Virus record (IMG/VR): IMGVR_UViG_3300046005_000547
Location: 62,001-126,000 of that record
Length of the DNA stretch: 64,000 nt
Reading direction: 5' to 3' (one strand)
Part shown: in pieces, positions 1 to 64,000 of the stretch
How the letters are laid out: each line of letters opens with the position of its first letter
Position numbering within the stretch: position 1 is the stretch's first letter
Program-made: the position numbers and the translations under genes
Notes under the pieces: model-generated
Told to the model about the DNA's origin: nothing
Database searches by the model: none
The model's input: the letters and a program-made list of their open reading frames with translations, nothing else

Positions 1-36
1 AAATGACAATAGATTATAAATTTAAAGAGAGAATAA

Positions 37-1575
37 ATGATTATCGGAATTACAGGACCTGTCGCATCAGGCAAATCAAAAGCGATTCAGATGTTGAAAT
101 CAAGAAATGATACTACAATATCAGCAACATATCACGATTTAGATGAATATTGTAAATCATTTAATGTTGACAAAGTATCGTTCTTCCAGAAACATTTTAA
201 TGTAGATACTATGTCAAAAGAAAGAATCATTAAAGAAGTGTTTTCAGACATGAAATTGTACAATGAATATTGTCAATTATTTGAAGAAGATTTAATTGAT
301 TTGTTGAATCAATTTACAAATGGTATCCATATAGTGGAAGCATCTGCGTTGTTTTCATATCCGAATCTCATTAAGAAATTCGATAAGATTATCTGTATAG
401 ATCCAAAATCAAATCATAAAGAAAACAAATCAAAACGTAAGATTGATACAACAATTTTTGACGACATCTATTGGAGAAATTATACATGTAATTCTTTGAA
501 GAATGATTTGAATGACATAAGATTGGAAACGGGAACGTTAATGGAATTACGTTCAAAAATTGAACAAGCAATTATTTCCATTGTCGATGAAGAATCGTGT
601 ATCAATGAATTGTTCAATACAATAAATCGGTGGGAAACATTTAAAGATTTATCTCATGGATATTCAACTAATCCGTATCATAATCTTGACCATACTCGTT
701 CTGTATTAACGGATTTGTACTATCAAGATAATTACACAAGAACATTAGGCGAATTGACATTGTATCATGATTTCCAATACGATCCAAAATTGATTTGTAA
801 TGAAGATTTAGCTTCCAATTTCATCAAGTATCATTCGGATTTAATTCATGAAGATGTAGACATCGATCTTCTATGTCGTTTAATAAGATCGACTGATTAT
901 AAAGTTATTGACCCAAAGATTTCCAACTTCTTCCTTTCGGATATCTCTCATTGGATTAGAACAGATGAAGAAATCATCGAAGTTGAACAATTAATGTTTA
1001 AAGAGTATCAACATATTGATTGGGTTGATTACAGAGCAGGAAGAATTAAAATTTTAAATGGATTGATAGATAAGATAATTTCAACATATCCTACAACAAT
1101 TTCGTGTTCTTATATCAGAGGAATTGAATTATCAATTTCATGGTTGAATACATTTAATCCAAAAATTGGTTGGTTCTGTGGTTCATTTAATCCATTTACA
1201 ATTGGTCATATGGATGTATTAACTAAAGCAGAACGATTATTCGATAAGGTTGTTCTTGTACAAGGAGTGAATCCAAACAAAGATTCAAGTCAATTTAATC
1301 TGAATTCAACTAAAACATTGGTGAAATATGAACAACATTTAGATGTTAAATGTATTCCTGATTTGATTCAATCTGTTGGGTATCAACCAATTTTGATTAG
1401 AGGGATTAGAAATGTACAAGATTACAATGAATCAAGCGAATGGCATCAACAAATTAAAGAGTTTGTGTATGTTGATATGGTTCTGATTGATTCAGATTTA
1501 AGACATATTAGTTCATCGTTTGTCAGAGGAGCTGGTAAATTAAATTTGGACACCAAACGATTTATTGTAAAATAA
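37..1575 (+). CDS. Three-domain fusion: dephospho-CoA kinase (CoaE-like) + HD-domain phosphohydrolase + phosphopantetheine adenylyltransferase (CoaD-like)
   Basis: N-terminal IIGITGPVASGKS P-loop typical of CoaE; central YHNLDH...LYHDFQYDP...NE typical of HD hydrolases; C-terminal GSFNPFTIGH, ILIRGIRN..DY and ISSSFVR motifs of CoaD. Confidence 0.8.
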   Translation: MIIGITGPVASGKSKAIQMLKSRNDTTISATYHDLDEYCKSFNVDKVSFFQKHFNVDTMSKERIIKEVFSDMKLYNEYCQLFEEDLIDLLNQFTNGIHIVEASALFSYPNLIKKFDKIICIDPKSNHKENKSKRKIDTTIFDDIYWRNYTCNSLKNDLNDIRLETGTLMELRSKIEQAIISIVDEESCINELFNTINRWETFKDLSHGYSTNPYHNLDHTRSVLTDLYYQDNYTRTLGELTLYHDFQYDPKLICNEDLASNFIKYHSDLIHEDVDIDLLCRLIRSTDYKVIDPKISNFFLSDISHWIRTDEEIIEVEQLMFKEYQHIDWVDYRAGRIKILNGLIDKIISTYPTTISCSYIRGIELSISWLNTFNPKIGWFCGSFNPFTIGHMDVLTKAERLFDKVVLVQGVNPNKDSSQFNLNSTKTLVKYEQHLDVKCIPDLIQSVGYQPILIRGIRNVQDYNESSEWHQQIKEFVYVDMVLIDSDLRHISSSFVRGAGKLNLDTKRFIVK

Positions 1576-1578
1576 TTC

Positions 1579-1606
1579 TTTCGATATTCATGAATTGAAA
1601 TATAAT
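1579..1606 (+). promoter_or_regulatory. Phage promoter TTTCGA-N16-TATAAT
   Basis: tttcga at 1579, tataat at 1601 followed by aga; the same architecture recurs at several intergenic sites. Confidence 0.7.
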
Positions 1607-1624
1607 AGAACATATTATTTTTAA

Positions 1625-1966
1625 TTGGAGGAATTTAAAATGTCATTCTCAAATCCGTTGTTTGATAAATATACAGCAATCTACACCGTAGATAAAAGTA
1701 AGAAACATGATAGAGTTACCATCAGACATATTGAACAAGATGTTTACGAAGCAGTTATCATCATTGCTGGAGTTCAACAATCATCGACAAGAAGATTACC
1801 AGCATTAAAATTGTATCTATCTGAACAATTAATGACTATCTCTGATGCAATTAGTGGTAAAGAATCAAGTCTTGAATCATTGAAATCAAGATTGAAACTC
1901 CGTAAAGGAACAGATATTTTATTTGGAAAAACATATGAGACAACAAATTTTACAACAACTTGTTGA
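1625..1966 (+). CDS. Hypothetical protein (probable start at ATG 1640)
   Basis: ORF downstream of the promoter; ggagg RBS before ATG 1640. Confidence 0.6.
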   Translation: MEEFKMSFSNPLFDKYTAIYTVDKSKKHDRVTIRHIEQDVYEAVIIIAGVQQSSTRRLPALKLYLSEQLMTISDAISGKESSLESLKSRLKLRKGTDILFGKTYETTNFTTTC

Positions 1967-2108
1967 TTATTTTGGATACGAAGAAGAACCAGATGAATCT
2001 GATTTAGAATTGGATATGTCAGATTTATTTTACAAATATGGAGGGTTGAATATGTTTGTTAAAATTCATGAATATATTTTGATGAATGGATCAAAGGAAT
2101 GTATCTGA
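1923..2108 (+). CDS. Small acidic hypothetical protein
   Basis: ORF track; lies within a tightly packed operon. Confidence 0.5.
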   Translation: MEKHMRQQILQQLVDYFGYEEEPDESDLELDMSDLFYKYGGLNMFVKIHEYILMNGSKECI

Positions 2109-2244
2109 CGTTGTTCTTCTTTGTTATATCATTGATTGCCGTATTAGGTGTGTCAATCACAAATGATAGTAAATTTGTCAATTCTAAGAAGATTATGTTT
2201 ATTGGTATGTTGATTCTTTCTAGTTTGGAAATAGGTAAAACGAT

Positions 2245-2640
2245 ATGTCAGTGAAATTATGTTACAAATATTCTCATGAAGAAATGTTCCATGGTTCATT
2301 CGATTCTGTAGTTGATTCTATAGAAGATGTGATGGATGACGCAAAATTCAATTATTATGGAGATGATGGGATTGGTGATGAAATTACAGTTGAGATTGGC
2401 GAAATTGTAGATCCATTGACTTATCTAGAATCTGCAGATTATATCGCTGAGAATTTAATCGAAAGTATCAATGAATGTTTATTTGATTACATACCATGTG
2501 ACGATGACGTTATGGAATTAGATAAAGAAGATGTATCTGCGTTACATAAAATGATTATTGAATTCATCAAAGAAAAAGGAACGTTCAACGCATATGGTGT
2601 TGAAAATGTAATTGAACGAACTTTTATTTTAACGGAGTAA
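2245..2640 (+). CDS. Acidic hypothetical protein
   Basis: 131-aa ORF with aggt RBS. Confidence 0.65.
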   Translation: MSVKLCYKYSHEEMFHGSFDSVVDSIEDVMDDAKFNYYGDDGIGDEITVEIGEIVDPLTYLESADYIAENLIESINECLFDYIPCDDDVMELDKEDVSALHKMIIEFIKEKGTFNAYGVENVIERTFILTE

Positions 2641-2643
2641 TAT

Positions 2644-2996
2644 ATGAATGAAAACATTGATTGTTCTACCATTAGAATAGGAACAGGGAATGTAATTGAA
2701 CATGGAGAGAATCTGAAAAAGCTCATCTTGAATCTACATTAGATAAAATCTTCAATCTAAAACATCCTGATACGGTTCCAACAATAGGAATACCAGAAGG
2801 TGAACATTGTTATACATTTATTGATGGTAGATACAAGGTTTGCCCGTATCATCATATAAATTATGATTATCCAAAACAATCAAATGGTTGGTGTACATTA
2901 TTGCAGAAAGGAGATTTCTCTGAAGGCGAACCAACATTTGATTTATGGGATATGAATAAGAATTGTAACATTAAAATTGATTTGGAAATGTTATAG
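2644..2996 (+). pseudogene. Cys-rich hypothetical protein with an apparent 1-nt frameshift near 2700 (possibly a sequencing error)
   Basis: ATG 2644 (MNENIDCSTIRIGTGNVIE); a second frame continues WRESEKAHLE...IPEGEHCY...CPY...NGWC...LWDMNKNC to tag at 2996. Confidence 0.5.
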
Positions 2997-3003
2997 AAAA
3001 GTC

Positions 3004-3031
3004 TTTCGACATTAAAGATAATCATTATAAT
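3004..3031 (+). promoter_or_regulatory. Phage promoter TTTCGA-N16-TATAAT
   Basis: tttcga at 3004, tataat at 3026 followed by aga. Confidence 0.7.
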
Positions 3032-3069
3032 AGAATGTAAATTAAAATCTTACATAGGATGATTATAAC

Positions 3070-3219
3070 ATGTCAAACAATACACAATTAACATTTGAAC
3101 AATTTTTGAAATACGTTGATGAAGATTTATTGAAAGATCTTGATTACGAAGGAATCACTCTTCGCGAATACTACGACATTGTTGTGACTCAAATGTCTAA
3201 CGAACATTATTATCCCTAA
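3070..3219 (+). CDS. Small hypothetical protein (49 aa, MSNNTQLTFEQFLKY...)
   Basis: Read from the sequence; agga RBS; directly downstream of a promoter. Confidence 0.55.
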   Translation: MSNNTQLTFEQFLKYVDEDLLKDLDYEGITLREYYDIVVTQMSNEHYYP

Positions 3220-3247
3220 ATAATTATAAATTTTATGGAGTAAGAGA

Positions 3248-3610
3248 ATGAACACATTTGAACAATTCAAACAGACGGTGATGGAAGAATTTGCTGGTCG
3301 ATTGAATGAAGAAAAACAAACAAAATTGGTAGTCAAAAAGATTAGTCCTAAATGGTATAGAATCGTTATTGACACAGATAAATGGGATATACCAGAAACC
3401 GTTGTTGATATCCTACAGACTGAACATAAAGAATGGTCTGTATGCTATGGTGAGAAAATGTCATATTCAGTTGGTGAACAATCGCATGATACTCGTAGAT
3501 GGGTATTTGTTAAGTTAAACAATGCCAAAGTTTATGCGTTAGATCTAGCTGCTGCCATTAAAAATGATAAACCTTATCCTTCTATCTTAGACGACAAATA
3601 CGAACTTTAA
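3248..3610 (+). CDS. Internal head protein-like (capsid-targeting leader family, member 1)
   Basis: N-terminus MNTFEQFKQTVMEEFAGRLNE resembles the T4 IP leaders MKTFKEF/MKTYQEF and ends in a gp21-type LxE site; TATAAATT at 3225; terminator downstream. Confidence 0.65.
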   Translation: MNTFEQFKQTVMEEFAGRLNEEKQTKLVVKKISPKWYRIVIDTDKWDIPETVVDILQTEHKEWSVCYGEKMSYSVGEQSHDTRRWVFVKLNNAKVYALDLAAAIKNDKPYPSILDDKYEL

Positions 3611-3616
3611 TTTAAT

Positions 3617-3649
3617 ATCCTGTGAGATGATATGTCTTACGGGATTTTT
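3617..3649 (+). terminator. Rho-independent terminator (ATCC...GGAT-T tract family)
   Basis: atcctgtgaga...tcttacgggat followed by a T-run. Confidence 0.75.
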
Positions 3650-3708
3650 ATGCTAGTAGAATTCTTACTGATAAATAATTTCATCTATTAACATTAAAAT
3701 GTTTAAAC

Positions 3709-5457
3709 ATGACTATTATCAAAGTGAGAAAACTAGACGAAGCGTTTCTATACGTTACGTCAGAATTTGGAATTGAACAAGAAATGTATGAATACTTTTC
3801 ATTCATGTCACCTGGAGCAAAGTTCGATCCAAGAGTGAGGAATCGTCTATGGGATGGTAAAATTAGATTGTATTCTCAATCTAATAAAAAGATTCATGTA
3901 GGATTATTTTCTTACATAGAGAAATTTGCCAGAATAAATGATTATCAAATACAATTAGAAAATGAAATTATTGAACAAGTTGATGTAACATATTCTGATA
4001 TTGAAAGATTTGTTAACAGTTTGAATATACATTCTCGTGGCGTAAAACTTGATGTCAGAGATTATCAGCTTTCTGCTATATATGAATCAATTAAAAACAA
4101 ACGTATAATCTGCGTCTCTCCCACGTCTTGTTTAGACCCAAATACCGAAATTGAAGTTTTATTTGATAATACAAAAAAATCAATAACATTATTAGAACTC
4201 GATTCCCTAGTTAAAAATGGAGTAAATCCAAAAATTAACACCCCTTCTGGTTATGAAAAAATAACAGAAACATATAGAAAATTTGGGAATGGTATAGAAA
4301 TTCACTTCGAAGATAATTCAACACCAATAAAGGCAGCAAATAATCATTTAATGTATTTAAACGATAATTGGATAGATTCAATTGATGTTAAAATAGGAGA
4401 CGATTTTGGTAATAAAAAAGTTACCAAAATCAATAAATTGGAACCACAAGAATGGATAGATTTTTCGATAGATGCAGACCATGAATCATATTTCCATAAT
4501 GATATATTACATCACAATTCTGGAAAATCTGTGATAATATATGCGATTATACGATGGTATATTGAACACAATTTAAAATGTTTAATCATTGTCCCGAGTA
4601 CAATGTTAGTTGACCAGATGTTTGGTGATTTTAAAGATTATTCTTCCCATAATGGTTGGAATGTAGATAAACATTGTAATAAGATTTATTCTGGTCATAA
4701 ATGTCATCTTGATTTAGATTGCGCTATTTCTACATGGCAAACTTTACAGAACATAAAACATCAATTACAATTCTTTGAAAATTTGGATGTTTTAATAGGC
4801 GACGAATCACATCTATACAAAGCTGCTGTTGTAACAAAATTACTAAACAATATGCCAAACACTTCCATCAGAATAGGAACGACTGGTACATTAGATGGAA
4901 AACAAATCTCCGAATTACAATTAACGGGTTTATTTGGTAAAGTGTACAAGGTCATTACGACCAAAGAACTAATGGATGAGAATAGTGTTACTACATTAGA
5001 CATTTCATGTATCCTGTTGAATTATGATTCAGATACAAAGAAGTTATTGACCAAAACCGAATATCAGAAGGAAATTGATTGGTTGGTCCAAAATGATAAA
5101 CGTAACAAATTTATTGTTAATCTAGCTGCGTCTCAACAAGAAACAACTTTGGTGTTATTTCAATATGTTGAGAAACATGGATTACCTCTATACAAAATGT
5201 TAAAGGAAAAATGCCCCGACAGAGAGATTCATTATATTTCAGGATCTGTAGATAATTCCAAACGAGATGAAATTAGGAATTCAATGAATACATCATCTCG
5301 AATGATTAAGATATGGTTCGGTGAATTATACATATCTGTTGGCGAAAACGAAAATGTGTTATTGAGTAACGGTGATTTAATACAATCAAAATATATCAAC
5401 GAGAATCATGATATAGATAACAATTGGATTAAATCAAGAAAATTAAACAAACTATGA
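3709..5457 (+). CDS. uvsW: UvsW-like SF2 DNA/RNA helicase with mini-intein; C-terminal helicase motifs absent
   Basis: WDGKIRLY, RDYQ, Walker A SPTS|SGKS split by the intein, DESH, GTTGT, LVLFQYVEKHG; the ORF ends without motifs V/VI. Confidence 0.85.
   Translation: MTIIKVRKLDEAFLYVTSEFGIEQEMYEYFSFMSPGAKFDPRVRNRLWDGKIRLYSQSNKKIHVGLFSYIEKFARINDYQIQLENEIIEQVDVTYSDIERFVNSLNIHSRGVKLDVRDYQLSAIYESIKNKRIICVSPTSCLDPNTEIEVLFDNTKKSITLLELDSLVKNGVNPKINTPSGYEKITETYRKFGNGIEIHFEDNSTPIKAANNHLMYLNDNWIDSIDVKIGDDFGNKKVTKINKLEPQEWIDFSIDADHESYFHNDILHHNSGKSVIIYAIIRWYIEHNLKCLIIVPSTMLVDQMFGDFKDYSSHNGWNVDKHCNKIYSGHKCHLDLDCAISTWQTLQNIKHQLQFFENLDVLIGDESHLYKAAVVTKLLNNMPNTSIRIGTTGTLDGKQISELQLTGLFGKVYKVITTKELMDENSVTTLDISCILLNYDSDTKKLLTKTEYQKEIDWLVQNDKRNKFIVNLAASQQETTLVLFQYVEKHGLPLYKMLKEKCPDREIHYISGSVDNSKRDEIRNSMNTSSRMIKIWFGELYISVGENENVLLSNGDLIQSKYINENHDIDNNWIKSRKLNKL
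4129..4518 (+). mobile_element. Mini-intein (130 aa) in the UvsW Walker A motif
   Basis: Begins CLDPNTEI, block B AANNH, ends ILHHN followed by Ser; removal restores SPTSSGKS. Confidence 0.9.
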
Positions 5458-5470
5458 AAGGAAAACTAAA

Positions 5471-5752
5471 ATGAGTGCATTCGAACAATTTAAACAAACG
5501 GTGATGGAAGAATTTGCTGGTCGTATAGACGAAAGTAAAATCATGTTTGCTGTGACTGTTGATGGTGATAAGGTTGACGTGAAATCTAAAGATAAAGATT
5601 TCAAAGTTGACGTAAAGGATGTTGAAAATGAAAAAGAAGTTATCGATACGGTCGTTAAATTCTTAGAAAAACAAGGTTATAAAAATGTGAATGGACATCC
5701 AAATACATCTGAAAAAGGTGGAGTCGTTGGTGTCATCCACGTAGAGAAATAA
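5471..5752 (+). CDS. Internal head protein-like (leader family, member 2)
   Basis: MSAFEQFKQTVMEEFAGRIDE is nearly identical in DNA and protein to the 3248 leader, followed by an unrelated body. Confidence 0.65.
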   Translation: MSAFEQFKQTVMEEFAGRIDESKIMFAVTVDGDKVDVKSKDKDFKVDVKDVENEKEVIDTVVKFLEKQGYKNVNGHPNTSEKGGVVGVIHVEK

Positions 5753-5758
5753 ATTAGA

Positions 5759-5790
5759 ATCCCATCCGCTGAAAAGTTGATGGGATTTTT
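5759..5790 (+). terminator. Rho-independent terminator, identical to the one at 10496
   Basis: atcccatccgctgaaaagttgatgggattttt. Confidence 0.8.
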
Positions 5791-5863
5791 ATTGGATAAA
5801 ATTTTTATATCTTAAGATGAAATTCAAAGTATAATAAACATTCATTTTATACAGGAGAAATAT

Positions 5864-6226
5864 ATGAATAACTATGTAGGATTCTATAAAACTAAAAAAG
5901 AACGTTATGATTTAGAAACATATTGTATTGATGAAAATTGGCATCTGTTTGATTATATTGAACAAGATAATGAAGGTGTTATCGTTGCTCCGATGCGGTT
6001 GGAAGAAATTGATTATAAATTCCTTGAGATGGTATTTAAACGTAATGATATGAAATATCATGTTGATGGATATGTAAAATTCAGCATTGAACTCATCGAG
6101 GAATGGGAAGAATTTAAGAAAGATGAATTCTGTTATAATTATTCAACAGAAGACCATGAACGTAATAGGAAACTCCTTGATGAATATAACAAACAAGGTT
6201 ATAATGTATATCTAACAAGCGAATAA
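5864..6226 (+). CDS. Hypothetical protein
   Basis: 120-aa ORF; aggag RBS; tataat upstream. Confidence 0.65.
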   Translation: MNNYVGFYKTKKERYDLETYCIDENWHLFDYIEQDNEGVIVAPMRLEEIDYKFLEMVFKRNDMKYHVDGYVKFSIELIEEWEEFKKDEFCYNYSTEDHERNRKLLDEYNKQGYNVYLTSE

Positions 6227-6237
6227 GGAACAAAATT

Positions 6238-8538
6238 ATGATTGAACATTTAAAAACAATTGAACAACAATATCAAGTATTAACTGAATTAGAACATATC
6301 AGAAAACGTGTTGGTATGTATGCAGGTAGTCCTGTATTAGAAGAACATGAAGAATTCATCTATTCTATCCAAAACAATAAAATGGAATTACAAACCATTT
6401 CTTATATTCCAGCATTGATTAAGATTATCTCGGAAGGAATTGACAACGTAGTTGATGAACATAACAGAAATCCAAAAAAGATTAACGAATTGAAATTATC
6501 AATTAAAGATAATGAAATCATTATTTCTGATAATGGCGGTATTCCTGTACAAATTCATGCAGATTTCGGTAAATATGTTCCTGAAATTATATTTGGTACA
6601 TTACGTTCTGGTTCTAATTATTCAGATGATGATGCTCAATCCCTGATAGGAACAAATGGATTAGGAGCGAAATTAATTTCTGTTCTAAGTGAATACTTTA
6701 TTGTTGAGACATCTGATGGTTCTAATTATTTCCATCAAGAATATAAAAATGGAATGTCAGAACGTTCTGAACCCGTTATCACTAAATCAAAGAAACATTT
6801 TACAACATTAACATTTAAACCAGATTTAGAATATTTTGGTTTGGAATCATTTGATGAACATCATACATTAAAAATCATTAGACGATTGGTTGATGTTGCC
6901 GCCAATAATCCTTTATTGAAGGTGTATTTCAATGATGAAAAATTCAATGTATCTGCGTTCGATGATTACATTTCATTATATTCAGAAAGTTATGTATATG
7001 ATTCAACTGATGATTGGAAAATTGGTTTGTCTGCGTCTTCTGGTTTCAATCAGACCAGTTTTGTTAATAGTGTAGAAACGTATATGGGTGGAACTCATGT
7101 TAATTACGTTGTAAATCAGATTACAGAGAAACTCAGAGCTTACGTCAAAAAGAAACATAAGATTGATATTAAACCATCTGATATCAAAAGTCATTTACAT
7201 GTATTTGTTTCATGTAAAATCAATCGACCAAAGTTTTCCAGTCAGACCAAAGAAAACATGATTAGCACTATAACAGATTTTGGTTCATCATGGTCTTGTT
7301 CAGATAAATTCATCAATAAGATTATTACATTGGAAGTTGTACAATCAATTTTGGATTGGGCGGAAGCAAAGGAAAATGCTCTAAAGAATGCAGAATTACG
7401 CAAATTGAATAAATCTGTTGACAAATTGAATCCGGCAAGAGTGGACAAGTTTGAAGACGCTAATGAGAAGAAAGATAGAAGTAAGTGTACAATTTTCCTT
7501 ACAGAGGGTAACTCGGCAATGGGGGCGATAATGTCTGCCAGAGACCCTGAATTACATGGAGCTTTTGCGCTTAAAGGTAAACCATTAAATGTGACGGATA
7601 TTGATGCCAAAAAGTTAATGGAAAATAATGAATTCAAAAGTATTCTAACAATCATGGGGTTGAAACTGGGTGAACAAGTCACACCAATGACTCCATTACG
7701 TTTTGGTAAAATCTGTTTTCTAACGGATGCGGATTGTATTACAGAAGAACATTATGTGTTGACAGAATCTGGCGAAAAACTTATCTCAGATGTTAATCCG
7801 TTAGAAGATAAAGTGTTGACGCATTTGAATCAATATGCAGTAGTGGAATATGTTAACATTAAATCAACAGATGTTGTAATCAGAATCACTTCTGGTAATG
7901 ATATTGTTGAAGGTACACCTGAACATAAACATGTAATCTTTAGAGATGGTTGGGATCTTCCAAAAAAATATATGTTGAAAGAAATTCTACCAACGGATAT
8001 GATAATCAAATATATTGATGGACAACAAATCAATCATCCCATTGATTCTATTGAAACTATCGAAAAAACTATAACAACATATGATTTAACAGTTAAAGGT
8101 CATCATACATTTTATGTTAGACATAAAGATTCTGAAAATTATATCTTAACGCATAATTGTGATGGTTCTCATATCATTGGTCTGTTAATTAACATGTTTC
8201 ATTCATTCTGGCCTGAATTGTTTGAATTAGGATATATCTACAGATTCAGAACCCCATTGATTAAAGTCAATGTTGGTAAAGACGTATTAGAATTCTATGA
8301 TGAAAAAGAGTTTGATGAATGGAAATCCAAGAACACAAAAAAGTTCACATCAAAATACTTCAAAGGATTAGGTACATCCACGGCAAAGGATTTCAAAGGA
8401 TACCTAGCTAATTCCGATAAGAATATGGTACAATATACAATTGATGACATTAAAGATTCAGATTCAATTAAATTGGCATTCTCCAAGAATTCAGATTCAG
8501 CTGATTTACGCAAACAATGGTTAAACATCGAAGGTTAA
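6238..8538 (+). CDS. Type II DNA topoisomerase large subunit (gp39+gp60 fused, GyrB/ParE-like) with mini-intein
   Basis: EHIRKRVGMYAGS, GHKL motifs EGIDN / DNGG / GTNGLGAK, TEGNSA, LKGKPLN, Toprim TDAD|CDGSHI, KYFKGLGTS. Confidence 0.92.
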   Translation: MIEHLKTIEQQYQVLTELEHIRKRVGMYAGSPVLEEHEEFIYSIQNNKMELQTISYIPALIKIISEGIDNVVDEHNRNPKKINELKLSIKDNEIIISDNGGIPVQIHADFGKYVPEIIFGTLRSGSNYSDDDAQSLIGTNGLGAKLISVLSEYFIVETSDGSNYFHQEYKNGMSERSEPVITKSKKHFTTLTFKPDLEYFGLESFDEHHTLKIIRRLVDVAANNPLLKVYFNDEKFNVSAFDDYISLYSESYVYDSTDDWKIGLSASSGFNQTSFVNSVETYMGGTHVNYVVNQITEKLRAYVKKKHKIDIKPSDIKSHLHVFVSCKINRPKFSSQTKENMISTITDFGSSWSCSDKFINKIITLEVVQSILDWAEAKENALKNAELRKLNKSVDKLNPARVDKFEDANEKKDRSKCTIFLTEGNSAMGAIMSARDPELHGAFALKGKPLNVTDIDAKKLMENNEFKSILTIMGLKLGEQVTPMTPLRFGKICFLTDADCITEEHYVLTESGEKLISDVNPLEDKVLTHLNQYAVVEYVNIKSTDVVIRITSGNDIVEGTPEHKHVIFRDGWDLPKKYMLKEILPTDMIIKYIDGQQINHPIDSIETIEKTITTYDLTVKGHHTFYVRHKDSENYILTHNCDGSHIIGLLINMFHSFWPELFELGYIYRFRTPLIKVNVGKDVLEFYDEKEFDEWKSKNTKKFTSKYFKGLGTSTAKDFKGYLANSDKNMVQYTIDDIKDSDSIKLAFSKNSDSADLRKQWLNIEG
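7735..8157 (+). mobile_element. Mini-intein (141 aa) in the topoisomerase Toprim DxDxD motif
   Basis: Begins CITEEH, block B GTPEH, block F TYDLTV, ends LTHN followed by Cys. Confidence 0.9.
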
Positions 8539-8541
8539 AAT

Positions 8542-9849
8542 ATGAAAGTACAAGAATTTTTCAATAATGAATTCATCCATTTCTCAATTTATGATTGTCA
8601 ACGTTCTATTCCATCAGTCATCGATGGATTTAAGATTTCACAGAGAAAATGTATATATGGATTGATTAAACGAGGTGAGAATGCAGGTGAAGCAAAAGTG
8701 GCACAACTATCTGGTTCCATTGCATCAGTTTCTAATTATCATCACGGAGAAGACAGCCTTAACACAACTCTGGTTGGCATGGCAAGAAACTATGCTGGAT
8801 CAAACAATCTTAATTACTTGATTCCATCTGGTCAATTTGGTAGTAGATTGGATAAAGAATCCGCTGCCCCAAGATATATCTTCACTGAATTTTCACCAGA
8901 CTTCAGGAAGATATTCAAGAAAGATGATGACATCATCTTAGAATATCTAATGGATGATGGTGAACAAATTGAACCAAAATTCTATGTTCCAATTTTACCA
9001 AATGTGTTAATCAACGGAGCAACGGGTGTTGGTACGGGATTTGCTTCAACTATCCTGAATTACAATCCAGAATATCTCAGAAAAAACATCTTATCGTTAT
9101 TGGATACCAAATTTACATCTGTTGAATTATTACCATGGTATAGAGGATTCAAAGGACAGATTGTAAAAGATGAATCAAAGTTCATTGTAACAGGATGTTA
9201 TGAAATCGTTGCTCCAAATAAGATTCATATAACAGAATTACCAATTGGTGTGTTCAATGACGGATATAAGAAAGTCTTGTTCAAATTACAGGATGACGGA
9301 TTCATCAAAGATTTCAAAAATACATCAACCGAAGAATCGTTCGATTTCCTTATTACAACAGTCAAACCGATTGACAAATTAACGCATGAAGAGATTGTAA
9401 AGAAATTCAAATTGGAAACCTCTCAATCACAGAATCTTACATTATGGGATGAAAATGGTAAGATTAAAGTATTTGAGAATGTCAATCAGATTGTCAAACA
9501 TTTTGTTGATTTCAGATTACAGAAATACGATGAACGACGTATCAAACAATTAGAATTATTGACCGCTGATTTGAATTGGTCTATTGAGAAACAACGATTC
9601 ATCCAATTCTATATTGAGAATTCTAAGATGTTCTCAAGTAAATCCAAGAAGGAATTGGAATCAATGTTGATGTTTGAAGGGTTCGAGTTTGTTGATAGAT
9701 TGATGGATATTCGTATCTACAATTTAACAAAGGATGATATTGACAAATTGAATACAAGTATCGATAAATTGAATAAGGAAATCGCAGGATTGAATAAGAT
9801 GACTGCTGTTAAGATGTATATTAAAGAATTAGAGGAATTGAAACTTTAA
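8542..9849 (+). CDS. Type II DNA topoisomerase medium subunit (gp52, GyrA/ParC-like)
   Basis: RSIPSVIDGFKISQRK, YHHGEDS, GQFGSR, catalytic AAPRY, ITELP. Confidence 0.92.
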   Translation: MKVQEFFNNEFIHFSIYDCQRSIPSVIDGFKISQRKCIYGLIKRGENAGEAKVAQLSGSIASVSNYHHGEDSLNTTLVGMARNYAGSNNLNYLIPSGQFGSRLDKESAAPRYIFTEFSPDFRKIFKKDDDIILEYLMDDGEQIEPKFYVPILPNVLINGATGVGTGFASTILNYNPEYLRKNILSLLDTKFTSVELLPWYRGFKGQIVKDESKFIVTGCYEIVAPNKIHITELPIGVFNDGYKKVLFKLQDDGFIKDFKNTSTEESFDFLITTVKPIDKLTHEEIVKKFKLETSQSQNLTLWDENGKIKVFENVNQIVKHFVDFRLQKYDERRIKQLELLTADLNWSIEKQRFIQFYIENSKMFSSKSKKELESMLMFEGFEFVDRLMDIRIYNLTKDDIDKLNTSIDKLNKEIAGLNKMTAVKMYIKELEELKL

Positions 9850-10013
9850 TGGACAATCGTAATTATTTGTATAAGACAATAGAAGAATGTCAAGAAATTA
9901 GGAGTGATGCTATTGAATATCATAAGTTGAAGAAAGGAATCTTCAGAGGATATTGGAAATGTTATTATTGTTACAATACTATACATGAAGATAGGTTCAA
10001 CGGTTTTATATAA
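9849..10013 (+). CDS. Small hypothetical protein (54 aa, contains CxxC)
   Basis: Read from the sequence; start overlaps the gp52 stop (taatg). Confidence 0.45.
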   Translation: MDNRNYLYKTIEECQEIRSDAIEYHKLKKGIFRGYWKCYYCYNTIHEDRFNGFI

Positions 10014-10016
10014 ATA
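10009..10016 (+). promoter_or_regulatory. T4-type late promoter TATAAATA
   Basis: Exact consensus upstream of an IP-like gene; gp55 and gp33 are present in the window. Confidence 0.6.
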
Positions 10017-10143
10017 AAATTAGAAAGGTCTATCGACGTAATGAGAAATCGTTATAATAGATCTTAGATAAACTACTAAATAAGATTGAATCTTATTTAA
10101 AATCATTTCGTCTTAATTGACGCACAACAAAAGGAAACAAAAC

Positions 10144-10471
10144 ATGAGTACATTTAAAGAATTCCAAGCATTGGTTATGGAAGAATTCTCATCAGTTAAT
10201 GAAGCATTAGAAAACGGTAAATGGAAAGCAGGTAAATGGGTCGAAGATTTATCTATGATAGATAATTCTAAACGTAAAAAAAATTGAAGTTGAAAAAGAA
10301 AAATACACCATCCATATCAAATTGGATAATGGCGAAATCACAAAACAAAAGGTTACAATTCCGTTCGGGACTTCTGTTGCAGATAAAGCGAATTCTATTT
10401 TCCAAACAATTAAACACAATGCCGAAACATGGGGTGCCCCTGCTCCAGTAGAAATTTTAAAAATTGTTTAA
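10144..10471 (+). CDS. Internal head protein-like (leader family, member 3); frameshift in an A8 run at 10276-10283
   Basis: MSTFKEFQALVMEEFSSVNEALE...; removing one A gives a continuous ORF ending ...PVEILKIV; followed by a terminator. Confidence 0.55.
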
Positions 10472-10495
10472 TAAAAACAATCGTATTGTTTTAGA

Positions 10496-10870
10496 ATCCC
10501 ATCCGCTGAAAAGTTGATGGGATTTTTATTGCGTAAAATATACATTCTAAATGATTCTTAAAACATCCATTATTTGTCCGTTAATCCATCTTAATGATAT
10601 ATGTCAATCAACTCTACAGGACTATTTGAATCCATCTTAAAACAACAAATAATTGGACAGGATTTAATGTTAACATCGAATCAATAAATTCACTGTATCG
10701 AGAACATCTTAAAGATTCATTATCGCTATTCTAGACATCGAGTTTGTAAATATCAACATAATAATACTTCTTGACTTTTCCAGCAAATTCCATTATAGTA
10801 GACTATGTCGACGTTTCAGTTAGTGTATATTACTACTTGATTATTCTTTTATATTACTACAAGATTCTTT
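10496..10870 (+). repeat. Dispersed ~470-bp family unit 1 (terminator, conserved boxes, promoter, start motif)
   Basis: catccattatttgtcc, caatcaactctacagg, aatccatcttaaa, TTGACT-N17-TATAGT, agactatgtcgacgtttcagtta and tatattactacaaga are shared with the 41.9-44.1 kb array. Confidence 0.9.
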
Positions 10871-10941
10871 TCGATTTATCTTTCTTTTTATAATTTTTAA
10901 CATATAATTTTAATCTTTAAACAAACAATGAGGGATTTACA

Positions 10942-11583
10942 ATGACATTATCGGCAGGAACACTTAGAGCAAGACTTGAATACAAACCAGAAGCTGGAGT
11001 ATTTGTTGGTAGATTAGATAGAGCCCGTAAGGGTACATTTGACAAGAAAGGATATATGGTAATCAATATTGATGGTAAGAAATATCTAGGTCATCGATTG
11101 GCATATCTTTACATGAATGGTAAATTTCCTGAACATGAAGTGAGTTTCAAAGATAAGAATACATCAAATTGTAAATGGGATAATCTAATTGAAGTTAATC
11201 CAACACAAAGAGCTTTATTATCTAAATCTGATACAAGTTCAAAATCTGGAGTAAAGGGATTGAATTTAGATAAACGAGGGTTCTACGTGGCAAGAGTGAC
11301 TCTTGATAAGAAACCCATTCAGAAATCATTCAAGTTGGACCAAAAAGATGAAGCTGTTAAATGGTTGGAATCAATCAGAGAATCTATTGGCGTCAATAAA
11401 GTGAAATCTAAAACCAACACTGGCGGGTATTATTATGACGTCAATCATAAATGGTTGAAAGATAAAGACAAACCAGTTATATTAAAGTTGACTCCAGTGG
11501 TTAAACAAGAACAACCGAAAGTTATAACAAAATTTGAATACGGACTTTCATTGTTATCTAATCTAGTGGAACAGTATTCGTAA
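10942..11583 (+). CDS. HNH_3-AP2 homing-endonuclease-derived protein with degenerate catalytic residues
   Basis: GYMVINIDGKKYLGHRLAYLYMNGKFP is the typical HNH_3 lead-in, but the usual IDH..DN reads VSF..NC; SKSGVKG...YVARV...EAVKW is AP2-like. Confidence 0.75.
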   Translation: MTLSAGTLRARLEYKPEAGVFVGRLDRARKGTFDKKGYMVINIDGKKYLGHRLAYLYMNGKFPEHEVSFKDKNTSNCKWDNLIEVNPTQRALLSKSDTSSKSGVKGLNLDKRGFYVARVTLDKKPIQKSFKLDQKDEAVKWLESIRESIGVNKVKSKTNTGGYYYDVNHKWLKDKDKPVILKLTPVVKQEQPKVITKFEYGLSLLSNLVEQYS

Positions 11584-11591
11584 TCTAAAGA

Positions 11592-11995
11592 ATCCCAGAC
11601 GTCTTAATTGACTCTGGGATTTTTATTGGATAAAATTTACATAATTGGTTTGTTGAACTGATACAGGAACATCCATTATTTGTCCAATAATCCATCCTAG
11701 TGGAATCTTTGTATAATACGTCAATCAACTCTACAGGATACATTGAATCCATCTTAAATCAACAATATGGGCGTTTTAAATTGAACATAATCGTCGAAAC
11801 TGTAAATTCAACATATCGAAAGAGACATCGAGTATTCTTAAGATGAAATAATGTATCGAGTCTGTAAATTACAATCATCGAGAAACTCCTTTCGAAATCG
11901 ATAAAAAGACAGTATACTAGACTATGTCGACGGTTTGAGTTAGTTCTATAGATTCAATTAAGTTTTCTTTTATATTACTTCAAGACTCTTTACAT
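11592..11995 (+). repeat. Dispersed ~470-bp family unit 2
   Basis: Terminator at 11592-11624, the same boxes, TTTCGA-N17-TATACT, agactatgtcgacggtttgagtta; abuts the gp17 stop. Confidence 0.9.
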
Positions 11996-12001
11996 AATAT
12001 A

Positions 12002-13981
12002 TTAGAAATGATATACTTCCACTTTATCTTCATCCAAACCGTCATTAATATATCCTACAGGTAACATTTGTTGGTCGATATAATCCATCTGTTGATTATA
12101 CAATTCCTTTCTAATGTCGACATCTCCCATATCCTTGATAAACGACGTTGAACATAACCAAGCAAATATAACACAACACATCACTAGATCGTCATGATTA
12201 GGTGGATCCGCAGAGTAACTACCTTGTCTTTCGATAAACACAGAAAACTCCTGTATAATATCAGGATCGAATATCAACAACTTAGATTCCTCAATCAACG
12301 ACTTCAATGTCATACATCCAATTCGTTTAATCTTCTTATCCATATTCAATCCCACTTCCATTGTTCCTGAAAATGATTCACATGGTATCTGTCCCTTTGG
12401 TGTCTTCTTAATGGAAATCAAATTCTCGTATTCCAAATCATCCTGAAGTATCTGTGCCACCTCCTTCGAACAATTTATCTCCACCAAAATGAATGCCTCG
12501 TTATACTCCATACCTATTTTATACAGGATATTTGGATATAACATAGGGCTAATCTTATTATCTCTATACTTACCTACAATCTTATACGGGAAATTCGTCA
12601 CATCGAAAATAACGGCTGATGAATAATCCCCACCAACACCCTTCGATGTATCCGCCGATATAATATACTGATGCCCTTCAATAGGTGCTTCCTGTATATC
12701 TAATCCATCTCTTGAATAAATGTATGGAATCGGTGACATCGATGAAATAGATGATGAATTTATAAGTGTGGCAGATGAACCTAAGAATTCACATAACACC
12801 TCTTGATTGAATTTAATCTCACCTAATATCTTTAACTGTTCATCTGCCCAAGTTGGATCTCGTTCTGGATGTTCGCTCCAATGTACAGTGAATGGTACAA
12901 ATCCGTTAGTTCCTTGTTGAGCATCATTCCAATATTTCCAAAAATGATTGTATCCTAACGGAGTTGACGTCAATACAACTTTTGTTTCTTTACCAGAGGA
13001 AATAGTAGGATACACAGAAGCGAAGAATGCGTCGGCGACGGCATTAGGAATAATTGCCGCTTCGTCCACGTATAAGAAATTACAATTATGTGAAATTACT
13101 CCATTAGAATAATAACAATGGACATCTTCAACAGTGTCTATATCGTAAACAGTTTCTGGTGTAATCTCAACAATAGATGAAATGATTTTATCCGATAGAA
13201 TATCATTTACATTTAAATCTTCGCATCTAATCCATTCTCCATTTATTTTAAATCTATGATCCAGTGTTGAATTGATATGAATGTCATCTGTAAATTTTAA
13301 TTGTAATAATCGTTCCGGCGTTCCTTGATTCAAAACTCCTTTAAAAGATTTGAAACCATAAGGAGTTTTGATTTTGAACGATTCTTTATATGAATTGTAT
13401 AATTCCTCTATAGAAATATCAAAAACATAATCCCCGTCCAAAATGGTAACAATGGTTTCTCCTGTTACACAAGACTTACCCCTGATTCCAGATGCAGAAG
13501 TTGCGGCAGTGAATATCTTAGAACCATTTTCTAAATGCATATCACCTTTGTTCAAGGATAGTACACCGTGTTGTAACCATTTCGGTAAAGATTCATACAT
13601 TAATTGTATACGACTTAGTACCTCTCTAGCAGCCGCGGCTTTATTTGCTAAAATGGCGGTAGTCTTATGGTTATTGAATAATGTGTAATGTAATATGTAT
13701 GCTGAAGTTACCGTAGTTTTTCCGAGCTGGCGCCCAATTAATGCTAAAACCTTGCGTTCACTGTGGAGTAAGCGAACATAATCCTTTTGAAACGGATACA
13801 TTTCAAAATTCACTAATCCCCTATCCAATGAAACAACTTTACAGTATGTAACAATAAAATAACAAGGATCTTGTTTGCATTTAATGTATTCTTCTATTTG
13901 TTCTTGAGTGAAATCAACTTTATATCCAGTTGGTTTTAAATTTTCATTACCATTATAACCAAGTAATTTATTATCTGCCAT
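12002..13981 (-). CDS. Terminase large subunit (gp17) with mini-intein
   Basis: YNGNENLK, EYIKCKQDP, Walker A GRQLGKTT, RGKS|CNFLYVDE Walker B, STPLG, FNQEVLCEFLGS, HDDLVM nuclease motif. Confidence 0.95.
   Translation of the reverse strand: MADNKLLGYNGNENLKPTGYKVDFTQEQIEEYIKCKQDPCYFIVTYCKVVSLDRGLVNFEMYPFQKDYVRLLHSERKVLALIGRQLGKTTVTSAYILHYTLFNNHKTTAILANKAAAAREVLSRIQLMYESLPKWLQHGVLSLNKGDMHLENGSKIFTAATSASGIRGKSCVTGETIVTILDGDYVFDISIEELYNSYKESFKIKTPYGFKSFKGVLNQGTPERLLQLKFTDDIHINSTLDHRFKINGEWIRCEDLNVNDILSDKIISSIVEITPETVYDIDTVEDVHCYYSNGVISHNCNFLYVDEAAIIPNAVADAFFASVYPTISSGKETKVVLTSTPLGYNHFWKYWNDAQQGTNGFVPFTVHWSEHPERDPTWADEQLKILGEIKFNQEVLCEFLGSSATLINSSSISSMSPIPYIYSRDGLDIQEAPIEGHQYIISADTSKGVGGDYSSAVIFDVTNFPYKIVGKYRDNKISPMLYPNILYKIGMEYNEAFILVEINCSKEVAQILQDDLEYENLISIKKTPKGQIPCESFSGTMEVGLNMDKKIKRIGCMTLKSLIEESKLLIFDPDIIQEFSVFIERQGSYSADPPNHDDLVMCCVIFAWLCSTSFIKDMGDVDIRKELYNQQMDYIDQQMLPVGYINDGLDEDKVEVYHF
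13085..13471 (-). mobile_element. Mini-intein (129 aa) in terminase, just before Walker B
   Basis: Begins CVTGET, block B STLDH, block F VYDI, ends ISHN followed by Cys. Confidence 0.9.
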
Positions 13982-13983
13982 GT

Positions 13984-15132
13984 TTAATTCCTTTTAAACA
14001 TAATATCGAATGAAGTATAAACATGTTCTGGATTTTCTACATATCCATTAACATCTTCCATGAGTGTGTCCAAATCAATGTCATTTAAAACTTCTGTCCA
14101 ACCAAATTCACCATAATCGTCTTTTTTAATGTAATTCTTATACTTACGTTTTAATAACTGTTCGGTTTGGAATGCATGATTTATATTTTCCATCTTCTGA
14201 AACATAATTGTATTGCATGTATTCAATAAATGTAATGGATATCTATGATGTAATTTTGTTTTAAATGTAATACCAATTTTAATTTTATCGTCAAATTGTA
14301 TAACATAAAAATATCCATCTTCGGTTAATTCTTTACTCCATAACGATCTAAAATTGACTTTGGATGTTTTTATTTTAGATCTAGATTGATATAATTCATT
14401 TGCTAATTCAACATCACCATTAGTTTTATTAAGAGCCCAATCAAATGAAGATGAATCTTTTTTTCTATTAGATTCATCAATAAGATCTTGTGTTCTAGCA
14501 TTCAGAGTATTTTGCCAATTTATTTGTCTTTGTTCCCAAAATGCTTTACCTTCAATTTCTCCATATTTAGAAATACATTTTTCTAATGTAAACTTGCATG
14601 TGGTGCTAATTATTTCTAACGCTTCCTCTTCGGAACGACCTCTACTCGTGTGATACTCAATGGTGTTGAATATGTTATTATTTTCACGTTTTGTGTCACT
14701 AGCAGTTTTAAACAATTCCTGTATATGATTTTCTACATAGTCGTCAGGTAATTCTTCATATTTGATAAACTTCTTAGAATAAGGTGATAATCGACCACCG
14801 TGTTGATATGCTGGGTTCTTATCACCTTTAATTCTGTTGCATTTAGATACGCAAACTATAGGTCCATATTTCTCTCTGTATTCTAATTGAGATAATCCGT
14901 GGGTCTTAGGATGTTCTGCTAGATCTCTGGTTCTGAATCCACAGACCCCGCATTCAACATATTCGTCCTTGTCCATATCGTCTGGAAATTTAATTCTACT
15001 ACGTTCAATTGTAGTTTTCCATCTAGCATTAAATGCTGATATTTTTTTACATTTATCGGAACATAATGTGTTCAATCTATTATTGGGAATGAATGGAGTT
15101 TCGCAAACCTTACATGTAATTTCTTTAAACAT
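13984..15132 (-). CDS. Putative free-standing homing endonuclease (Zn-finger N-terminus, helical repeat module, GIY-YIG/T5orf172-like C-terminus)
   Basis: CKVC...C, ECGVCG; RGRSEEEA...TLEKCISKYGEIEG; GYFYVIQ...KIGIT...AFQTEQLL. Confidence 0.65.
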   Translation of the reverse strand: MFKEITCKVCETPFIPNNRLNTLCSDKCKKISAFNARWKTTIERSRIKFPDDMDKDEYVECGVCGFRTRDLAEHPKTHGLSQLEYREKYGPIVCVSKCNRIKGDKNPAYQHGGRLSPYSKKFIKYEELPDDYVENHIQELFKTASDTKRENNNIFNTIEYHTSRGRSEEEALEIISTTCKFTLEKCISKYGEIEGKAFWEQRQINWQNTLNARTQDLIDESNRKKDSSSFDWALNKTNGDVELANELYQSRSKIKTSKVNFRSLWSKELTEDGYFYVIQFDDKIKIGITFKTKLHHRYPLHLLNTCNTIMFQKMENINHAFQTEQLLKRKYKNYIKKDDYGEFGWTEVLNDIDLDTLMEDVNGYVENPEHVYTSFDIMFKRN

Positions 15133-15208
15133 AAATTCAAATTATCTTTTATTGTTAATGATGAAATTACATATAATAAATTTACTGTCACCCTTGAATA
15201 CCTATAAT

Positions 15209-15613
15209 TCACTTACCATCAACATAAGTTTTATATTCATCAACAAGAAAAGCGATAGCTTCTTTACCTTTAACAGATTTAAAGAAGATGGGAATATGAG
15301 AAGCAATAACAGGATCCGATAACCATTTCATTTGGTCAGGCGTTAGAACAGAAGCAGCAAAGTCATTTATTTGTTTTTCAAGTTCAGACATTGGTGGAGC
15401 AACGGGAGTTTGTTCTTGTGGTTTGACTTGAGTATTTAATAATTTTTGGATTTCATCTTGGACAGTTTTCTGGATGATTTCTTGATAATTTACAGGAGGT
15501 TGTTGAGGTGGATAATTGCCGTAGGGTGGTTGTAATGGCATTGATTGATGTTGTTTTAGAATATCCAATTGTTGTTGTAAAGAATCCAAATTTAACGTAG
15601 GCGGATTGTACAT
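15209..15613 (-). CDS. Pro/Gln-rich hypothetical protein
   Basis: 134-aa ORF; agga RBS. Confidence 0.65.
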   Translation of the reverse strand: MYNPPTLNLDSLQQQLDILKQHQSMPLQPPYGNYPPQQPPVNYQEIIQKTVQDEIQKLLNTQVKPQEQTPVAPPMSELEKQINDFAASVLTPDQMKWLSDPVIASHIPIFFKSVKGKEAIAFLVDEYKTYVDGK

Positions 15614-15761
15614 AATATAATGTCCTGTATGAAATAAAATTATTTACATGAAAATTTAGGCATTAAAAAAAGGAACTACTAGAGTCCCTTTGGTAACGAC
15701 ATTAAACCGTATCTGGATTTCGATACAATTGATTCATTGTCTTGAGAAATAAATGGGTCAA

Positions 15762-16661
15762 TTAAACAGCGACTTGACCTAATGAGTTTCCCGTCATTCT
15801 TCCAGTGTTGACAACAGTTTGCGTCTGTGTTTGGATATGAGCTAAAGCAGCAGCTAATCCACTTGAGATATTGGCAATTTGTTGTTGTTGAGATTGTTGA
15901 GCAAGAGCATTTGCTACGGCAGTTGCATTGTTATTATTGTTGATAATAATATCATGAGATGCTCTATCATGTCTACGATCGTTTAACGCTTCCGCTAATT
16001 TGTTTTCTGCAACAACGATCTGACGATTCAAATCTGCTGTGTTGATGTTAGAAATCATATCGCGGGTTCTATCACCGTCGGTTGTAATCGCTTGTAATGT
16101 TCTGTAAGCAGATTCTAATCCAGTAACTTCAGCACGATGAGTTGCATTCAAGTTGGCAACGTTCATTGCATTTAATGAATCACCTAACTGATGAATACCA
16201 GAATTGATATCAGAAGCCAATGCATTCATGTTGGTATTAATACCAGCAGCCAAAGATGCTTGACCGTTCATGATATTGGTGTGACCTGCTGCATTATTGA
16301 TTGTTGAATCCATAATGTTTTTAGTCAATACCGTTTGACCTTGAAGTGTAGCTACAGTTTGACCCAAATTCGCTGAAGCAACAGCAGCTTGCGTTTGTCC
16401 TGCGGCTTGAGAGACATCTCTAGAAGTGCGATTTACATCTTGAGTTAGAATCTGAGTGGCAGACGCTAATTGTTGTTGATTCATTGCTTGTAAAACATCA
16501 GCGTTGCGATTGATACCAACAGCTTCGGCTCCGAGTGCACCTGCTCCAGTTAATCTTGGTAACAAAGAACCTAAAAGAACAGCACCTAAAGTACCACCGC
16601 CGAACATTCCGTCGTTAGAACCAGTTTGGATGGGTAAGATTGTAGAAGCAACATCAGCCAT
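15762..16661 (-). CDS. Ala/Gln/Asn-rich late protein of unknown function
   Basis: 299-aa ORF; aggag RBS; late promoter TATAAATA at 16740-16747 on the - strand. Confidence 0.75.
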   Translation of the reverse strand: MADVASTILPIQTGSNDGMFGGGTLGAVLLGSLLPRLTGAGALGAEAVGINRNADVLQAMNQQQLASATQILTQDVNRTSRDVSQAAGQTQAAVASANLGQTVATLQGQTVLTKNIMDSTINNAAGHTNIMNGQASLAAGINTNMNALASDINSGIHQLGDSLNAMNVANLNATHRAEVTGLESAYRTLQAITTDGDRTRDMISNINTADLNRQIVVAENKLAEALNDRRHDRASHDIIINNNNNATAVANALAQQSQQQQIANISSGLAAALAHIQTQTQTVVNTGRMTGNSLGQVAV

Positions 16662-16739
16662 TTTTATTCTCCTAGAAGGATTAAAATGAGTTCCATATGA
16701 AATAGAACTCGAAGATTTGTAGATTTTACTCTACATTAT

Positions 16740-16747
16740 TATTTATA
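16740..16747 (-). promoter_or_regulatory. T4-type late promoter TATAAATA
   Basis: Exact consensus on the - strand, ~80 nt upstream of ATG 16661. Confidence 0.65.
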
Positions 16748-16759
16748 AAAATGTGTTCT

Positions 16760-17569
16760 TTAAACAGATTCTGGACAATATAGATATTGAATCAATACCT
16801 TTTTATTATCCCATTCGCCGTCGATATCCGATAAGATGAATGTTTTACCTTCTTCATCAGATTTATCAAGTTCAACTTCTGCGTCTTCTACAATCATTTC
16901 ACCTTCAACAATTTCAATACAACGAACCAATCCATAATTCAAGATACCATCTTCGCCATTGATTGGAGCATATGTCAATTTAATTTTATCATCCGAAACC
17001 AACACTCGTTCTTTCTTTGGTTTAGAACCACCTTTCGTGGCAACTAAATCTGAATATTCTTTCATGGTTTTTTCTAATTCAGAATCTGATTTAATTTTAG
17101 ATGTATTTGATTCTTCCAACAAATTCATCAATTCATTATAAGATTCAATTCGTTCGGATTTTTCTAACGAGATACCAGATGTAGCTGCAGTGGATAACGA
17201 TACAATCGTACCATTCAAATTAGAATCATTCTTTTTGAAATCCTCCAAAATCTTAGTGAGTGCTTCCAATGCCAATGGATCCGAATTAGACAGAATACTA
17301 TTAATTTGAGTTTGTAACGCAGAATCACCCGCAACCCTTTCCAATTTCTCCGACGCATCCGCATTTGTTCTTGCTTCAATTTCATCTGAAATGGTAGTTA
17401 AAATTTCATCTTCAACATTGATTGCTCTAGTTGATTCCTCTACAATATTCTTTGATAATTGAATATCTGAATCAGAACGTAAATTAGATTCTTCATGGAT
17501 GATTGATTTAACTTCATCGAATTTAGAATGTAATTTGTGAATGTTATTTGCATGATACTTGATTTTCAT
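16760..17569 (-). CDS. Coiled-coil virion/fibre-like protein
   Basis: E..RA/R..AD..L heptad-like repeats (EIEARTNAD, RVAGDSALQTQI) resembling phage fibre proteins; follows gp15. Confidence 0.5.
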   Translation of the reverse strand: MKIKYHANNIHKLHSKFDEVKSIIHEESNLRSDSDIQLSKNIVEESTRAINVEDEILTTISDEIEARTNADASEKLERVAGDSALQTQINSILSNSDPLALEALTKILEDFKKNDSNLNGTIVSLSTAATSGISLEKSERIESYNELMNLLEESNTSKIKSDSELEKTMKEYSDLVATKGGSKPKKERVLVSDDKIKLTYAPINGEDGILNYGLVRCIEIVEGEMIVEDAEVELDKSDEEGKTFILSDIDGEWDNKKVLIQYLYCPESV

Positions 17570-17655
17570 TTGTTTCTCCGCATGAATGGCGTTAGAAATT
17601 GTACAGGTTCTAACTTCCTGACATATTGTGACAGTTTAAACCTTTCATGTATTTG

Positions 17656-18378
17656 TTAAGGAGAATGTATCCAAAAATCTTCGGATAAATTATCTGGAAC
17701 ATCTGCTGGTATTAAAGCGGATGCTCTGTAACGTTCTTGTTGTAATGGTAAATTAACATTAACGTGTTTAATGATTTCAGATGTTTTAATTGAACCAAAT
17801 AGATCCACTTTTAATGTAAATGAAAATGTATGAATGATTTCGCGTCGAGTTTGGAAATCCCCTTCATAATTATCATCAACTGTAACAGAATTCAATACAA
17901 TAGGTACATCCTTTACAATATTCATTTCTGGAACAGCATTAATTGATATTGTATAATTTGGAGCAAACATTGGTAATATCTTTTCCATTACAATTAGACC
18001 GTCTTCGATTGTCTTTGTAATAAGATACAATGAAACATCTATATTATATGGAACACCAGAATACTGTGTATTTGAACTATGTGTATTAGATACACCTAAT
18101 CTATTATTCTTATTGACTTTCCTAGAGGAATCGTAAGAGTAATTTGTTATTTCAAATGCGAGTCTGGGTAACGTAATCTGCGTATTATTAGTCTGATTTG
18201 GATCTTGTTCCGTTCTAGTGACCCATTTTTCCTTATTGGAATATGCTATAGGAACATTCACTGTCTGAATTAAAGTACCAGATGTATCGTATCGTTCAAT
18301 CTGAATTCCAGAGAATAATTTACCGAAAGCAGCAATAGTCTTCTTGATGATAGCTGGATAATAATTAGTCTGAAACAT
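17656..18378 (-). CDS. Tail sheath stabiliser/completion protein (gp15)
   Basis: IIKKTIAAFGKLFS, VPIAYSNKEKW, ITLPRLAFE, YDSSRK, DDNYEGDF. Confidence 0.9.
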   Translation of the reverse strand: MFQTNYYPAIIKKTIAAFGKLFSGIQIERYDTSGTLIQTVNVPIAYSNKEKWVTRTEQDPNQTNNTQITLPRLAFEITNYSYDSSRKVNKNNRLGVSNTHSSNTQYSGVPYNIDVSLYLITKTIEDGLIVMEKILPMFAPNYTISINAVPEMNIVKDVPIVLNSVTVDDNYEGDFQTRREIIHTFSFTLKVDLFGSIKTSEIIKHVNVNLPLQQERYRASALIPADVPDNLSEDFWIHSP

Positions 18379-19028
18379 TAGAACCCCGAAAATGGATCTA
18401 AATCGTTGAACGTAACAGCAGTTCCATGTGTAATCATATTATCGTTATCTCCATACGAATCTGAAACTTCAACGGTGTTGGATGCATCATCAAATGTTTT
18501 AAGAGATTCAAATACATCAATTTCTTCAACTCCAGTGGAAAACCGTTCTGAAGCATATTGGAATAATTCAACAGATAATTTATAAACGTACAATTTACCT
18601 AATTGATAGAATGGATCCTGATGATTTACAAATTTAATTTCAAACAATCCATTGGTCAACGGGAAATAGATTAAATCACCTTCTGCTGGTCTATTTGGTA
18701 AAATAGATTGTCCGTATCTACCAACTAGATTTCTCCATTCTTTTCTTGCGATGACCAATGTAGCTGTTTGTTCTATCGATAATCCAAATTTTGATTGAAT
18801 ATAACTTGAACTCTCAAATCCATCTATACTTTCAAAATATGTTACCACAGGATATGAATTTTTAAATTCCGAAAGTCTATCTTCACCCAGTAAATCATCT
18901 TTGGCAACCAACGATCTTGGGATATAATACATGTCTAATCCATAAATGTTGATAGATTCGATAATTATATCTTCCAAGATATCCTGTTCAGGCGCTGTTC
19001 CCATCGTAAAATATGGATTTCTTGGCAT
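18378..19028 (-). CDS. Neck protein (gp14)
   Basis: MPRNPYF, ESINIYGLDMYYIPR, RPAEGDLIYFP, PFYQLGK; start adjusted to ATG 19028. Confidence 0.9.
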   Translation of the reverse strand: MPRNPYFTMGTAPEQDILEDIIIESINIYGLDMYYIPRSLVAKDDLLGEDRLSEFKNSYPVVTYFESIDGFESSSYIQSKFGLSIEQTATLVIARKEWRNLVGRYGQSILPNRPAEGDLIYFPLTNGLFEIKFVNHQDPFYQLGKLYVYKLSVELFQYASERFSTGVEEIDVFESLKTFDDASNTVEVSDSYGDNDNMITHGTAVTFNDLDPFSGF

Positions 19029-19041
19029 TGTAACTCCTTGA

Positions 19042-19770
19042 TTATCCAATAAATAATGCGGCGGGAGCTTGCTCATCCACTAATTGTTGTTCTAATTCTT
19101 TCTGTTCAGAATAAGCTGTATCGTAAATACCTTGACCGTCAATGGACACTCCGCCTGGTAATAACATATTACTGAATTTCGCTAGGTTAGAACCCCATTG
19201 TTTCTTAAACAAAGCTGTTGTATATAATTTCAACCATGGATCGTTGAACATTCTCGTTTCAATTTCAGGATCTATCAATTGGTATCCATCGATTACAATC
19301 CAAGATCCAACCGTTAATTTAGTCCAATTAGTATCCAAATACAATTTACCATTATTCTTATTGAATCTAATCATAATCTGACCAGCAAGTACGTGGTCGA
19401 TTAATTGTAAATGATTCATGGTAATCTGATAATCTGAAAGAGATGCAGTTTGTAAATTGGCAATAATATCCAAACGATATTGTGTCTCAAAATTCAGTAA
19501 TTGGTCTCTTGATGTATAATTGAATGAGAAGATTCTGGTTACACCTCTTACATCATACGGAAGATTGATATATTTTTGGTCGTAATCTTCTTGTGTAATC
19601 TGATGTTTAAGATACATCCTCTCAAGACCATCATAATGATACATAGAATAATACTGTAATGCCTCATCAATCCTGTCTTCTAACTGGGAATCATCCACAT
19701 TAATTTCAATTACAGGAGACCCTAACGTTCTAAGGCAATATTGTTTTAATTGTTCTCTTGATTGAATCAT
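19042..19770 (-). CDS. Neck protein (gp13)
   Basis: SREQLKQYCLRTLGSPVIEINVDD, KKQWGSNLAKF, LPGGVSIDG. Confidence 0.92.
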   Translation of the reverse strand: MIQSREQLKQYCLRTLGSPVIEINVDDSQLEDRIDEALQYYSMYHYDGLERMYLKHQITQEDYDQKYINLPYDVRGVTRIFSFNYTSRDQLLNFETQYRLDIIANLQTASLSDYQITMNHLQLIDHVLAGQIMIRFNKNNGKLYLDTNWTKLTVGSWIVIDGYQLIDPEIETRMFNDPWLKLYTTALFKKQWGSNLAKFSNMLLPGGVSIDGQGIYDTAYSEQKELEQQLVDEQAPAALFIG

Positions 19771-20006
19771 TTTTTAACCACACTAGATTTAATCCAAGCA
19801 ACTGCCATTGTAATCGCTAGATTCACAATATAATTGGCAATACCCTCGAAAATGAATTTAACATCTTCCGAGACTTGTTGATGTTTCTCTTGATTAGATA
19901 AATCTCTTGATTCCATATGCTGGACAAACATCTTAACATCAGACCATAATTGTTTATCTAATAAAATCTTTGCGGTAAATTCAATTGCCATTGTTTTTAA
20001 TTTCAT
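19767..20006 (-). CDS. Small protein with hydrophobic C-terminus
   Basis: 79-aa ORF; aagga RBS; overlaps the gp13 start. Confidence 0.55.
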   Translation of the reverse strand: MKLKTMAIEFTAKILLDKQLWSDVKMFVQHMESRDLSNQEKHQQVSEDVKFIFEGIANYIVNLAITMAVAWIKSSVVKK

Positions 20007-20139
20007 GTTTGTTCCTTACAGTTAATCCCGATAATCGCTCCTTCTATAGATCTAAACTCTTGATTTGGTTGTAGATCTATAGAAGGATTACAATTGTAGG
20101 AACATCCTGTTAATATTATAATTAACAGGAAAATTCTTA

Positions 20140-20340
20140 TCATTTAGAAAAACCTTCGATCTTTGATTCAGGTGAACCTTCTGCAGTAAATACAGCTAGA
20201 ATACCAAACATCATTGTCGCTACATTCATCCAATCATTGTATGTTTCTTCTTGTACATGGAATGTTGTCAATAAGAACATAATGGCAATATGCGATGACG
20301 GTTCTTTTAAACGATTGAAAATATATAATAATTTTCCCAT
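20140..20340 (-). CDS. Small two-TM membrane protein (holin-like)
   Basis: RLKEPSS followed by two hydrophobic segments. Confidence 0.5.
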   Translation of the reverse strand: MGKLLYIFNRLKEPSSHIAIMFLLTTFHVQEETYNDWMNVATMMFGILAVFTAEGSPESKIEGFSK

Positions 20341-20358
20341 GTTATAATCTCACATTTA

Positions 20359-20913
20359 TTAAAATCCAAGTTCCAACATCAACTCTGGCACCGAATGTGG
20401 ACAAGATCCAATCATAGAGAAATCTGTGTCAATAGATCCAGAATCCTTTCTTGTATAGTATTCTGACCAAATCGATTTAATCCAATTCTGAACGACAATG
20501 GATTTTGGTAATGATTGAATACAACCCATGGTAATCAAACCAATAGCGGATCCAGAGATAAATCGTTGTTCATAATCATGAGCAGATTGCCATAATGATT
20601 GAATTCGATTTGAATCCTTTTGTTCTAGATCCTTTGTTTTTCTTTCTTGGGATAAAGTTAATGATTCGCCAGTTAAACCTTCAACGATCCATGTTTGTTC
20701 ATAGATACCCTTGGATGTTTTAATTGGAGTTGTTTCCAAACAGGATTGCGAGTATTCATCGAAATCTGGTCTAGGGGTATCGAACACTGGTTGAAAATCG
20801 TATTGTTGGTAAAATTCCGTTGGAATGGAAATCGGAAAACTGACATTTGGATGTCTTGATTTGAATTCATCAACAGAAATCATTTCCAATGTTTTTGTAT
20901 TGAATAATTTCAT
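20359..20913 (-). CDS. Tail-fibre-associated/assembly protein
   Basis: FKSRHPNVSFP...F.PVFDTPRP...EQTW pattern; lies directly after the fibre genes; start adjusted to ATG 20913. Confidence 0.55.
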   Translation of the reverse strand: MKLFNTKTLEMISVDEFKSRHPNVSFPISIPTEFYQQYDFQPVFDTPRPDFDEYSQSCLETTPIKTSKGIYEQTWIVEGLTGESLTLSQERKTKDLEQKDSNRIQSLWQSAHDYEQRFISGSAIGLITMGCIQSLPKSIVVQNWIKSIWSEYYTRKDSGSIDTDFSMIGSCPHSVPELMLELGF

Positions 20914-21011
20914 TTGGTTTTTCCTTATATGTTTCAATTATTTATTAAGCAAAGATAAATGTAACCATTAACATTGATGTTAGTATCTGTACCAATAATG
21001 TTGATTTATAC

Positions 21012-22910
21012 TCATGAGTAAGCTAATCCAATATAAACATTACCAGTTACATTTAAATTGGTCGATGCGTTTTGGTTGATTGTAAAACCTACATTCAAAG
21101 GATCTATTGAATCATCAGTTGTAACTTCCACCTCACTTGTATTAAGAGATAAATGATGATCGTTGGCAGAAACAATACCTCTAGTGCTATCAAATATAAA
21201 AATATCCTGAGATTGTCCGACAGTTGTTCTAATAATCATCACGAATCTTGCACCAGTTGTGAATCCACAATTAATGTCTTGCGAAGAACCATTTCCGGTA
21301 TAAGTGAACACTTTAGAAACGCCAATTAATGAAGCCCACATATAACATACATAATTTGCCGAATTACCGTTTGTATTAGAAGAATTTCCAAACGAAAATG
21401 CGGTTTTTGATGGATATGTTTGATTCCATAAAGTTGAATCTACCAATTTACCCGTAGGTGATGGACACGTTATATATTCATTATTATTTAATAATGATGA
21501 ACCAAAAGACCATCCAGTCGCAGAATTTCTGGATTTAACTAACCACAATTCCGGATTAGAACCTAAATCATGAGGTTCCGTTTTACTTACACCAGTTCCA
21601 GTGTAACATAGAATTGAGAATACTCCAGGCGCTCGTTTGAAGAAGTGGTTAATAAAAAGATCTGTATTGTTATTCATAGATCTATAATATATGTCAGTTC
21701 CAGTTTTATACCCATCCATTTCGAAACTCACTATCATTTTTTGCCCCAATGATCCTTCGTCAGTTTTTTCAGTTTCGATTGATTCGGAATATAAAAAAAC
21801 ATCTTGTCCTCTCAATTTATCGTGCCAAGTTGGCCTCCTTGCCGTCATAAGTGCTGAACTCGTCGAACGATGTATAATTAAATCAGGCGCAAACCCAACT
21901 CCAGTTACAGTAGTAAGCGCACCAGTTCCAGTTCTCGCAATCGCATTATAAACTGCCGCGCCTGTTGTGGGCGGTTTGTTTGGTCGGCGGATTGCCATGT
22001 AGATGTAGGTTGCGGAACTACCCGAAGATACATTAAATCCTGTACTAGTGGGTAAAGTTTGTCCAGATCCATTACTCTCCGCGTTGGACAAGTTCGGCGA
22101 TAATATTGAGTTAGATGAGTGCGATAATCCTCGCATGGAGTCGAGGATTATCCAATCCTCTGTATAATTGCGCTTAACCATCAAATACTGAGGTTCCCAT
22201 CCTAAATTCACCGTAGCTTTACCACTCGCATCAGTTGTATAAATACCACATTGAATAATCCCATCCGTACTTGTATCGTGTGCGAATATGTAAGCAATGT
22301 ATGAAACGCCATTAGTATTAGCCACGCCTGTAACTGTGAATGTTGAATTTGTCGCACCCGTAACAATTGTGTGACCACCCGTTTGTACCGCCGGTGTATT
22401 TAAAATCAAATCGCCTGTTGCGCTTCGATGGTAGGTATTCCAGTCACCAGTTGTCGAGGTCGATTTAGTCATCACCATACCAGGAGTAATACCCAAATTA
22501 TGCGTTATCTGACGGTTGGATGTTCCGTCCCCATTGTATATTACGATGTCGAAGAATTTTGGAGCTTTGCGGAATGTCCATGAAACAAAGGATCCATCAT
22601 TCTGATTAGTTAATCCACCAGAAACAGAAAATCCATTGTTATAAAACCCAGAAACACCGGAATTATTTGTATTACCGGAATTATTATTTGAACTTAATAA
22701 AAAATTTCCACCATAATTTGTGTTACAAAGTGTGTGATTGGATTCGTTATTGCGTTGTTTTATCCAAACCATCCCACCTTTACCAGCGTAATCAATCCCA
22801 TTATTGATAAATAGTAGTGAACTATTCCCCACGTATGTCGTCGTAGAGAAGACATCGTCCACGTACAATTTATCTTCGGATGCGCACATTAATATATTTT
22901 TAGCACTCAT
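21012..22910 (-). CDS. Tail fibre/receptor-binding protein with repeated YTGNG-type beta modules
   Basis: Repeats such as FFDIVIYNGDG..ITHNLG, YTGTG..PHDLG, YTGNGSSQDINCGF. Confidence 0.7.
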   Translation of the reverse strand: MSAKNILMCASEDKLYVDDVFSTTTYVGNSSLLFINNGIDYAGKGGMVWIKQRNNESNHTLCNTNYGGNFLLSSNNNSGNTNNSGVSGFYNNGFSVSGGLTNQNDGSFVSWTFRKAPKFFDIVIYNGDGTSNRQITHNLGITPGMVMTKSTSTTGDWNTYHRSATGDLILNTPAVQTGGHTIVTGATNSTFTVTGVANTNGVSYIAYIFAHDTSTDGIIQCGIYTTDASGKATVNLGWEPQYLMVKRNYTEDWIILDSMRGLSHSSNSILSPNLSNAESNGSGQTLPTSTGFNVSSGSSATYIYMAIRRPNKPPTTGAAVYNAIARTGTGALTTVTGVGFAPDLIIHRSTSSALMTARRPTWHDKLRGQDVFLYSESIETEKTDEGSLGQKMIVSFEMDGYKTGTDIYYRSMNNNTDLFINHFFKRAPGVFSILCYTGTGVSKTEPHDLGSNPELWLVKSRNSATGWSFGSSLLNNNEYITCPSPTGKLVDSTLWNQTYPSKTAFSFGNSSNTNGNSANYVCYMWASLIGVSKVFTYTGNGSSQDINCGFTTGARFVMIIRTTVGQSQDIFIFDSTRGIVSANDHHLSLNTSEVEVTTDDSIDPLNVGFTINQNASTNLNVTGNVYIGLAYS

Positions 22911-24361
22911 TATTTTGAATCCTTACTTAGAACCAATCCTCTCCAAGTTGTACCACCATCACTAGTGAAAAATCCTAGAATATCTACTCCAGAAGTAATC
23001 AACGACGGAACAGTTCCTCCAGCCCATTTAATACCCGACCACCAAGTTATAATTGAACTCCCACCATTTGTTAATTCAATAACGAATGAACTCGTGTATC
23101 CAGATGTTGCTACATTACTAACAGTAAATGTAGTTGCACCAGAAATAGTTTTAGTGAAGAACGAACCTAAAGATAAATCGATATTGGCAGCAGCAACTGT
23201 GGTTTTAACGTCTCTGATACCAGAAAATGTATTGATACCAGAAAATGTATTATTTGATGTGAATAGATTAAACCAACTGTTATCCCCTTTCAAGAACGTA
23301 CTTGCACTTGGAGTTCCGGTAGAACCCATTCTGGATGGATTGATTGTTCCAGACAATAATGTAGCGGCAATGTTACCAGATGTTACAGTTCCTAATGTCG
23401 TTATACTAGCAGATCCAGCAGATGGAGCATAAGATGTCGATGACGTGTAAGCGGCTGTTCCTAATGCACCGCCAGAACCGATGTTTAATGTAGATCCATC
23501 TGTTCCAATTAAACCTAACGTGTTAGATACAGTTAATGTTTTTGATGTAGTGCCACCAGCAACTGAGAATCCAGTTGTAAAAGATGAAAATGAAACACCA
23601 TTAATAGTTTTACCAGTTAATGCTGAAGCAATGTTACTAGAAGCAATTGTTCCTGAAATTAAATTTCCTGGAATGTTACCAGTAGATACAGTTCCTAATG
23701 TCGTTATACTAGCAGATCCAGCAGATGGAGCATAAGATGTCGATGACGTGTAAGCGGCTGTTCCTAATGTACCACCAGAACCGATGTTTAATGTAGATCC
23801 ATCTGTTCCCATTAAACCTAACGTGTTAGATACAGTTAATGCTTTTGATGTATTTCCTCCGGAAACAGAGAATCCGGTTGTAAAAGATGAAAATGAAACA
23901 CCATTGATAGTTTTACCAGTTAATGCTGAAGCAATGTTACTAGAAGCAATTGTTCCTGAAATTAAATTTCCTGGAATGTTACCAGTAGATACAGTTCCTA
24001 ATGTAATTATACTAGCAGATCCTGTTGCTGGGGCATAAGATGTCGATGACGTGTAAGCGGCAGTCCCTAATGTACCACCAGAACCGATGTTTAATGTAGA
24101 TCCATCTGTTCCCATTAAACCTAGCGTGTTAGCTACAGTTAATGCTTTTGATGTATTTCCTCCGGAAACAGAGAATCCGGTTGTAAAAGATGAAAATGAA
24201 ACACCATTGATAGTTTTACCAGTTAATGCTGATGTGATATTATCAGAAGCAACTGTCCCTAATGTAATGTTTGATGCATTTAAAGAAGTTATACCAGAAC
24301 CATTACCAAGCAAAATCGAATTCGGAACTCCAATTTTATTTGTATTGCGTAAATAAGACAT
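22910..24361 (-). CDS. Gly/Ser/Thr-rich tail fibre protein with 101-aa tandem repeats
   Basis: Three near-identical repeats; C-terminal domain IDLSLGSFF...WAGGTVPSL...DILGFFTSDGGTTWRG. Confidence 0.75.
   Translation of the reverse strand: MSYLRNTNKIGVPNSILLGNGSGITSLNASNITLGTVASDNITSALTGKTINGVSFSSFTTGFSVSGGNTSKALTVANTLGLMGTDGSTLNIGSGGTLGTAAYTSSTSYAPATGSASIITLGTVSTGNIPGNLISGTIASSNIASALTGKTINGVSFSSFTTGFSVSGGNTSKALTVSNTLGLMGTDGSTLNIGSGGTLGTAAYTSSTSYAPSAGSASITTLGTVSTGNIPGNLISGTIASSNIASALTGKTINGVSFSSFTTGFSVAGGTTSKTLTVSNTLGLIGTDGSTLNIGSGGALGTAAYTSSTSYAPSAGSASITTLGTVTSGNIAATLLSGTINPSRMGSTGTPSASTFLKGDNSWFNLFTSNNTFSGINTFSGIRDVKTTVAAANIDLSLGSFFTKTISGATTFTVSNVATSGYTSSFVIELTNGGSSIITWWSGIKWAGGTVPSLITSGVDILGFFTSDGGTTWRGLVLSKDSK
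23380..24232 (-). repeat. 303-bp tandem repeat (about 3 copies) inside the fibre gene
   Basis: Equivalent positions at 23481, 23784 and 24087; nearly identical at DNA level. Confidence 0.9.
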
Positions 24362-24370
24362 GATTATTCC

Positions 24371-24706
24371 TTACGCAGACATTTCTAAAATAGATAAGAT
24401 TGCGTCCAATGATGATGCTGTGTTTGATTTTAAACGTAATGAATCGCCCGTAATCATAACCAATTTTTGGTCACCACCAACCGGGATTGTAGTTGAACCG
24501 ACTGGTAATTCTGCGTTCTTAAAAATAAACGTATCAATTACTCCATCAAATAAAGATAGATCTGCGGTGACAGTTGTTCCAGAAGTGTTGGCGATTGTTA
24601 AACCGATTACAGTTGTTTTAGTTGAAACAGGAACTGTGTAAGAACCAATAGGGGTTGTTGCTGTTCCTACATTTTTAGATATTTTTCTGTTGAAAACGTT
24701 TGCCAT
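24371..24706 (-). CDS. Small virion structural protein
   Basis: MANVF...YTVP...TVIGLTIAN...KLVM..GD.L...DAILSILE pattern; lies in the virion operon. Confidence 0.6.
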   Translation of the reverse strand: MANVFNRKISKNVGTATTPIGSYTVPVSTKTTVIGLTIANTSGTTVTADLSLFDGVIDTFIFKNAELPVGSTTIPVGGDQKLVMITGDSLRLKSNTASSLDAILSILEMSA

Positions 24707-24710
24707 AGTT

Positions 24711-24914
24711 TTATCCCAATGCGATTGCGTAGATTACAGGATCTTGTATATTAAGAGCGATTTGGGCTCCAGCAAGAGTTGTTGCTCCAGTTCCGCCGTT
24801 AGCGATACCAACAGTTCCCTCTAATTTATCATTATTCAAATTAGTGAAGTTTTGGTCGATTTCTGCGTTGGTTAATGGAGAACCTTTCACTAATCTGTAC
24901 GTTAATGAACTCAT
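24711..24914 (-). CDS. Small fibre-related protein
   Basis: KGSPLTNAEIDQNF tail-fibre N-terminal motif and NGGTGATT. Confidence 0.6.
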   Translation of the reverse strand: MSSLTYRLVKGSPLTNAEIDQNFTNLNNDKLEGTVGIANGGTGATTLAGAQIALNIQDPVIYAIALG

Positions 24915-24960
24915 ATGATTTCCTTTTTAATGTTTTGTATGTATTTATTTATCATCGAAT

Positions 24961-25167
24961 TCATAGTTTGTTGATAATCATATTCAACATGGATTTGATG
25001 TCAGACATTTCAGATTGTAAATGAGATACATCATTTTTCAATGAATGGACAAGATGTTGATTATCGCGTTCTCTTTTGAATTTAGTCATTTCCTGTAAAT
25101 TGGAATTGATGATGGCATGTGAATGAGGATCCCTCAATAATGATTCTTCATTTTGTACTTTTAACAT
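24961..25167 (-). CDS. Small coiled-coil protein typical of T4-like neck/tail regions
   Basis: KV...LLRD..S.AIIN...EMSDIKSML; start adjusted to ATG 25167. Confidence 0.55.
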   Translation of the reverse strand: MLKVQNEESLLRDPHSHAIINSNLQEMTKFKRERDNQHLVHSLKNDVSHLQSEMSDIKSMLNMIINKL

Positions 25168-25184
25168 ATTTCCTTCTATAAAAT

Positions 25185-25215
25185 AAATGGGATGCGTCAA
25201 GTATGCATCCCATTT
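25185..25215. terminator. Hairpin terminator after the giant structural gene
   Basis: aaatgggatgc-gtcaagtat-gcatcccatttt inverted repeat. Confidence 0.65.
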
Positions 25216-25220
25216 TCAAT

Positions 25221-28200
25221 TTAAGACGTAGCAATCGCTCTTAGGTTTCTCACTCTAGGAACTTTCGCTGGATTATCAGAATACATAACAACTTTGACCG
25301 CAAATGATTTAAATGATTCAAATGTTTTATCGCCATATACATAAGAGATATTATCCAATTTGTATTCATCAATGATAAAATCATCATTGTTTCTTGAATA
25401 AGATTTTGTTCCAGTTAATGGTAATAGAATGTAATCTTTACCTTTGAAATTAGAATAATCTTCATTTTGAATCAATTTAACATAAACTTCAATTTCAGTA
25501 CCATATTGTCTATTTACATCCAAGATAACGCGAACGCCGGTTGCATCAAATCCTTCTGACAACGTTACTTTTTTGGTTACATATTTAGATAACGCATCAC
25601 CATCAGATGGGTCTGTTTCCTGTTTAATTAAATTCATTTTTGGATTTATTAAATTATGGATGAACTTGGTATTGATTTTCTGTTTTTGAATAATAGGTGA
25701 TACGTTATTATCCGTTGACGACAACACAGTTTTCAATTTATAAGCAGAAGCAGGTTTTGTTCTTGATGACAATAGAACATCTTTGTTATTATCAACTTCA
25801 TGATAATCAATGAAATTGCCAGTTAATGAAACTGAATACTTAGATGATGTTCCTGGAATAACATTTTCTGGAGAATTCAAATGTACAATATCCGTTTCGA
25901 AATTTGTATTGTTTGGTTTCATTTCCAATACAATTTCTTGATTTGTGTTTGTATCAAATTCGCATTTGTATAATCTAAACATCAAATCTTTTAGTTGGTC
26001 TGCGTTCCATGTTCTGGCATTTTGTGACATAAAGAAAGAACCAACAGAACCATCTGGATTATTTTCAGAAATGATTTTACCATTCGATACATCAATTTGA
26101 CCTAATTCGCCAACAAACACTTTATATTCTTTAGAAGAAGACCCGATGATAATAGAGTATTCTCCTGGAGGAATATAAATTGGATCTGAGAACGTAAAGG
26201 TCGTTGGAACAGGAGTAATTACACCAACCAAAGATGAAGGAACATTAACAGATGAATTCTGTAATTCAACTCTAGAAAATTCAAGTTTAGAATCCGATTT
26301 AGGATACCCATTAACAGTTTTTCTTAATTCAATCCATACAGGAATATTGGTATCAGATGGTTTAGAGTAAAAGAAAATATCCGTTTTACTCAAAAACAAA
26401 CCATTTGGGTAATCATCTGGCGACACATAAAACGTTTGAGCAACTGGATCCAATGAGAATGGTTTACCAATATCAGATTTAAATGAACCCGTTGTCGTTT
26501 TTCCATCATCCAATGTAGCAGTCAATTTAATGTCAAAATCTCCATGGAATCCTTTAGATAAAGTGATTACACCTTGACGGAAATCCCCATTGAATGACGT
26601 TACATCTAATGTAGCAGTACCTCTTGATACAACATTACCCGCAGAAGGAACATCAACAGATAAAGAAACAGAACCCGTGTATTTTTTAGCACCAACAGCC
26701 GATCTTGCATCAATATCTAAAACACCAATTGTATATGGAATATGATATTCATATTTGTATCCTAATGCCAATGTTTTCTTTTCTGCCGCAGATATATCTG
26801 AGAATACGATAATTGGAGCAAAATTCGCAGGTTTATCTTTATTCAATACATTCTCTGAACCCGTTAATTTATTACCAGAACTCGATGGAGATACATTCAC
26901 TGGAATTGTAATAGAATTAGAAGTGTTTGATTTAACAGAAGAACCATTAACAAACACCGTTATATCAGCACTTTTGCTTATAGAGTAATTTGCATTGAAT
27001 TTAAGTTTTATGGTGGTAGAATATGTTTTGTTTGCGCCAGATACAGTTCCAACCGTTAATGCAGGAGATGTATTATTTTTATAATCCGTTCCATTAACAA
27101 GAACCGAAGTTAAATTAACAACATTATCTCCGATTGTCCAACCAAATGGTATAATAGTACCAGTATCCAAATACGTTGTATCAACTCTAAATGAAATCTC
27201 ACCTGATGTTTCATATACATCAGTCGTTTGTAATGATGTTATATTGATAGTGGCAGCCGAAGCAGGAGCTTCTTTAATGATAATCGAATTACTAACATCA
27301 CCAACAGAGAATATGGCAGAAGAAGATGTCGTATTAGATACATTATCATTTACTGCAACAACTGGAACAATATAAGAATCAATAAAATCTTTTCTTAATG
27401 TAATCAATTCATTATTGGATGCAGTTGAACAACTAATCAAATTTGGATTGAAAATCAATTTAGAAGAAGTCTCTGTTTTATAAGTGTCCGTCACCTTTAC
27501 ATTGAATTTTTCACCTTCAACAACCTCTGTTATTGGACTACCATTAGATTCAAACGAAATGCTTCTATATGGTACAGATACATTTATGAAATTGGCGGTT
27601 GTTGTAGATTTTGTTGATAGAATACTGGCATCAGATGCTCTACCACTAACAGATAATGTCATGACTTCATTTAAAATAATTTTATCCGCTGGAGTGGCAT
27701 TTTTAAAATAAAATGTTTTAGATGAATTTCCTTTTGGTAATGTATAAGAAACAATCGTTGGTTGGTTCGAAATTAAAGAACCATCCACATTACAAGGGGT
27801 TATGTTTGCAGAAGAAACGTTAAATGTTAAATTTAAAATAGATCCATCATTAGAGATGTTTGATGATTTCACTGTTACACTAGCAATAGATTTCAACGAT
27901 CCATCATTTTGTTTTGTACCAACCGCAGTAGATAACGTATCGCAATCTGAACTTATTTCATAAGAACCTGTTTCAGAAACGCCCAATGAACATTTTCTAA
28001 CCGTTTTGGTTTCCGTTGAACCTGCATCTTTTGTGTAGAATTTAATATCTTTACTTGTGGATACAATGTAACCGGCAGTTATTTTGTAATAGAAATCAAA
28101 TCTTCTTTCACCATTAACATCTTTGTAATTTTGTAATTTTACGTATCCACTTGGTAAAACAGTTAAAGTGTTTTGGAATGCATCATAATATGTTATTCCA

Positions 28201-31200
28201 GTTCCAATAGCAGCTGATGTAGCATTATCCCAAATCTTCAATAAGAAATAATCATCAACCATCGTTCCCAGTGTTGTAATACTTCCAGAAGATATTTTAT
28301 CTTGGATAGTGTCTTCTGCATTTATATAGAACCCAGAATCACCTTTAGTGTTTATACTAATACCACCCGTAGTGCTACCATTCGATACACTAATTTTAAA
28401 ATCTCCAGTTTTACCAGAAATGTTTTTAATGTTAACGGAAGCAACGCCTCTAAAGTTTATTGCTGGTGTTAAATTACCACTGACGTCTATAGATGTTATA
28501 TTAGTTGTTGAAGCCACTTCTGATGTATTAACATAAAATACATCAATTTTAACATCTGTTGATAAATTCAATGAATTAGAATTGATAATCTTTAATGAAT
28601 GATTATCTACGTATCTATCAAAATTATTTGGATTAATACTAACCAATCCAGTTGAATATTTTGGAACTGGATTGATTGAATTTGATAATGTATACGATTT
28701 CACCCCATTTTTAAATACAACAGATTGAATTTCATTTGAGAAAGCAATGTTTGTGTTATCTGATTTAATTTGAATGATTCTAATATAAAATGTATCATTC
28801 GCATTTTTAGAATCTGTATTCAAATTAACGGAAAATCCATTATTGAAATTAGGGACAGAATAATACAATACGTTACTTGTACCAAATTTAGAAACAATGT
28901 TTGAATTGGTTGGAGTGACATTTGTTAATGTATTGTAATTACTAGATACAACAAAATTACTTGGAACTACGGTCAATAAAGAATACGGATCGTTTGGTGA
29001 AATTAAAACGTAAGTCGTTGTAGTTCCACTAATGTTACTTGACACTTTATAATTTTCAACAACATTATATTTCATCTGAACAGAAGCATTATTTGTAACA
29101 TCATTACTCAACGTAATCGTATCAACAAAAGATGGAGCATTCTGTAATTTAAGAACACCGACACCGGGAACATAACTTGGTGTATCATCAAAAGATTGTT
29201 CATTCTGTAATTTAAGAACACCGACACCGGAAACATAACTTGGTGTATCATTATATGTCGATTTGTAACTAATACATTCTACTTTAATGGGAGCAACCAA
29301 AGAAGAACTTGAAACAGGAGTAGAAGTGTTATTCTGAACATAAACAGTTCTTGTTACAAATTTACTGGAATCAAATGAATCTTCAACTGTAATAGGAGAT
29401 GTTATTCTTACTCCATTAACATCCGTGGACAAATCAACCAAATCAGATGAAATTCTATATTTCAAAGAAGACGTTGCCGTGGCAGAAGATGCTCTAATTT
29501 TGATTTCAATTTTCTTAGGTTTATCTGAATCCGTTACGTTGACGACTGTTTGGAATTCTTCTTTTGTTGTTGCATCATAAAATTTAACTACAAACGAAAT
29601 ATCCAATTTCTTTAACGTAATTTCTTGGTCAGTTTTTGTTGCTAATTTAGTTGTACCAGTAGTGTTATCCGTTACAGTCAAAGCTAATTGATGGTCCGTG
29701 GATAATCCTGATATAACATTTCTAGCGAAAGTAACTGATGTATTTCCACCAACAGATAATGTAGCAGAACCCGTTAGATTTGAACTAGACAACTTATTCA
29801 ACGCAACAGAATTATTGACGCTTGATAACACCCAAGAGATATTTCTAGATACATAATTATCTAATGCAGCAATGATGTACGTTACAGTTTCTCCATCATC
29901 TAAGATTTTATCATCACATCCAGATTTAGAAATACCGAAAGAGGGTGTTGTCGCATTTACATTTAATGTATCTTCACCATTTGTTAATGGATGTTTAACA
30001 CCTGCAACAATTCTCAAATTATTTGGAGCAGTTGATTTTAATGTAAATGTCTTAGGAGTTGCCAATGACGTTAAAGTAGCGGATCCAGATAAAATTTGAC
30101 CATCAGCGAATACAGAAGAACCACTTGTTGCTATCTCGCTTGTTCCATCTAATCCCTCCACTATTGTACCAGAACCACCAACGACCTTCAAATACCAATT
30201 TACGATATCCGCTGGATTAACATTGGTTGATGTAAATTTAACTTTGAATGTTTGAGTTGTCGTAGAAGATAATGAAGGTAAATCCACACCACCAGTATTT
30301 GTAAATTGAGTACCAACACTTTTCTTTGCTGCTTTTAATAATGTTAAATGTACAGAATTCTTTGTATTACCATTACAATCCGTTACGATATTAAACAATG
30401 AATCGTCTAAATTACCAATGTAATTCTTAATGGTTACAGTGAAAGTAGCGACACCAGAACCATCTAGATAAACTGTTGAATTTGATAAACTATACAAACT
30501 AGAAACCAAATTTGAAACAGAAACTTTAACTTGTTTTTCAGAATTTGTTTTAGATGCATATGCACTACCATAAGAAGAAGTCAACGTACAAGTTAAAATA
30601 TCTCCTGATACAATAGTAGACCCTTCAGCAACTTCACTACCAGCGCGTTTTACAGATAATGTAAAGTTCTCTTGAGTTTTATCAACGTACAATAATGTTT
30701 GAGCACCACCACCTTTATTGTCATCAGATAATGTCAATCTAATCGTATAAGGTTTATCTAATGTTCCGATTGTCGTGACAGAAACATTTTTGCTTGTTTT
30801 TGTGAAATAACCAGCACCACTAGAAACAGAGAACTTACTCGAGTAAGAAGCAATTGGACTAAAACTATTTCCACTCTCACTCACTTCCAATAGATATGGA
30901 ACTTGTTCTGCAGCATATACAGGAAAATCGTAATAATTTGTGTTTAAAATAAACGATGCAGATTGATTTGGTATAATATGACCAAAAATATCACCAGATG
31001 TAGCAACATTAAAGTTTTTCTTTACATATTTACCAACAACCAATGTCTTTTTAGAAATAGAAACACCTAGATCGTCTCCGAAGATGAATTCAAATGAACC
31101 ATTTTTATCTAAGAAATCACCAACTGAAATTGGGTATTTAATAGATTGAGTTGGAGTTGATGTATTTGTATGGAATGAATCTACGTTCGCTCCAGTTACA

Positions 31201-34200
31201 ATCATTCCATCTTTTTTGACTGTTAATGTGATTACTCTATCTGTTTCGCAATTTGTTGATGTAAATGTCAAATCAATTGTATTGTTTGTATCTACATCAA
31301 CTTTAATTGGAGACTCAACAGAGTATTCCGTATTAACAGGATTCAATAATTTAATCGATTCTGTTACAACACTACCATAAGAGAATTCTGGGTAATCAAT
31401 TGCTGGTTTAGATGTATCAGAACCAACTGTAATTGTTAAATTAATCACTCTTTCAGATTGAAAGATTAAATCTTCATGTGGTTTAAGATTTATAACAGCG
31501 TCACCTAATGCATCTACAGAAAATGTAAATGAATTCAAATTTGAAATTGGAGTAATTACACTACCAACTGTTACATTTGAAATACCAAATCCAGAAGATG
31601 TTCCACCAGTTACATTAATAGAACCTGTATACGTAACCTTTGGATTCCCATTTTGGACATTAAATTTGAACGAAACCAATTCACCTTCTTTAACAATATA
31701 TGTCGAAGGTAAAACGTTATAAACGGCAGATGGTCTAGTTTTTTTAATTTTGGTCAATGGATTAACGGATACAACTTCATCGGTGATAACTGGAATCGGA
31801 GATTCATCTGTATATCGTAACGATTGAGCAATGTTATATGTTGTTTCAGCAGTTGATGATGAATACTGAATACCAGCTGGTGTGTCTGTAAATGTTACAT
31901 TAAATTTAGATCCCAAGAACATTGCTGGAATATAAATGTATCCTTCATAAGATCCTTTAGAATCAGTGAATTGTTCGGCACTCGATTTTTGACCAGCAAC
32001 TTGCCACCCTTTTTCTTGTATTTCACCTTCAAAGAAATAATAGATTTTTACATTTGGTAACATTCCAGTTAATTTAACTTTTACTACATTTTCTCTTGTA
32101 GTCCCTTGAATCAATTTAACTACATTATATGTTTGACCTTGAACCACTTGATTTTTCTGAGAATTTAATTCCAAGAAATCTTGAGTGTCGGTTATTCCAG
32201 TTGTAATATCAGCAGTTTCACCACCAGGTTTCCAAGAGCCAAAAATAGTAACTTTGGTTCTTTCTGTATTTTCATTACCAATCAATAATTGTCTTGCTGT
32301 ATTTGTGTCTATTGCTTCTTCTTGGAATACAGTGTAATCTGAATCAGGAGTAAGAACAGCGTTACCTTTTGAATTATAAACACTATATGGATTCGCCGAT
32401 ACAGCAGTAGAAGCCATCATTTGTGAATATAAAACTCGTTCCGTGTATGGTAATGTTATTGTATTCTCATGCACACTTGTTGTAATTGGATTATTCGAAG
32501 GACTCAATCCACCCGTATCCAATAAGAACCCAGGACGTAATTCATTATTTTCAAAATCAATTGAGAATTTGAAATTTGAATTATCATTAGAAGGAGCTCC
32601 AATTAGAACTTCTGGATTTGTTACGTCCGCAATGTTATATCCTTTGAACGAATCAACTAAAAAACCATTGTTGAATAACGGAACACCATTATCATCTGTA
32701 AATGTTTTTGTTGATGTTTCCTTTTCAAGTAAAGATAATGAAGTGTAGTATTCAACATTTTCTAAACGTTTATCCAATGTACCAATATCTCTCATGGTAT
32801 ATCGTTTATTTTTGTACAACAATGTTTTTACGTTTGAACTATTGTCTGTGAATGGTTCAAACGTGAATGAACAAATATCCATGACATCTTTACCACTCGA
32901 AGGAGTGATTGGAGAATCATAAGAAGGTTGTCCTTTCAATAACGTAAATGTACCATTTTTATCTAATACCAATTTATCAATACGTTGTAGATAATAATCC
33001 ACATTCACTGTTATGACTTGATTAGATAACGGTAATGTAAATGTATCGAATTCCAAAGAATCTTTACGTTGGACTGGTCTAAAATCAATACAATTTCTCA
33101 ATTTGTATTCAATACCATATCCATCTGTATATTTTGGTAATGATGGATATGGAACAGCAACGTCGTATGAATTTACATAAATTGGACCATCACCAGAATG
33201 TTCAAAATAATCAACAACAATTAAGATATTTTCAGAAACATTAGCATCTTTAATTTTTTTAATGGTTGCATGTAGATAAGAAGAATTAGTTTGACCTTTA
33301 TCAATAGAATATTTGTATGAAACATCCGTCAATTCTACACCTAAAGTAGTGCCTGTGATGTAATATGCTTTGTTATCTTTAATTACAATAGAATTACTTG
33401 GATAATTGTATCCATCAATATAAGTCAATGAATCTCTTGTAATAGGATCCCCTGAATACAAATAGACGCCGACAACTCTGTTAACATCAGACACACCAAT
33501 AGAATTGTTTAATGCGGACGAACTATATTCAAATGCAATACCATAATCTTTTCTTAGAATTTTCGTTCTTGATGCGTTACCAGAATTATAGATTGTTGTC
33601 GTTACACTAACGGTTCCATTGAAAGAAGAATCATTGAAATTCAATTCTGCTGTTGAACTAGAACCAATAGGATTATTAACAGTCAACGTTGAATTTGATG
33701 CATCAATAATACTACCAACAGGGAAGTTGGTTTCATTAGATGATGTCAATACGTTGATGATGTAATGTTCATTGATAGAAGAACCAGTTGATGCATCGAA
33801 ATCTTTATACGCAGAACCAGAAGAAAGAGTACAAACACCATTATATACATTCGCTGAATTGTATGTAATCTTAGAGGTGTATCTTAAATTGTTAATTGAT
33901 TTAACAGTGATATTTGGAACCTGGAAAACCAATAATTGTTTATTTGTATCTTTAATGGTTTCACTAACTGGTTTCAAATGTGATGTTACATTAGAAGCAT
34001 TGGTCCATGTAATATCAGAAACATCTTTGAATTTGTATCCTTTGGTATCAACATCATCCAAGAACAATTTGAATACACCTAATGTTGAATAATCAACACC
34101 AATACAGATTGCAGTTCCAATGATTCTTGAAGCTGAATCAAAGAATGTTAATTCCGTTCTTTTATTTGCCGTTGGTAAGAATCCAGGCGTAATTAAACTC

Positions 34201-35489
34201 ACTTCGATGTAATTGCCATATTGTGATGATATGATATGGTCATTTTCTGTTGAGAATTCTCTTGATTTATCTAATTCAATGAATGATGTTCTATTCTTAT
34301 CAACTTCATATCCTTTGATATATGCTTTACCGGCAGAGATTGATAATTGTAATTTATTCTCATCCGCATCATCATAGATTGTTGGTAGTAATCCTTCTAC
34401 AATATAATTACCTGATTCATCGTATGTTCTTCTGGCGAATTCTTCTGCGATGTTCGAATAGATAGGTTTTCTATTGTCAACAGTTACAACACCATTGCTG
34501 ATGTGAGATAAATCAATGAAATCTTGACTTGATAATAATTTGTCTTGATATGATTTTGTTTCCAACTTCAACGAAATCATATATCTATCTGCGCCTGGAG
34601 CAGCGAAATTGTTTGAACCAAAAGAAGGATCCAATAAAGAAGGATCTTCATCTGATGTAACAATAGATTCAACTGGAGTCAATCCAATTACAGCAGACAC
34701 ACCAATTTTATAGAAATTATTGGTTGCTGTATCTAATTGGATAATCTTTTCTAATGTCAATGATACATTAGATTCAATAGAAGCAACTGTACCAACGTAT
34801 TTTGATGTGAAAATATCATCACCAACTTTTACGTCAGTTAAGAATGTTGTTTCGATACCTGTTACAACTGTTCCACCTTTTGTGAATGAGATAGAACCAT
34901 TTAAAAATGTATCGTATTTCTTTACAACAGTAGTTTGAGGTGGACAATAGACGAATGTATTTTTTGTATAGAATACACCTTCATTGATATGGAACAATAC
35001 CGATTTACCTGGAACTTCCGCTGTTTCCGCTGTATACAATAACACATCAGTTTTTGTGTAAATTCTAATGGTAGAATTTGGATCCAAATCAACATCGCTG
35101 AATTTTGTATCACCACCAGAAACTAAGATGGCAAAAATTGTGACGTAATCGGCACCAGAAACTGGAGTTGCGTGTTTAATCAAAAAACTTCTGTTATCAG
35201 AAGTTTTGAATGTCATATCAACTAATGATGTTATATCAACTGGTAATGAAGTATTTGTTTTGATTTTGAAATATGTAACAAAATCATAGAAATGTTCACC
35301 ACCAGATACAACAGAACCGTCTTGGAAGATATGATTGGCAAACTTTGCTGTTTGATTTTTAAGAATTGATTGGATCTGAGAGAATTCTCTTGCTTGGCAA
35401 GCTACGCCAGGTTTGAATAGAATTTTATGGAAATTCTTTGTTTCATCAAAATCATCGAAGTATGGAGATACATTGTGATTCATTGTCAT
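25221..35489 (-). CDS. Giant baseplate/tail-associated structural protein (DUF4815/VrlC-like) with a long beta-rich insertion
   Basis: NVSPYFDDFD..KILFKPG..QARE, APGADR, FARRTYDESGNY, KRYTMRDIG.L.KR.ENVEYYTSLSLLE, DPVAQTF, FMSQNARTW..DQ..DL.F, C-terminal PRVRNLRAIA. Confidence 0.8.
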   Translation of the reverse strand: MTMNHNVSPYFDDFDETKNFHKILFKPGVACQAREFSQIQSILKNQTAKFANHIFQDGSVVSGGEHFYDFVTYFKIKTNTSLPVDITSLVDMTFKTSDNRSFLIKHATPVSGADYVTIFAILVSGGDTKFSDVDLDPNSTIRIYTKTDVLLYTAETAEVPGKSVLFHINEGVFYTKNTFVYCPPQTTVVKKYDTFLNGSISFTKGGTVVTGIETTFLTDVKVGDDIFTSKYVGTVASIESNVSLTLEKIIQLDTATNNFYKIGVSAVIGLTPVESIVTSDEDPSLLDPSFGSNNFAAPGADRYMISLKLETKSYQDKLLSSQDFIDLSHISNGVVTVDNRKPIYSNIAEEFARRTYDESGNYIVEGLLPTIYDDADENKLQLSISAGKAYIKGYEVDKNRTSFIELDKSREFSTENDHIISSQYGNYIEVSLITPGFLPTANKRTELTFFDSASRIIGTAICIGVDYSTLGVFKLFLDDVDTKGYKFKDVSDITWTNASNVTSHLKPVSETIKDTNKQLLVFQVPNITVKSINNLRYTSKITYNSANVYNGVCTLSSGSAYKDFDASTGSSINEHYIINVLTSSNETNFPVGSIIDASNSTLTVNNPIGSSSTAELNFNDSSFNGTVSVTTTIYNSGNASRTKILRKDYGIAFEYSSSALNNSIGVSDVNRVVGVYLYSGDPITRDSLTYIDGYNYPSNSIVIKDNKAYYITGTTLGVELTDVSYKYSIDKGQTNSSYLHATIKKIKDANVSENILIVVDYFEHSGDGPIYVNSYDVAVPYPSLPKYTDGYGIEYKLRNCIDFRPVQRKDSLEFDTFTLPLSNQVITVNVDYYLQRIDKLVLDKNGTFTLLKGQPSYDSPITPSSGKDVMDICSFTFEPFTDNSSNVKTLLYKNKRYTMRDIGTLDKRLENVEYYTSLSLLEKETSTKTFTDDNGVPLFNNGFLVDSFKGYNIADVTNPEVLIGAPSNDNSNFKFSIDFENNELRPGFLLDTGGLSPSNNPITTSVHENTITLPYTERVLYSQMMASTAVSANPYSVYNSKGNAVLTPDSDYTVFQEEAIDTNTARQLLIGNENTERTKVTIFGSWKPGGETADITTGITDTQDFLELNSQKNQVVQGQTYNVVKLIQGTTRENVVKVKLTGMLPNVKIYYFFEGEIQEKGWQVAGQKSSAEQFTDSKGSYEGYIYIPAMFLGSKFNVTFTDTPAGIQYSSSTAETTYNIAQSLRYTDESPIPVITDEVVSVNPLTKIKKTRPSAVYNVLPSTYIVKEGELVSFKFNVQNGNPKVTYTGSINVTGGTSSGFGISNVTVGSVITPISNLNSFTFSVDALGDAVINLKPHEDLIFQSERVINLTITVGSDTSKPAIDYPEFSYGSVVTESIKLLNPVNTEYSVESPIKVDVDTNNTIDLTFTSTNCETDRVITLTVKKDGMIVTGANVDSFHTNTSTPTQSIKYPISVGDFLDKNGSFEFIFGDDLGVSISKKTLVVGKYVKKNFNVATSGDIFGHIIPNQSASFILNTNYYDFPVYAAEQVPYLLEVSESGNSFSPIASYSSKFSVSSGAGYFTKTSKNVSVTTIGTLDKPYTIRLTLSDDNKGGGAQTLLYVDKTQENFTLSVKRAGSEVAEGSTIVSGDILTCTLTSSYGSAYASKTNSEKQVKVSVSNLVSSLYSLSNSTVYLDGSGVATFTVTIKNYIGNLDDSLFNIVTDCNGNTKNSVHLTLLKAAKKSVGTQFTNTGGVDLPSLSSTTTQTFKVKFTSTNVNPADIVNWYLKVVGGSGTIVEGLDGTSEIATSGSSVFADGQILSGSATLTSLATPKTFTLKSTAPNNLRIVAGVKHPLTNGEDTLNVNATTPSFGISKSGCDDKILDDGETVTYIIAALDNYVSRNISWVLSSVNNSVALNKLSSSNLTGSATLSVGGNTSVTFARNVISGLSTDHQLALTVTDNTTGTTKLATKTDQEITLKKLDISFVVKFYDATTKEEFQTVVNVTDSDKPKKIEIKIRASSATATSSLKYRISSDLVDLSTDVNGVRITSPITVEDSFDSSKFVTRTVYVQNNTSTPVSSSSLVAPIKVECISYKSTYNDTPSYVSGVGVLKLQNEQSFDDTPSYVPGVGVLKLQNAPSFVDTITLSNDVTNNASVQMKYNVVENYKVSSNISGTTTTYVLISPNDPYSLLTVVPSNFVVSSNYNTLTNVTPTNSNIVSKFGTSNVLYYSVPNFNNGFSVNLNTDSKNANDTFYIRIIQIKSDNTNIAFSNEIQSVVFKNGVKSYTLSNSINPVPKYSTGLVSINPNNFDRYVDNHSLKIINSNSLNLSTDVKIDVFYVNTSEVASTTNITSIDVSGNLTPAINFRGVASVNIKNISGKTGDFKISVSNGSTTGGISINTKGDSGFYINAEDTIQDKISSGSITTLGTMVDDYFLLKIWDNATSAAIGTGITYYDAFQNTLTVLPSGYVKLQNYKDVNGERRFDFYYKITAGYIVSTSKDIKFYTKDAGSTETKTVRKCSLGVSETGSYEISSDCDTLSTAVGTKQNDGSLKSIASVTVKSSNISNDGSILNLTFNVSSANITPCNVDGSLISNQPTIVSYTLPKGNSSKTFYFKNATPADKIILNEVMTLSVSGRASDASILSTKSTTTANFINVSVPYRSISFESNGSPITEVVEGEKFNVKVTDTYKTETSSKLIFNPNLISCSTASNNELITLRKDFIDSYIVPVVAVNDNVSNTTSSSAIFSVGDVSNSIIIKEAPASAATINITSLQTTDVYETSGEISFRVDTTYLDTGTIIPFGWTIGDNVVNLTSVLVNGTDYKNNTSPALTVGTVSGANKTYSTTIKLKFNANYSISKSADITVFVNGSSVKSNTSNSITIPVNVSPSSSGNKLTGSENVLNKDKPANFAPIIVFSDISAAEKKTLALGYKYEYHIPYTIGVLDIDARSAVGAKKYTGSVSLSVDVPSAGNVVSRGTATLDVTSFNGDFRQGVITLSKGFHGDFDIKLTATLDDGKTTTGSFKSDIGKPFSLDPVAQTFYVSPDDYPNGLFLSKTDIFFYSKPSDTNIPVWIELRKTVNGYPKSDSKLEFSRVELQNSSVNVPSSLVGVITPVPTTFTFSDPIYIPPGEYSIIIGSSSKEYKVFVGELGQIDVSNGKIISENNPDGSVGSFFMSQNARTWNADQLKDLMFRLYKCEFDTNTNQEIVLEMKPNNTNFETDIVHLNSPENVIPGTSSKYSVSLTGNFIDYHEVDNNKDVLLSSRTKPASAYKLKTVLSSTDNNVSPIIQKQKINTKFIHNLINPKMNLIKQETDPSDGDALSKYVTKKVTLSEGFDATGVRVILDVNRQYGTEIEVYVKLIQNEDYSNFKGKDYILLPLTGTKSYSRNNDDFIIDEYKLDNISYVYGDKTFESFKSFAVKVVMYSDNPAKVPRVRNLRAIATS
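29120..29251 (-). repeat. 63-bp in-frame tandem duplication (DTPSYVxGVGVLKLQN x2)
   Basis: cattctgtaatttaagaacaccgacaccgg at 29138 and 29201. Confidence 0.85.
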
Positions 35490-35510
35490 TTGTTATTCCT
35501 TTAAAAATAA

Positions 35511-37100
35511 TTAAAATTTAATTATTGTTCGTAAATTTATAGATTGTTCGTCTGTCTTGAGGAATGCATCTCTGTTATCAACATACAAAATGTCACCACT
35601 CATTCTATCCAAATTTGGTTGTGTTATTGTATCGCAAGAATAGCTTTTTGTTGTATCCAACGATTTCAATACAATTTCTTTGGTCAATTCAAAATTATCC
35701 AATGATTGTAATAATAATCCATTATCATCTGATGATATAACTAAGAATCGTTTGCCCGCATGTTCTGGATTATATACATAAAGAATCATATCGTCTGGAA
35801 AATCAGAACGATTAAAAGATCCACTAGCCGATGTTCCGTAACAAGTAGATCCGATGGTAGCACTAAATGATTTTCCCGATAAATCGGTTGGTGATTTCAT
35901 GACACCAAATTGTCTGAAATCATTATTAACCGAAAATCCTTCAACCTTATCTTCCCTAACATTACAGAAGAACATCAATCTGGATGCAACCATTTCTTTA
36001 ACTGCATTTTTACCATGACCAGAAACAGGAGATACAATAGGTCTAACGATAGCGTTTGTCCCACCACCAGCATCTGTAATAGTCGCAGTTGCGTAAGAAT
36101 AACCAGAACCTTTATTTGTTATAACAATCTTGGAAATTTGATTACTTGAATTTATTTGTACAATTCCTGTACATCCAGCACCATCTCCTGATATAGTTAC
36201 AACTGGTTCCGAGTAATTATTACCACCATTTTCTATTTTACAAAATTCTATGCTACCTGGAATTGTGTTTAATTCAACATTAGATTGAAACGATTGTACA
36301 TCACCTTTATCTAAAGAACAACTAATGGAAGCACCAGTTCCCGCTCCAAAAATATCTAAAATCAAAAAGTTGACATTGATATACCCTTCTCCTGGATTAT
36401 CAATTCTAACACCCACCAACACCCCACTTTCAATTAATGGAACTAATACAGCACCTGTTCCAGTTTCCGAGTAAGCAGTAATTGTAGTTGTATTAGAATA
36501 TCCAGAACCACCGTTAATGATAATGATGTTATCAATACCACCATTATTATAGTGTCTAGATGTTATGGCAGTTGTAACGGGAAAGAATGCTTCTGTTAAG
36601 AATTTGTTTCTAAGAATCAACGGAATGGTCATGATGAATTTCCATCTATAACCATCTGATGTAACAAATGATTCATAACCTGTATCTAATGGTTCGATTG
36701 TTGATTCTTTATTGTTATTATTATCTAAACAAAAATAGACATCATAATGAGAATTTACAACATAGAATTTGGCATTTTCTAATGAAGAAGAACCGGAGTA
36801 AGATAAATTGTTTGGTGAATATGAATCGTCATAATGGTCAAAAATTACACCAGAACTCCAATTTACTCTTGGAACAACAAACGATACGTCATTGAAATTG
36901 ATACGTTTCAACATAATCATATCATTTCTAATTTTGTTTTCATACTTCGGATTGTTGTATGGAGTTTCAACAACAGAAGACCCATTATTTGCGATTGTCT
37001 TACCTAGATAATAATAGAATTTCGATGAATTGGTTCTAATTTCTCGTAGGATAGAATCCGCAATAGTATTGTGGAAATTTGATGTAATTGAATATGACAT
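35511..37100 (-). CDS. Baseplate wedge subunit (gp8-like)
   Basis: VVPRVNWSSG, FYVVNSHYDVYFCLDN, DGYRWKF, GHGKNA..E, NDFRQFG, SGDILYVDNR. Confidence 0.85.
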   Translation of the reverse strand: MSYSITSNFHNTIADSILREIRTNSSKFYYYLGKTIANNGSSVVETPYNNPKYENKIRNDMIMLKRINFNDVSFVVPRVNWSSGVIFDHYDDSYSPNNLSYSGSSSLENAKFYVVNSHYDVYFCLDNNNNKESTIEPLDTGYESFVTSDGYRWKFIMTIPLILRNKFLTEAFFPVTTAITSRHYNNGGIDNIIIINGGSGYSNTTTITAYSETGTGAVLVPLIESGVLVGVRIDNPGEGYINVNFLILDIFGAGTGASISCSLDKGDVQSFQSNVELNTIPGSIEFCKIENGGNNYSEPVVTISGDGAGCTGIVQINSSNQISKIVITNKGSGYSYATATITDAGGGTNAIVRPIVSPVSGHGKNAVKEMVASRLMFFCNVREDKVEGFSVNNDFRQFGVMKSPTDLSGKSFSATIGSTCYGTSASGSFNRSDFPDDMILYVYNPEHAGKRFLVISSDDNGLLLQSLDNFELTKEIVLKSLDTTKSYSCDTITQPNLDRMSGDILYVDNRDAFLKTDEQSINLRTIIKF

Positions 37101-37101
37101 A

Positions 37102-37551
37102 TTATGCTATCGTAATTACCCAAGAAATTGTAATAGAATCACCAGATGCTTTATTGATTACAGGAAATGTCGTTCTGGATAACATATTAGTTGTTGTACC
37201 AGTAATATCATTGAATAATCCTGCTTCTGTGATTGCTCCAGCAGAAACACCAGCTCCAAAAGACGCAGTGAACGTAATACTGTTATCCGTGACAGTCGAA
37301 GAAGACAAAGCAATTCTTGAACCAATTTGAGTTTGTAATACCAAATCGTTGACTGTCGGGGTATTTGTTCCAGATCCTACAGCCATATGCGAAATAGGTT
37401 GAGTGTTGGTAACTAATCTATTGGCAATTAGATTCTTACCGGTTGTTACAACTAAATTTGGAATAAAACGATTGTCGGTGATAATACCTAATTCATTTGT
37501 TTTTGTAATGGTCAATGAACCATTTATGGTTGCTGATGAATTGATTTTCAT
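37102..37551 (-). CDS. Baseplate-region virion protein
   Basis: NLVVTTG..IA.RL, MAVGSG, AITEAGLFN, FPVINK...ITISW. Confidence 0.7.
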   Translation of the reverse strand: MKINSSATINGSLTITKTNELGIITDNRFIPNLVVTTGKNLIANRLVTNTQPISHMAVGSGTNTPTVNDLVLQTQIGSRIALSSSTVTDNSITFTASFGAGVSAGAITEAGLFNDITGTTTNMLSRTTFPVINKASGDSITISWVITIA

Positions 37552-37557
37552 AAATTC

Positions 37558-39066
37558 CTAGAATGAGTAAATTGTTGTTCCTTCAGAATAATCTGTTAGG
37601 AAATAATCTTCAACAGTGTATGATAGAATCCCGTCGTGTAATCTAATTACACCAGATTCAGTTGCATTTATTGTATCAGTTAAAGACTTCGTAATATATG
37701 TTGTTATTGTATCTAAATTATTTATTGTGTCTAATAACGGTTTTACAATTTCACTAAATGTTTGGTCATTTAACGTAGACACCAAATCTTGTACAAATAA
37801 TTTATAATCAAAAATAGCACTATTCACGGATGCCGACATATCTATTTCATTTGTAATAGAATATTCAGAGAACATCGCATATCCGGCCGGATTTAAAATT
37901 CTCTTGACGACATCTTTAAATTTATCAATGTTTTCAGATATTTGGATTACATATGAAAACAATTGGTAATAATGATTGTCTTGTAATACAAACGTATCGG
38001 AAAGGAATCCGTTTGTTGAAGCGTAATATCCTGGATACCGTTGTAATACACCATCATTAAATTCAACGAATGCTACATCAGCGTCGTCGAATGTTCCTTT
38101 ATCGGAAGATAGATCGAAATAAGATTCAGCGATTACTTCACCAGCATAATCATCCATTGAGTAATTTACAGAATACCATTGTTTGGTAAATTGTAATTGT
38201 TCAATGAATCCATTTGTGGTATCAGATAAATTGGGGAAATCAGATACAATAACTTCATCAAATTTTGAGATAACACTGGTGGAGAAATTAGATTTAAACC
38301 CTCTACCAAAATCAAATATCTGAATCTTTTGGATAGCACCCAAATTGTCTGTTCTTATAATTTTAATTTTGGCAAGTTCACCTTCACCACCCTTTACGTT
38401 GAAGATTTGACCTTCTTTGAATCCAGCACCAGGTTTCAATAATTTACAAGAAGATAGACAAGGTTGTATATTACATACAGTATTTTCATGAGAAATTAAA
38501 TCACCAATACTAACATCTGAATAATAAAATGGTTCAAAAAATACTTCGAAACTACCGTTTTGTAAATCTTTTACTCTGGTTACAAACACTTCGAAACTTT
38601 TCTGAGGTGTTGTTATTGTTACGTAATTACCAGAAAATGTATTTGGGTCTCCAGACATAACGGAAACGACAACCGATACGGGTTGAATCCATTTACCATC
38701 AGAAGGTTTCAGAATCAAATCTTTTGGATACGAGATTGTAATTTCTTTACCAAACATATGTCTGAATAGAATCCTGAATGCTTCTTCCGTACCCTTGGAT
38801 GAATAGAATTCCTTTAGATGATGCGTAATGAAATGGTCGTCTTTTGTATTGACACTAGGTATAGACGATCCTAATTGATATTTCAAATGTTCAACAAATA
38901 CATCTAAATTGTCATCCAATGATTTTATGTTATCAAATGTTTTGAATTTAGATTGTTCATTGAATTTGTAATACAATTCCAAGAATGAAATGAATTTAGA
39001 ATACGTTGGGTACGAAAATTCTGGGAATTGAGATAATAACACGGAAGATAATGGTACATTATGCAT
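37558..39066 (-). CDS. Baseplate wedge initiator (gp7-like)
   Basis: QFPEF, FLELYY, FYSSKGTEEAFRILFR, LQDNHYYQLFSYVI, NPAG; start adjusted to ATG 39066. Confidence 0.8.
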   Translation of the reverse strand: MHNVPLSSVLLSQFPEFSYPTYSKFISFLELYYKFNEQSKFKTFDNIKSLDDNLDVFVEHLKYQLGSSIPSVNTKDDHFITHHLKEFYSSKGTEEAFRILFRHMFGKEITISYPKDLILKPSDGKWIQPVSVVVSVMSGDPNTFSGNYVTITTPQKSFEVFVTRVKDLQNGSFEVFFEPFYYSDVSIGDLISHENTVCNIQPCLSSCKLLKPGAGFKEGQIFNVKGGEGELAKIKIIRTDNLGAIQKIQIFDFGRGFKSNFSTSVISKFDEVIVSDFPNLSDTTNGFIEQLQFTKQWYSVNYSMDDYAGEVIAESYFDLSSDKGTFDDADVAFVEFNDGVLQRYPGYYASTNGFLSDTFVLQDNHYYQLFSYVIQISENIDKFKDVVKRILNPAGYAMFSEYSITNEIDMSASVNSAIFDYKLFVQDLVSTLNDQTFSEIVKPLLDTINNLDTITTYITKSLTDTINATESGVIRLHDGILSYTVEDYFLTDYSEGTTIYSF

Positions 39067-39067
39067 A

Positions 39068-40870
39068 TTATCTACTCGAGGTGAATATGTGATTATACAC
39101 TCCATTATTACCAGACGATGAATCAATAATGGCATTAGTTGTTATGTTTGCTGGTAAAATTTGTAATATACCATTTCTAACACCAACAATATCATTCGAT
39201 TTTGGTATAATTATCAATTCAAAAGTAGGAGAATTCAATTTAGATATTGACATCCCATCAATATAGATTTTACCAGTTGAATAATTTACGGTTCCTTGAT
39301 TTAATACAACATAATCTTTATTGCCGTCTTTATCCAATTTATATCTTCTGATGTTTCCTTTGGTATCATCATCTAAGAAATAAACAGTGTCATCTCCAGT
39401 CATATAGAATCCAGTTGATTCCACGGAAACGCTTTTATTGTTTATTGGATTACCAATTTCAATGTTATATGGAGTCAATGTATTGAAATATAATGTAACA
39501 GGTTTTCTTATTTTTACGGTTGTAATGTTACCAAATACTGAATTATCAATATCATCTAATTGTTTGGATAATTTAGAGAATCTGAAAATTGAATCAAATT
39601 GATTTAATTCTTTTGAATTGTAATTTAGGATCTCGTTAAATGCCAATAAAGATATATCGGAAACAGTTCTACTAGTCTTTAATACATCAAAGTAGATTGT
39701 CGTATTTACTTCAACATTAACGTAAGAAGGATCCACAAATTCTGGTACAATACCAATAATGTTTTTATTCTTAACGATTTCAGAACGAATGTAATTCTTC
39801 TCAGGAGTCGTTAATTTTAAAGATTGTTTTGGTTTGATACAGATAAACACTTTACCATAAACTGGTGGTACATTATCTTCACCACCCCAAACCTTCACAA
39901 TATCGATATTGGCAAAATTATGTTTAATCAAAATGTTATAATCATCAACTGTAACCGCTCTATTGTTTGAATTTAACAATTTCGGAGCATTGAATTTTAT
40001 TTCTTCGATAGATTCCGGTTCATCACCGCCAATAGAAGGTTGGACTACATAACAAACCGAAGTTCCTGAAATGATTTGATTATCGAACGAAAAATACTTT
40101 ACACCATTTGCCGCAGATTTGTTTGTAACAAAGTATTCTAATATAACGATGTTACCATTATCTAAAGAAGTGCCAATTTTATCATTACCAAAATAGACTT
40201 CAAATTTGTTGTCGTAAATCTCTTTGATGAAGAACACTCTATCAGTTGATTTGGTGTCAATTATATCGGAAGCTAGATTGAACGTTGTTATCACATCACT
40301 TGATGAATTTTCTTTGACGTAAACTTTTAAAGAAGAAAGATCTACGTTTGCGTTTTGTATAATGTATCTTTGATTATCAGAAACAGGTATCGTTTGAATC
40401 AACGGGACACCTTCTTTCAGTTCAACATTATTGGTTCGATATTGACCATTAACCAATGGAATGGAAACAGATTGTAAATTATAGAAAGAGAATGTTCTAT
40501 TGTTGACTGTTCCAGTGAATTGGGAGTATTTGGGTAATGTAATTGTTGCAGGTTGAGAAACTGTATCTTTAATGATTAAATCGACAATCGCAGTTGATGC
40601 TCTAGCAGATCTAGGAGTATACCCCAATGAATTAGAGATAGATACAACATTTTGGCGTTTAGATGCCGTATCTAAAAATGATTCATTTAACGCAAAATTT
40701 GTATATAACGAATTGTAATGAGTATTATACGCAAGAATGTCTAATAACATAGACATACCAGCACCCTCGAAATTGTAATCTGATACAACAGATTGTCCTT
40801 TCAAGAATTGTTTCAAGTTGTCTTTAATGGATTCAAAATCTAAATCAGACACTGTTATTTGTTTATTCAT
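39068..40870 (-). CDS. Baseplate wedge subunit (gp6)
   Basis: LDFESIKDNLK, DYNFEG, LLDILAYNTHYN, NESFLD, NRAVT..DY, WGGEDN.PP.YGKVFI. Confidence 0.92.
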   Translation of the reverse strand: MNKQITVSDLDFESIKDNLKQFLKGQSVVSDYNFEGAGMSMLLDILAYNTHYNSLYTNFALNESFLDTASKRQNVVSISNSLGYTPRSARASTAIVDLIIKDTVSQPATITLPKYSQFTGTVNNRTFSFYNLQSVSIPLVNGQYRTNNVELKEGVPLIQTIPVSDNQRYIIQNANVDLSSLKVYVKENSSSDVITTFNLASDIIDTKSTDRVFFIKEIYDNKFEVYFGNDKIGTSLDNGNIVILEYFVTNKSAANGVKYFSFDNQIISGTSVCYVVQPSIGGDEPESIEEIKFNAPKLLNSNNRAVTVDDYNILIKHNFANIDIVKVWGGEDNVPPVYGKVFICIKPKQSLKLTTPEKNYIRSEIVKNKNIIGIVPEFVDPSYVNVEVNTTIYFDVLKTSRTVSDISLLAFNEILNYNSKELNQFDSIFRFSKLSKQLDDIDNSVFGNITTVKIRKPVTLYFNTLTPYNIEIGNPINNKSVSVESTGFYMTGDDTVYFLDDDTKGNIRRYKLDKDGNKDYVVLNQGTVNYSTGKIYIDGMSISKLNSPTFELIIIPKSNDIVGVRNGILQILPANITTNAIIDSSSGNNGVYNHIFTSSR

Positions 40871-40874
40871 GAAT

Positions 40875-41828
40875 TTACCTCATTCTTTCTAATGATAGAT
40901 CTAATGTAATTGGAACAGTCGATTCTGTAATATAATACGTTATAGTTATGTTATAATTGTGTTCGATGGAATCGACTGATATATCCATGACATTTGCTCT
41001 AGGTTCATAATTCCTTATTACGTCGGAGATTGTTCTTTTAATCAATAGATTAGTGATTAAAGATGGATTATCAAATAATAAATTCATACATTGAGAACCA
41101 AGTTTTGAATTAAACGGTCTTTCAAAATTGATTGTTTGGATTAAATGTTTGATAGATGTCGATACAGCATTATTATTAGTCTTGAACATAATATCTGCCG
41201 GAGTAGCAAATCTGTATTCCATGTTATTTGAATGAATCGTTCTACCAACTAGATACATGATTACATTTTGTACAATTTGGGTAATATCATCACTTCTAGT
41301 TTTCAATCTAACGTAATCCATATTGTTATAGATTACCATTTCGCCTTCTAACGGTTCAAAATATACACTAGAAGGATCGATGCCAATTATGTTATACGGG
41401 ATGATGGTTCCATCTGGTATATTTTCTGTAATCAAAGTGAAGATGATTTCCGCGCCTTCTTGTATAATATCGGCATTTATGGATAAAGTGTATTTCTCAT
41501 CTAAATTGTTCAATTTGGTAGAAGAAGTCGATTCTGGTTTAGAGGATATTTCTTTGTCAATTTTATCATACATGGTAACGGATGTTGAGAATAATGCGGT
41601 TGCATATAATTCTAATTCAGTGTCCGATATAATTGTTTTAATTTTACCAATAAACGAATTACTAACATAAAGATTATCGTCTATCGTAAGATATCGAGTA
41701 AATTCAGTACCAGAACCTATTACAATTGTAGAATGAGTATTATATGAAATAACACCAACGCCCTTATATCTTTCCAAAGAAGATGGATTTGGCATTAAAG
41801 TTAAATCTAAATCTTTATATCTTGTCAT
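40875..41828 (-). CDS. Baseplate wedge subunit (gp25) with a large internal insertion
   Basis: N-terminal YKDLDL..P and C-terminal AVSTSIKHLI...ERPF...IRNYEPRA...LERMR, separated by ~190 extra residues. Confidence 0.75.
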   Translation of the reverse strand: MTRYKDLDLTLMPNPSSLERYKGVGVISYNTHSTIVIGSGTEFTRYLTIDDNLYVSNSFIGKIKTIISDTELELYATALFSTSVTMYDKIDKEISSKPESTSSTKLNNLDEKYTLSINADIIQEGAEIIFTLITENIPDGTIIPYNIIGIDPSSVYFEPLEGEMVIYNNMDYVRLKTRSDDITQIVQNVIMYLVGRTIHSNNMEYRFATPADIMFKTNNNAVSTSIKHLIQTINFERPFNSKLGSQCMNLLFDNPSLITNLLIKRTISDVIRNYEPRANVMDISVDSIEHNYNITITYYITESTVPITLDLSLERMR

Positions 41829-42131
41829 ATGTTTATTCTGTATGTATTGTTTATATTATTTAATGGCATAGTGAAACGTCAATAATAATCCATCTATTAT
41901 CATCGTTAAATGTTTTTTAATGTTATGTTCAATCAACTCTACAGGATATTCTGAATCCATCTTATATTGGCGAATATCCATGTAGGATTAAATGTTAACA
42001 TCGAATCAACTATAATCATGTATCGAGGATGTCTTAATATAATCCTTTCGATGTATATTGTATCGAGTTTGATTATTGCAAGTTAAAGATTTCTCTTGAC
42101 TTTTCGAGGAAATATCGTTATAGTAGACTAT

Positions 42132-42302
42132 GTCGACGTTTCAGTTATTGCCTTTAAGGTCATTTTTATATTCTTTAATGTCTTCTATATTACTTCAAGA
42201 CTCTTTATCGACAATAATATACTCTATTCTAAACAATAATTCATCATTAAAATCTCTGCGTCTCAGATCCCGATAGAATGTAAAAGTTCTGTTGGGATTT
42301 TT
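42132..42302 (+). ncRNA. Predicted ~170-nt small RNA, unit 3
   Basis: TTGACT-N17-TATAGT promoter, conserved 5' end, terminator at 42267-42302; transcription is inferred. Confidence 0.45.
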
Positions 42303-42604
42303 ATTGGATAAAAATTTACATTATATTCAATTCCATCTTAACATCAAACCATCCATTATTTGTCCAATAATCCACCTTAATGGAATCTTTCCAATATACA
42401 TCAATCAACTCTACAGGATATAACCATTCCATCTTAAAATCCAAATATGGATTTCTATATTAAACAAGAACATCGAAGTTGTAAATTCAACATATCGAAA
42501 GAGTCTTAAAGATGGTGTTCGATAACATTAGACATCGAACTTGTAATAATCATGTATCGAGAAACTCCTTTCGAAATGATAAAAAAGACAGTATACTAGA
42601 CTAT

Positions 42605-42778
42605 GTCGATGTTTCAGTTATTGCCTTTACTTCAATTTTAATATTCTTCTATATCATTATTAGATTCTTTATAGACATTACTACAAGAACATAATATTGT
42701 CTTTATCGAGTAATTATTCATCATAAAATCTCTGCTCCTCAGATCCTGACATGAACTAAACATTATGTCAGGATTTTT
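42605..42778 (+). ncRNA. Predicted ~175-nt small RNA, unit 4
   Basis: TTTCGA-N17-TATACT promoter, terminator at 42743-42778; transcription is inferred. Confidence 0.45.
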
Positions 42779-43077
42779 ATTGGATAAAATTTACATAATC
42801 GGTTTGTTGAACTGATACTGGAACAACCATTATTTGTCCAATAATCCATCCTAGTGGAATCTTCTTGTAATATGTCAATCAACTCTACGAGATATATTGA
42901 TTCCATCTTAAAACAACAATATGGATGTCTATATTAAACAAGAACATCGAAGTTGTAAATTCAACATATCGAAAGACTATTGATAACATCGAAACGGAAT
43001 CTTAGACATCGAGTATGTAAACAACAACGATTAGAAACTCCTTTCGAAATGTCAGAAACTCGGATATACTAGACTAT

Positions 43078-43244
43078 GTCGACGTTTCAGTTAGTGTATC
43101 TATTGTTTTTCTAATATTCTTTATTGTCTTCTATATTACTACAAGACATTATCCTATTCTTTATCGAGTATATTCTATACAATAATCCAACATTAAAATC
43201 TCTGACATTCAGATCCCACCAGATTTATTCTGAGTGGGATTTTT
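43078..43244 (+). ncRNA. Predicted ~165-nt small RNA, unit 5
   Basis: TTTCGA-N17-TATACT promoter, terminator at 43213-43244; transcription is inferred. Confidence 0.45.
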
Positions 43245-43545
43245 ATTGTTTAAAATTTACAATATAACAATCCTATGTTGAATCATTAACATCCATTATT
43301 TGTCCGTTAATCCATCCTAGTGGAATCTTTGTATAATATGTCAATCAACTCTCTGCATGATATTCTGAATCCATCTTAAAACAACAAATATCCACGTTAA
43401 ATCAAACGTAATCATCGAAACAATAAACATCATGTATCGAAAGAGTCTTAAGAACATCGAAACAGAATATCGTTCATCGAGTCTGTATATTACAGGTTAA
43501 GAATACTCCTTTCGAAATGGTAGAAAATGTAGTATAGTAGACTAT

Positions 43546-43706
43546 GTCGACGTTTCAGTTATTACCTTTACTTTCATTAAGTGTTCTTCTATATTACTAC
43601 AAGACTCTTTATAGAGTATAATAATGTCTTTATCGAGCAATTATTCAACATTAAAATCTCTGTCATTCATATCCCGATGAGAACCAATCATTTCATCGGG
43701 ATTTTT
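43546..43706 (+). ncRNA. Predicted ~160-nt small RNA, unit 6
   Basis: TTTCGA-N17-TATAGT promoter, terminator at 43671-43706; transcription is inferred. Confidence 0.45.
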
Positions 43707-44099
43707 ATTGGATTCAATTTACAATATATCAGTTCTGTATTAGTTTGATAACATCCATTATTTTGCTCGTTAATGGACTCTAATGGAACGTTTCCAATAT
43801 ACATCAATCAACTCTACAGGATATAACCAATCCATCTTAAATCAACAATATAGACTGTTAAATTAAACATTAACATCGGAATCAATTATAATCATGTATC
43901 GAAAGAGTCTTAAGAACATCGAAGGATAATCTTTAACATCGAATGTGTAAATTACAATCATCTAGAAACTCCTTTCGAAATCGATAAAAAGACAGTATAC
44001 TAGACTATGTCGACGGTTTGAGTTAGTTCTATTAATATGTTTTAGTATTTTTCTATATTACTTCAAGACTCTTTATAGACTTTATTCTTTTATTATTCC

Positions 44100-44127
44100 T
44101 TTCGATTAACATTTTATTCACTATAAT
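44100..44127 (+). promoter_or_regulatory. Phage promoter TTTCGA-N16-TATAAT for ligase
   Basis: tttcga at 44100, tataat at 44122 followed by aga. Confidence 0.7.
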
Positions 44128-44164
44128 AGAACTCGTTACTTAACTTTATACAGGAAACTTTAAT

Positions 44165-45541
44165 ATGTCAGTCACTAGAATCATCAATGAATTACGTTCA
44201 ACCAATTCAAGAAATGACAAAATCGCCATCTTAACAGAAAACAAAGATAATGAAACGTTAAAACGAGTATTGGTTCTTGCGTTAGATCCAACAATTCAAT
44301 TCTATCAACGTAAGATTCCATCATTCACATTTTCTGGTAATCTTATTGAATTCAACAACGCATTAGATCTTCTGTCAACATTATCCAGTAGAGAATTAAC
44401 GGGAAATGCTGCTGTTGAATTCTTATCAACATTATTATCTGATGTTTCAAACGATGAAGCTGAAATCATCAAATTGATTATCCAGAAAGACTTGAAATGT
44501 GGAGTCAATGAATCAACTGTTAATAAAGTTTGGGGTAACTTAATTCCTGATTACCCTTATCAAAGATGTTCGTCTATCTCTAGTGTCAAATTAGATAAAT
44601 GGAATTTACAGGATGGAATCTTCTCTCAATTGAAAGCAGATGCTCTATACTGTAACCTTAATCATGATGAATTTGGCGATGTTAAGATGTTATCTCGAAA
44701 TGGTAAAGAATTCCCATTAGACAAATTCCAGGACATTGTATACCAAACCAAATTACATTTACAGACCAACACTCAGACACAAGGTGAGTTGATGGTTAAA
44801 CGAGATGGGATTATCTTACCGCGCGAACAATCTAATGGATCTATCAATAGTGTTTCAAAAGGTGGAGATTTTGGTGTTGGTGAAGAACCTTATTTTGTTG
44901 TATGGGATCAAGTTCCATTAGATGAAGTTGGATCTAAATGTTCAATCAAAATTCCATACAAAGATAGATTCGTTACATTAACAAGTCAAGTATCTAATGT
45001 AAATGGTTGTATCGAATTGATTGAAACAAGAATTGTACATTCTATCGATGAGATGATTGAACATTTTGAACATAATCTGAAATTGGGATTAGAAGGTTCT
45101 GTTGTCAAAAATCCAAATGGATTCTGGGAAGATAAGACAAGCAAAGACCAAGTGAAATTGAAATTGGAAGTTGATTCAATTGAACTTGAAGTCATTGGAT
45201 TCAAAGAAGGTAAAGGTAAGAACGCAAATACATTTGGTTCAATTATCTGTCAATCATCTTGCGGTCAATTGAAAGTTGCTATCTCGGGAATGCCTGACAA
45301 CAAACGAATGGAAATCCATAAGAAACGTGATGAAATGATTGGTTCCATTATTTCTGTCAAAGCAAATGCAATCACAGAACCAAATAAAGGTAATCCATTG
45401 TATTCTTTATTCTTGCCTAGATTCGAAGAAGAACGATATGATAAGAACACTGCTGATAGTCTTGATGAAATTCAATTGAAATTTGAAAGTGCTATCTCAG
45501 ACATTAAAGATAAATTGTTGAAACAATATAAAGGTAAATGA
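44165..45541 (+). CDS. ATP-dependent DNA ligase (gp30)
   Basis: QKDLKCG, motif I QLKADA, SRNGK, GELMV, EGSVVK, KLKLE, SLFLPRF. Confidence 0.9.
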   Translation: MSVTRIINELRSTNSRNDKIAILTENKDNETLKRVLVLALDPTIQFYQRKIPSFTFSGNLIEFNNALDLLSTLSSRELTGNAAVEFLSTLLSDVSNDEAEIIKLIIQKDLKCGVNESTVNKVWGNLIPDYPYQRCSSISSVKLDKWNLQDGIFSQLKADALYCNLNHDEFGDVKMLSRNGKEFPLDKFQDIVYQTKLHLQTNTQTQGELMVKRDGIILPREQSNGSINSVSKGGDFGVGEEPYFVVWDQVPLDEVGSKCSIKIPYKDRFVTLTSQVSNVNGCIELIETRIVHSIDEMIEHFEHNLKLGLEGSVVKNPNGFWEDKTSKDQVKLKLEVDSIELEVIGFKEGKGKNANTFGSIICQSSCGQLKVAISGMPDNKRMEIHKKRDEMIGSIISVKANAITEPNKGNPLYSLFLPRFEEERYDKNTADSLDEIQLKFESAISDIKDKLLKQYKGK

Positions 45542-45542
45542 T

Positions 45543-46031
45543 ATGCCAAACGTTATAACAGATCTGGAAATTAAACAGTTTGTTAAATCAATAATGAGCT
45601 GTAGTATTAACGATATCGAATCTGTATCCAAGAAATGGTGTGACGATGTTAATACCAAACAAATTGTAGTTGACCTTGGTAAGAAAGAACTTAATGACTT
45701 ATGGAAATATGTTATACAACATACAAATTGGGACAGATATCTAAGTTCCATTGAATTTAAAGATGTTATACAGAAATGGCAATTGACTCAACAATTCGAT
45801 TCAATCGATAAAGCAGAAGAACGACATACAATTGAACCAAAACAAATTTGGAATCATAATGAATTTAATACAGACCATGAAATTGTATCCGTAGGCGAAA
45901 TTGTATCCGTAGGCAAATCGTTTTTGAATGTACAAGAAGATATATTTGATTGCGTTACATATAAAACGTCTGAATTCGATGCAACCGTTAAATTAGATTA
46001 TTTCCTAAGGAATTTCAAGAGAAAATCTTGA
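45543..46031 (+). CDS. Hypothetical protein (18-bp duplication EIVSVG x2 at 45879-45914)
   Basis: 162-aa ORF in the ligase operon. Confidence 0.6.
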   Translation: MPNVITDLEIKQFVKSIMSCSINDIESVSKKWCDDVNTKQIVVDLGKKELNDLWKYVIQHTNWDRYLSSIEFKDVIQKWQLTQQFDSIDKAEERHTIEPKQIWNHNEFNTDHEIVSVGEIVSVGKSFLNVQEDIFDCVTYKTSEFDATVKLDYFLRNFKRKS

Positions 46032-46032
46032 A

Positions 46033-46061
46033 TTGACTTAGATACAAATAATCATTATAAT
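46033..46061 (+). promoter_or_regulatory. Sigma70-like promoter TTGACT-N17-TATAAT upstream of gp55
   Basis: Near-consensus -35 and -10 with 17-bp spacing. Confidence 0.7.
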
Positions 46062-46144
46062 GTGTTGTAGAATTATCGTTTAAATCATCCATCTTAAATC
46101 AACAAATAAATGGATAAAATCAATGTAATTATCGGAGAACTATC

Positions 46145-46792
46145 TTGACAGAAGAAACAAACCAAGTGACGCCAGAAGAAATTCAAAAACGAGAATATGT
46201 CAACAAGGAAGAATTATACAATTCAATTGTTGAACGTAAGCGACTAATTAAAGAAGCAGAACTTGATGGTAAACCAAAACCAGCGATTACTCGATACCAA
46301 GCAGAATGTATCATTAAGATTGCTCACAAATATGTCAACAGACCTGGATTCTTTAGCTATTCATTTAAAGATGAAATGATTCAAGACGCTATCTTAAATG
46401 GTATCAAGTATTTCGATTCATTCGATCCAGAACGTTCTACTCAACCGTTTTCATATATCACGGCATCCGTTCATAATACATTTGTACAACGTATTTTGAA
46501 GGAACGAAAACAGACTTACGTTAGACAACAATTAATTAAGAATGTTGATTTGTCTTCTATCCTCGAATCAGAAACTGATAATCAAGATATTGTAACAGAA
46601 TATGTTGAAATCATTAAAGGGTATCAACAATCTGATTATTCAGAGTATTATGAAAAGAAGATTAAAGAGAAAGTCGTCAAGGAACATCGAAATGCATTAA
46701 TGGATTTCCTGGATGAACCTAATACAACAATTCAAGAAATCCCTGAATTGGAATTAGATGAATCTGAAATTGAAAAATTATTACAGGAATAA
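46145..46792 (+). CDS. Late-transcription sigma factor (gp55)
   Basis: YVNKEEL, IIKIA..Y..RPGFFSYSFKDEMIQDA, FDPERSTQPFSYIT, FVQRILKERKQ. Confidence 0.9.
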   Translation: MTEETNQVTPEEIQKREYVNKEELYNSIVERKRLIKEAELDGKPKPAITRYQAECIIKIAHKYVNRPGFFSYSFKDEMIQDAILNGIKYFDSFDPERSTQPFSYITASVHNTFVQRILKERKQTYVRQQLIKNVDLSSILESETDNQDIVTEYVEIIKGYQQSDYSEYYEKKIKEKVVKEHRNALMDFLDEPNTTIQEIPELELDESEIEKLLQE

Positions 46793-46793
46793 C

Positions 46794-47045
46794 ATGAAAA
46801 CCATTATTGTAAGTTCAAACAAATTGTTATTGAGTAACGGTAAAATTGTAATCTCTATCTTAGAATCATTGGACCTTAAAACTATTACAGAAATGATTGA
46901 TTATATTGTAGATAACAATTTTGATTATTCATCTTATACAATTTTTGCCAATCATAAATCAAGAGGTGTTGTATTCCATATGAAAAATAAAGATAATGTT
47001 GAATTAACATTTACTGATAACGTAGCAACCATCGAGATTAAATAA
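46794..47045 (+). CDS. Hypothetical protein
   Basis: ORF from ATG 46794 (MKTIIVSS) with agga RBS. Confidence 0.55.
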   Translation: MKTIIVSSNKLLLSNGKIVISILESLDLKTITEMIDYIVDNNFDYSSYTIFANHKSRGVVFHMKNKDNVELTFTDNVATIEIK

Positions 47046-47362
47046 TGGACATTGAAATTAAAGGTGATGTAAATTTAATCAATAGAACTACCCCAGAAAT
47101 TGATTTTCTAGCTAGAACTTTCGATGACAAAGAATTTATCTTTGAACTCAGAAGAAATCATAATGAAGAAATGTTATCTGATTGGTTGACAAAATGGTTC
47201 AATTCATTAGATAAAACGACATTCCAAAACATTGAAATGTATAAAATTGAAAATGCTGGTATTTTCGTAACCAAAATGAAAGCAATCACAAAATTGGATG
47301 TAAAAATTAAAATTCGAATTGGATATAGTTCAATCAGAATCAATATCAAACAAGGTAATTAA
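47045..47362 (+). CDS. Hypothetical protein
   Basis: 105-aa ORF, translationally coupled. Confidence 0.6.
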   Translation: MDIEIKGDVNLINRTTPEIDFLARTFDDKEFIFELRRNHNEEMLSDWLTKWFNSLDKTTFQNIEMYKIENAGIFVTKMKAITKLDVKIKIRIGYSSIRINIKQGN

Positions 47363-47365
47363 TAC

Positions 47366-47647
47366 ATGATTAAAATAGAATTAAATGGGGATTCGGATTC
47401 AATTAAAGGCGACAAATATGTAATCGATAAAATTATTACAATTTTTGACAACGATACGTTAAAATTTGGTTCATATGATTTCGAAGATACATTTGATAAA
47501 TTTTGGAATGTTGATTCCATGATTCATTCTTATCAGTTAATGTTATTAGATTCTCATTATGAATTTGAACTAAAGACATACAACAAACATAAAATCAAAT
47601 GTACTCTGGTTCCAGATAAACTTAAAATCGAGGTTGTCGATGGATAA
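47366..47647 (+). CDS. Hypothetical protein, possibly paralogous to the preceding ORF
   Basis: IELNGD..ID..IFDN versus IEIKGD..ID..TFDD. Confidence 0.55.
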   Translation: MIKIELNGDSDSIKGDKYVIDKIITIFDNDTLKFGSYDFEDTFDKFWNVDSMIHSYQLMLLDSHYEFELKTYNKHKIKCTLVPDKLKIEVVDG

Positions 47648-48704
47648 AGTTATTATACTTGGTGATTTACATTACGGTGCAAGAAACAATTCCATTGTAT
47701 TCCATAGACAAATGGATCTGTTTGCCAATAATGTTTTAATTCCATACATGAATGAACATAATATCAAAACCATCTTCCAATTAGGAGATTGTTGGGACAT
47801 TAGAAAGAACGTCAATTTTCTTACATTATATGAAGCCAAAAACAACTTCTTTGATAAATTAAAGGAAAATGATATTACATTTCATACTCTAGCTGGTAAT
47901 CATGATAGTTACTTCAGGGAAACATTGGAAATCAATTCCTCTAACCTCTTGTTAAGAGAATATGATAACGTAATTGTATATGATAAACCTATTACAATAG
48001 AATATAACGGAACTCCTATTGATATCATTCCATGGGTCTGCGCAGATAATCGAAATGATGTTAATACAATTTTACAAGAAAGTCCCAGTAAATTGTGCTT
48101 CGGACATTTTGAATTTTCTGGTTTCCCGATGTACAAGGGAGTAGAGAGTCATGGTGGAGTGACTGTTGATACATTTTATAAGAAATACGATTTAATTGAA
48201 ACAGGACATTTCCATACGCAATCTGAAAATGGCAACGTACATTATACAGGAACTCCGTTAGAATTCACATGGAGTGATTTTAATGACCAGAAATACTTCC
48301 ATGTACTTGATATTAAAACACTTGATAGACTGTCTATACCAAATCCATATAAAGTATTTGCCAGAATTGAATATGATGATTCAAACACTGATTATACAAA
48401 AGAATCAGTTGCTGAGTATTCTGGGAAATATGTTAAAGTTATTGTAATCAATAAGAAAGACTTATATGCATATGATACATTCATGAAAAGATTGTATTCT
48501 GCAGGGTGTAATGATATTAAAGTCATGGAAGATCTAACTGAATACCAAGAAGGAATAATCGATGAGAAGATTGATTTGACGGATACAAGAGTAATCATGA
48601 GTAATTACGTTGATTCCATTGATTCAAAATGCGATAAACAAAAAATCAAAAATCTATTATCGGGATTGTTTAATGAAGCAATTAATGTATCTGACAAAGG
48701 ATGA
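47640..48704 (+). CDS. Recombination endonuclease subunit (gp47, Mre11/SbcD-like)
   Basis: GDLHYG, LGDCWD, GNHD, GHFE, GHFH phosphoesterase motifs. Confidence 0.92.
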   Translation: MDKVIILGDLHYGARNNSIVFHRQMDLFANNVLIPYMNEHNIKTIFQLGDCWDIRKNVNFLTLYEAKNNFFDKLKENDITFHTLAGNHDSYFRETLEINSSNLLLREYDNVIVYDKPITIEYNGTPIDIIPWVCADNRNDVNTILQESPSKLCFGHFEFSGFPMYKGVESHGGVTVDTFYKKYDLIETGHFHTQSENGNVHYTGTPLEFTWSDFNDQKYFHVLDIKTLDRLSIPNPYKVFARIEYDDSNTDYTKESVAEYSGKYVKVIVINKKDLYAYDTFMKRLYSAGCNDIKVMEDLTEYQEGIIDEKIDLTDTRVIMSNYVDSIDSKCDKQKIKNLLSGLFNEAINVSDKG

Positions 48705-50085
48705 TGTATATGATTTTGAGTGAAAAACGGCCCAGAAGTTTTGAAGATAAAATAAACAATGCATTAGATGAAGTTTCTAATATCGAACCATCGTTAAGAG
48801 AAAAATTATTCATTGAAATTTCAGAATTGCATACAATTAATGATGTATCAAAAATTATATTATTGATACGTTCTAAAATCGGAATCAATAAATCTGTTAG
48901 TAGAAACGGTATAGATTATTGGATTTTTCGAGGTTGGAGTTTATTAGAAGCAACCACTAAATGTAATGCATATAAAAGAGAAAATCCTCGTAACATTAAA
49001 TCTGCATTTGGTAAAGAACATTGGATTGAAAAAGGATTCACAGAGGAAGAAGCAGAATATATGAGAAATTCAAAACGTCCAATACGTAAAGAATATTGGA
49101 TGGAAAAAGGATTTTCTGAAGAAGAATCTGTTAAATTGGCTCTTGATAAAAAACAATCCAATAATAAAAAAGGTGCTAAAAATTCAAAATTGAAGTCTGA
49201 ATCTAAAACTGATATTGAAAAGAAGATGGCAAATTTCTACAACGTTGAATTCTGGTTGGTTAGAGGATATACTGAAGAAGAATCTTTAATTAAAATTAAA
49301 GAAATGGATTGTTCGTTTAATTTAGAAAAATGTAAATTGAAACACGGGGACGAAGAAGGATACATAGTATGGAAGAATCGCCAAGAACGTTGGCAGGAAA
49401 CTATGAAATCAAAACCCAAGATGAAATTGACAGAATCAATAAAGCCAAAGGTGTTTCTTATGAGAATTATATAATTTCTGGTCATACCCATGAAGAAGCT
49501 ATTGAAAAATGTGTGAAGTATTATACAAACAAAAATTGTACATATGCATTGAGTAAAGAGCAATTAATTGACGTTATATCTAAAGATTTTGAAGATTATC
49601 CAGAATATGAATTCTTTGCGTTATCTAAATTGGAAGAAAAATATACATCGCCTCAATTTTTATGCGGTTGGTCTTTAGATTGTAATTTTTCTGAATTTAT
49701 ATTGGATAATTTTAAAACTGCCAGACATTATAATACAATGTACGAATCAAATATCCGCACCAATTATTATAACATGTTAAAATTAGATAATGATTCTATA
49801 TTACGATCTTCATTAGAAATTTATTTTTATTATTTGTTAGTTCACAAATTCAATAAAAAATTAGACATAGATTTTGAAGTGGAGAAAACATATAAAGGAA
49901 CTTCATATAGATGTGATTTCTACTTAAAGGAAAAAGATTTGTATATAGAAATTTGCGGTAAAGGTGAATCTGGGGATTACGCCGATCATATGAATTTTAA
50001 ACATCGAACATTCGGATCTGTATTGTTATGGAAAACTAAAGAGTATTATTCTTACTTGGAAAGTTTATATGGAGATAATGTATGA
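48701..50085 (+). CDS. Putative homing endonuclease with (Y/H/F)W..(K/R)G..EEE repeats and a C-terminal PD-(D/E)xK-like domain; split by an apparent 1-nt frameshift near 49415
   Basis: ORFs 48701-49474 and 49369-50085 join at ...QETMKSK/QDEIDRIN; RSSLE...YRCDFYL...LYIEICG. Confidence 0.6.
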
Positions 50086-51797
50086 TTACATTTCATAAAG
50101 TAAGATGGAAGAATTTATTATCTACTGGTAATAATTTTACAGAAATAAGATTAGATGCACAAACAACAACACTTTCCATGGGTCTCAACGGATCAGGCAA
50201 AACTACTTTTTGTGATGCTATCACATTCGCGTTGTTCGGAGTCGCATATAGGAACATCCCAAAAGGACAATTAATAAATTCTGTTAATCAGAAGGCATTA
50301 TTGGTTGAGATTGAATTTTCAGAAGCTGGTGTAAGATATTTGGTTCGTAGAGGTATGAAACCAAACATATTTGAAATTTATCAGAATGATGTATTGTTAA
50401 ATCAAGAATCAGCCGTTAAAGATTATCAGACAATCCTTGAACAACAGATTCTGAAGATGAATCGTAAGACATTCTGTCAGGTTGTAATCTTGGGTGCTTC
50501 ATCTTACATTCCATTCATGTTATTGTCTTCATCTCAACGACGAGAAATTGTGGAAGATATCCTTGACATCAGGATCTTCTCTATTATGAATACATTGTTG
50601 AAGGAACAATCCCAGAAGACCAAAGAAGAAATCAAATACATTGATACCAATTTGACGTTGGCAAAGAATAAAGTTGAATCTCAACAGAAGATTATCAAAC
50701 ACCTTGAGACCAACAAACAATCTGAGATTGATTTTATCCAAGCCAAAATTGATGAACATGAGATATCTAATACCAAGAAGAAAAATGTATTAAGTTTGAT
50801 GTTGAATGAAATTGAAACAAAGAGATTGTTGATTGTGGATAAAGAATCATTATCCACCAAATATACAAATCTGAATAATTCAATTAGAAAAATCAAACAT
50901 GAGATTGATTCGTTATCAAAATCAAAGAACTTCTTCACGGATAATCAAGAATGTGAATTATGTAAACAGGAAATCACTCATGAACATTCTGGTTCAATCC
51001 TAAAAACATTATCCGAATCGGTTGCTATTTTAAATGAATCGTTATATAATTTTAATGTTGAATTTGAAACGGTTGACAAACAACTTAATGAATTGTTATC
51101 CGTCGAAACTTTGATTGGTAGATTAACTTCTGAAAAATCTAAACTTGAAACTGAAATCAAATTTGAAGATAATCAGATTCAGAAATTCAACAAAGATTTA
51201 CAGGATGCTGCGGGTTCTGTTGGTGATATTGATAAAGAAAAATCATTGTTGAAAGAATTGGTTGATGCGGCTATCTCTTGGATTAACAGAAAGAATGAAT
51301 TACTTGAGAAAGCATCTATCGAAGAAGCTGGTCTAATGTTATTGAAAGATGGAGGCATTAAATCTTCTATCATCAAAGAATATATACCAGCAATGAATAA
51401 CATTATCAACAAGTATTTACATATCATGGATTTCTATGTTGGGTTTACGTTGGATGAGAATTTCAATGAGACCATCAAATCAAGATATAGAGATACAATG
51501 ACATTCTCAAACTTCTCGGAAGGTGAGAAATTCAGAATCAATATTGCGTTGTTGTTCTGCTGGAGAGAAATTGCTAGATTGAAGAATTCAGCTAACACTA
51601 ATCTATTGATATTGGATGAAGTGTTAGATGCATCATTGGATGCTGAAGGTAATGAATTCATCCTTAATCTATTGAAGGAATTGAAGGGTTCAAACATTTT
51701 TGTAATCTCTCATAATCCAGCAAACGTTGAAAAGATACCGAATGTAATTAAATTTGAAAAACGTAATGACTTCTCCGTCATCGTTAATGATGAATAA
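50082..51797 (+). CDS. Recombination ATPase subunit (gp46, Rad50/SbcC-like)
   Basis: GLNGSGKTT Walker A, CELC zinc hook, FSEGEK signature, LILDEVLD. Confidence 0.95.
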   Translation: MITFHKVRWKNLLSTGNNFTEIRLDAQTTTLSMGLNGSGKTTFCDAITFALFGVAYRNIPKGQLINSVNQKALLVEIEFSEAGVRYLVRRGMKPNIFEIYQNDVLLNQESAVKDYQTILEQQILKMNRKTFCQVVILGASSYIPFMLLSSSQRREIVEDILDIRIFSIMNTLLKEQSQKTKEEIKYIDTNLTLAKNKVESQQKIIKHLETNKQSEIDFIQAKIDEHEISNTKKKNVLSLMLNEIETKRLLIVDKESLSTKYTNLNNSIRKIKHEIDSLSKSKNFFTDNQECELCKQEITHEHSGSILKTLSESVAILNESLYNFNVEFETVDKQLNELLSVETLIGRLTSEKSKLETEIKFEDNQIQKFNKDLQDAAGSVGDIDKEKSLLKELVDAAISWINRKNELLEKASIEEAGLMLLKDGGIKSSIIKEYIPAMNNIINKYLHIMDFYVGFTLDENFNETIKSRYRDTMTFSNFSEGEKFRINIALLFCWREIARLKNSANTNLLILDEVLDASLDAEGNEFILNLLKELKGSNIFVISHNPANVEKIPNVIKFEKRNDFSVIVNDE

Positions 51798-51821
51798 ACA
51801 ATTTTAAAATAAGGAAACAAA

Positions 51822-52405
51822 ATGAAAAAGTTGGTGTTAGTTGTATCAATCGCATCATTGTTGGTTGCTTGTTCTGATAACAAACAAAATCAGAATTATC
51901 AACAACCGTATCCACAACAAGCTGCTCCTGCATATATTCAACAACCAGTTGTCCAACCTCAGGTGGTTGCCTCTCCGGCTCCTGTTGTTGTAAATCAACA
52001 AGATAACACGATGATGAATATGGCGACTGGTGCGTTATTGGGTCATGTAATTTCAAACGCAATGACTTCTAATGATAGACCAGTAGAAAGAGTTGTTGAA
52101 CATAAAACTGTTATCATTGATAATCGTCAACCGAATGTTCCCACCCCCAACAAATTACTCCCACTACACAATCAGTTGCTCCAGTACAACCAATTCCAAC
52201 TGTTGTCCCTAAAACATCTGCAATGGATATGAATAAATTGAGTCAATCTGCCTCTTATAAACCACCATCAAGTGTACAGACAGTCGCTTCGGTTGTTCCA
52301 GTTAAATCTGGTATGGATATGACAAAACTATCTTCAACATCTAAACCGACTGTTTCATTGAATAAGAAACCTTCAATGGATATGAATAAATTGTCTAAAA
52401 AATAA
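51822..52405 (+). CDS. Pro/Gln-rich lipoprotein; apparent frameshift in the C-run near 52140-52148
   Basis: Lipobox LLVAC; an alternative frame gives ...TPQQITPTTQSVAPVQPIPTVVPKTSAMDMNKLS and joins ORF 52223-52405. Confidence 0.6.
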
Positions 52406-52408
52406 TTC

Positions 52409-52436
52409 TTTCGATTTGACGGATAACCTTTATAAT
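52409..52436 (+). promoter_or_regulatory. Phage promoter TTTCGA-N16-TATAAT
   Basis: Exact motif; leader shared with the copy at 53306. Confidence 0.75.
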
Positions 52437-52476
52437 AGAATTCAAGTTTGTTAATTTTATTTTTAGAGGTTATTTT

Positions 52477-52650
52477 ATGTGTGTTATTAAATATAATGGT
52501 AAAAGATATTCAATTGAAGACGTTGATGGTGTTAAGGTTAATCTAAGTGTTCAAGTTGGAAATCAACCAAAGAAATTGTTGGATGTATTTGATTCTGTAC
52601 AACAAGCATTTGAACACATCCAATCAAAATATGGATTGGTGTCGTTATGA
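52477..52650 (+). CDS. Small hypothetical protein (57 aa, MCVIKYNGKRYSIE...)
   Basis: Read from the sequence; gaggt RBS after the promoter. Confidence 0.55.
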   Translation: MCVIKYNGKRYSIEDVDGVKVNLSVQVGNQPKKLLDVFDSVQQAFEHIQSKYGLVSL

Positions 52651-52838
52651 CCAGAAATGAATACAAATCGTTAAGAAGTAAATACAGATTTGAAAGAAGT
52701 AACGGTATGGATGATTGTTTTCAAGATTCTAATGTATTGATGATGGGGCAATTTAATCCAATTAAACAAAAAGTGATGTCAACAAAATTGTTTTATGCGT
52801 TAGTTGACTATTTTATTTTCAAAACATTTAAAGGATGA
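52647..52838 (+). CDS. Small hypothetical protein
   Basis: 63-aa ORF coupled by atga overlap. Confidence 0.55.
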   Translation: MTRNEYKSLRSKYRFERSNGMDDCFQDSNVLMMGQFNPIKQKVMSTKLFYALVDYFIFKTFKG

Positions 52839-52842
52839 TTTT

Positions 52843-53295
52843 ATGAGTGATACGTATAGTTTTGGTAACGCAGATTTCTCTTTGAATAACGACAGAGTTG
52901 AAATCGAACAAGAACTTGAATATGGGTCGGCAATTTCGTCGTTCCATATAAATGAAATTGATGAAGTCATCGATATGTTGAATACATTTAAGAAAGATTA
53001 TCGACGCAATAAACGTTCTGTATTAGAATCTAAGATTGTCGAATTACAGAATGAATTGAACGCATTATCATCTTCTTATCTTGGTGCGTTAAAAATAGAT
53101 GATAAAGTGTTTGTTAAAGATTTTGATGATCCAACATGGTCAATTAGATATTTTGCTGGATTAACATGCGATGGTAGACCAACTGCATACACGTATGGGG
53201 ATAAATCAGATTCAAAGGATCCTACTACATTTCCATGGGATGAATGTATTCGTTGGGAAGATATAACAGACGATATGATTATTGACGATGAATAG
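52843..53295 (+). CDS. Hypothetical protein
   Basis: ORF from ATG 52843; C-terminal DDKVFVKD...WSIRYFA...W motif of a kind seen in phage proteins. Confidence 0.6.
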   Translation: MSDTYSFGNADFSLNNDRVEIEQELEYGSAISSFHINEIDEVIDMLNTFKKDYRRNKRSVLESKIVELQNELNALSSSYLGALKIDDKVFVKDFDDPTWSIRYFAGLTCDGRPTAYTYGDKSDSKDPTTFPWDECIRWEDITDDMIIDDE

Positions 53296-53305
53296 AAAAT
53301 AATTC

Positions 53306-53333
53306 TTTCGAAATCTATAACAACCTTTATAAT
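53306..53333 (+). promoter_or_regulatory. Phage promoter TTTCGA-N16-TATAAT
   Basis: Exact motif. Confidence 0.75.
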
Positions 53334-53377
53334 AGAATTCAAGTTAGTTAATTTTAAATTCTATTTGAGAGGTTGTT

Positions 53378-53617
53378 ATGTTATTCTTCATTATCGCATC
53401 TATGATTAAATCTGGTGTATTAGATTCAATCTTCATTAAAACTTCTATTTCAAAAACATTAAAAGTTTTAAGAGAACAAATGCATTTGATTCAAGAAGTT
53501 AATATTTATTCAATGGACAAATCAGATGAAACAAAATATGTAATCGCGGTTTCATCTGATACAGAAGAAGTTAAATTCGTCATTGATTTCAACGACAAAA
53601 ACATTTACATGATGTAA
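53378..53617 (+). CDS. Hypothetical protein
   Basis: gaggt RBS; downstream of the promoter. Confidence 0.55.
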   Translation: MLFFIIASMIKSGVLDSIFIKTSISKTLKVLREQMHLIQEVNIYSMDKSDETKYVIAVSSDTEEVKFVIDFNDKNIYMM

Positions 53618-53661
53618 TTTTTACATTAAGTAATTTAACACAAACAATTTTATGAGGAAAC

Positions 53662-53892
53662 ATGTCTAGGTCTAAAAAATTAACCGAGAAACTAAAATGG
53701 ATGGCAACTGTTGTGTCGTTGTTTGGTGCCATCCTAACTTCAGTCGGTTTGACTCCATTAAACATTATTGTATTGAACATTGGTTCGTTATTGTTCACCA
53801 TCTGGGCTCTAAGGATTAAAGATAAAGCCATGATAACAGTTAATGCTGGGATGTTAACAATTTACGGATTTGGTACAATGTTAAACATTTAA
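53662..53892 (+). CDS. Small three-TM membrane protein
   Basis: LKWMAT...PLNI...W...DKAMITVN hydrophobic pattern; gagga RBS. Confidence 0.65.
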   Translation: MSRSKKLTEKLKWMATVVSLFGAILTSVGLTPLNIIVLNIGSLLFTIWALRIKDKAMITVNAGMLTIYGFGTMLNI

Positions 53893-53906
53893 CAAAAGGA
53901 TAAACA

Positions 53907-54326
53907 ATGTCGTTAGATTTAACACAAGAAGAAACAATTGATTCAACTGAAGAAAAGAAAACTCCTAAATCCGTTAAGAGTAAAATTTCACCAAAAGAAG
54001 AAACGGTTGAAATCAAAGAAGAACAATATTTGGATAATAAACAAATCATTGCCATTGATGGTATTTTGTATGAAATCATTCAAAATGATGAATTGATGAC
54101 ATGGCATGATTCTATAACGAATTCTGTTAATTTGAATGCTGTGTTGCCGACAAAAGAAACATTATTGATGATTTTATCTTCTAAGGAAAAATGGATTAAA
54201 GAAGGTTGGTATTGGTCTTCTACGTTATCTGATAGAGAAGTTTGGATTCAGAATTATATTGATTCTAAACGTAAATCTGTACCAAAATCTGATAAATGTA
54301 AATCAATCTATCTTAAACAAATTTAA
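53907..54326 (+). CDS. Protein with a DUF1566/Lcl-like C-terminal domain
   Basis: MTW.D...LPTKETL...WYWSST motif. Confidence 0.5.
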   Translation: MSLDLTQEETIDSTEEKKTPKSVKSKISPKEETVEIKEEQYLDNKQIIAIDGILYEIIQNDELMTWHDSITNSVNLNAVLPTKETLLMILSSKEKWIKEGWYWSSTLSDREVWIQNYIDSKRKSVPKSDKCKSIYLKQI

Positions 54327-54330
54327 ACAT

Positions 54331-54579
54331 ATGCCATTCTATACGTTTAAAAATGTTAATACTGAAGAGATTACAGAGAAGTTTATGTCAATCTCATCAT
54401 TAGATGATTTCAAACAATCTAATCCAGATTTACAAGTTGTTATTTCGGGTGGGATGGGTTTGATTGATTCTCATAAATTAGATGCATCCAGAAAGAAAGA
54501 TAATGGATTTAAGGAAGTCCTCCAAAAGATTCATTCAAGAACTCCTGGATCCGTTCTAAACAGAACATCTAATATATAA
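54331..54579 (+). CDS. Conserved T4-like protein (FmdB-like N-terminus)
   Basis: MPFYTFKN..TEE..EKFMSIS...NP...GFKEVLQKI...PGS. Confidence 0.65.
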   Translation: MPFYTFKNVNTEEITEKFMSISSLDDFKQSNPDLQVVISGGMGLIDSHKLDASRKKDNGFKEVLQKIHSRTPGSVLNRTSNI

Positions 54580-54609
54580 TGACATATGTAAATTTTAATT
54601 GAGAACATA

Positions 54610-55260
54610 ATGTTTAATCATATACATCATGAATTACCACAGGCTGATAGAATTGTAATCAATGGTTCTAGATTCTATCAAACTTCTAATGGTAAAAGAT
54701 ATCCAAGTGTAACATCAGTGACAAGTTATGCTTCTCGACAATCGATAAATGAATGGAGGGAAAAAGTTGGTGAAGTAGAAGCCGATAAGATTTCTTCAAG
54801 AGCATCTAATCGGGGAACAAGAATTCATTCTTTATGTGAAGATTATATTAACAACAAAGAAGTTATTCCATCTGATTTTGATACAGAAAATTGGAATCGT
54901 TTTAAACCCATTTTACACGACATTGATAATGTACATGGTTTAGAATTAAGATTATTTTCTGATTTATTGGAAGTAGCTGGAACTGCCGATTGTATTGGTG
55001 AATATAAAGGAGTTTTATCTGTAATTGATTTTAAAACTTCTGGTAAATTAAAACGTAAGGAATGGATTACAAATTATTTTCAACAGTGTGCATTTTATGG
55101 ATTATCATTTAGGGAATTAACAGGAATCAACATTAAGCAAATTGTTGTGTTAATCGCAGTCGACGATGAAGAACCTCAAATCTTTATTGAACCGATTCTC
55201 CCTTGGATAGCGTCCGCTAAAGAATGTAGAGAACATTATAGATTATCTACAGGAATTTAA
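54610..55260 (+). CDS. PD-(D/E)xK exonuclease (Cas4-like fold)
   Basis: YPSVT, RGTRIH, AGTADC, IDFKTS, YFQQCAFY. Confidence 0.85.
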   Translation: MFNHIHHELPQADRIVINGSRFYQTSNGKRYPSVTSVTSYASRQSINEWREKVGEVEADKISSRASNRGTRIHSLCEDYINNKEVIPSDFDTENWNRFKPILHDIDNVHGLELRLFSDLLEVAGTADCIGEYKGVLSVIDFKTSGKLKRKEWITNYFQQCAFYGLSFRELTGINIKQIVVLIAVDDEEPQIFIEPILPWIASAKECREHYRLSTGI

Positions 55261-55371
55261 TGTAAAATGCACCTTGTCCAAATCGCAGCAAAGAGTTAAG
55301 ATATAACGCTGATTTGGAAAGTATATTAACATAGATGTACGTTAATATGCGCCAAAAAAGGAACGCAAATT

Positions 55372-55854
55372 ATGCTTATAAAGATTCTAGCTACTATTCT
55401 AATCTCATTTTTATCCATGAGTAATATTGTTCATGGTAAATCTAACGGACACAATGTTATCTCTTTTGAACAAAAAGAAATAAATTGTCTTGGTGAAGCA
55501 ATTTACAGAGAAGCAAGAGGTGAACCTGTAACGGGTATGGCTTCTGTTGGTCTTGTGGTAATGAATAGAGTGAAATCTGAGAAATTTCCAAACTCAGTTT
55601 GTGAAGTGACTCATCAAAAAACGAATGGTATGTGTCAATTCTCTTATGCTTGTATGAAGAATCTACCAAAAATAAAAGAATCTGAAAAATTCAATTCGTT
55701 TTACATGGCAAAAATGATTTACCGTAATCAGGTTAAAGACATTACTCGAGGTTCAACCTTCTTTGATATGGGTAGAATGTCTCACAACAAAAAGATGCAT
55801 ATATCTAAATCAATTAAAGTTGGTCCACACCAATTTTATAAAGAACGGGTTTAA
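55372..55854 (+). CDS. SleB/Hydrolase_2 cell-wall hydrolase with signal peptide
   Basis: CLGEAIYREARGE, VVMNRV, FPNSVCEV, CQFS, VGPHQFY. Confidence 0.88.
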   Translation: MLIKILATILISFLSMSNIVHGKSNGHNVISFEQKEINCLGEAIYREARGEPVTGMASVGLVVMNRVKSEKFPNSVCEVTHQKTNGMCQFSYACMKNLPKIKESEKFNSFYMAKMIYRNQVKDITRGSTFFDMGRMSHNKKMHISKSIKVGPHQFYKERV

Positions 55855-55892
55855 GAGTTTCGTTAAGATTAAAATGTAGTATAATAAAGGAG

Positions 55893-56081
55893 TTGTATAT
55901 GAGAACACCAATTACAATAAATTCATTTGAAACTACAAAGAATAATGAAAAAGCTGTAGTTCATGTAGTTTTATGTGATGATGGTTCGATGTGGCAAATA
56001 CTTGGTAATATCCGTGGAGTAACAACGGATTCTGTCTGGACTAGAATACCAGATATCCCTCAAGAACAACAAAAGGTTTAA
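55893..56081 (+). CDS. Small hypothetical protein
   Basis: LCDDGSMW...W..IPDIP motif; aggag RBS; promoter variant TTTCGT-N16-TATAAT at 55858. Confidence 0.6.
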   Translation: MYMRTPITINSFETTKNNEKAVVHVVLCDDGSMWQILGNIRGVTTDSVWTRIPDIPQEQQKV

Positions 56082-56082
56082 A

Positions 56083-56298
56083 ATGTTTAATACAATCAAC
56101 GAGTTCTCAATCTTCATTGAATCGAAAGCCAAAGAAATGAAGATTTCAATCATTGATACAATTTTAGAATATTGTGAAGAACATCTACTTGAAATAACGG
56201 ATATTACTCCAATGTTAAATCGTTCTATCAAAGATAAAATAGAACAAGAATATATTGATTCTGGTATGTTACCCAGAAAAACAACTATTGAGTTATAA
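56083..56298 (+). CDS. Late-promoter transcription coactivator (gp33)
   Basis: EFS.FIE...S.IDTILEYCEE...KDKIEQE...MLP; gene order gp33-gp59-gp32. Confidence 0.8.
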   Translation: MFNTINEFSIFIESKAKEMKISIIDTILEYCEEHLLEITDITPMLNRSIKDKIEQEYIDSGMLPRKTTIEL

Positions 56299-56299
56299 C

Positions 56300-56893
56300 A
56301 TGAATGGATTTTCCTTATATTGCTATCATCATTCAATAAAATTACATTTCACCAAAGAAAAATATAACATCTTTACCCATAACGGTAAATCAAATTGTTC
56401 TTATGAATCTTACTTGAAACGTAATGATTATAAAATATATGAAGCAGCTGGTAAATACTTCAAAACTGATATTGAAGCAATTCAATTCATTGCGGCAAAC
56501 GTTGCTTATGGTAACGTAAATTTTATCTACGACTTAGACAAATCTGTTGACAATTATTTGATGTTCCTGAAAAGAAAACAATCAATAACTCACACATTCA
56601 AAGAGGATATAGATAAAATAGAGCTTGAAATAGATAAATTGAATAATCCTGATGTAAATTTATTTGATTTCTCTAAGAAAGCTCTACCTTTAATTTGGAA
56701 TATGTATCTATGTAATCAAATTACAACGGAAACTTTAAACATTCTAAATAACATTAATGGATTCTTAAATGATGTCAATTTAAAACAATTCGACAAAGAT
56801 ATCTTACGAATTAAAAAGTTCAACGGATTCTTTGATATGAATATCGATAAAATGTCAATCATCTATACAAATTCATTGTTAAATCGCGTCTAA
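56300..56893 (+). CDS. Helicase loader (gp59)
   Basis: MNGFS.Y....IKLHF...YNIF..NGK, KRND, ETL.IL; synteny with gp33 and gp32. Confidence 0.8.
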   Translation: MNGFSLYCYHHSIKLHFTKEKYNIFTHNGKSNCSYESYLKRNDYKIYEAAGKYFKTDIEAIQFIAANVAYGNVNFIYDLDKSVDNYLMFLKRKQSITHTFKEDIDKIELEIDKLNNPDVNLFDFSKKALPLIWNMYLCNQITTETLNILNNINGFLNDVNLKQFDKDILRIKKFNGFFDMNIDKMSIIYTNSLLNRV

Positions 56894-56924
56894 AATAACT
56901 TTTTTAAAATCACAGGAATAAAAT

Positions 56925-57848
56925 ATGAACATTGAATCTTTACGTAAAATGCGCAACGCTGACTTCTCTACAATCACAGCTGAATTAGAAAAAATTGTAT
57001 CTCCATCAACAAATCGTTCTGACGATGATGAACGTTATTGGAAACCAACTCGTGATAAAGTTGGTAACGGTTCTGCTGAAATTCGTTTCTTACCTCGTTT
57101 GGAAGGTGATGATTTACCTTGGGTTCGTGTTTATTCTCACGCATTTAAAGGCCCAACAGGTAAATGGTATATTGAAAATTCATTAACTACAATCGGTCAA
57201 GACGATCCAGTTGGTAAAATCAATCAAGATCTTTGGAACACTGGTTTAGAATCAGATAAAAATAAAGCTCGTGACCAAAAACGTAGAACGTCGTTTATCG
57301 CAAATGTATACATTGTTAATGATCCAGCTAATCCAGATAACAATGGTACTGTACGTTTATTCAAATTTGGTAAAAAGATTTTTGATAAAATCATGGATAA
57401 AGCCAAACCGGCATTTGCCGAAGATAAAAGTGTAAATGTATTTGATTTGTGGGATGGAGCAAACTTTAAATTACGTGTGAAAAACGTTGAAGGATTCCCA
57501 AATTATGACCAATCATTCTTTGATTCTCAATCTGAATTATTGGGCGGTGATGAAAACAAATTATTATCTGTTATTCAAAAACAACACCCACTTCGTGAAT
57601 TCTTGGATCCTAAGAATTTCAAATCGTTTGAAGAATTATCTCGTAAGGTTAATTCTGTGTTGTATCCTAATCAACAACAAGAAACTCCAACAGCTGCATC
57701 TATGACTGAAAGTTATAAAGCACCAGAAATTAAATCTGCTACTCCGTCATTTGAATCTAAAATGCCATCTACCCCGAATCCAATGAGTTCTGGTGATGAA
57801 GAGACTGACCTCATGTCGTACTTTAATTCATTAGCTTCTGATTTATAA
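56925..57848 (+). CDS. Single-stranded DNA-binding protein (gp32)
   Basis: DERYWKP, GNGSAEIRFLP, WYIENSLTT, FGKKIFDKI, GANFKL, NYD; acidic tail ending YFNSLA. Confidence 0.95.
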   Translation: MNIESLRKMRNADFSTITAELEKIVSPSTNRSDDDERYWKPTRDKVGNGSAEIRFLPRLEGDDLPWVRVYSHAFKGPTGKWYIENSLTTIGQDDPVGKINQDLWNTGLESDKNKARDQKRRTSFIANVYIVNDPANPDNNGTVRLFKFGKKIFDKIMDKAKPAFAEDKSVNVFDLWDGANFKLRVKNVEGFPNYDQSFFDSQSELLGGDENKLLSVIQKQHPLREFLDPKNFKSFEELSRKVNSVLYPNQQQETPTAASMTESYKAPEIKSATPSFESKMPSTPNPMSSGDEETDLMSYFNSLASDL

Positions 57849-57875
57849 CAAGTTTTTTGATGTAAAATAAACTGA

Positions 57876-57909
57876 TGGAATAGTTCTTAATTGAACTATT
57901 CCATTTTTT
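57876..57909 (+). terminator. Terminator after gp32
   Basis: atggaatagttc-ttaatt-gaactattccat followed by a T-run. Confidence 0.8.
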
Positions 57910-57929
57910 GTAGATAAAAATATGCATCT

Positions 57930-57937
57930 TATAAATA
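57930..57937 (+). promoter_or_regulatory. T4-type late promoter TATAAATA
   Basis: Exact consensus ~30 nt before the PEP-CTERM gene. Confidence 0.65.
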
Positions 57938-57960
57938 TCTACAACAACAGGAGAAATTAA

Positions 57961-58818
57961 ATGAAAAAATTATTACTAGGAATGATGTTAATTGGTTCAA
58001 TCAATTATGCATCAGCTAATACGGTCAATGGGGTTTATTGGAATCCAACAGATGGTTCTGATTTAACTATTGATGGTGGGTTATTTGAAACCATAGCAGG
58101 ACATGTAGGTGACCATATCGTTGGTTATGGTGAAGTGAACAAATTCAACGGAAGATACCAAAATGAATTTTGTCCTGGATGCGAATTAACATATACATTT
58201 TCTTATCAAATGTTATCGTCTAGTTCCAATGCAGTGACATATGATGGTTCTAATACGTATTTCAAAACATTTGAACAAGTATGGAATGGAACATCTATTG
58301 ATTATATTAACAATTCGTTTTTGATAGGTTCTGGTGATAAACGGTCATTTTTCCCCACTATCAATCCATTAGAATATACATTTACGTTTGGTGATGGTAT
58401 TGTTGAATTTTTTGCCGATTCAACTCCAGATTTCACTGAAAATGCGCCAACACTTGCTTCGGCTTCTGATGGTATTAGTTTCTTGAAATTAAAAAGTAAT
58501 GGATTATTGAGAGGGACTGGATATGATATTTTTAATCCAGGCGCAATTTACGGATCTGGTTCGGGATTCTTGGATGCAGTTTCCGGTTCAGCGTTTGAAT
58601 TTTTCAATACAAATTCAATGAATGGTGCAGATTTACAATTTACGTCATCTTTCCATATCAATAATTCGGCAAGAGAATCTGATTATCTATTGGGAGGAAC
58701 CGTTCATGTAACAGGTGATACGGTCGACGTACCAGAACCTTCTTCTATTCTAATTTTCTTGTCTGGAATCTTAGGGGTGTTCTATTTTGTATCCAATACC
58801 AGAAATATGGTAGCTTAA
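57961..58818 (+). CDS. Secreted PEP-CTERM sorting-domain protein
   Basis: Signal peptide MKKLLLGMMLIGSINYASA; C-terminal VPEPSS + TM helix + short tail with Arg. Confidence 0.85.
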   Translation: MKKLLLGMMLIGSINYASANTVNGVYWNPTDGSDLTIDGGLFETIAGHVGDHIVGYGEVNKFNGRYQNEFCPGCELTYTFSYQMLSSSSNAVTYDGSNTYFKTFEQVWNGTSIDYINNSFLIGSGDKRSFFPTINPLEYTFTFGDGIVEFFADSTPDFTENAPTLASASDGISFLKLKSNGLLRGTGYDIFNPGAIYGSGSGFLDAVSGSAFEFFNTNSMNGADLQFTSSFHINNSARESDYLLGGTVHVTGDTVDVPEPSSILIFLSGILGVFYFVSNTRNMVA

Positions 58819-58825
58819 ATTATTA

Positions 58826-58860
58826 AATCCAATTTAGATTAAATTCTAAATTGGATTTTT
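58826..58860 (+). terminator. Rho-independent terminator
   Basis: aatccaatttaga...tctaaattggatt followed by a T-run. Confidence 0.75.
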
Positions 58861-59017
58861 ATTGGATAAAATTTCATACGCAATTTATAATCCTCATAAT
58901 TTGTTAATTACGGACGATTTAAGATGTTTTAATTAAATGTTAATGTAACTGTACAACATTATATTGAATCCGTCTTAAAACAACAAATTTCCATGTTTAA
59001 ATTGATTTTAAAATATC

Positions 59018-59045
59018 TTTCGAAACATCGAATACTCGTTATAAT
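59018..59045 (+). promoter_or_regulatory. Phage promoter TTTCGA-N16-TATAAT
   Basis: Exact motif followed by aga. Confidence 0.7.
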
Positions 59046-59079
59046 AGATCTCAATACAAATTTATTATGAGGAATTAAA

Positions 59080-59358
59080 ATGGCAACTTACCTAACATCC
59101 AAACGTCAATTTGACAAATTGAATGAATTTGAACGTAAAGATGTTCAACAAATTTTAGACAACTTCTTACATAAATCTCATACATTCGTTTCCATTGAAT
59201 TGAGAAAACCTCCAAAAGGTATTCAGATGTCGGTTGTTTATGGATCGTTGGGTATTTGCGAATTTAATATGAAAGAATATATAAGAATGAATAGTAAAAT
59301 CGTTAAACAATCGGTTGCCGTTGAAACCGTTAAATCTTGGTTAAATGAAAAAGGATAA
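59080..59358 (+). CDS. Hypothetical protein
   Basis: 92-aa ORF; gagga RBS. Confidence 0.6.
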   Translation: MATYLTSKRQFDKLNEFERKDVQQILDNFLHKSHTFVSIELRKPPKGIQMSVVYGSLGICEFNMKEYIRMNSKIVKQSVAVETVKSWLNEKG

Positions 59359-59361
59359 ATT

Positions 59362-60159
59362 ATGATTGGTGCTGTAATTGGAGACGTAATAGGATCCGTC
59401 TATGAGTTCGATAATGTAAAGACAAAAGAGTTTGAATTATTTCAAAAGGATTCAATATACACAGATGATTCTGTATTAACATTTGCTATAGCAAAATCTA
59501 TCTTGGATGAAGAATCTTATATTGATAATGTAAAGGATTTCGGTAGAAGATATTCGGACGCCGGATATGGTGGTATGTTTAAACAATGGTTGTTCTCCGA
59601 AGACGTTGAACCATATAACAGTTACGGTAATGGTTCGGCAATGCGAGTGTCATCAGTTGGATTCTTATTTGATACCATAGAAGATGTTTTATATCAAGCT
59701 GAATTATCCGCTGCGATTACCCATAATCACCAAGAAGGAATCAAAGGTGCTCAAGCAACTGCTCTTTCGATCTTCTTGGCAAGAACGGGTAATTCTAAGG
59801 AACAAATCAAACATGAAATTGAAACTCGATTTGGATATGATTTAAACAGAACATTGGATGAAATCAGACCAACATATAAATTCAATGAAACATGTCAGAA
59901 GACTGTCCCTGAATCAATCATATCTTTCCTTGAATCGACAGATTTCGAAGATGCCATTAGAAACGCAATTAGTCTAGGTGGAGACAGCGATACATTAGCT
60001 TGTATCTGCGGTGGTATAGCGGAAGCATTTTATGGGGAGATTCCTGATTATATCTTATCGGAAACATTGATTAGATTACCGCAAGAATTTATTGATATTT
60101 TAAATTTATTTGATGATAAAGTGTATAAATACAATAAATCAAATAAGGAATCGCAATGA
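59362..60159 (+). CDS. ADP-ribosylglycohydrolase (DraG/ARH family)
   Basis: GAVIGDVIGS.YE, YTDDS, NSYGNGSAMR, THNH.EG, GGDSDT. Confidence 0.9.
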   Translation: MIGAVIGDVIGSVYEFDNVKTKEFELFQKDSIYTDDSVLTFAIAKSILDEESYIDNVKDFGRRYSDAGYGGMFKQWLFSEDVEPYNSYGNGSAMRVSSVGFLFDTIEDVLYQAELSAAITHNHQEGIKGAQATALSIFLARTGNSKEQIKHEIETRFGYDLNRTLDEIRPTYKFNETCQKTVPESIISFLESTDFEDAIRNAISLGGDSDTLACICGGIAEAFYGEIPDYILSETLIRLPQEFIDILNLFDDKVYKYNKSNKESQ

Positions 60160-60388
60160 AAACATTTAAAGAATTCCATGAATTGGTCATGGAATCACTC
60201 AACCGATTGATGTAGATAAATTGGAAGAAGCTGTTAAGATGACTGACAAATATCTACAATCAACTGTTAAACGATTGATGATTAATCTAACCAAGTTGGA
60301 CCCAACCAATCAAGTTGATTCTGCATCTTATTACAAATTAGCAAAAATGTTAAATGATAACTTAACTGAATTGTTAAGTCGCAAATAA
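60156..60388 (+). CDS. Internal head protein-like (leader family, member 4); apparent 1-nt deletion near 60197
   Basis: MKTFKEFHELVMES, then in another frame QPIDVDKLEEAVKM...LLSRK; late promoter TATAAATA at 60124-60131. Confidence 0.55.
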
Positions 60389-60396
60389 AATGTATT

Positions 60397-60432
60397 AAAA
60401 ATCCCAGAGTGAATTAACGCTCTGGGATTTTT
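60397..60432. terminator. Bidirectional terminator between convergent genes
   Basis: aaaaatcccagag...ctctgggattttt. Confidence 0.8.
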
Positions 60433-60437
60433 ATTGT

Positions 60438-60920
60438 TTAAAATTTAACAATTCCTTCTTCTAAAATATGGAGTTTCAATTCATAAATCATTTTATCAAA
60501 TAGTTCACCAGGAGATAATTTGGTTTCATCTAATTTAAAACATTTCGATACAAATTCTGAACATATCTCACCAGAATAATCTTTAACTTTAATTTGTACA
60601 CCAAATCGCCTCAACAATGATTTAACACCAACAGCAATGAAATCCATGTATCCATATCTAACTGGAGAAATCATGGGAATAATATTGTCTTTATGTTGAT
60701 TCCATAAAATAGATGTATCAACAATTGTGTATCTTCTGTTTTCGTAATTAGACATAAAATTCATATTTCTATTGGATCCCATTGTTGATTCCAAAATGAA
60801 TTTACCATCATCAGAAATTATCCCAACATGTATATATTCACTACCACTAAACGTTTTTATTATCAAATCCAATAATTTGTAATCCCCGTCTTTGAAGAAA
60901 ATTGTTTGACCTGTTTTCAT
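60438..60920 (-). CDS. Permuted papain-like (NlpC/P60 YiiX-type) amidase
   Basis: YIHVGI...ILES...Y.Y...ICSEFV..LSP.EL. Confidence 0.7.
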   Translation of the reverse strand: MKTGQTIFFKDGDYKLLDLIIKTFSGSEYIHVGIISDDGKFILESTMGSNRNMNFMSNYENRRYTIVDTSILWNQHKDNIIPMISPVRYGYMDFIAVGVKSLLRRFGVQIKVKDYSGEICSEFVSKCFKLDETKLSPGELFDKMIYELKLHILEEGIVKF

Positions 60921-60923
60921 AAT

Positions 60924-63900
60924 CTATCCATTAAAATTAAATCTGTTTTGAAAATAATTCAATACAGTGTTATCATCGTTCTTAACTGTCTTGGAGATAA
61001 CAGTCGTTGAATTATTGTTAACATTGGTTGGCGCGTTGACTATATTATTACCATTTGATACATTATTTTTATTGGTATTCTCTAATCTAGCGGTTTCCGT
61101 TTTCGCTGAATTTTCATATAATGCGTTAGAAATATCTCTTATCGGTTTTTCTGGCGTTTTGAAAAGAGCTTGCCCAATAGGTTCAATCTTAGTGACATCT
61201 ATTGGTAACTTTGTTTCAATAGACATATTAGATAATGTATCTGTTATGCTTGAATTAACAATTGGTATTATCTTAGAGGGTTCAATACGTTCTCCGTTAA
61301 TTGTAACATCTGGTATTATATTATTAAGGAGTTCTTCTGCTTTATTATCAATAGAAGAAGGAATATCCATTATCGGATTAATAATATCATCAATTGGTTT
61401 TGTAACAGATTGAATGTTTTGATTGACGATATTCTTCACTTCATTTATCGGATTACCAATCAACGGGTCTATTTGATTTGCTAATTGAACTACTTCATCT
61501 ATTGGATTATCATTTATTGTTACAACAGGTTCAGGAATAGATACTTCATTTGGTGGTAATGGAGTTTCCACCGTAACAGGAACTTGTTGAATCACACCCA
61601 CCGGTTTAACAATAGGTTCTTCTGATTTCAAATTTGGAAATTCAGATTCAACAGAAGGTATTGTTGATTCATTTATTGTTACAACAGGTTCAGGAATAGA
61701 TACTTCATTTGGTGGTAATGGAGTTTCTTTAGATTGTTCCTGTTTAATTTGTTCTACTGGTTTAGATTGAACATCATTTAACGGAGCTTTGCTAAGAGAT
61801 GTTAAATCGATTTCTGGTTTAGAGAATTCAGGAACAGGTTCTATCTTGTTTTCTATTTTAACAGGTTCAATCTTTGGTATTTCTTTATTTTCAGGTTCTA
61901 CTGGTTTTGGTTCTTCCGATTTACCGTTAATGAATTTCGTTGCTTCTTCTTCGACATTCTTTTTGATTTCGGTCATTCGTTCACCAACCAATGGATCTGA
62001 CATTGGTGAAATACCATACACATCTTCATAAACATCATTTGCCAATAATGCGATTGCCGCAGGTACAGCAGTGGCAACTGAACCTAAACCAGATACGGCA
62101 GCCAATCCTGCTCCAGCGATATCTCCTTTTACCAATCTACTGATACCTTCCCCAACACCTAATGCAGCACCAATCAATGGAATAGATTTACCCAACATCC
62201 CGCCCATGGCAGCAGGTAATCTTTTGGCAATAGAGGTTCCAATCAATGCAGAAGCACTTCCTTTCAATTTATTTCCAACACCGCCCAATACTTTACCGCC
62301 AACAGATTTAACTACTCCACCCATCTTACCAACAACTGTTGATTCCTTTACTCCATTAACAACATTAGACGCTAAATTTCCAATAGAAGAACCAGCAACC
62401 ATGGCAGCAGTAGCTCCACCAATCGCCTTTACTCCAGTTGATAATGGTTTGAATTTACCTCCGATTTTGGAGGCAATATCTTTTGTTGATTTTCCAAAGG
62501 ATTTAGCTTTGTTCTTTAATTTACCACCTTCTTTCTTAGCGTTACCACCAAACAACCCACCCAATAATGATGTATCGGATTCTTCTTTCTCATTGACCCC
62601 AAATTTACCCATTTTCAACAATTTGAAAATTTCTGTTTGAACATTCAATTGATTTTGTAATACATCAAATGTTTTGGATTTCTGTAAATTATCTTCAATT
62701 TGAGATTCGGAAACTTCATTCGATATATTAGTTGATTCTTTAGAGGTTTCTTTAATTGAATCAGATAACGATTTGATTTCATCTTGTGTATTGGAAACGA
62801 CAGTTGTTATCTTAGAGGACTCTTTAATTGAATCAGATAACGATTTGATTTCATCTTGTGTATTGGAAACGACAGTTGTTATCTTAGAGGTTTCTTTAAT
62901 TGAATCAGATAATGATTTATTTTCATCTTGAACTTTAGATTCAACAGTTGTTATCTTAGAGGACTCTTTAATTGAATCAGATAATGATTTGATTTCATCT
63001 TGAACTTTAGATTCAACAGTTTCCTTTTTAATTGGAGATTCAACTGGAGTCGATTGAGATGGAATATCTTTAACTGGCTCTTCTTTGACAAATGTTTTAT
63101 CCGTATCCTCTATCTGTTTTCTTAGAGAGGAAAGTTCTTCAGATAATGTTTTAAACACTTCATTGGATTCATCCGTTTTTGGTAAATCTTTAAATGTATT
63201 AAGTTTATCAAACAATTCATTGTATGATTGTTTCATATTCAATAACATTTTGGATTCTTTAATTAGATCTTTCTCAACATCAGAACGTTTTTTATCTTTC
63301 AATAATTCTGGATTTTGTTCTATTGCTTGTTGTGCATATTCTAAATGAGTTTCTTTTACATTTTGTGATTGTAATAATACATCTTTCAAACCAACAATGT
63401 CCGCAAGTTTCTGTATATTTTCATTGGACCCAAACGACAATCCTTTTGTACCAATTTGTTTTATCACAGAAGAGGTTTTGAATTCATTATATCTTGGATC
63501 TTCTTTTACATTATACTTTGGGTTGATTCGTTTAGCTTCTTTAATGTAATCTTTGAACGATTCTCTATTGGATAGATATTTTCCTAATTTTGAATCTTCT
63601 TTTACACCAATAACATTTGTTGCGAATTTCTTTAATGAAGAAAGATTACCAATTGCTGATTTTTTAAACAATGATGAGATTACATTATCCGATTTATCAA
63701 CATCATATTTACCAGAAGGTTTATTTGTTGGTTGTTCTTTTGGTTTTGATTCTGGTGCGTTATCTTTCAAAACGGGTTTCGATTCAATTCTATCTTTAAT
63801 CTCAGATAACAAATCTATCATCTTCATGGAATTGTTGAATTGTTTCTCTTCCGCGAACCTTTCTTCAAATTGAATTTCTTTATCGGATTTACCGCCTGAA

Positions 63901-63998
63901 AATCTATTTGTTTCGTTTAATGAGATTTCTATATATTGTATCGCATCGGCAATAGTCGTTGTGTTATCATCTAATGACGATAAATGTTGTAATTGTTT
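60924..63998 (-). CDS. Large gp29-like baseplate hub/tape-measure protein, 5' end outside the window
   Basis: The frame stays open upstream of 63827 to the window edge; Gly/Ala-rich KSIPLIGAALG..GDIAGA segment; C-terminal IVNAPTNVNN. Confidence 0.6.
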   Translation of the reverse strand, partial: KQLQHLSSLDDNTTTIADAIQYIEISLNETNRFSGGKSDKEIQFEERFAEEKQFNNSMKMIDLLSEIKDRIESKPVLKDNAPESKPKEQPTNKPSGKYDVDKSDNVISSLFKKSAIGNLSSLKKFATNVIGVKEDSKLGKYLSNRESFKDYIKEAKRINPKYNVKEDPRYNEFKTSSVIKQIGTKGLSFGSNENIQKLADIVGLKDVLLQSQNVKETHLEYAQQAIEQNPELLKDKKRSDVEKDLIKESKMLLNMKQSYNELFDKLNTFKDLPKTDESNEVFKTLSEELSSLRKQIEDTDKTFVKEEPVKDIPSQSTPVESPIKKETVESKVQDEIKSLSDSIKESSKITTVESKVQDENKSLSDSIKETSKITTVVSNTQDEIKSLSDSIKESSKITTVVSNTQDEIKSLSDSIKETSKESTNISNEVSESQIEDNLQKSKTFDVLQNQLNVQTEIFKLLKMGKFGVNEKEESDTSLLGGLFGGNAKKEGGKLKNKAKSFGKSTKDIASKIGGKFKPLSTGVKAIGGATAAMVAGSSIGNLASNVVNGVKESTVVGKMGGVVKSVGGKVLGGVGNKLKGSASALIGTSIAKRLPAAMGGMLGKSIPLIGAALGVGEGISRLVKGDIAGAGLAAVSGLGSVATAVPAAIALLANDVYEDVYGISPMSDPLVGERMTEIKKNVEEEATKFINGKSEEPKPVEPENKEIPKIEPVKIENKIEPVPEFSKPEIDLTSLSKAPLNDVQSKPVEQIKQEQSKETPLPPNEVSIPEPVVTINESTIPSVESEFPNLKSEEPIVKPVGVIQQVPVTVETPLPPNEVSIPEPVVTINDNPIDEVVQLANQIDPLIGNPINEVKNIVNQNIQSVTKPIDDIINPIMDIPSSIDNKAEELLNNIIPDVTINGERIEPSKIIPIVNSSITDTLSNMSIETKLPIDVTKIEPIGQALFKTPEKPIRDISNALYENSAKTETARLENTNKNNVSNGNNIVNAPTNVNNNSTTVISKTVKNDDNTVLNYFQNRFNFNG
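62740..63020 (-). repeat. 72-bp in-frame tandem repeat x4 (QDE(I/N)KSLSDSIKE(S/T)SK...)
   Basis: ttagagg anchors at 62740, 62812, 62884 and 62956. Confidence 0.9.
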
Positions 63999-64000
63999 CT

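What the first reader, a model, noticed from the sequence alone, without database searches (positions are those of the whole stretch)
42947..43550. Precisely phased TCGA ladder upstream of each repeat promoter
Seen: TCGA starts at 42947, 42969, 42989, 43009, 43044 and 43079 in unit 5, and at 43415, 43437, 43457, 43477, 43512 and 43547 in unit 6. Both give spacings 22, 20, 20, 35, 35 although the intervening bases differ. Unit 7 gives 23, 20, 20, 36, 35 (its first site is TCGG). Inference: spacing of about two helical turns puts sites on one DNA face, as for iterons or cooperative activator sites. TCGA is also the core of the phage TTTCGA promoter element, so the array could load or titrate the same factor.
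Basis: partly seen in the sequence, partly recalled or inferred. Interest (0 to 1): 0.65.

Follow-up and report, generated by a model that had tools for sequence, protein, structure and literature searches.

The report
Phased promoter-box ladder in phage repeats
An uncultured lake phage related to T4 carries about two dozen repeated promoter-terminator cassettes, each preceded by a row of short TCGA-core sites. The sites sit one DNA turn (or a whole number of turns) apart, look like flipped copies of the phage's own promoter box, and are most likely docking sites for a still unknown regulatory protein.

Summary
The window lies in a 234.7-kb freshwater T4-like phage. A ~470-bp cassette occurs 24 times in 7 arrays, and at least 24 more times in a 249-kb relative.

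Each cassette has this order:
- intrinsic terminator
- conserved block
- TCGA ladder
- promoter (TTTCGA or TTGACT, 17 bp, TATAcT)
- invariant start box
- ~170-nt AU-rich non-coding transcript

Evidence that the ladder is under constraint:
- TCGA density is 36.5 per kb in ladders against 2.7 per kb elsewhere.
- The TCGA columns of the two anchor sites are 99% conserved; the other ladder columns are 65% conserved.
- Site number varies from 1 to 5, but distances from the -70 site fall at 20, 30, 40, 51, 61, 71 and 81 bp, a period of about 10.25 bp.
- Inverted sites are shifted by 5 bp, which keeps the centre of an asymmetric ATCGAAAG-type motif in phase.
- The sites are inverted copies of the -35 box (TCTTTCGATg) of 22 other promoters in the genome that have no ladder.

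Best reading, at confidence 0.5: one-face binding sites for an unidentified protein that regulates PeSL-like early-promoter cassettes. No binding, transcript or methylation data exist. No MotA, AsiA or region-4 sigma is encoded. Rivals are origin iterons, slippage relics and methylation targets.

The parts
41880..44160 (+). It lies in the divergent gap between the baseplate gene block (minus strand) and the DNA ligase operon (plus strand).
42944..43016 (+). Unit 5 ladder: four direct ATCGA(A/G) sites, with TCGA at 42947, 42969, 42989 and 43009.
43412..43484 (+). Unit 6 ladder: four direct sites, with TCGA at 43415, 43437, 43457 and 43477.
43873..43946 (+). Unit 7 ladder: a degenerate first site (TCGG at 43876), then TCGA at 43899, 43919 and 43939.
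41998..42070 (+). Unit 3 ladder: TCGA at 42001, 42023, 42048 (inverted, TTTCGAT) and 42063.
42470..42561 (+). Unit 4 ladder: TCGA at 42473, 42495, 42519 (inverted), 42535 and 42557.
43037..43087 (+). Unit 5 promoter: -35 TTTCGA at 43042-43047, a 17-bp spacer, -10 TATACT at 43065-43070, and the invariant start box TAGACTATGTCGA at 43070-43082.
43505..43555 (+). Unit 6 promoter: -35 at 43510-43515, -10 TATAGT at 43533-43538, start box at 43538-43550.
42091..42141 (+). Unit 3 promoter, the canonical sigma-70 variant: TTGACT at 42096-42101, 17-bp spacer, TATAGT at 42119-42124. TCGA is shifted to the spacer at 42104.
43213..43246 (+). Unit 5 intrinsic terminator (G+C stem plus T run). It ends a ~170-nt AU-rich transcript with no conserved ORF and no conserved fold.
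43671..43708 (+). Unit 6 intrinsic terminator.
42822..42925 (.). Conserved ~100-bp block between the previous terminator and the ladder (unit 5 copy). Function unknown; no frame stays open across the copies.
44100..44127 (+). Ladder-less promoter of the general class (TTTCGA, 16 bp, TATAAT, then AGA), 38 bp before the DNA ligase gene at 44165-45541.
10520..10830 (+). Solitary unit 1, with a TTGACT-type promoter at 10771-10799. It drives an HNH endonuclease gene at 10942-11583.
11590..11950 (+). Solitary unit 2. Its promoter (11890-11930) points antisense into the 3' end of the large terminase gene.

Best explanation
The ladder is a cis-regulatory array. It consists of 1-5 copies of a short asymmetric motif with core ATCGAA (full form about cATCGAAAGAg), placed at whole helical turns upstream of a repeated early-type promoter so that all sites face one side of the DNA.

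The motif is the inverted, and occasionally direct, form of the phage's own extended -35 box, TCTTTCGATg. The most likely mechanism is cooperative binding of a sequence-specific protein along that face. The protein could be phage-encoded or a host factor and is not identified. It would contact RNA polymerase at the adjacent promoter, or occlude the similar boxes at -35 and at the start site. Either way it would switch these very strong promoter-terminator cassettes on or off in time.

The cassettes resemble the PeSL (promoter-early stem-loop) repeats of T4-like phages, but are enlarged, mostly empty of genes, and stacked in tandem at the heads of transcription units.

Shown here: the anatomy, the conservation, the phasing and the motif kinship. 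Inferred: that a protein binds, the sign of regulation, and the promoter's timing.
For: - 24 cassettes in the genome and at least 24 in a ~70%-identical relative share the layout.
- TCGA columns are 98.7% conserved against 64.6% for other ladder columns. TCGA is 13-fold enriched in ladders.
- The proximal site lies 34-36 bp from the -35 TCGA in most units of both phages, while upstream site number varies.
- Distances quantise at about 10.25 bp over at least 18 layouts. Inverted sites shift by 5 bp, which keeps the motif centre in phase.
- Ladder flanks match the -35 box of 22 ladder-less promoters.
- CTTAAG is rare in the genome (19 copies; about 77 expected from base composition, my own arithmetic), yet 12 of the 19 lie in ladder sites.
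- Five arrays sit before orthologous genes in both phages.
- The transcribed part has no conserved ORF or fold, so the constraint is on the DNA.
- No A-tract phasing is present that would give static curvature.
Against: - No binding protein is identified. MotA, AsiA and sigma region 4 are absent from the genome, and only a gp55-like late sigma is present.
- There are no RNA, footprint or methylation data.
- Units within one genome evolve in concert, so the 48 copies are not independent.
- The 10-bp quantisation could partly come from slippage between ~10/20-bp sub-modules (TCGA ... CTTA) rather than from selection for helical phase.
- Only two phage lineages carry the system, so co-variation of ladder and -35 box cannot be tested.
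Confidence: 0.5

Rival explanations
1. Neutral by-product. The rungs are slipped or duplicated copies of the -35 box, as described for degraded PeSLs. They would be kept alike by gene conversion among cassettes, with no function of their own.
For: - The sites are clearly promoter-box derivatives.
- Site number varies from 1 to 5 per unit.
- Units within a genome resemble each other more than units across genomes.
- PeSL papers report multiple degraded -35/-10 copies from recombinational slippage (PMC4122927).
- A contig in run X4 lacks one unit.
Against: - Gene conversion would homogenise flanks as much as cores, yet cores are 99% conserved and flanks 65%.
- The same two anchor sites persist in two phages whose units differ by about 30%.
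- Layouts differ but all keep helical phase, including the 5-bp compensation of inverted sites.
- A CTTAAG word that is avoided genome-wide is retained in the ladder.
Confidence: 0.15
2. Replication-origin module. The rungs would be iterons for an initiator, next to a strong promoter and an AT-rich transcribed stretch that forms an R-loop. This is the logic of T4 oriF/oriG (promoter plus unwinding element), T4 oriE and lambda ori (iterons).
For: - Direct repeats lie about 20-22 bp apart.
- The transcribed body is 23% G+C, unstructured and non-coding.
- The arrays lie at the heads of divergent transcription blocks.
- That T4 origins combine a promoter with an unwinding element is from my own knowledge.
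Against: - 24 copies in tandem stacks is far more than any known origin set.
- The tight, fixed coupling of the proximal site to the -35 box fits a transcription role better.
- The sites share the -35 box motif of 22 ordinary promoters.
- No initiator gene was recognised next to any array.
Confidence: 0.12
3. Signals for the opposite strand. Read on the minus strand, the inverted boxes are forward TTTCGAT boxes. They could be -35 elements of promoters driving an antisense RNA or a small ORF in the conserved upstream block.
For: - On the minus strand the type-I site reads as a near-perfect general-class -35 box.
- Some units have minus-strand promoter-like pairs.
- A 42-55-codon frame starting MDS.YPVELID is open in some copies.
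Against: - No -10 element sits at 16-17 bp from any inverted box in either phage; the hexamer there is TTCGAT or unrelated (my reading of the sequences).
- The minus-strand promoter-like pairs differ between units and do not exceed shuffles by much: 31 found against 19.4 +/- 4.3 expected.
- The frame is broken by stops in most copies, and I saw the same on reading one copy from the relative phage.
- The open copies have no family match.
Confidence: 0.07
4. Epigenetic or restriction-related sites. TCGA and CTTAAG are palindromes, and a phage or host methyltransferase or nuclease could mark or cut them to time promoter use.
For: - Both conserved cores are palindromic restriction-type words.
- The phage encodes an N6/N4 methyltransferase.
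- The genome shows strong palindrome avoidance, so restriction pressure is real.
Against: - TCGA is not avoided genome-wide: 218 observed against 183 expected in the window.
- There is no credible TaqI-type target-recognition domain: 16.6 bits against a cut-off of 26.5.
- The conserved motif is asymmetric and longer than TCGA, and its orientation matters for position. A palindromic enzyme site would not need that.
Confidence: 0.06

Closest known systems
PeSL (promoter-early stem-loop) cassettes of T4-like phages (Arbiol et al. 2010, PMC2839356; Comeau et al. 2014, PMC4122927)
   Same: - A composite terminator plus sigma-70-type early promoter, repeated dozens of times in intergenic DNA of a T4-like myovirus.
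- Some copies flank a mobile-type ORF; here an HNH endonuclease lies between units 1 and 2.
- Copy number differs between relatives (G000 against G001; the X4 contig with one unit fewer).
   Different: - In PeSLs, as I recall, the element is short (about 100 bp or less), and the stem-loop sits just upstream of the promoter, which runs straight into a Shine-Dalgarno site and gene.
- Here the unit is about 470 bp.
- The terminator is about 270 bp upstream, separated from the promoter by a conserved block and the phased TCGA ladder.
- Most units are followed by a non-coding 170-nt transcript and stand in tandem arrays of up to five.
- The -35 is TTTCGA. PeSL papers describe only an AT-rich region upstream.
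T4 middle promoters (MotA box plus sigma appropriation by AsiA)
   Same: A phage-specific conserved box replaces the canonical -35 in about 50 promoters that keep a sigma-70-type -10. A few units carry both a canonical TTGACT and the phage box 11 bp from the -10.
   Different: - No MotA or AsiA homologue is present.
- The box is TTTCGA at the true -35 position with a 16-17-bp spacer, not TGCTT at -30.
- T4 has no upstream multi-site ladder.
Iterons of lambda ori and of plasmid origins (F, P1, RK2, R6K)
   Same: Three to five direct repeats about two helical turns apart, next to AT-rich DNA and a promoter.
   Different: - The cores are only about 7-10 bp.
- Orientation can flip.
- There are 24 or more copies per genome.
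- Each is tied to a promoter at a fixed distance.
- No initiator gene was found.
Multi-site upstream activator arrays, such as the FIS sites at rrnB P1, or repressor stacks on phage early promoters, such as SPO1 TF1 and phi29 p4/p6 (from my own knowledge)
   Same: Several sites on one DNA face upstream of an unusually strong promoter. Boxes overlapping -35 and +1 would allow repression.
   Different: The factor is unknown, the motif is unrelated to those systems, and the sites copy the promoter's own -35 box.

Membership tests
PeSL cassette | Sigma-70-like early promoter (-35, ~17 bp, -10) | tested here: met
   TTTCGA or TTGACT, 17 bp, TATA(C/G)T in all 24 units.
PeSL cassette | Stem-loop or terminator immediately upstream of the promoter | tested here: not met
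   The terminator lies about 270 bp upstream. A conserved block and the ladder lie between it and the promoter.
PeSL cassette | Promoter runs into a Shine-Dalgarno site and the start codon of a downstream ORF | tested here: not met
   Only the last unit of an array or a solitary unit precedes a gene. The others give a ~170-nt non-coding RNA ending at a terminator.
PeSL cassette | Many dispersed copies, associated with indels between related genomes | tested here: met
   24 copies in 7 arrays. Unit numbers differ between G000 and G001 at orthologous loci. An X4 contig joins 42453 to 42928, one unit fewer.
MotA-dependent middle promoter | MotA box (TGCTT) centred at -30 | tested here: not met
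   The box is TTTCGA at -35.
MotA-dependent middle promoter | MotA and AsiA genes in the phage | tested here: not met
   No match to PF09158 or PF09010 at E <= 1 in the complete genome.
Origin iterons | Array of direct repeats about 17-22 bp apart | tested here: inconclusive
   Spacings of 20-22 bp exist, but sites can be inverted, number 1-5, and the core is only about 7-10 bp.
Origin iterons | Cognate initiator gene nearby, and initiator binding | not testable with these tools
   Neighbouring genes are baseplate, ligase, HNH and unknown small ORFs. Binding needs experiments.
Origin iterons | Adjacent AT-rich unwinding element | tested here: inconclusive
   The transcribed body is 23% G+C, against 28% for non-ORF DNA. 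This is suggestive only.
Transcription-factor operator array | Sites conserved above flanks, fixed register to the promoter, helical phasing | tested here: met
Transcription-factor operator array | Demonstrated occupancy by a protein | not testable with these tools
   No host culture and no RNA or footprint data.

The most novel reading that the evidence does not exclude
The seven arrays are hubs that capture whatever reads the TTTCGA box: the host polymerase itself, or an unrecognised phage protein acting like MotA. Up to about 90 phased decoy boxes plus 24 strong promoters would concentrate or titrate that factor and so time the ~50 TTTCGA promoters of the genome. Alternatively, the same cassettes double as distributed R-loop replication origins with iterons. 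Either would be a genome-wide regulatory device not described for T4-like phages.
Probability: 0.15. Interest if true: 0.8.

Novelty: new variant of a known kind. Interest (0 to 1): 0.55.

Why it matters
T4-like phages outside the enterobacterial group lack MotA and AsiA, and how they order early and middle transcription is largely unknown. This one offers a clean, highly repeated cis-architecture:
- a phage-specific -35 box in about 50 promoters;
- in 24 of them, a helically phased stack of inverted copies of that box.

The architecture predicts a specific DNA-binding regulator and gives precise constructs to test (site deletions, 5-bp versus 10-bp inserts). It also extends the PeSL idea. Promoter-terminator cassettes can be large, gene-free and stacked in tandem at conserved loci, so they may have a function beyond shuffling genes.

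Tried and rejected
- **Coding potential.** The leaderless ATG at the start box meets a stop after 4-48 codons, at different places in different units (my reading of the sequences). The minus-strand frame MDS.YPVELID is broken in most copies and has no PHROG match.
- **Structured RNA.** There is no Rfam match at E <= 1 and no tRNA or tmRNA. RNAalifold finds only the terminator hairpin, and the transcript body has mean z = -0.4.
- **Minus-strand promoters.** No conserved -10 partner exists.
- **Static curvature.** AA and AAA periodicity is not above the intergenic control. AA/TT at 10 bp is only slightly higher, 0.33 against 0.22.
- **Known box readers.** MotA, AsiA and sigma region 4 are absent.
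- **TaqI-type methylase.** The only hit is sub-threshold.
- **Cultured relatives.** Megablast against phage records found nothing. The first 50 kb of Methylophilales phage Melnitz has no TTTCGA promoter class and no TCGA cluster.
- **More relatives.**
  - Pattern scans of IMG/VR returned only the same phage, the one relative G001 and chance hits.
One chance hit came from a human-gut metagenome assembly and was not examined beyond the automatic filter.
  - The ligase-based locus search found only a near-identical fragment.
- **Reads.** Only DNA contigs of lake metagenomes exist, and they break inside the repeats. They give no transcript ends, no strand and no methylation information.

Full report
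**1. What the window is**

The window is bases 62,001-126,000 of a 234,735-bp IMG/VR virus record with direct terminal repeats. It has 32% G+C. It encodes T4-type baseplate proteins (gp25- and gp6-like), an ATP-dependent DNA ligase, a gp55-like late sigma factor and a T4-type large terminase. The nearest cultured relatives are Methylophilales and Pelagibacter myophages, at about 40% amino-acid identity. The DNA occurs in lake-water metagenomes, and no RNA runs were found. The host is unknown.

**2. The observation**

The window holds seven copies of an exact 13-base word, TAGACTATGTCGA: two solitary copies at 10799 and 11918, and five in tandem at 42124-44001. The genome holds 24 copies in seven arrays. 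BLAST with one unit finds further partial copies.

Anchored on that word, TCGA starts recur at about -132, -110, -90 (or -85/-86), -70, -35 (or -29) and 0.

Between units 5 and 6, the 16 ladder TCGA bases are all identical while only 55% of the other ladder bases are. P is about 8e-5.

Ladders carry 36.5 TCGA per kb against 2.7 per kb elsewhere. In ladders 79% of CpG lies in TCGA, against 13% elsewhere. ACATCGAA is 55-fold enriched in units.

**3. Anatomy of the unit**

Each unit of about 470 bp runs in this order:
- An intrinsic terminator, a G+C stem followed by a T run.
- A conserved block of about 100 bp.
- The ladder.
- A promoter with TTTCGA at the -35 position, a 17-bp spacer and TATACT or TATAGT.
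- The invariant start box.
- A transcript body of about 130 nt at 23% G+C, then the next terminator.

In five of the seven arrays, one unit has a canonical TTGACT at -35, with TCGA moved 6 bp into the spacer.

The transcribed part has no conserved ORF, no Rfam match and no fold beyond the terminator. The last unit of an array, or a solitary unit, drives real genes: the ligase operon, an HNH endonuclease and others. Arrays sit at the heads of transcription blocks.

**4. A second genome**

IMG/VR record 3300046008_000242 (249 kb, handle G001) carries the same cassettes at about 70% identity, again in seven clusters. Five arrays precede orthologous genes in the two phages.

In G001 the rungs lie at about -130, -105 (inverted), -90, -69, -35/-29 and 0.

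In a joint 48-unit alignment, the TCGA columns of the two anchor sites are 98.7% conserved against 64.6% for the other ladder columns. Permutation p = 0.001.

Between the two genome consensuses, ATCGAAAGAGTCTTAA and ACATCGA.T.TGTAA are identical. The rungs are therefore longer than four bases.

**5. Phasing**

The proximal site lies at -69 to -71 in 44 of 48 units, 34-36 bp from the -35 TCGA. Upstream of it, the number of sites varies from 1 to 5.

Direct-orientation sites fall at 19-21, 28-31, 39-42, 51, 58-62, 69-75 and 81 bp from the proximal site. That is 2 to 8 turns of about 10.25 bp. Rayleigh R is 0.81 over all sites and 0.66 on the 22 distinct distances, which I estimate at p of about 7e-5.

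Inverted sites (TTCGAT) fall at 15-16, 36, 45-47 and 55-57 bp, always 5 bp short of a whole turn. If the recognised element is asymmetric, about ATCGAAAGAG with its centre 2.5 bp to the 3' side of the TCGA centre, then flipping it moves TCGA by 5 bp while the centre stays in phase. That is what is seen.

The spacer TCGA at -29 (AATCGAT, direct) is 41 bp, or four turns, from the proximal site. The -35 box, read as an inverted site, is in phase within 1-2 bp.

One caveat applies. The ladder has an internal rhythm of about 10/20 bp (TCGA, then CTTA about 10-12 bp later). Slippage could therefore produce quantised indels without selection.

**6. Kinship with the promoter box**

The genome has 22 exact TTTCGA-N16-TATAAT sites. 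Nearly all are intergenic and lie 50-100 bp before ORFs. They share an extended consensus: an A-rich stretch, TC, TTTCGAtg, an A-rich spacer, TATAAT, then AGA. These promoters have no upstream TCGA. G001 uses the same class.

The reverse complement of the box, cATCGAAAGA, is the ladder's type-I site. The direct third sites (TCCTTTCGATGTA) are the box itself.

Conditional on TCGA, ladder flanks score far higher on the box matrix than 613 background TCGA sites do (p = 2e-11). The copies are paralogous, so this p-value overstates independence.

The start box (AGACTATGTCGA) also resembles the inverted type-I site (AGACTCTTTCGA).

CTTAAG, which is part of the type-I site, is rare in the genome: 19 copies, with about 77 expected from base composition by my own arithmetic. 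Twelve of the 19 are in ladders. This sits against a background of strong palindrome avoidance.

**7. Mechanism**

The constraint acts on DNA, not on a protein or an RNA fold. It is tied in register to a promoter, keeps one helical face, tolerates flips that preserve the motif centre, and uses the promoter's own box. This is the signature of a protein that binds several sites on one face and communicates with RNA polymerase.

Boxes overlapping -35 and +1 would allow repression, that is, shut-off of very strong early promoters. The -70 position would equally suit activation. I cannot tell which applies.

The phage has no MotA, no AsiA and no sigma with region 4. Canonical sigma-70 promoters are few outside the units. 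The TTTCGA class may therefore be read by host polymerase directly, much as T4 early promoters use TTTAC (for the PST/T4 consensus). In that case the ladder protein would be a separate factor.

**8. Rivals**

The rivals considered are a neutral slippage relic, origin iterons with an R-loop unit, minus-strand signals, methylation or restriction targets, and static curvature. Each is weighed in the rival list. None explains core-over-flank conservation, fixed register and phase-preserving flips together. Static curvature is disfavoured.

**9. Comparison with known systems**

The cassettes work like PeSLs (PMC2839356, PMC4122927) but fail two defining features: the stem-loop does not abut the promoter, and the promoter does not feed a gene. 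They also add an upstream phased array that PeSL descriptions lack. I therefore file this as a new variant of a known kind, not a member.

**10. Limits**

- Only two lineages carry the system.
- Units evolve in concert within a genome.
- The transcription start is inferred from the -10 position.
- There are no expression, binding or modification data.
- The short-read contigs break in the repeats. They showed only that one related population has an array one unit shorter.

Noticed in passing
window 1579, 3004, 44100, 52409, 53306, 59018 (and 16 more in the genome): A second, highly uniform promoter class: A-rich stretch, TC, TTTCGAtg, 16-bp spacer, TATAAT, then AGA(t)TTCAAGTT. It sits before early or replication-type genes, without any ladder.
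   Followed up: yes
window 12002-13981 (-): The large terminase gene has its N-terminal domain split in two stretches, with a weak intein-splicing hit (21.8 bits, below the cut-off). It may carry a mini-intein. The promoter of unit 2 fires antisense into its 3' end.
   Followed up: partly
window 10942-11583 (+): An HNH endonuclease gene lies between two cassettes in direct orientation. This is the arrangement proposed for PeSL-mediated mobile cassettes.
   Followed up: partly
whole genome (G000): Strong avoidance of many palindromes. Observed against expected from base composition: TGATCA 0 of ~80, AGTACT 1, AAGCTT 2, ACTAGT 4. In the window, GATC is 118 against 348 by a Markov estimate. This suggests heavy restriction pressure. 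TCGA is not avoided.
   Followed up: partly
window 42453 | 42928 (run X4, contig record 27): A lake-metagenome contig joins these two points directly, giving an array with one cassette fewer in a related population.
   Followed up: no
window 23369-24260 and 62740-63002: Two in-gene tandem repeats: 303 bp x 2.9 copies at 94% identity, and 72 bp x 3.7 copies at 90% identity. They were not examined.
   Followed up: no
genome 141186, 141646, 163064 (outside the window): In units whose third rung is in direct orientation, that box lies 16 bp before TATGAT. This gives a second promoter-like site about 50 bp upstream of the main promoter.
   Followed up: partly
genome 24510-25547 (-), outside the window: An N6/N4 DNA methyltransferase match whose reading frame shows several stops in the six-frame search. 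Its specificity and intactness are unknown.
   Followed up: no

What the first reader, a model, noticed from the sequence alone, without database searches (positions are those of the whole stretch)
57930..58860. Phage-encoded PEP-CTERM surface protein as a stand-alone late transcription unit
Seen: signal peptide, a beta-rich body and a VPEPSS-TM tail, with its own TATAAATA late promoter, AGGAG RBS and terminator. Known: PEP-CTERM proteins are exosortase substrates linked to exopolysaccharide and floc formation in Gram-negative bacteria (e.g. Zoogloea PepA); to my knowledge they are rarely reported in lytic phages. The tail has only one Arg instead of the usual basic cluster. Inference: the phage uses or jams the host exosortase to change the cell surface, aggregation or superinfection. 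It also hints at the host.
Basis: partly seen in the sequence, partly recalled or inferred. Interest (0 to 1): 0.7.

Follow-up and report, generated by a model that had tools for sequence, protein, structure and literature searches.

The report
Phage-borne PepA-like PEP-CTERM surface protein
A complete 235-kb T4-like phage from lake water carries a gene, taken from bacteria and kept under strong selection, for a secreted cell-surface "glue" protein that normally needs a bacterial sorting enzyme (exosortase); the phage switches it on from a late-type promoter, and its nearest bacterial relatives point to a lake methane-oxidising bacterium as the likely host.

Summary
Window 57961-58818 (+) encodes a 285-aa protein with a Sec signal peptide, a confidently modelled beta-barrel body (pLDDT 90) and a VPEPSS + hydrophobic tail. 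It is flanked by two strong hairpin terminators and preceded by TATAAATA and AGGAG.

It belongs to a proteobacterial family of about 200 clusters. Of 45 aligned members, 43 match NCBIfam floc_PepA, all scored members below its cut-off; only the two phage copies do not match.

The genome is a complete IMG/VR phage with terminal repeats and gp55, gp33, gp59 and gp32. A 249-kb relative carries the gene at the same site, 79% identical over residues 1-268. Body dN/dS is 0.11, as for gp32. The promoter block is identical in both phages, and the terminator keeps its pairing through two compensatory changes. It is not a chimera.

The phage copies nest inside a clade that includes pmoA-bearing, exosortase-bearing, low-GC Methylomonadaceae. 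A 92-97% relative of one such genome is abundant in the three lake runs that hold this phage.

The tail is odd: alone among 162 family tails, the phage copies lack the basic cluster.

What the protein does (surface or matrix remodelling through the host exosortase, or jamming it) is inferred, not shown. I found no earlier report of a tailed phage with such a gene.

The parts
46145..46792 (+). gp55-like late sigma factor (context: the machinery that reads TATAAATA-type promoters)
   Evidence: phrog_234 'late sigma transcription factor', E 1.8e-38
56083..56298 (+). gp33-like late-transcription co-activator; followed by gp59 (56300-56893) and gp32 (56925-57848), as in T4
   Evidence: phrog_254, phrog_269 and phrog_224; PF16805 and PF08804 on the orthologues of the related phage
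57874..57905 (+). intrinsic terminator closing the gp32 unit
   Evidence: 13-bp stem plus U tract; -17.8 kcal/mol, z -6.3
57929..57943 (+). late-type promoter block holding TATAAATA (57930-57937)
   Evidence: The 15-nt block is identical in the 249-kb relative, where an HNH gene precedes it instead of the terminator. TAAATA boxes 20-35 nt upstream of starts precede sheath, gp48, gp25-like and UvsW genes.
57949..57953 (+). ribosome-binding site AGGAG, 7 nt before the ATG
   Evidence: read from the sequence
57961..58017 (+). Sec-type signal peptide (residues 1-19, ASA|N)
   Evidence: Read from the sequence. Aligned with the signal peptides of all family members. No signal-peptide predictor was available.
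58018..58725 (+). mature beta-barrel body with the family's CxxCELT motif and an insert of about 45 residues typical of the Methylomonadaceae-type subclade
   Evidence: AF2 pLDDT 90. Alignment A1. dN/dS 0.107 against the related phage. Best solved folds are 8-stranded barrels, Z 9.6 at most.
58732..58740 (+). Pro-Glu-Pro of the PEP-CTERM sorting signal (within V-D-V-P-E-P-S-S)
   Evidence: P258, E259 and P260 are invariant or nearly so in A1. [VI]PEPSS is kept in both phages while the rest of the tail diverged with indels.
58741..58815 (+). hydrophobic tail segment and a single Arg (58801-58803); the basic cluster is missing
   Evidence: tail dN/dS 0.65
58825..58865 (+). intrinsic terminator of the unit (14-bp stem, then U tract)
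   Evidence: -16.1 kcal/mol, z -4.3. The hairpin is kept in the related phage (-14.0 kcal/mol, z -5.2) through two pair changes on both sides.
59016..59048 (+). non-late promoter of the next unit (TCTTTCGA, 16 nt, TATAATAGA), driving orf92 and the ADP-ribosylglycohydrolase
   Evidence: One of about 30 copies of this bipartite motif in the genome. It marks the boundary of the PEP-CTERM unit.

Best explanation
The gene is a bacterial PepA-like PEP-CTERM protein, a secreted surface or exopolysaccharide-matrix protein that is a substrate of exosortase XrtA/EpsH. An ancestor of two related freshwater T4-like phages captured it once, most likely from a low-GC methanotroph of the Methylomonadaceae, which is also the best host candidate.

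Shown:
- Homology, and nesting inside a bacterial clade.
- Conservation of the position and purifying selection on the body.
- A conserved PEP motif.
- A conserved late-type promoter block and a conserved terminator.
- T4-type late-transcription genes in the genome.
- No exosortase in the phage, and one in every bacterial genome tested that carries a homologue.

Inferred:
- Late in infection gp55/gp33-directed RNA polymerase transcribes the monocistronic unit.
- The product is exported by Sec and held in the inner membrane by its tail.
- The host exosortase recognises it at VPEPSS and passes it to the cell surface or matrix.
- There it changes the properties of the infected cell. It may promote sticking to neighbours or particles just before lysis, or mask or replace the host's own hypervariable PepA-like protein so that progeny or rival phages do not adsorb to the dying cell.
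For: Identity:
- 26 homologues in the word-indexed protein search and 203 cluster representatives at E <= 0.001 in the 50%-identity library.
- 43 of 45 aligned members match NF033554 floc_PepA (best E 9e-21); all members scored individually fall below the 80-bit cut-off (best 70.8).
- The nearest ESM Atlas clusters are named PepA, score 0.97.
- AFDB fold neighbours are PEP-CTERM proteins.

It is truly phage-borne:
- Complete genome with terminal repeats, CheckV 100%.
- Logan contigs from two lake runs (which may be the assembly's own source) span the whole stretch, and a third covers 57362-60200, all with no difference.
- Gene GC and GC3 lie inside the phage's own range.
- A syntenic orthologue in a 249-kb relative is 79% identical over residues 1-268, like its neighbours.

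Selection: body dN/dS is 0.107, against 0.118 for gp32 and 0.114 for gp47.

Origin:
- The phage pair (100/100) groups with P0003 (96/91) inside a 12-row clade (97/88). That clade holds proteins of genomes G233 and G269 and P0004/P0005.
- G233 and G269 have pmoA and an exosortase.
- The NirJ gene on the P0004 contig is 80-83% identical to Methylococcales NirJ.

System link:
- 9 of 9 bacterial genomes with a homologue have an exosortase; the phage has none.
- The Paraglaciecola homologue sits beside an acyltransferase with the Pfam signature of the N-acyl amino acid synthases that the literature ties to PEP-CTERM/exosortase systems, a long TPR-repeat protein and glycosyltransferases (PMC11072679).

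Expression unit.

Host hint: contigs 92-97% identical to the G233 locus occur at word depths of about 485, 22 and 7-11 in the three runs where the phage has 1042, 242 and 18.7.

Surface exposure of the host protein: between G233 and G269 the flanking ThiF is 93% identical, but the PepA-like protein only 41%. The lake population carries a replaced allele of the gene body.

Functional precedent: overexpressing PepA alone restores flocculation in an Aquincola rpoN mutant (PMC9850573).
Against: - No experiment and no transcript data; no RNA run was listed.
- The phage protein does not match floc_PepA directly. It scores only at the threshold for TIGR02595 and below it for Pfam. The related phage's copy scores 13.0, below the cut-off.
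- The Arg/Lys cluster, a defining part of the sorting signal, is missing in both phage copies, and the tail evolves fast. Processing may therefore be altered or lost.
- The complex prediction with a candidate host exosortase gave no answer.
- Late timing rests on a motif. The gene's box (TAAATAT) departs from this phage's commonest form (TAAATAA).
- The host link rests on phylogeny, GC content and co-occurrence in only three runs chosen for holding the phage.
- dS is about 1.1, near saturation, so dN/dS values are approximate.
Confidence: 0.5

Rival explanations
1. Exosortase decoy. The phage copy keeps the recognition motif but has a changed tail, with a longer or different hydrophobic segment and no basic cluster. 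It therefore occupies the host exosortase and is turned over poorly. This blocks sorting of the host's own PEP-CTERM proteins and weakens the exopolysaccharide matrix, which eases progeny release or stops renewal of the surface.
For: - [VI]PEPSS is conserved while the rest of the tail diverged with indels.
- The loss of the basic cluster is unique among 162 family tails, whereas low-GC bacterial relatives keep three basic residues; this argues against mere AT bias.
- In the methanotroph Methylomonas LW13 the exosortase EpsH is needed for EPS production (PMC11072679).
Against: - The body is under purifying selection as strong as gp32. A mere decoy tail would not need that.
- There is no direct evidence on binding; the complex prediction gave no answer.
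Confidence: 0.15
2. Exosortase-independent membrane protein. In the phage lineage the tail has become a plain C-terminal membrane anchor. The barrel works in the periplasm or at the inner membrane, for example in exclusion of superinfecting DNA or in control of lysis.
For: - The tail has relaxed constraint (dN/dS 0.65) and no basic cluster, and the related phage scores below the TIGR02595 cut-off.
- The gene lies near a signal-peptide endolysin and among T4-like early and late genes.
Against: The Pro-Glu-Pro-Ser-Ser motif is kept exactly in two phages that differ at most synonymous sites (dS about 1.1). A plain anchor would not need it.
Confidence: 0.15
3. Virion-associated adhesin. The barrel decorates the particle and binds host exopolysaccharide.
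For: - Late-type promoter, as for structural genes.
- The phage genome does encode a protein with an Ig domain behind a late-type box.
Against: - A cleavable Sec signal and a membrane tail send the protein out of the cytoplasm, where T4-like particles assemble.
- No PHROG, INPHARED or BFVD counterpart exists.
Confidence: 0.05
4. Artefact or neutral passenger: a chimeric assembly with host DNA, or a recently captured gene without function.
For: Host-like genes in viral bins are often contamination.
Against: - The genome has terminal repeats.
- The same context appears in contigs of three runs and in a second phage.
- Composition matches the phage.
- dN/dS is 0.11.
- Promoter and terminator are conserved.
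Confidence: 0.03

Closest known systems
Flocculation-associated PEP-CTERM protein PepA of Zoogloea resiniphila and Aquincola tertiaricarbonis (NCBIfam NF033554)
   Same: - Same overall build: signal peptide, a body of about 230 residues, then PEP + hydrophobic segment.
- The phage protein's bacterial relatives align with the PepA model end to end (up to 70.8 bits), and atlas clusters carry the PepA name.
- PepA alone can drive flocculation when overexpressed (PMC9850573).
   Different: - No family member scored individually reaches the 80-bit equivalog cut-off, and the phage copies do not match the model at all.
- The gene is encoded by a virus and driven by a T4-type late box, not by RpoN and PrsK/PrsR.
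- It carries an extra insert of about 45 residues.
- The tail has no basic cluster.
PEP-CTERM / exosortase (XrtA, EpsH) protein-sorting system (Haft et al. 2006; TIGR02595, PF07589, PF09721)
   Same: - PEP motif about 25 residues from the C-terminus, followed by a hydrophobic segment.
- Homologues occur only in genomes with an exosortase (9 of 9 tested), some inside EPS loci.
   Different: - The substrate gene is separated from the enzyme: the phage has no exosortase.
- There is one basic residue instead of a cluster.
- HMM scores are at or below the cut-offs.
Phage-encoded host-envelope proteins (morons), such as outer-membrane beta-barrel proteins of uncultured freshwater Caudovirales and receptor-masking lipoproteins such as T5 Llp (from general knowledge)
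   Same: A phage expresses a secreted envelope protein of bacterial origin that acts on the infected cell's surface rather than in the virion.
   Different: - Different fold and sorting route; TM-scores to viral outer-membrane proteins in BFVD are 0.3 or less.
- This one depends, by inference, on a dedicated host sorting enzyme.
PEP-CTERM-domain protein HOG10 of the IME1 elements of Dehalococcoides (bioRxiv 10.64898/2026.09.15.751708)
   Same: The only mention found of a PEP-CTERM domain in a virus-like mobile element.
   Different: An integrative, filamentous or budding-virus-like element in a different phylum. It is not a tailed lytic phage, and no relation to PepA is stated.

Membership tests
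PEP-CTERM sorting-domain proteins (TIGR02595 / PF07589) | N-terminal signal peptide | tested here: met
   MKK, hydrophobic core, ASA|N, read from the sequence and aligned with the family's signal peptides. No dedicated predictor was available.
PEP-CTERM sorting-domain proteins (TIGR02595 / PF07589) | Pro-Glu-Pro motif close to the C-terminus, followed by a hydrophobic membrane segment | tested here: met
   VPEPSS at residues 257-262, then an uncharged stretch to residue 280. The motif is invariant or nearly so in alignment A1. AF2 models a helix at 260-284.
PEP-CTERM sorting-domain proteins (TIGR02595 / PF07589) | Arg-rich basic cluster at the extreme C-terminus | tested here: not met
   One Arg only. 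The two phage copies are the only 2 of 162 family tails with at most one basic residue in any 5-residue window.
PEP-CTERM sorting-domain proteins (TIGR02595 / PF07589) | HMM score above the curated cut-off | tested here: inconclusive
   TIGR02595: 16.0 against 16 (20.4 in the six-frame search). PF07589: 15.9 against 20.7. Related phage: 13.0. Bacterial relatives: 17-26.
PEP-CTERM sorting-domain proteins (TIGR02595 / PF07589) | An exosortase encoded in the same genome, or here in the host | not testable with these tools
   The phage has none. All 9 bacterial genomes with a homologue have one. The host is not identified with certainty.
PEP-CTERM sorting-domain proteins (TIGR02595 / PF07589) | Exosortase-dependent C-terminal processing | not testable with these tools
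   The complex prediction gave no answer. Mass spectrometry in wild type against an exosortase mutant is needed.
floc_PepA (NF033554, equivalog) | Full-length HMM score of 80 bits or more | tested here: not met
   No match for the phage protein. Relatives score 35-72 bits.
floc_PepA (NF033554, equivalog) | Homology of the body to PepA-type proteins | tested here: met
   Transitive: phage to P0005, P0028 and P0006 at E 1e-43 to 1e-56. These match floc_PepA end to end, and 43 of 45 aligned members match. Atlas score 0.97 to PepA clusters.
floc_PepA (NF033554, equivalog) | Role in flocculation; RpoN and PrsK/PrsR-dependent expression | not tested
   I saw no sigma-54-type box when reading 57906-57960, but ran no dedicated scan. 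A T4-type late box is there instead. The function needs a bench test.
T4-type late transcription unit | TATAAATA-type box a short distance upstream of the gene | tested here: met
   57930-57937, 23 nt before the ATG. The block is conserved in the relative.
T4-type late transcription unit | Phage encodes gp55 and gp33 | tested here: met
   phrog_234 at 46145-46792 and phrog_254 at 56083-56298.
T4-type late transcription unit | Transcript appears late and starts just downstream of the box | not testable with these tools
   No RNA run was listed.

The most novel reading that the evidence does not exclude
A lytic T4-like phage of a lake methanotroph carries the first recognised virus-encoded exosortase substrate. 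By flooding the host's PEP-CTERM sorting pathway late in infection with its own variant of a hypervariable surface or matrix protein, it reprograms aggregation or receptor display of methane-oxidising cells. The tail without a basic cluster would be an adaptation that changes how the exosortase handles it.
Probability: 0.3. Interest if true: 0.75.

Novelty: new variant of a known kind. Interest (0 to 1): 0.6.

Why it matters
PEP-CTERM/exosortase systems are widespread in environmental Gram-negative bacteria and are tied to exopolysaccharide, floc and biofilm formation. [quoted passage not shown]

A phage copy is a natural experiment on which parts of the signal matter. The body and the PEP motif are kept under strong selection, while the basic cluster has been discarded.

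If the phage protein changes aggregation or surface display, it adds a new kind of host manipulation by lytic phages.

If the host is a water-column methanotroph, it gives a handle on phage control of methane-oxidising populations. It also gives a rare host lead for a freshwater T4-like phage.

Tried and rejected
- INPHARED tblastn with the protein: no match.
- PHROGs: no family.
- BFVD fold search: nothing above TM 0.3.
- Foldseek against the PDB: nothing. VIA-align gave only generic 8-stranded barrels (DUF3224 2q03, Z 9.6; Diels-Alderases, allene oxide cyclase, avidins, small outer-membrane barrels), just above the stated noise level. No function was drawn from these, and whether the barrel is soluble or membrane-inserted is left open.
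- Alignment A1 was too diverse for locus scans. A2 and A3 worked.
- The IMG/VR scan found only this phage (as a 27.7-kb fragment) and its 249-kb relative.
- Complex prediction of the mature phage protein with the exosortase of genome G233: no answer. It is not used as evidence either way.
- RNA runs: none listed.
- pmoC in the phage, as a methanotroph-phage marker: none.
- tRNAs as a host clue: only one tRNA-Met.
- Contigs of P0027, P0028 and P0029 were too short to place.
- A sigma-70-type promoter in front of the gene: the scan listed none there. A weak TTGTAG-16-TATAAA reading is possible but unsupported.
- Literature: no paper in the held library reports a PEP-CTERM protein or exosortase substrate in a tailed phage.
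Full report
**1. What is there**

The window is bases 62001-126000 of a 234,735-bp IMG/VR virus record with direct terminal repeats, rated 100% complete by CheckV. An exact 127-bp repeat is at the ends, and GC is 31.5%.

The ORF at 57961-58818 (+) encodes 285 residues. Read directly from the sequence, it has these parts:
- A Sec-type signal peptide (MKK, hydrophobic core, ASA|N).
- A long Gly/Ser/Thr/Asn/Phe-rich body.
- V-D-V-P-E-P-S-S, an uncharged stretch, one Arg and four more residues.

AlphaFold2, run with a 45-sequence alignment, gives a confident model: mean pLDDT 90.3, pTM 0.82. It is an all-beta barrel-like body followed by a C-terminal helix at 260-284.

**2. The transcription unit**

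- *Upstream terminator.* A 13-bp hairpin plus U tract at 57874-57905 (-17.8 kcal/mol, z -6.3) ends the gp32 unit.
- *Downstream terminator.* A perfect 14-bp hairpin plus U tract at 58825-58865 (-16.1 kcal/mol, z -4.3) ends the gene.
- *Promoter box and RBS.* TATAAATA lies at 57930-57937, 23 nt before the ATG. AGGAG lies at 57949-57953.
- *The octamer is depleted.* There are 5 copies in the window against 12.5 expected, and 11 in the whole genome.
- *Enriched upstream motifs.* Genome-wide, the 7-mers most enriched in the 50 nt upstream of start codons are TAAATAA (12.8-fold) and ATAAATA (11-fold). They lie mostly 20-35 nt from the ATG.
- *Which genes they precede.* These boxes precede the tail sheath, the gp48 tail-tube cap, a gp25-like baseplate protein, an Ig-domain protein and UvsW.
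- *Late-transcription machinery.* The phage encodes the T4 late sigma factor gp55 (46145-46792) and the co-activator gp33 (56083-56298), in the T4 order 33-59-32.
- *The next unit is of a different class.* The genes that follow (orf92 and an ADP-ribosylglycohydrolase) are preceded at 59016-59048 by a different bipartite motif, TCTTTCGA-N16-TATAATAGA. It recurs about 30 times in the genome and is presumably the early or middle class.

So 'stand-alone late unit' fits the sequence. It has no transcript evidence, because no RNA run was listed. The box here reads TAAATAT, where the phage's commonest form is TAAATAA.

**3. It is a phage gene under selection**

- *Independent assemblies.* Logan contigs of two lake-water runs (17,483 nt; both runs may be the source of the assembly) span 56900-60200, and a contig of a third run (4,178 nt) spans 57362-60200, all without a single difference.
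- *Other copies.* A 27.7-kb IMG/VR fragment carries an identical copy. A 249-kb relative carries an orthologue at the same site.
- *Conservation like its neighbours.* The orthologue is 79% identical over residues 1-268 (74% over the full length). Along the flanking 17 kb the two phages share 50-95% protein identity.
- *Selection on the body.* Nei-Gojobori dN/dS is 0.107 for the body, against 0.118 for gp32 and 0.114 for gp47. dS is about 1.1, near saturation.
- *Selection on the tail.* The last 30 codons give 0.65 and differ by indels, yet [VI]PEPSS is kept exactly.
- *Promoter conservation.* The 15-nt block with the promoter box is identical in both phages, although in the relative an HNH endonuclease gene lies upstream in place of the terminator.
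- *Terminator conservation.* The terminator stem differs at two pairs, both changed on both sides.
- *Composition.* Gene GC is 35.0% and GC3 23.8%. Both lie inside the phage's gene distribution (31.3 +/- 3.3 and 25.1 +/- 4.4).

Chimerism and neutral-passenger explanations are therefore rejected.

**4. What family it belongs to**

- *Direct HMM scores are borderline.* TIGR02595 gives 16.0 bits against a cut-off of 16 (20.4 in the six-frame search). Pfam PF07589 gives 15.9 against 20.7. There is no PHROG match.
- *Whole-protein homology is strong.* There are 26 hits in the word-indexed protein search and 203 cluster representatives at E <= 0.001 in the 50%-identity library (70 at 1e-10).
- *Shared layout.* All relatives have the same build, and most carry a nearly invariant CxxCELT motif. 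A few members lack both Cys together, which suggests a disulfide.
- *Link to PepA.* Of 45 aligned members, 43 match NCBIfam NF033554, 'flocculation-associated PEP-CTERM protein PepA', at E <= 0.001; those scored individually align with the model end to end (best 70.8 bits, cut-off 80). Only the two phage proteins do not match.
- *Independent support.* The nearest ESM Atlas clusters are named PepA (score 0.97). AlphaFold-DB fold neighbours are other PEP-CTERM proteins.
- *No solved structure is a clear match.* The best are small 8-stranded barrels at Z 9.6 or less.

The protein is therefore PepA-like. It is not a PepA equivalog.

**5. The system around its relatives**

- Every bacterial genome tested that has a homologue encodes an exosortase of about 500-540 residues (9 of 9). 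The phage has none.
- In a Paraglaciecola MAG the homologue sits beside an Acetyltransf_5/FeeM-type acyltransferase, a 913-residue TPR-repeat protein and glycosyltransferases. That Pfam signature is the one of the N-acyl amino acid synthases that the literature ties to PEP-CTERM/exosortase systems (PMC11072679).
- In the closest relatives the gene travels with a ThiF-family gene and a protein of about 352 residues.

**6. Origin and host hint**

*Phylogeny.* In a maximum-likelihood tree the two phage proteins form a clade (100/100) on a long stem. They group with the metagenomic protein P0003 (96/91) inside a 12-row clade (97/88). That clade is sister to proteins of a Paraglaciecola MAG and of a gammaproteobacterial MAG (isolate F7).

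*Members of the 12-row clade that can be placed taxonomically:*
- P0004 lies on a 9.2-kb contig of 35-40% GC. Its NirJ is 80-83% identical to that of Methyloprofundus, Methylomarinum and Methylomonas.
- In a sample of 301 genomes from the family of a Methylobacter MAG, 9 have a match. The best is genome G233: 44% identity over residues 2-273, E 5.5e-55.
- G233 and G269 carry pmoA and one exosortase each. Their PepA-like loci have 35% GC.

The simplest reading is one transfer from a low-GC methanotroph of the Methylomonadaceae into the ancestor of the two phages. The root is not inferred, so the direction rests on two phage sequences being nested among many bacterial ones.

*Co-occurrence.* The runs that hold the phage are lake-water metagenomes. 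When the G233 locus is laid on the same runs, contigs 92-97% identical appear:

| Run | Word depth, G233-like contigs | Word depth, phage |
|---|---|---|
| X1 | about 485 | 1042 |
| X2 | about 22 | 242 |
| X3 | 7-11 | 18.7 |

This is only three samples, and they were chosen for holding the phage. It still makes this methanotroph the best host candidate. The phage has no pmoC and only one tRNA.

**7. Two unexpected features**

*The tail.* Among 162 family tails the median is four basic residues (three Arg) after the hydrophobic segment. The two phage proteins are the only ones with at most one basic residue in any five-residue window. Low-GC bacterial relatives keep three (for example R-M-K-K or R-K-K), so AT bias alone does not explain the loss.

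*Hypervariability in the bacteria.* The bacterial gene body is hypervariable. Between G233 and G269 the flanking ThiF is 93% identical and the DUF218 protein 73%, but the PepA-like protein only 41%, with an identical signal peptide. The DNA alignment breaks exactly over the mature body. In the lake population the flanks match G233 at about 95%, while positions 1550-2300 of the locus are replaced by about 620 other letters. This is the pattern expected of an exposed protein under diversifying pressure, for example as a phage receptor.

**8. Mechanism**

*Shown:* homology, capture by a phage lineage, purifying selection on body and PEP motif, a conserved late-type promoter block and terminator, absence of an exosortase in the phage, and presence of one in all relatives' genomes.

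*Inferred:* late transcription by gp55/gp33, Sec export, retention by the tail, handling by the host exosortase, and delivery to the surface or matrix.

*Possible effects, none of them tested:*
- Aggregation. PepA overexpression alone restores flocs in an Aquincola mutant (PMC9850573).
- Masking or replacement of a variable surface protein.
- Jamming of the exosortase.

The strong constraint on the body argues that the barrel itself acts, not only the tail. The complex prediction with the G233 exosortase gave no answer and is not used.

**9. Novelty**

- No INPHARED, PHROG or BFVD counterpart was found.
- The only IMG/VR loci are this phage and its one relative.
- No paper in the held library reports a tailed phage with a PEP-CTERM protein or exosortase substrate. 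The one near case is a PEP-CTERM-domain protein in Dehalococcoides IME1 elements.

The protein family and the idea of phage-borne envelope proteins are both known. What is new is a separated exosortase substrate in a lytic T4-like phage, with a modified sorting tail and a methanotroph host lead. That makes it a new variant of a known kind.

Noticed in passing
G000 genome-wide; in the window e.g. 59016-59048, 1601, 3026, 44122, 52431, 53328: A sharply defined bipartite promoter-like motif, AAAATAATTCTTTCGATG, about 16 nt, TATAATAGA(A/T)TTCA. It occurs about 30 times, mostly 20-70 nt upstream of genes. The -35-like box CTTTCGA is unlike TTGACA. It is probably the early or middle promoter class of this phage group.
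   Followed up: partly
G000 genome-wide: The late-box consensus of this phage is nTAAATAA rather than T4's TATAAATA. The strict octamer occurs only 11 times in 235 kb.
   Followed up: partly
L043 (G233) 1550-2300, against L045 (G269) and Logan contigs of runs X1 and X2: The bacterial PepA-like gene body is hypervariable between closely related methanotroph genomes (41% identity, against 93% for the flanking ThiF). In the lake population it is replaced by about 620 unrelated letters, while the signal peptide, tail and flanks are kept. This is the pattern of a surface protein under diversifying selection.
   Followed up: partly
L003 6835-10732; L006 4584-9190; L062 621-3700; L043: The bacterial relatives sit in a recurring cassette: PepA-like gene, a protein of about 352 residues (faint nitroreductase-like hits) and a ThiF-family protein. 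In Paraglaciecola a putative N-acyl amino acid synthase (Acetyltransf_5/FeeM-type) is also present. The phage took only the PepA-like gene.
   Followed up: no
L001 9393-9938 (249-kb related phage): An HNH endonuclease gene is inserted between gp32 and the PEP-CTERM gene in the relative and is absent from the window's phage. It is probably a homing endonuclease.
   Followed up: no
window 60924-63827 (-): A 967-residue tape-measure or gp29-like protein (phrog_167). It has internal tandem repeats (a unit of about 27 residues, repeated some four times, that begins with a Thr-Val pair and ends with a Lys-Glu pair; and a duplicated proline-rich block) plus a Gly/Ala-rich hydrophobic middle. It is only 49% identical in the related phage.
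   Followed up: no
window 55372-55854 (+): A SleB/Hydrolase_2-type endolysin with its own N-terminal signal peptide, i.e. a secreted endolysin.
   Followed up: no
G000:C1:194182-194907 (+), outside the window: A caspase-family peptidase (Peptidase_C14, E 1e-26) preceded by late-type TAAATAA boxes.
   Followed up: no
window 59362-60159 (+) and 60438-60920 (-): An ADP-ribosylglycohydrolase (phrog_6572), conserved in the related phage, lies behind the early-type promoter. A 160-residue protein with a weak hit to a PHROG 'moron' family lies on the opposite strand.
   Followed up: no
window 58965-58997, 59015-59054, 60162-60194 (tables 5 and 8): Short stretches of 33-40 nt here also match other contigs of the same phage at phage-level depth, producing apparent 'joints' with sides of only 21-22 letters. 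These are most likely the repeated promoter elements, not rearrangements.
   Followed up: partly
runs X1-X3: The phage reaches a word depth of 1042 in one lake-water run. A pmoA-bearing, low-GC Methylomonadaceae relative of G233 reaches about 485 in the same run. This looks like an abundant phage-bacterium pair worth a targeted look.
   Followed up: partly
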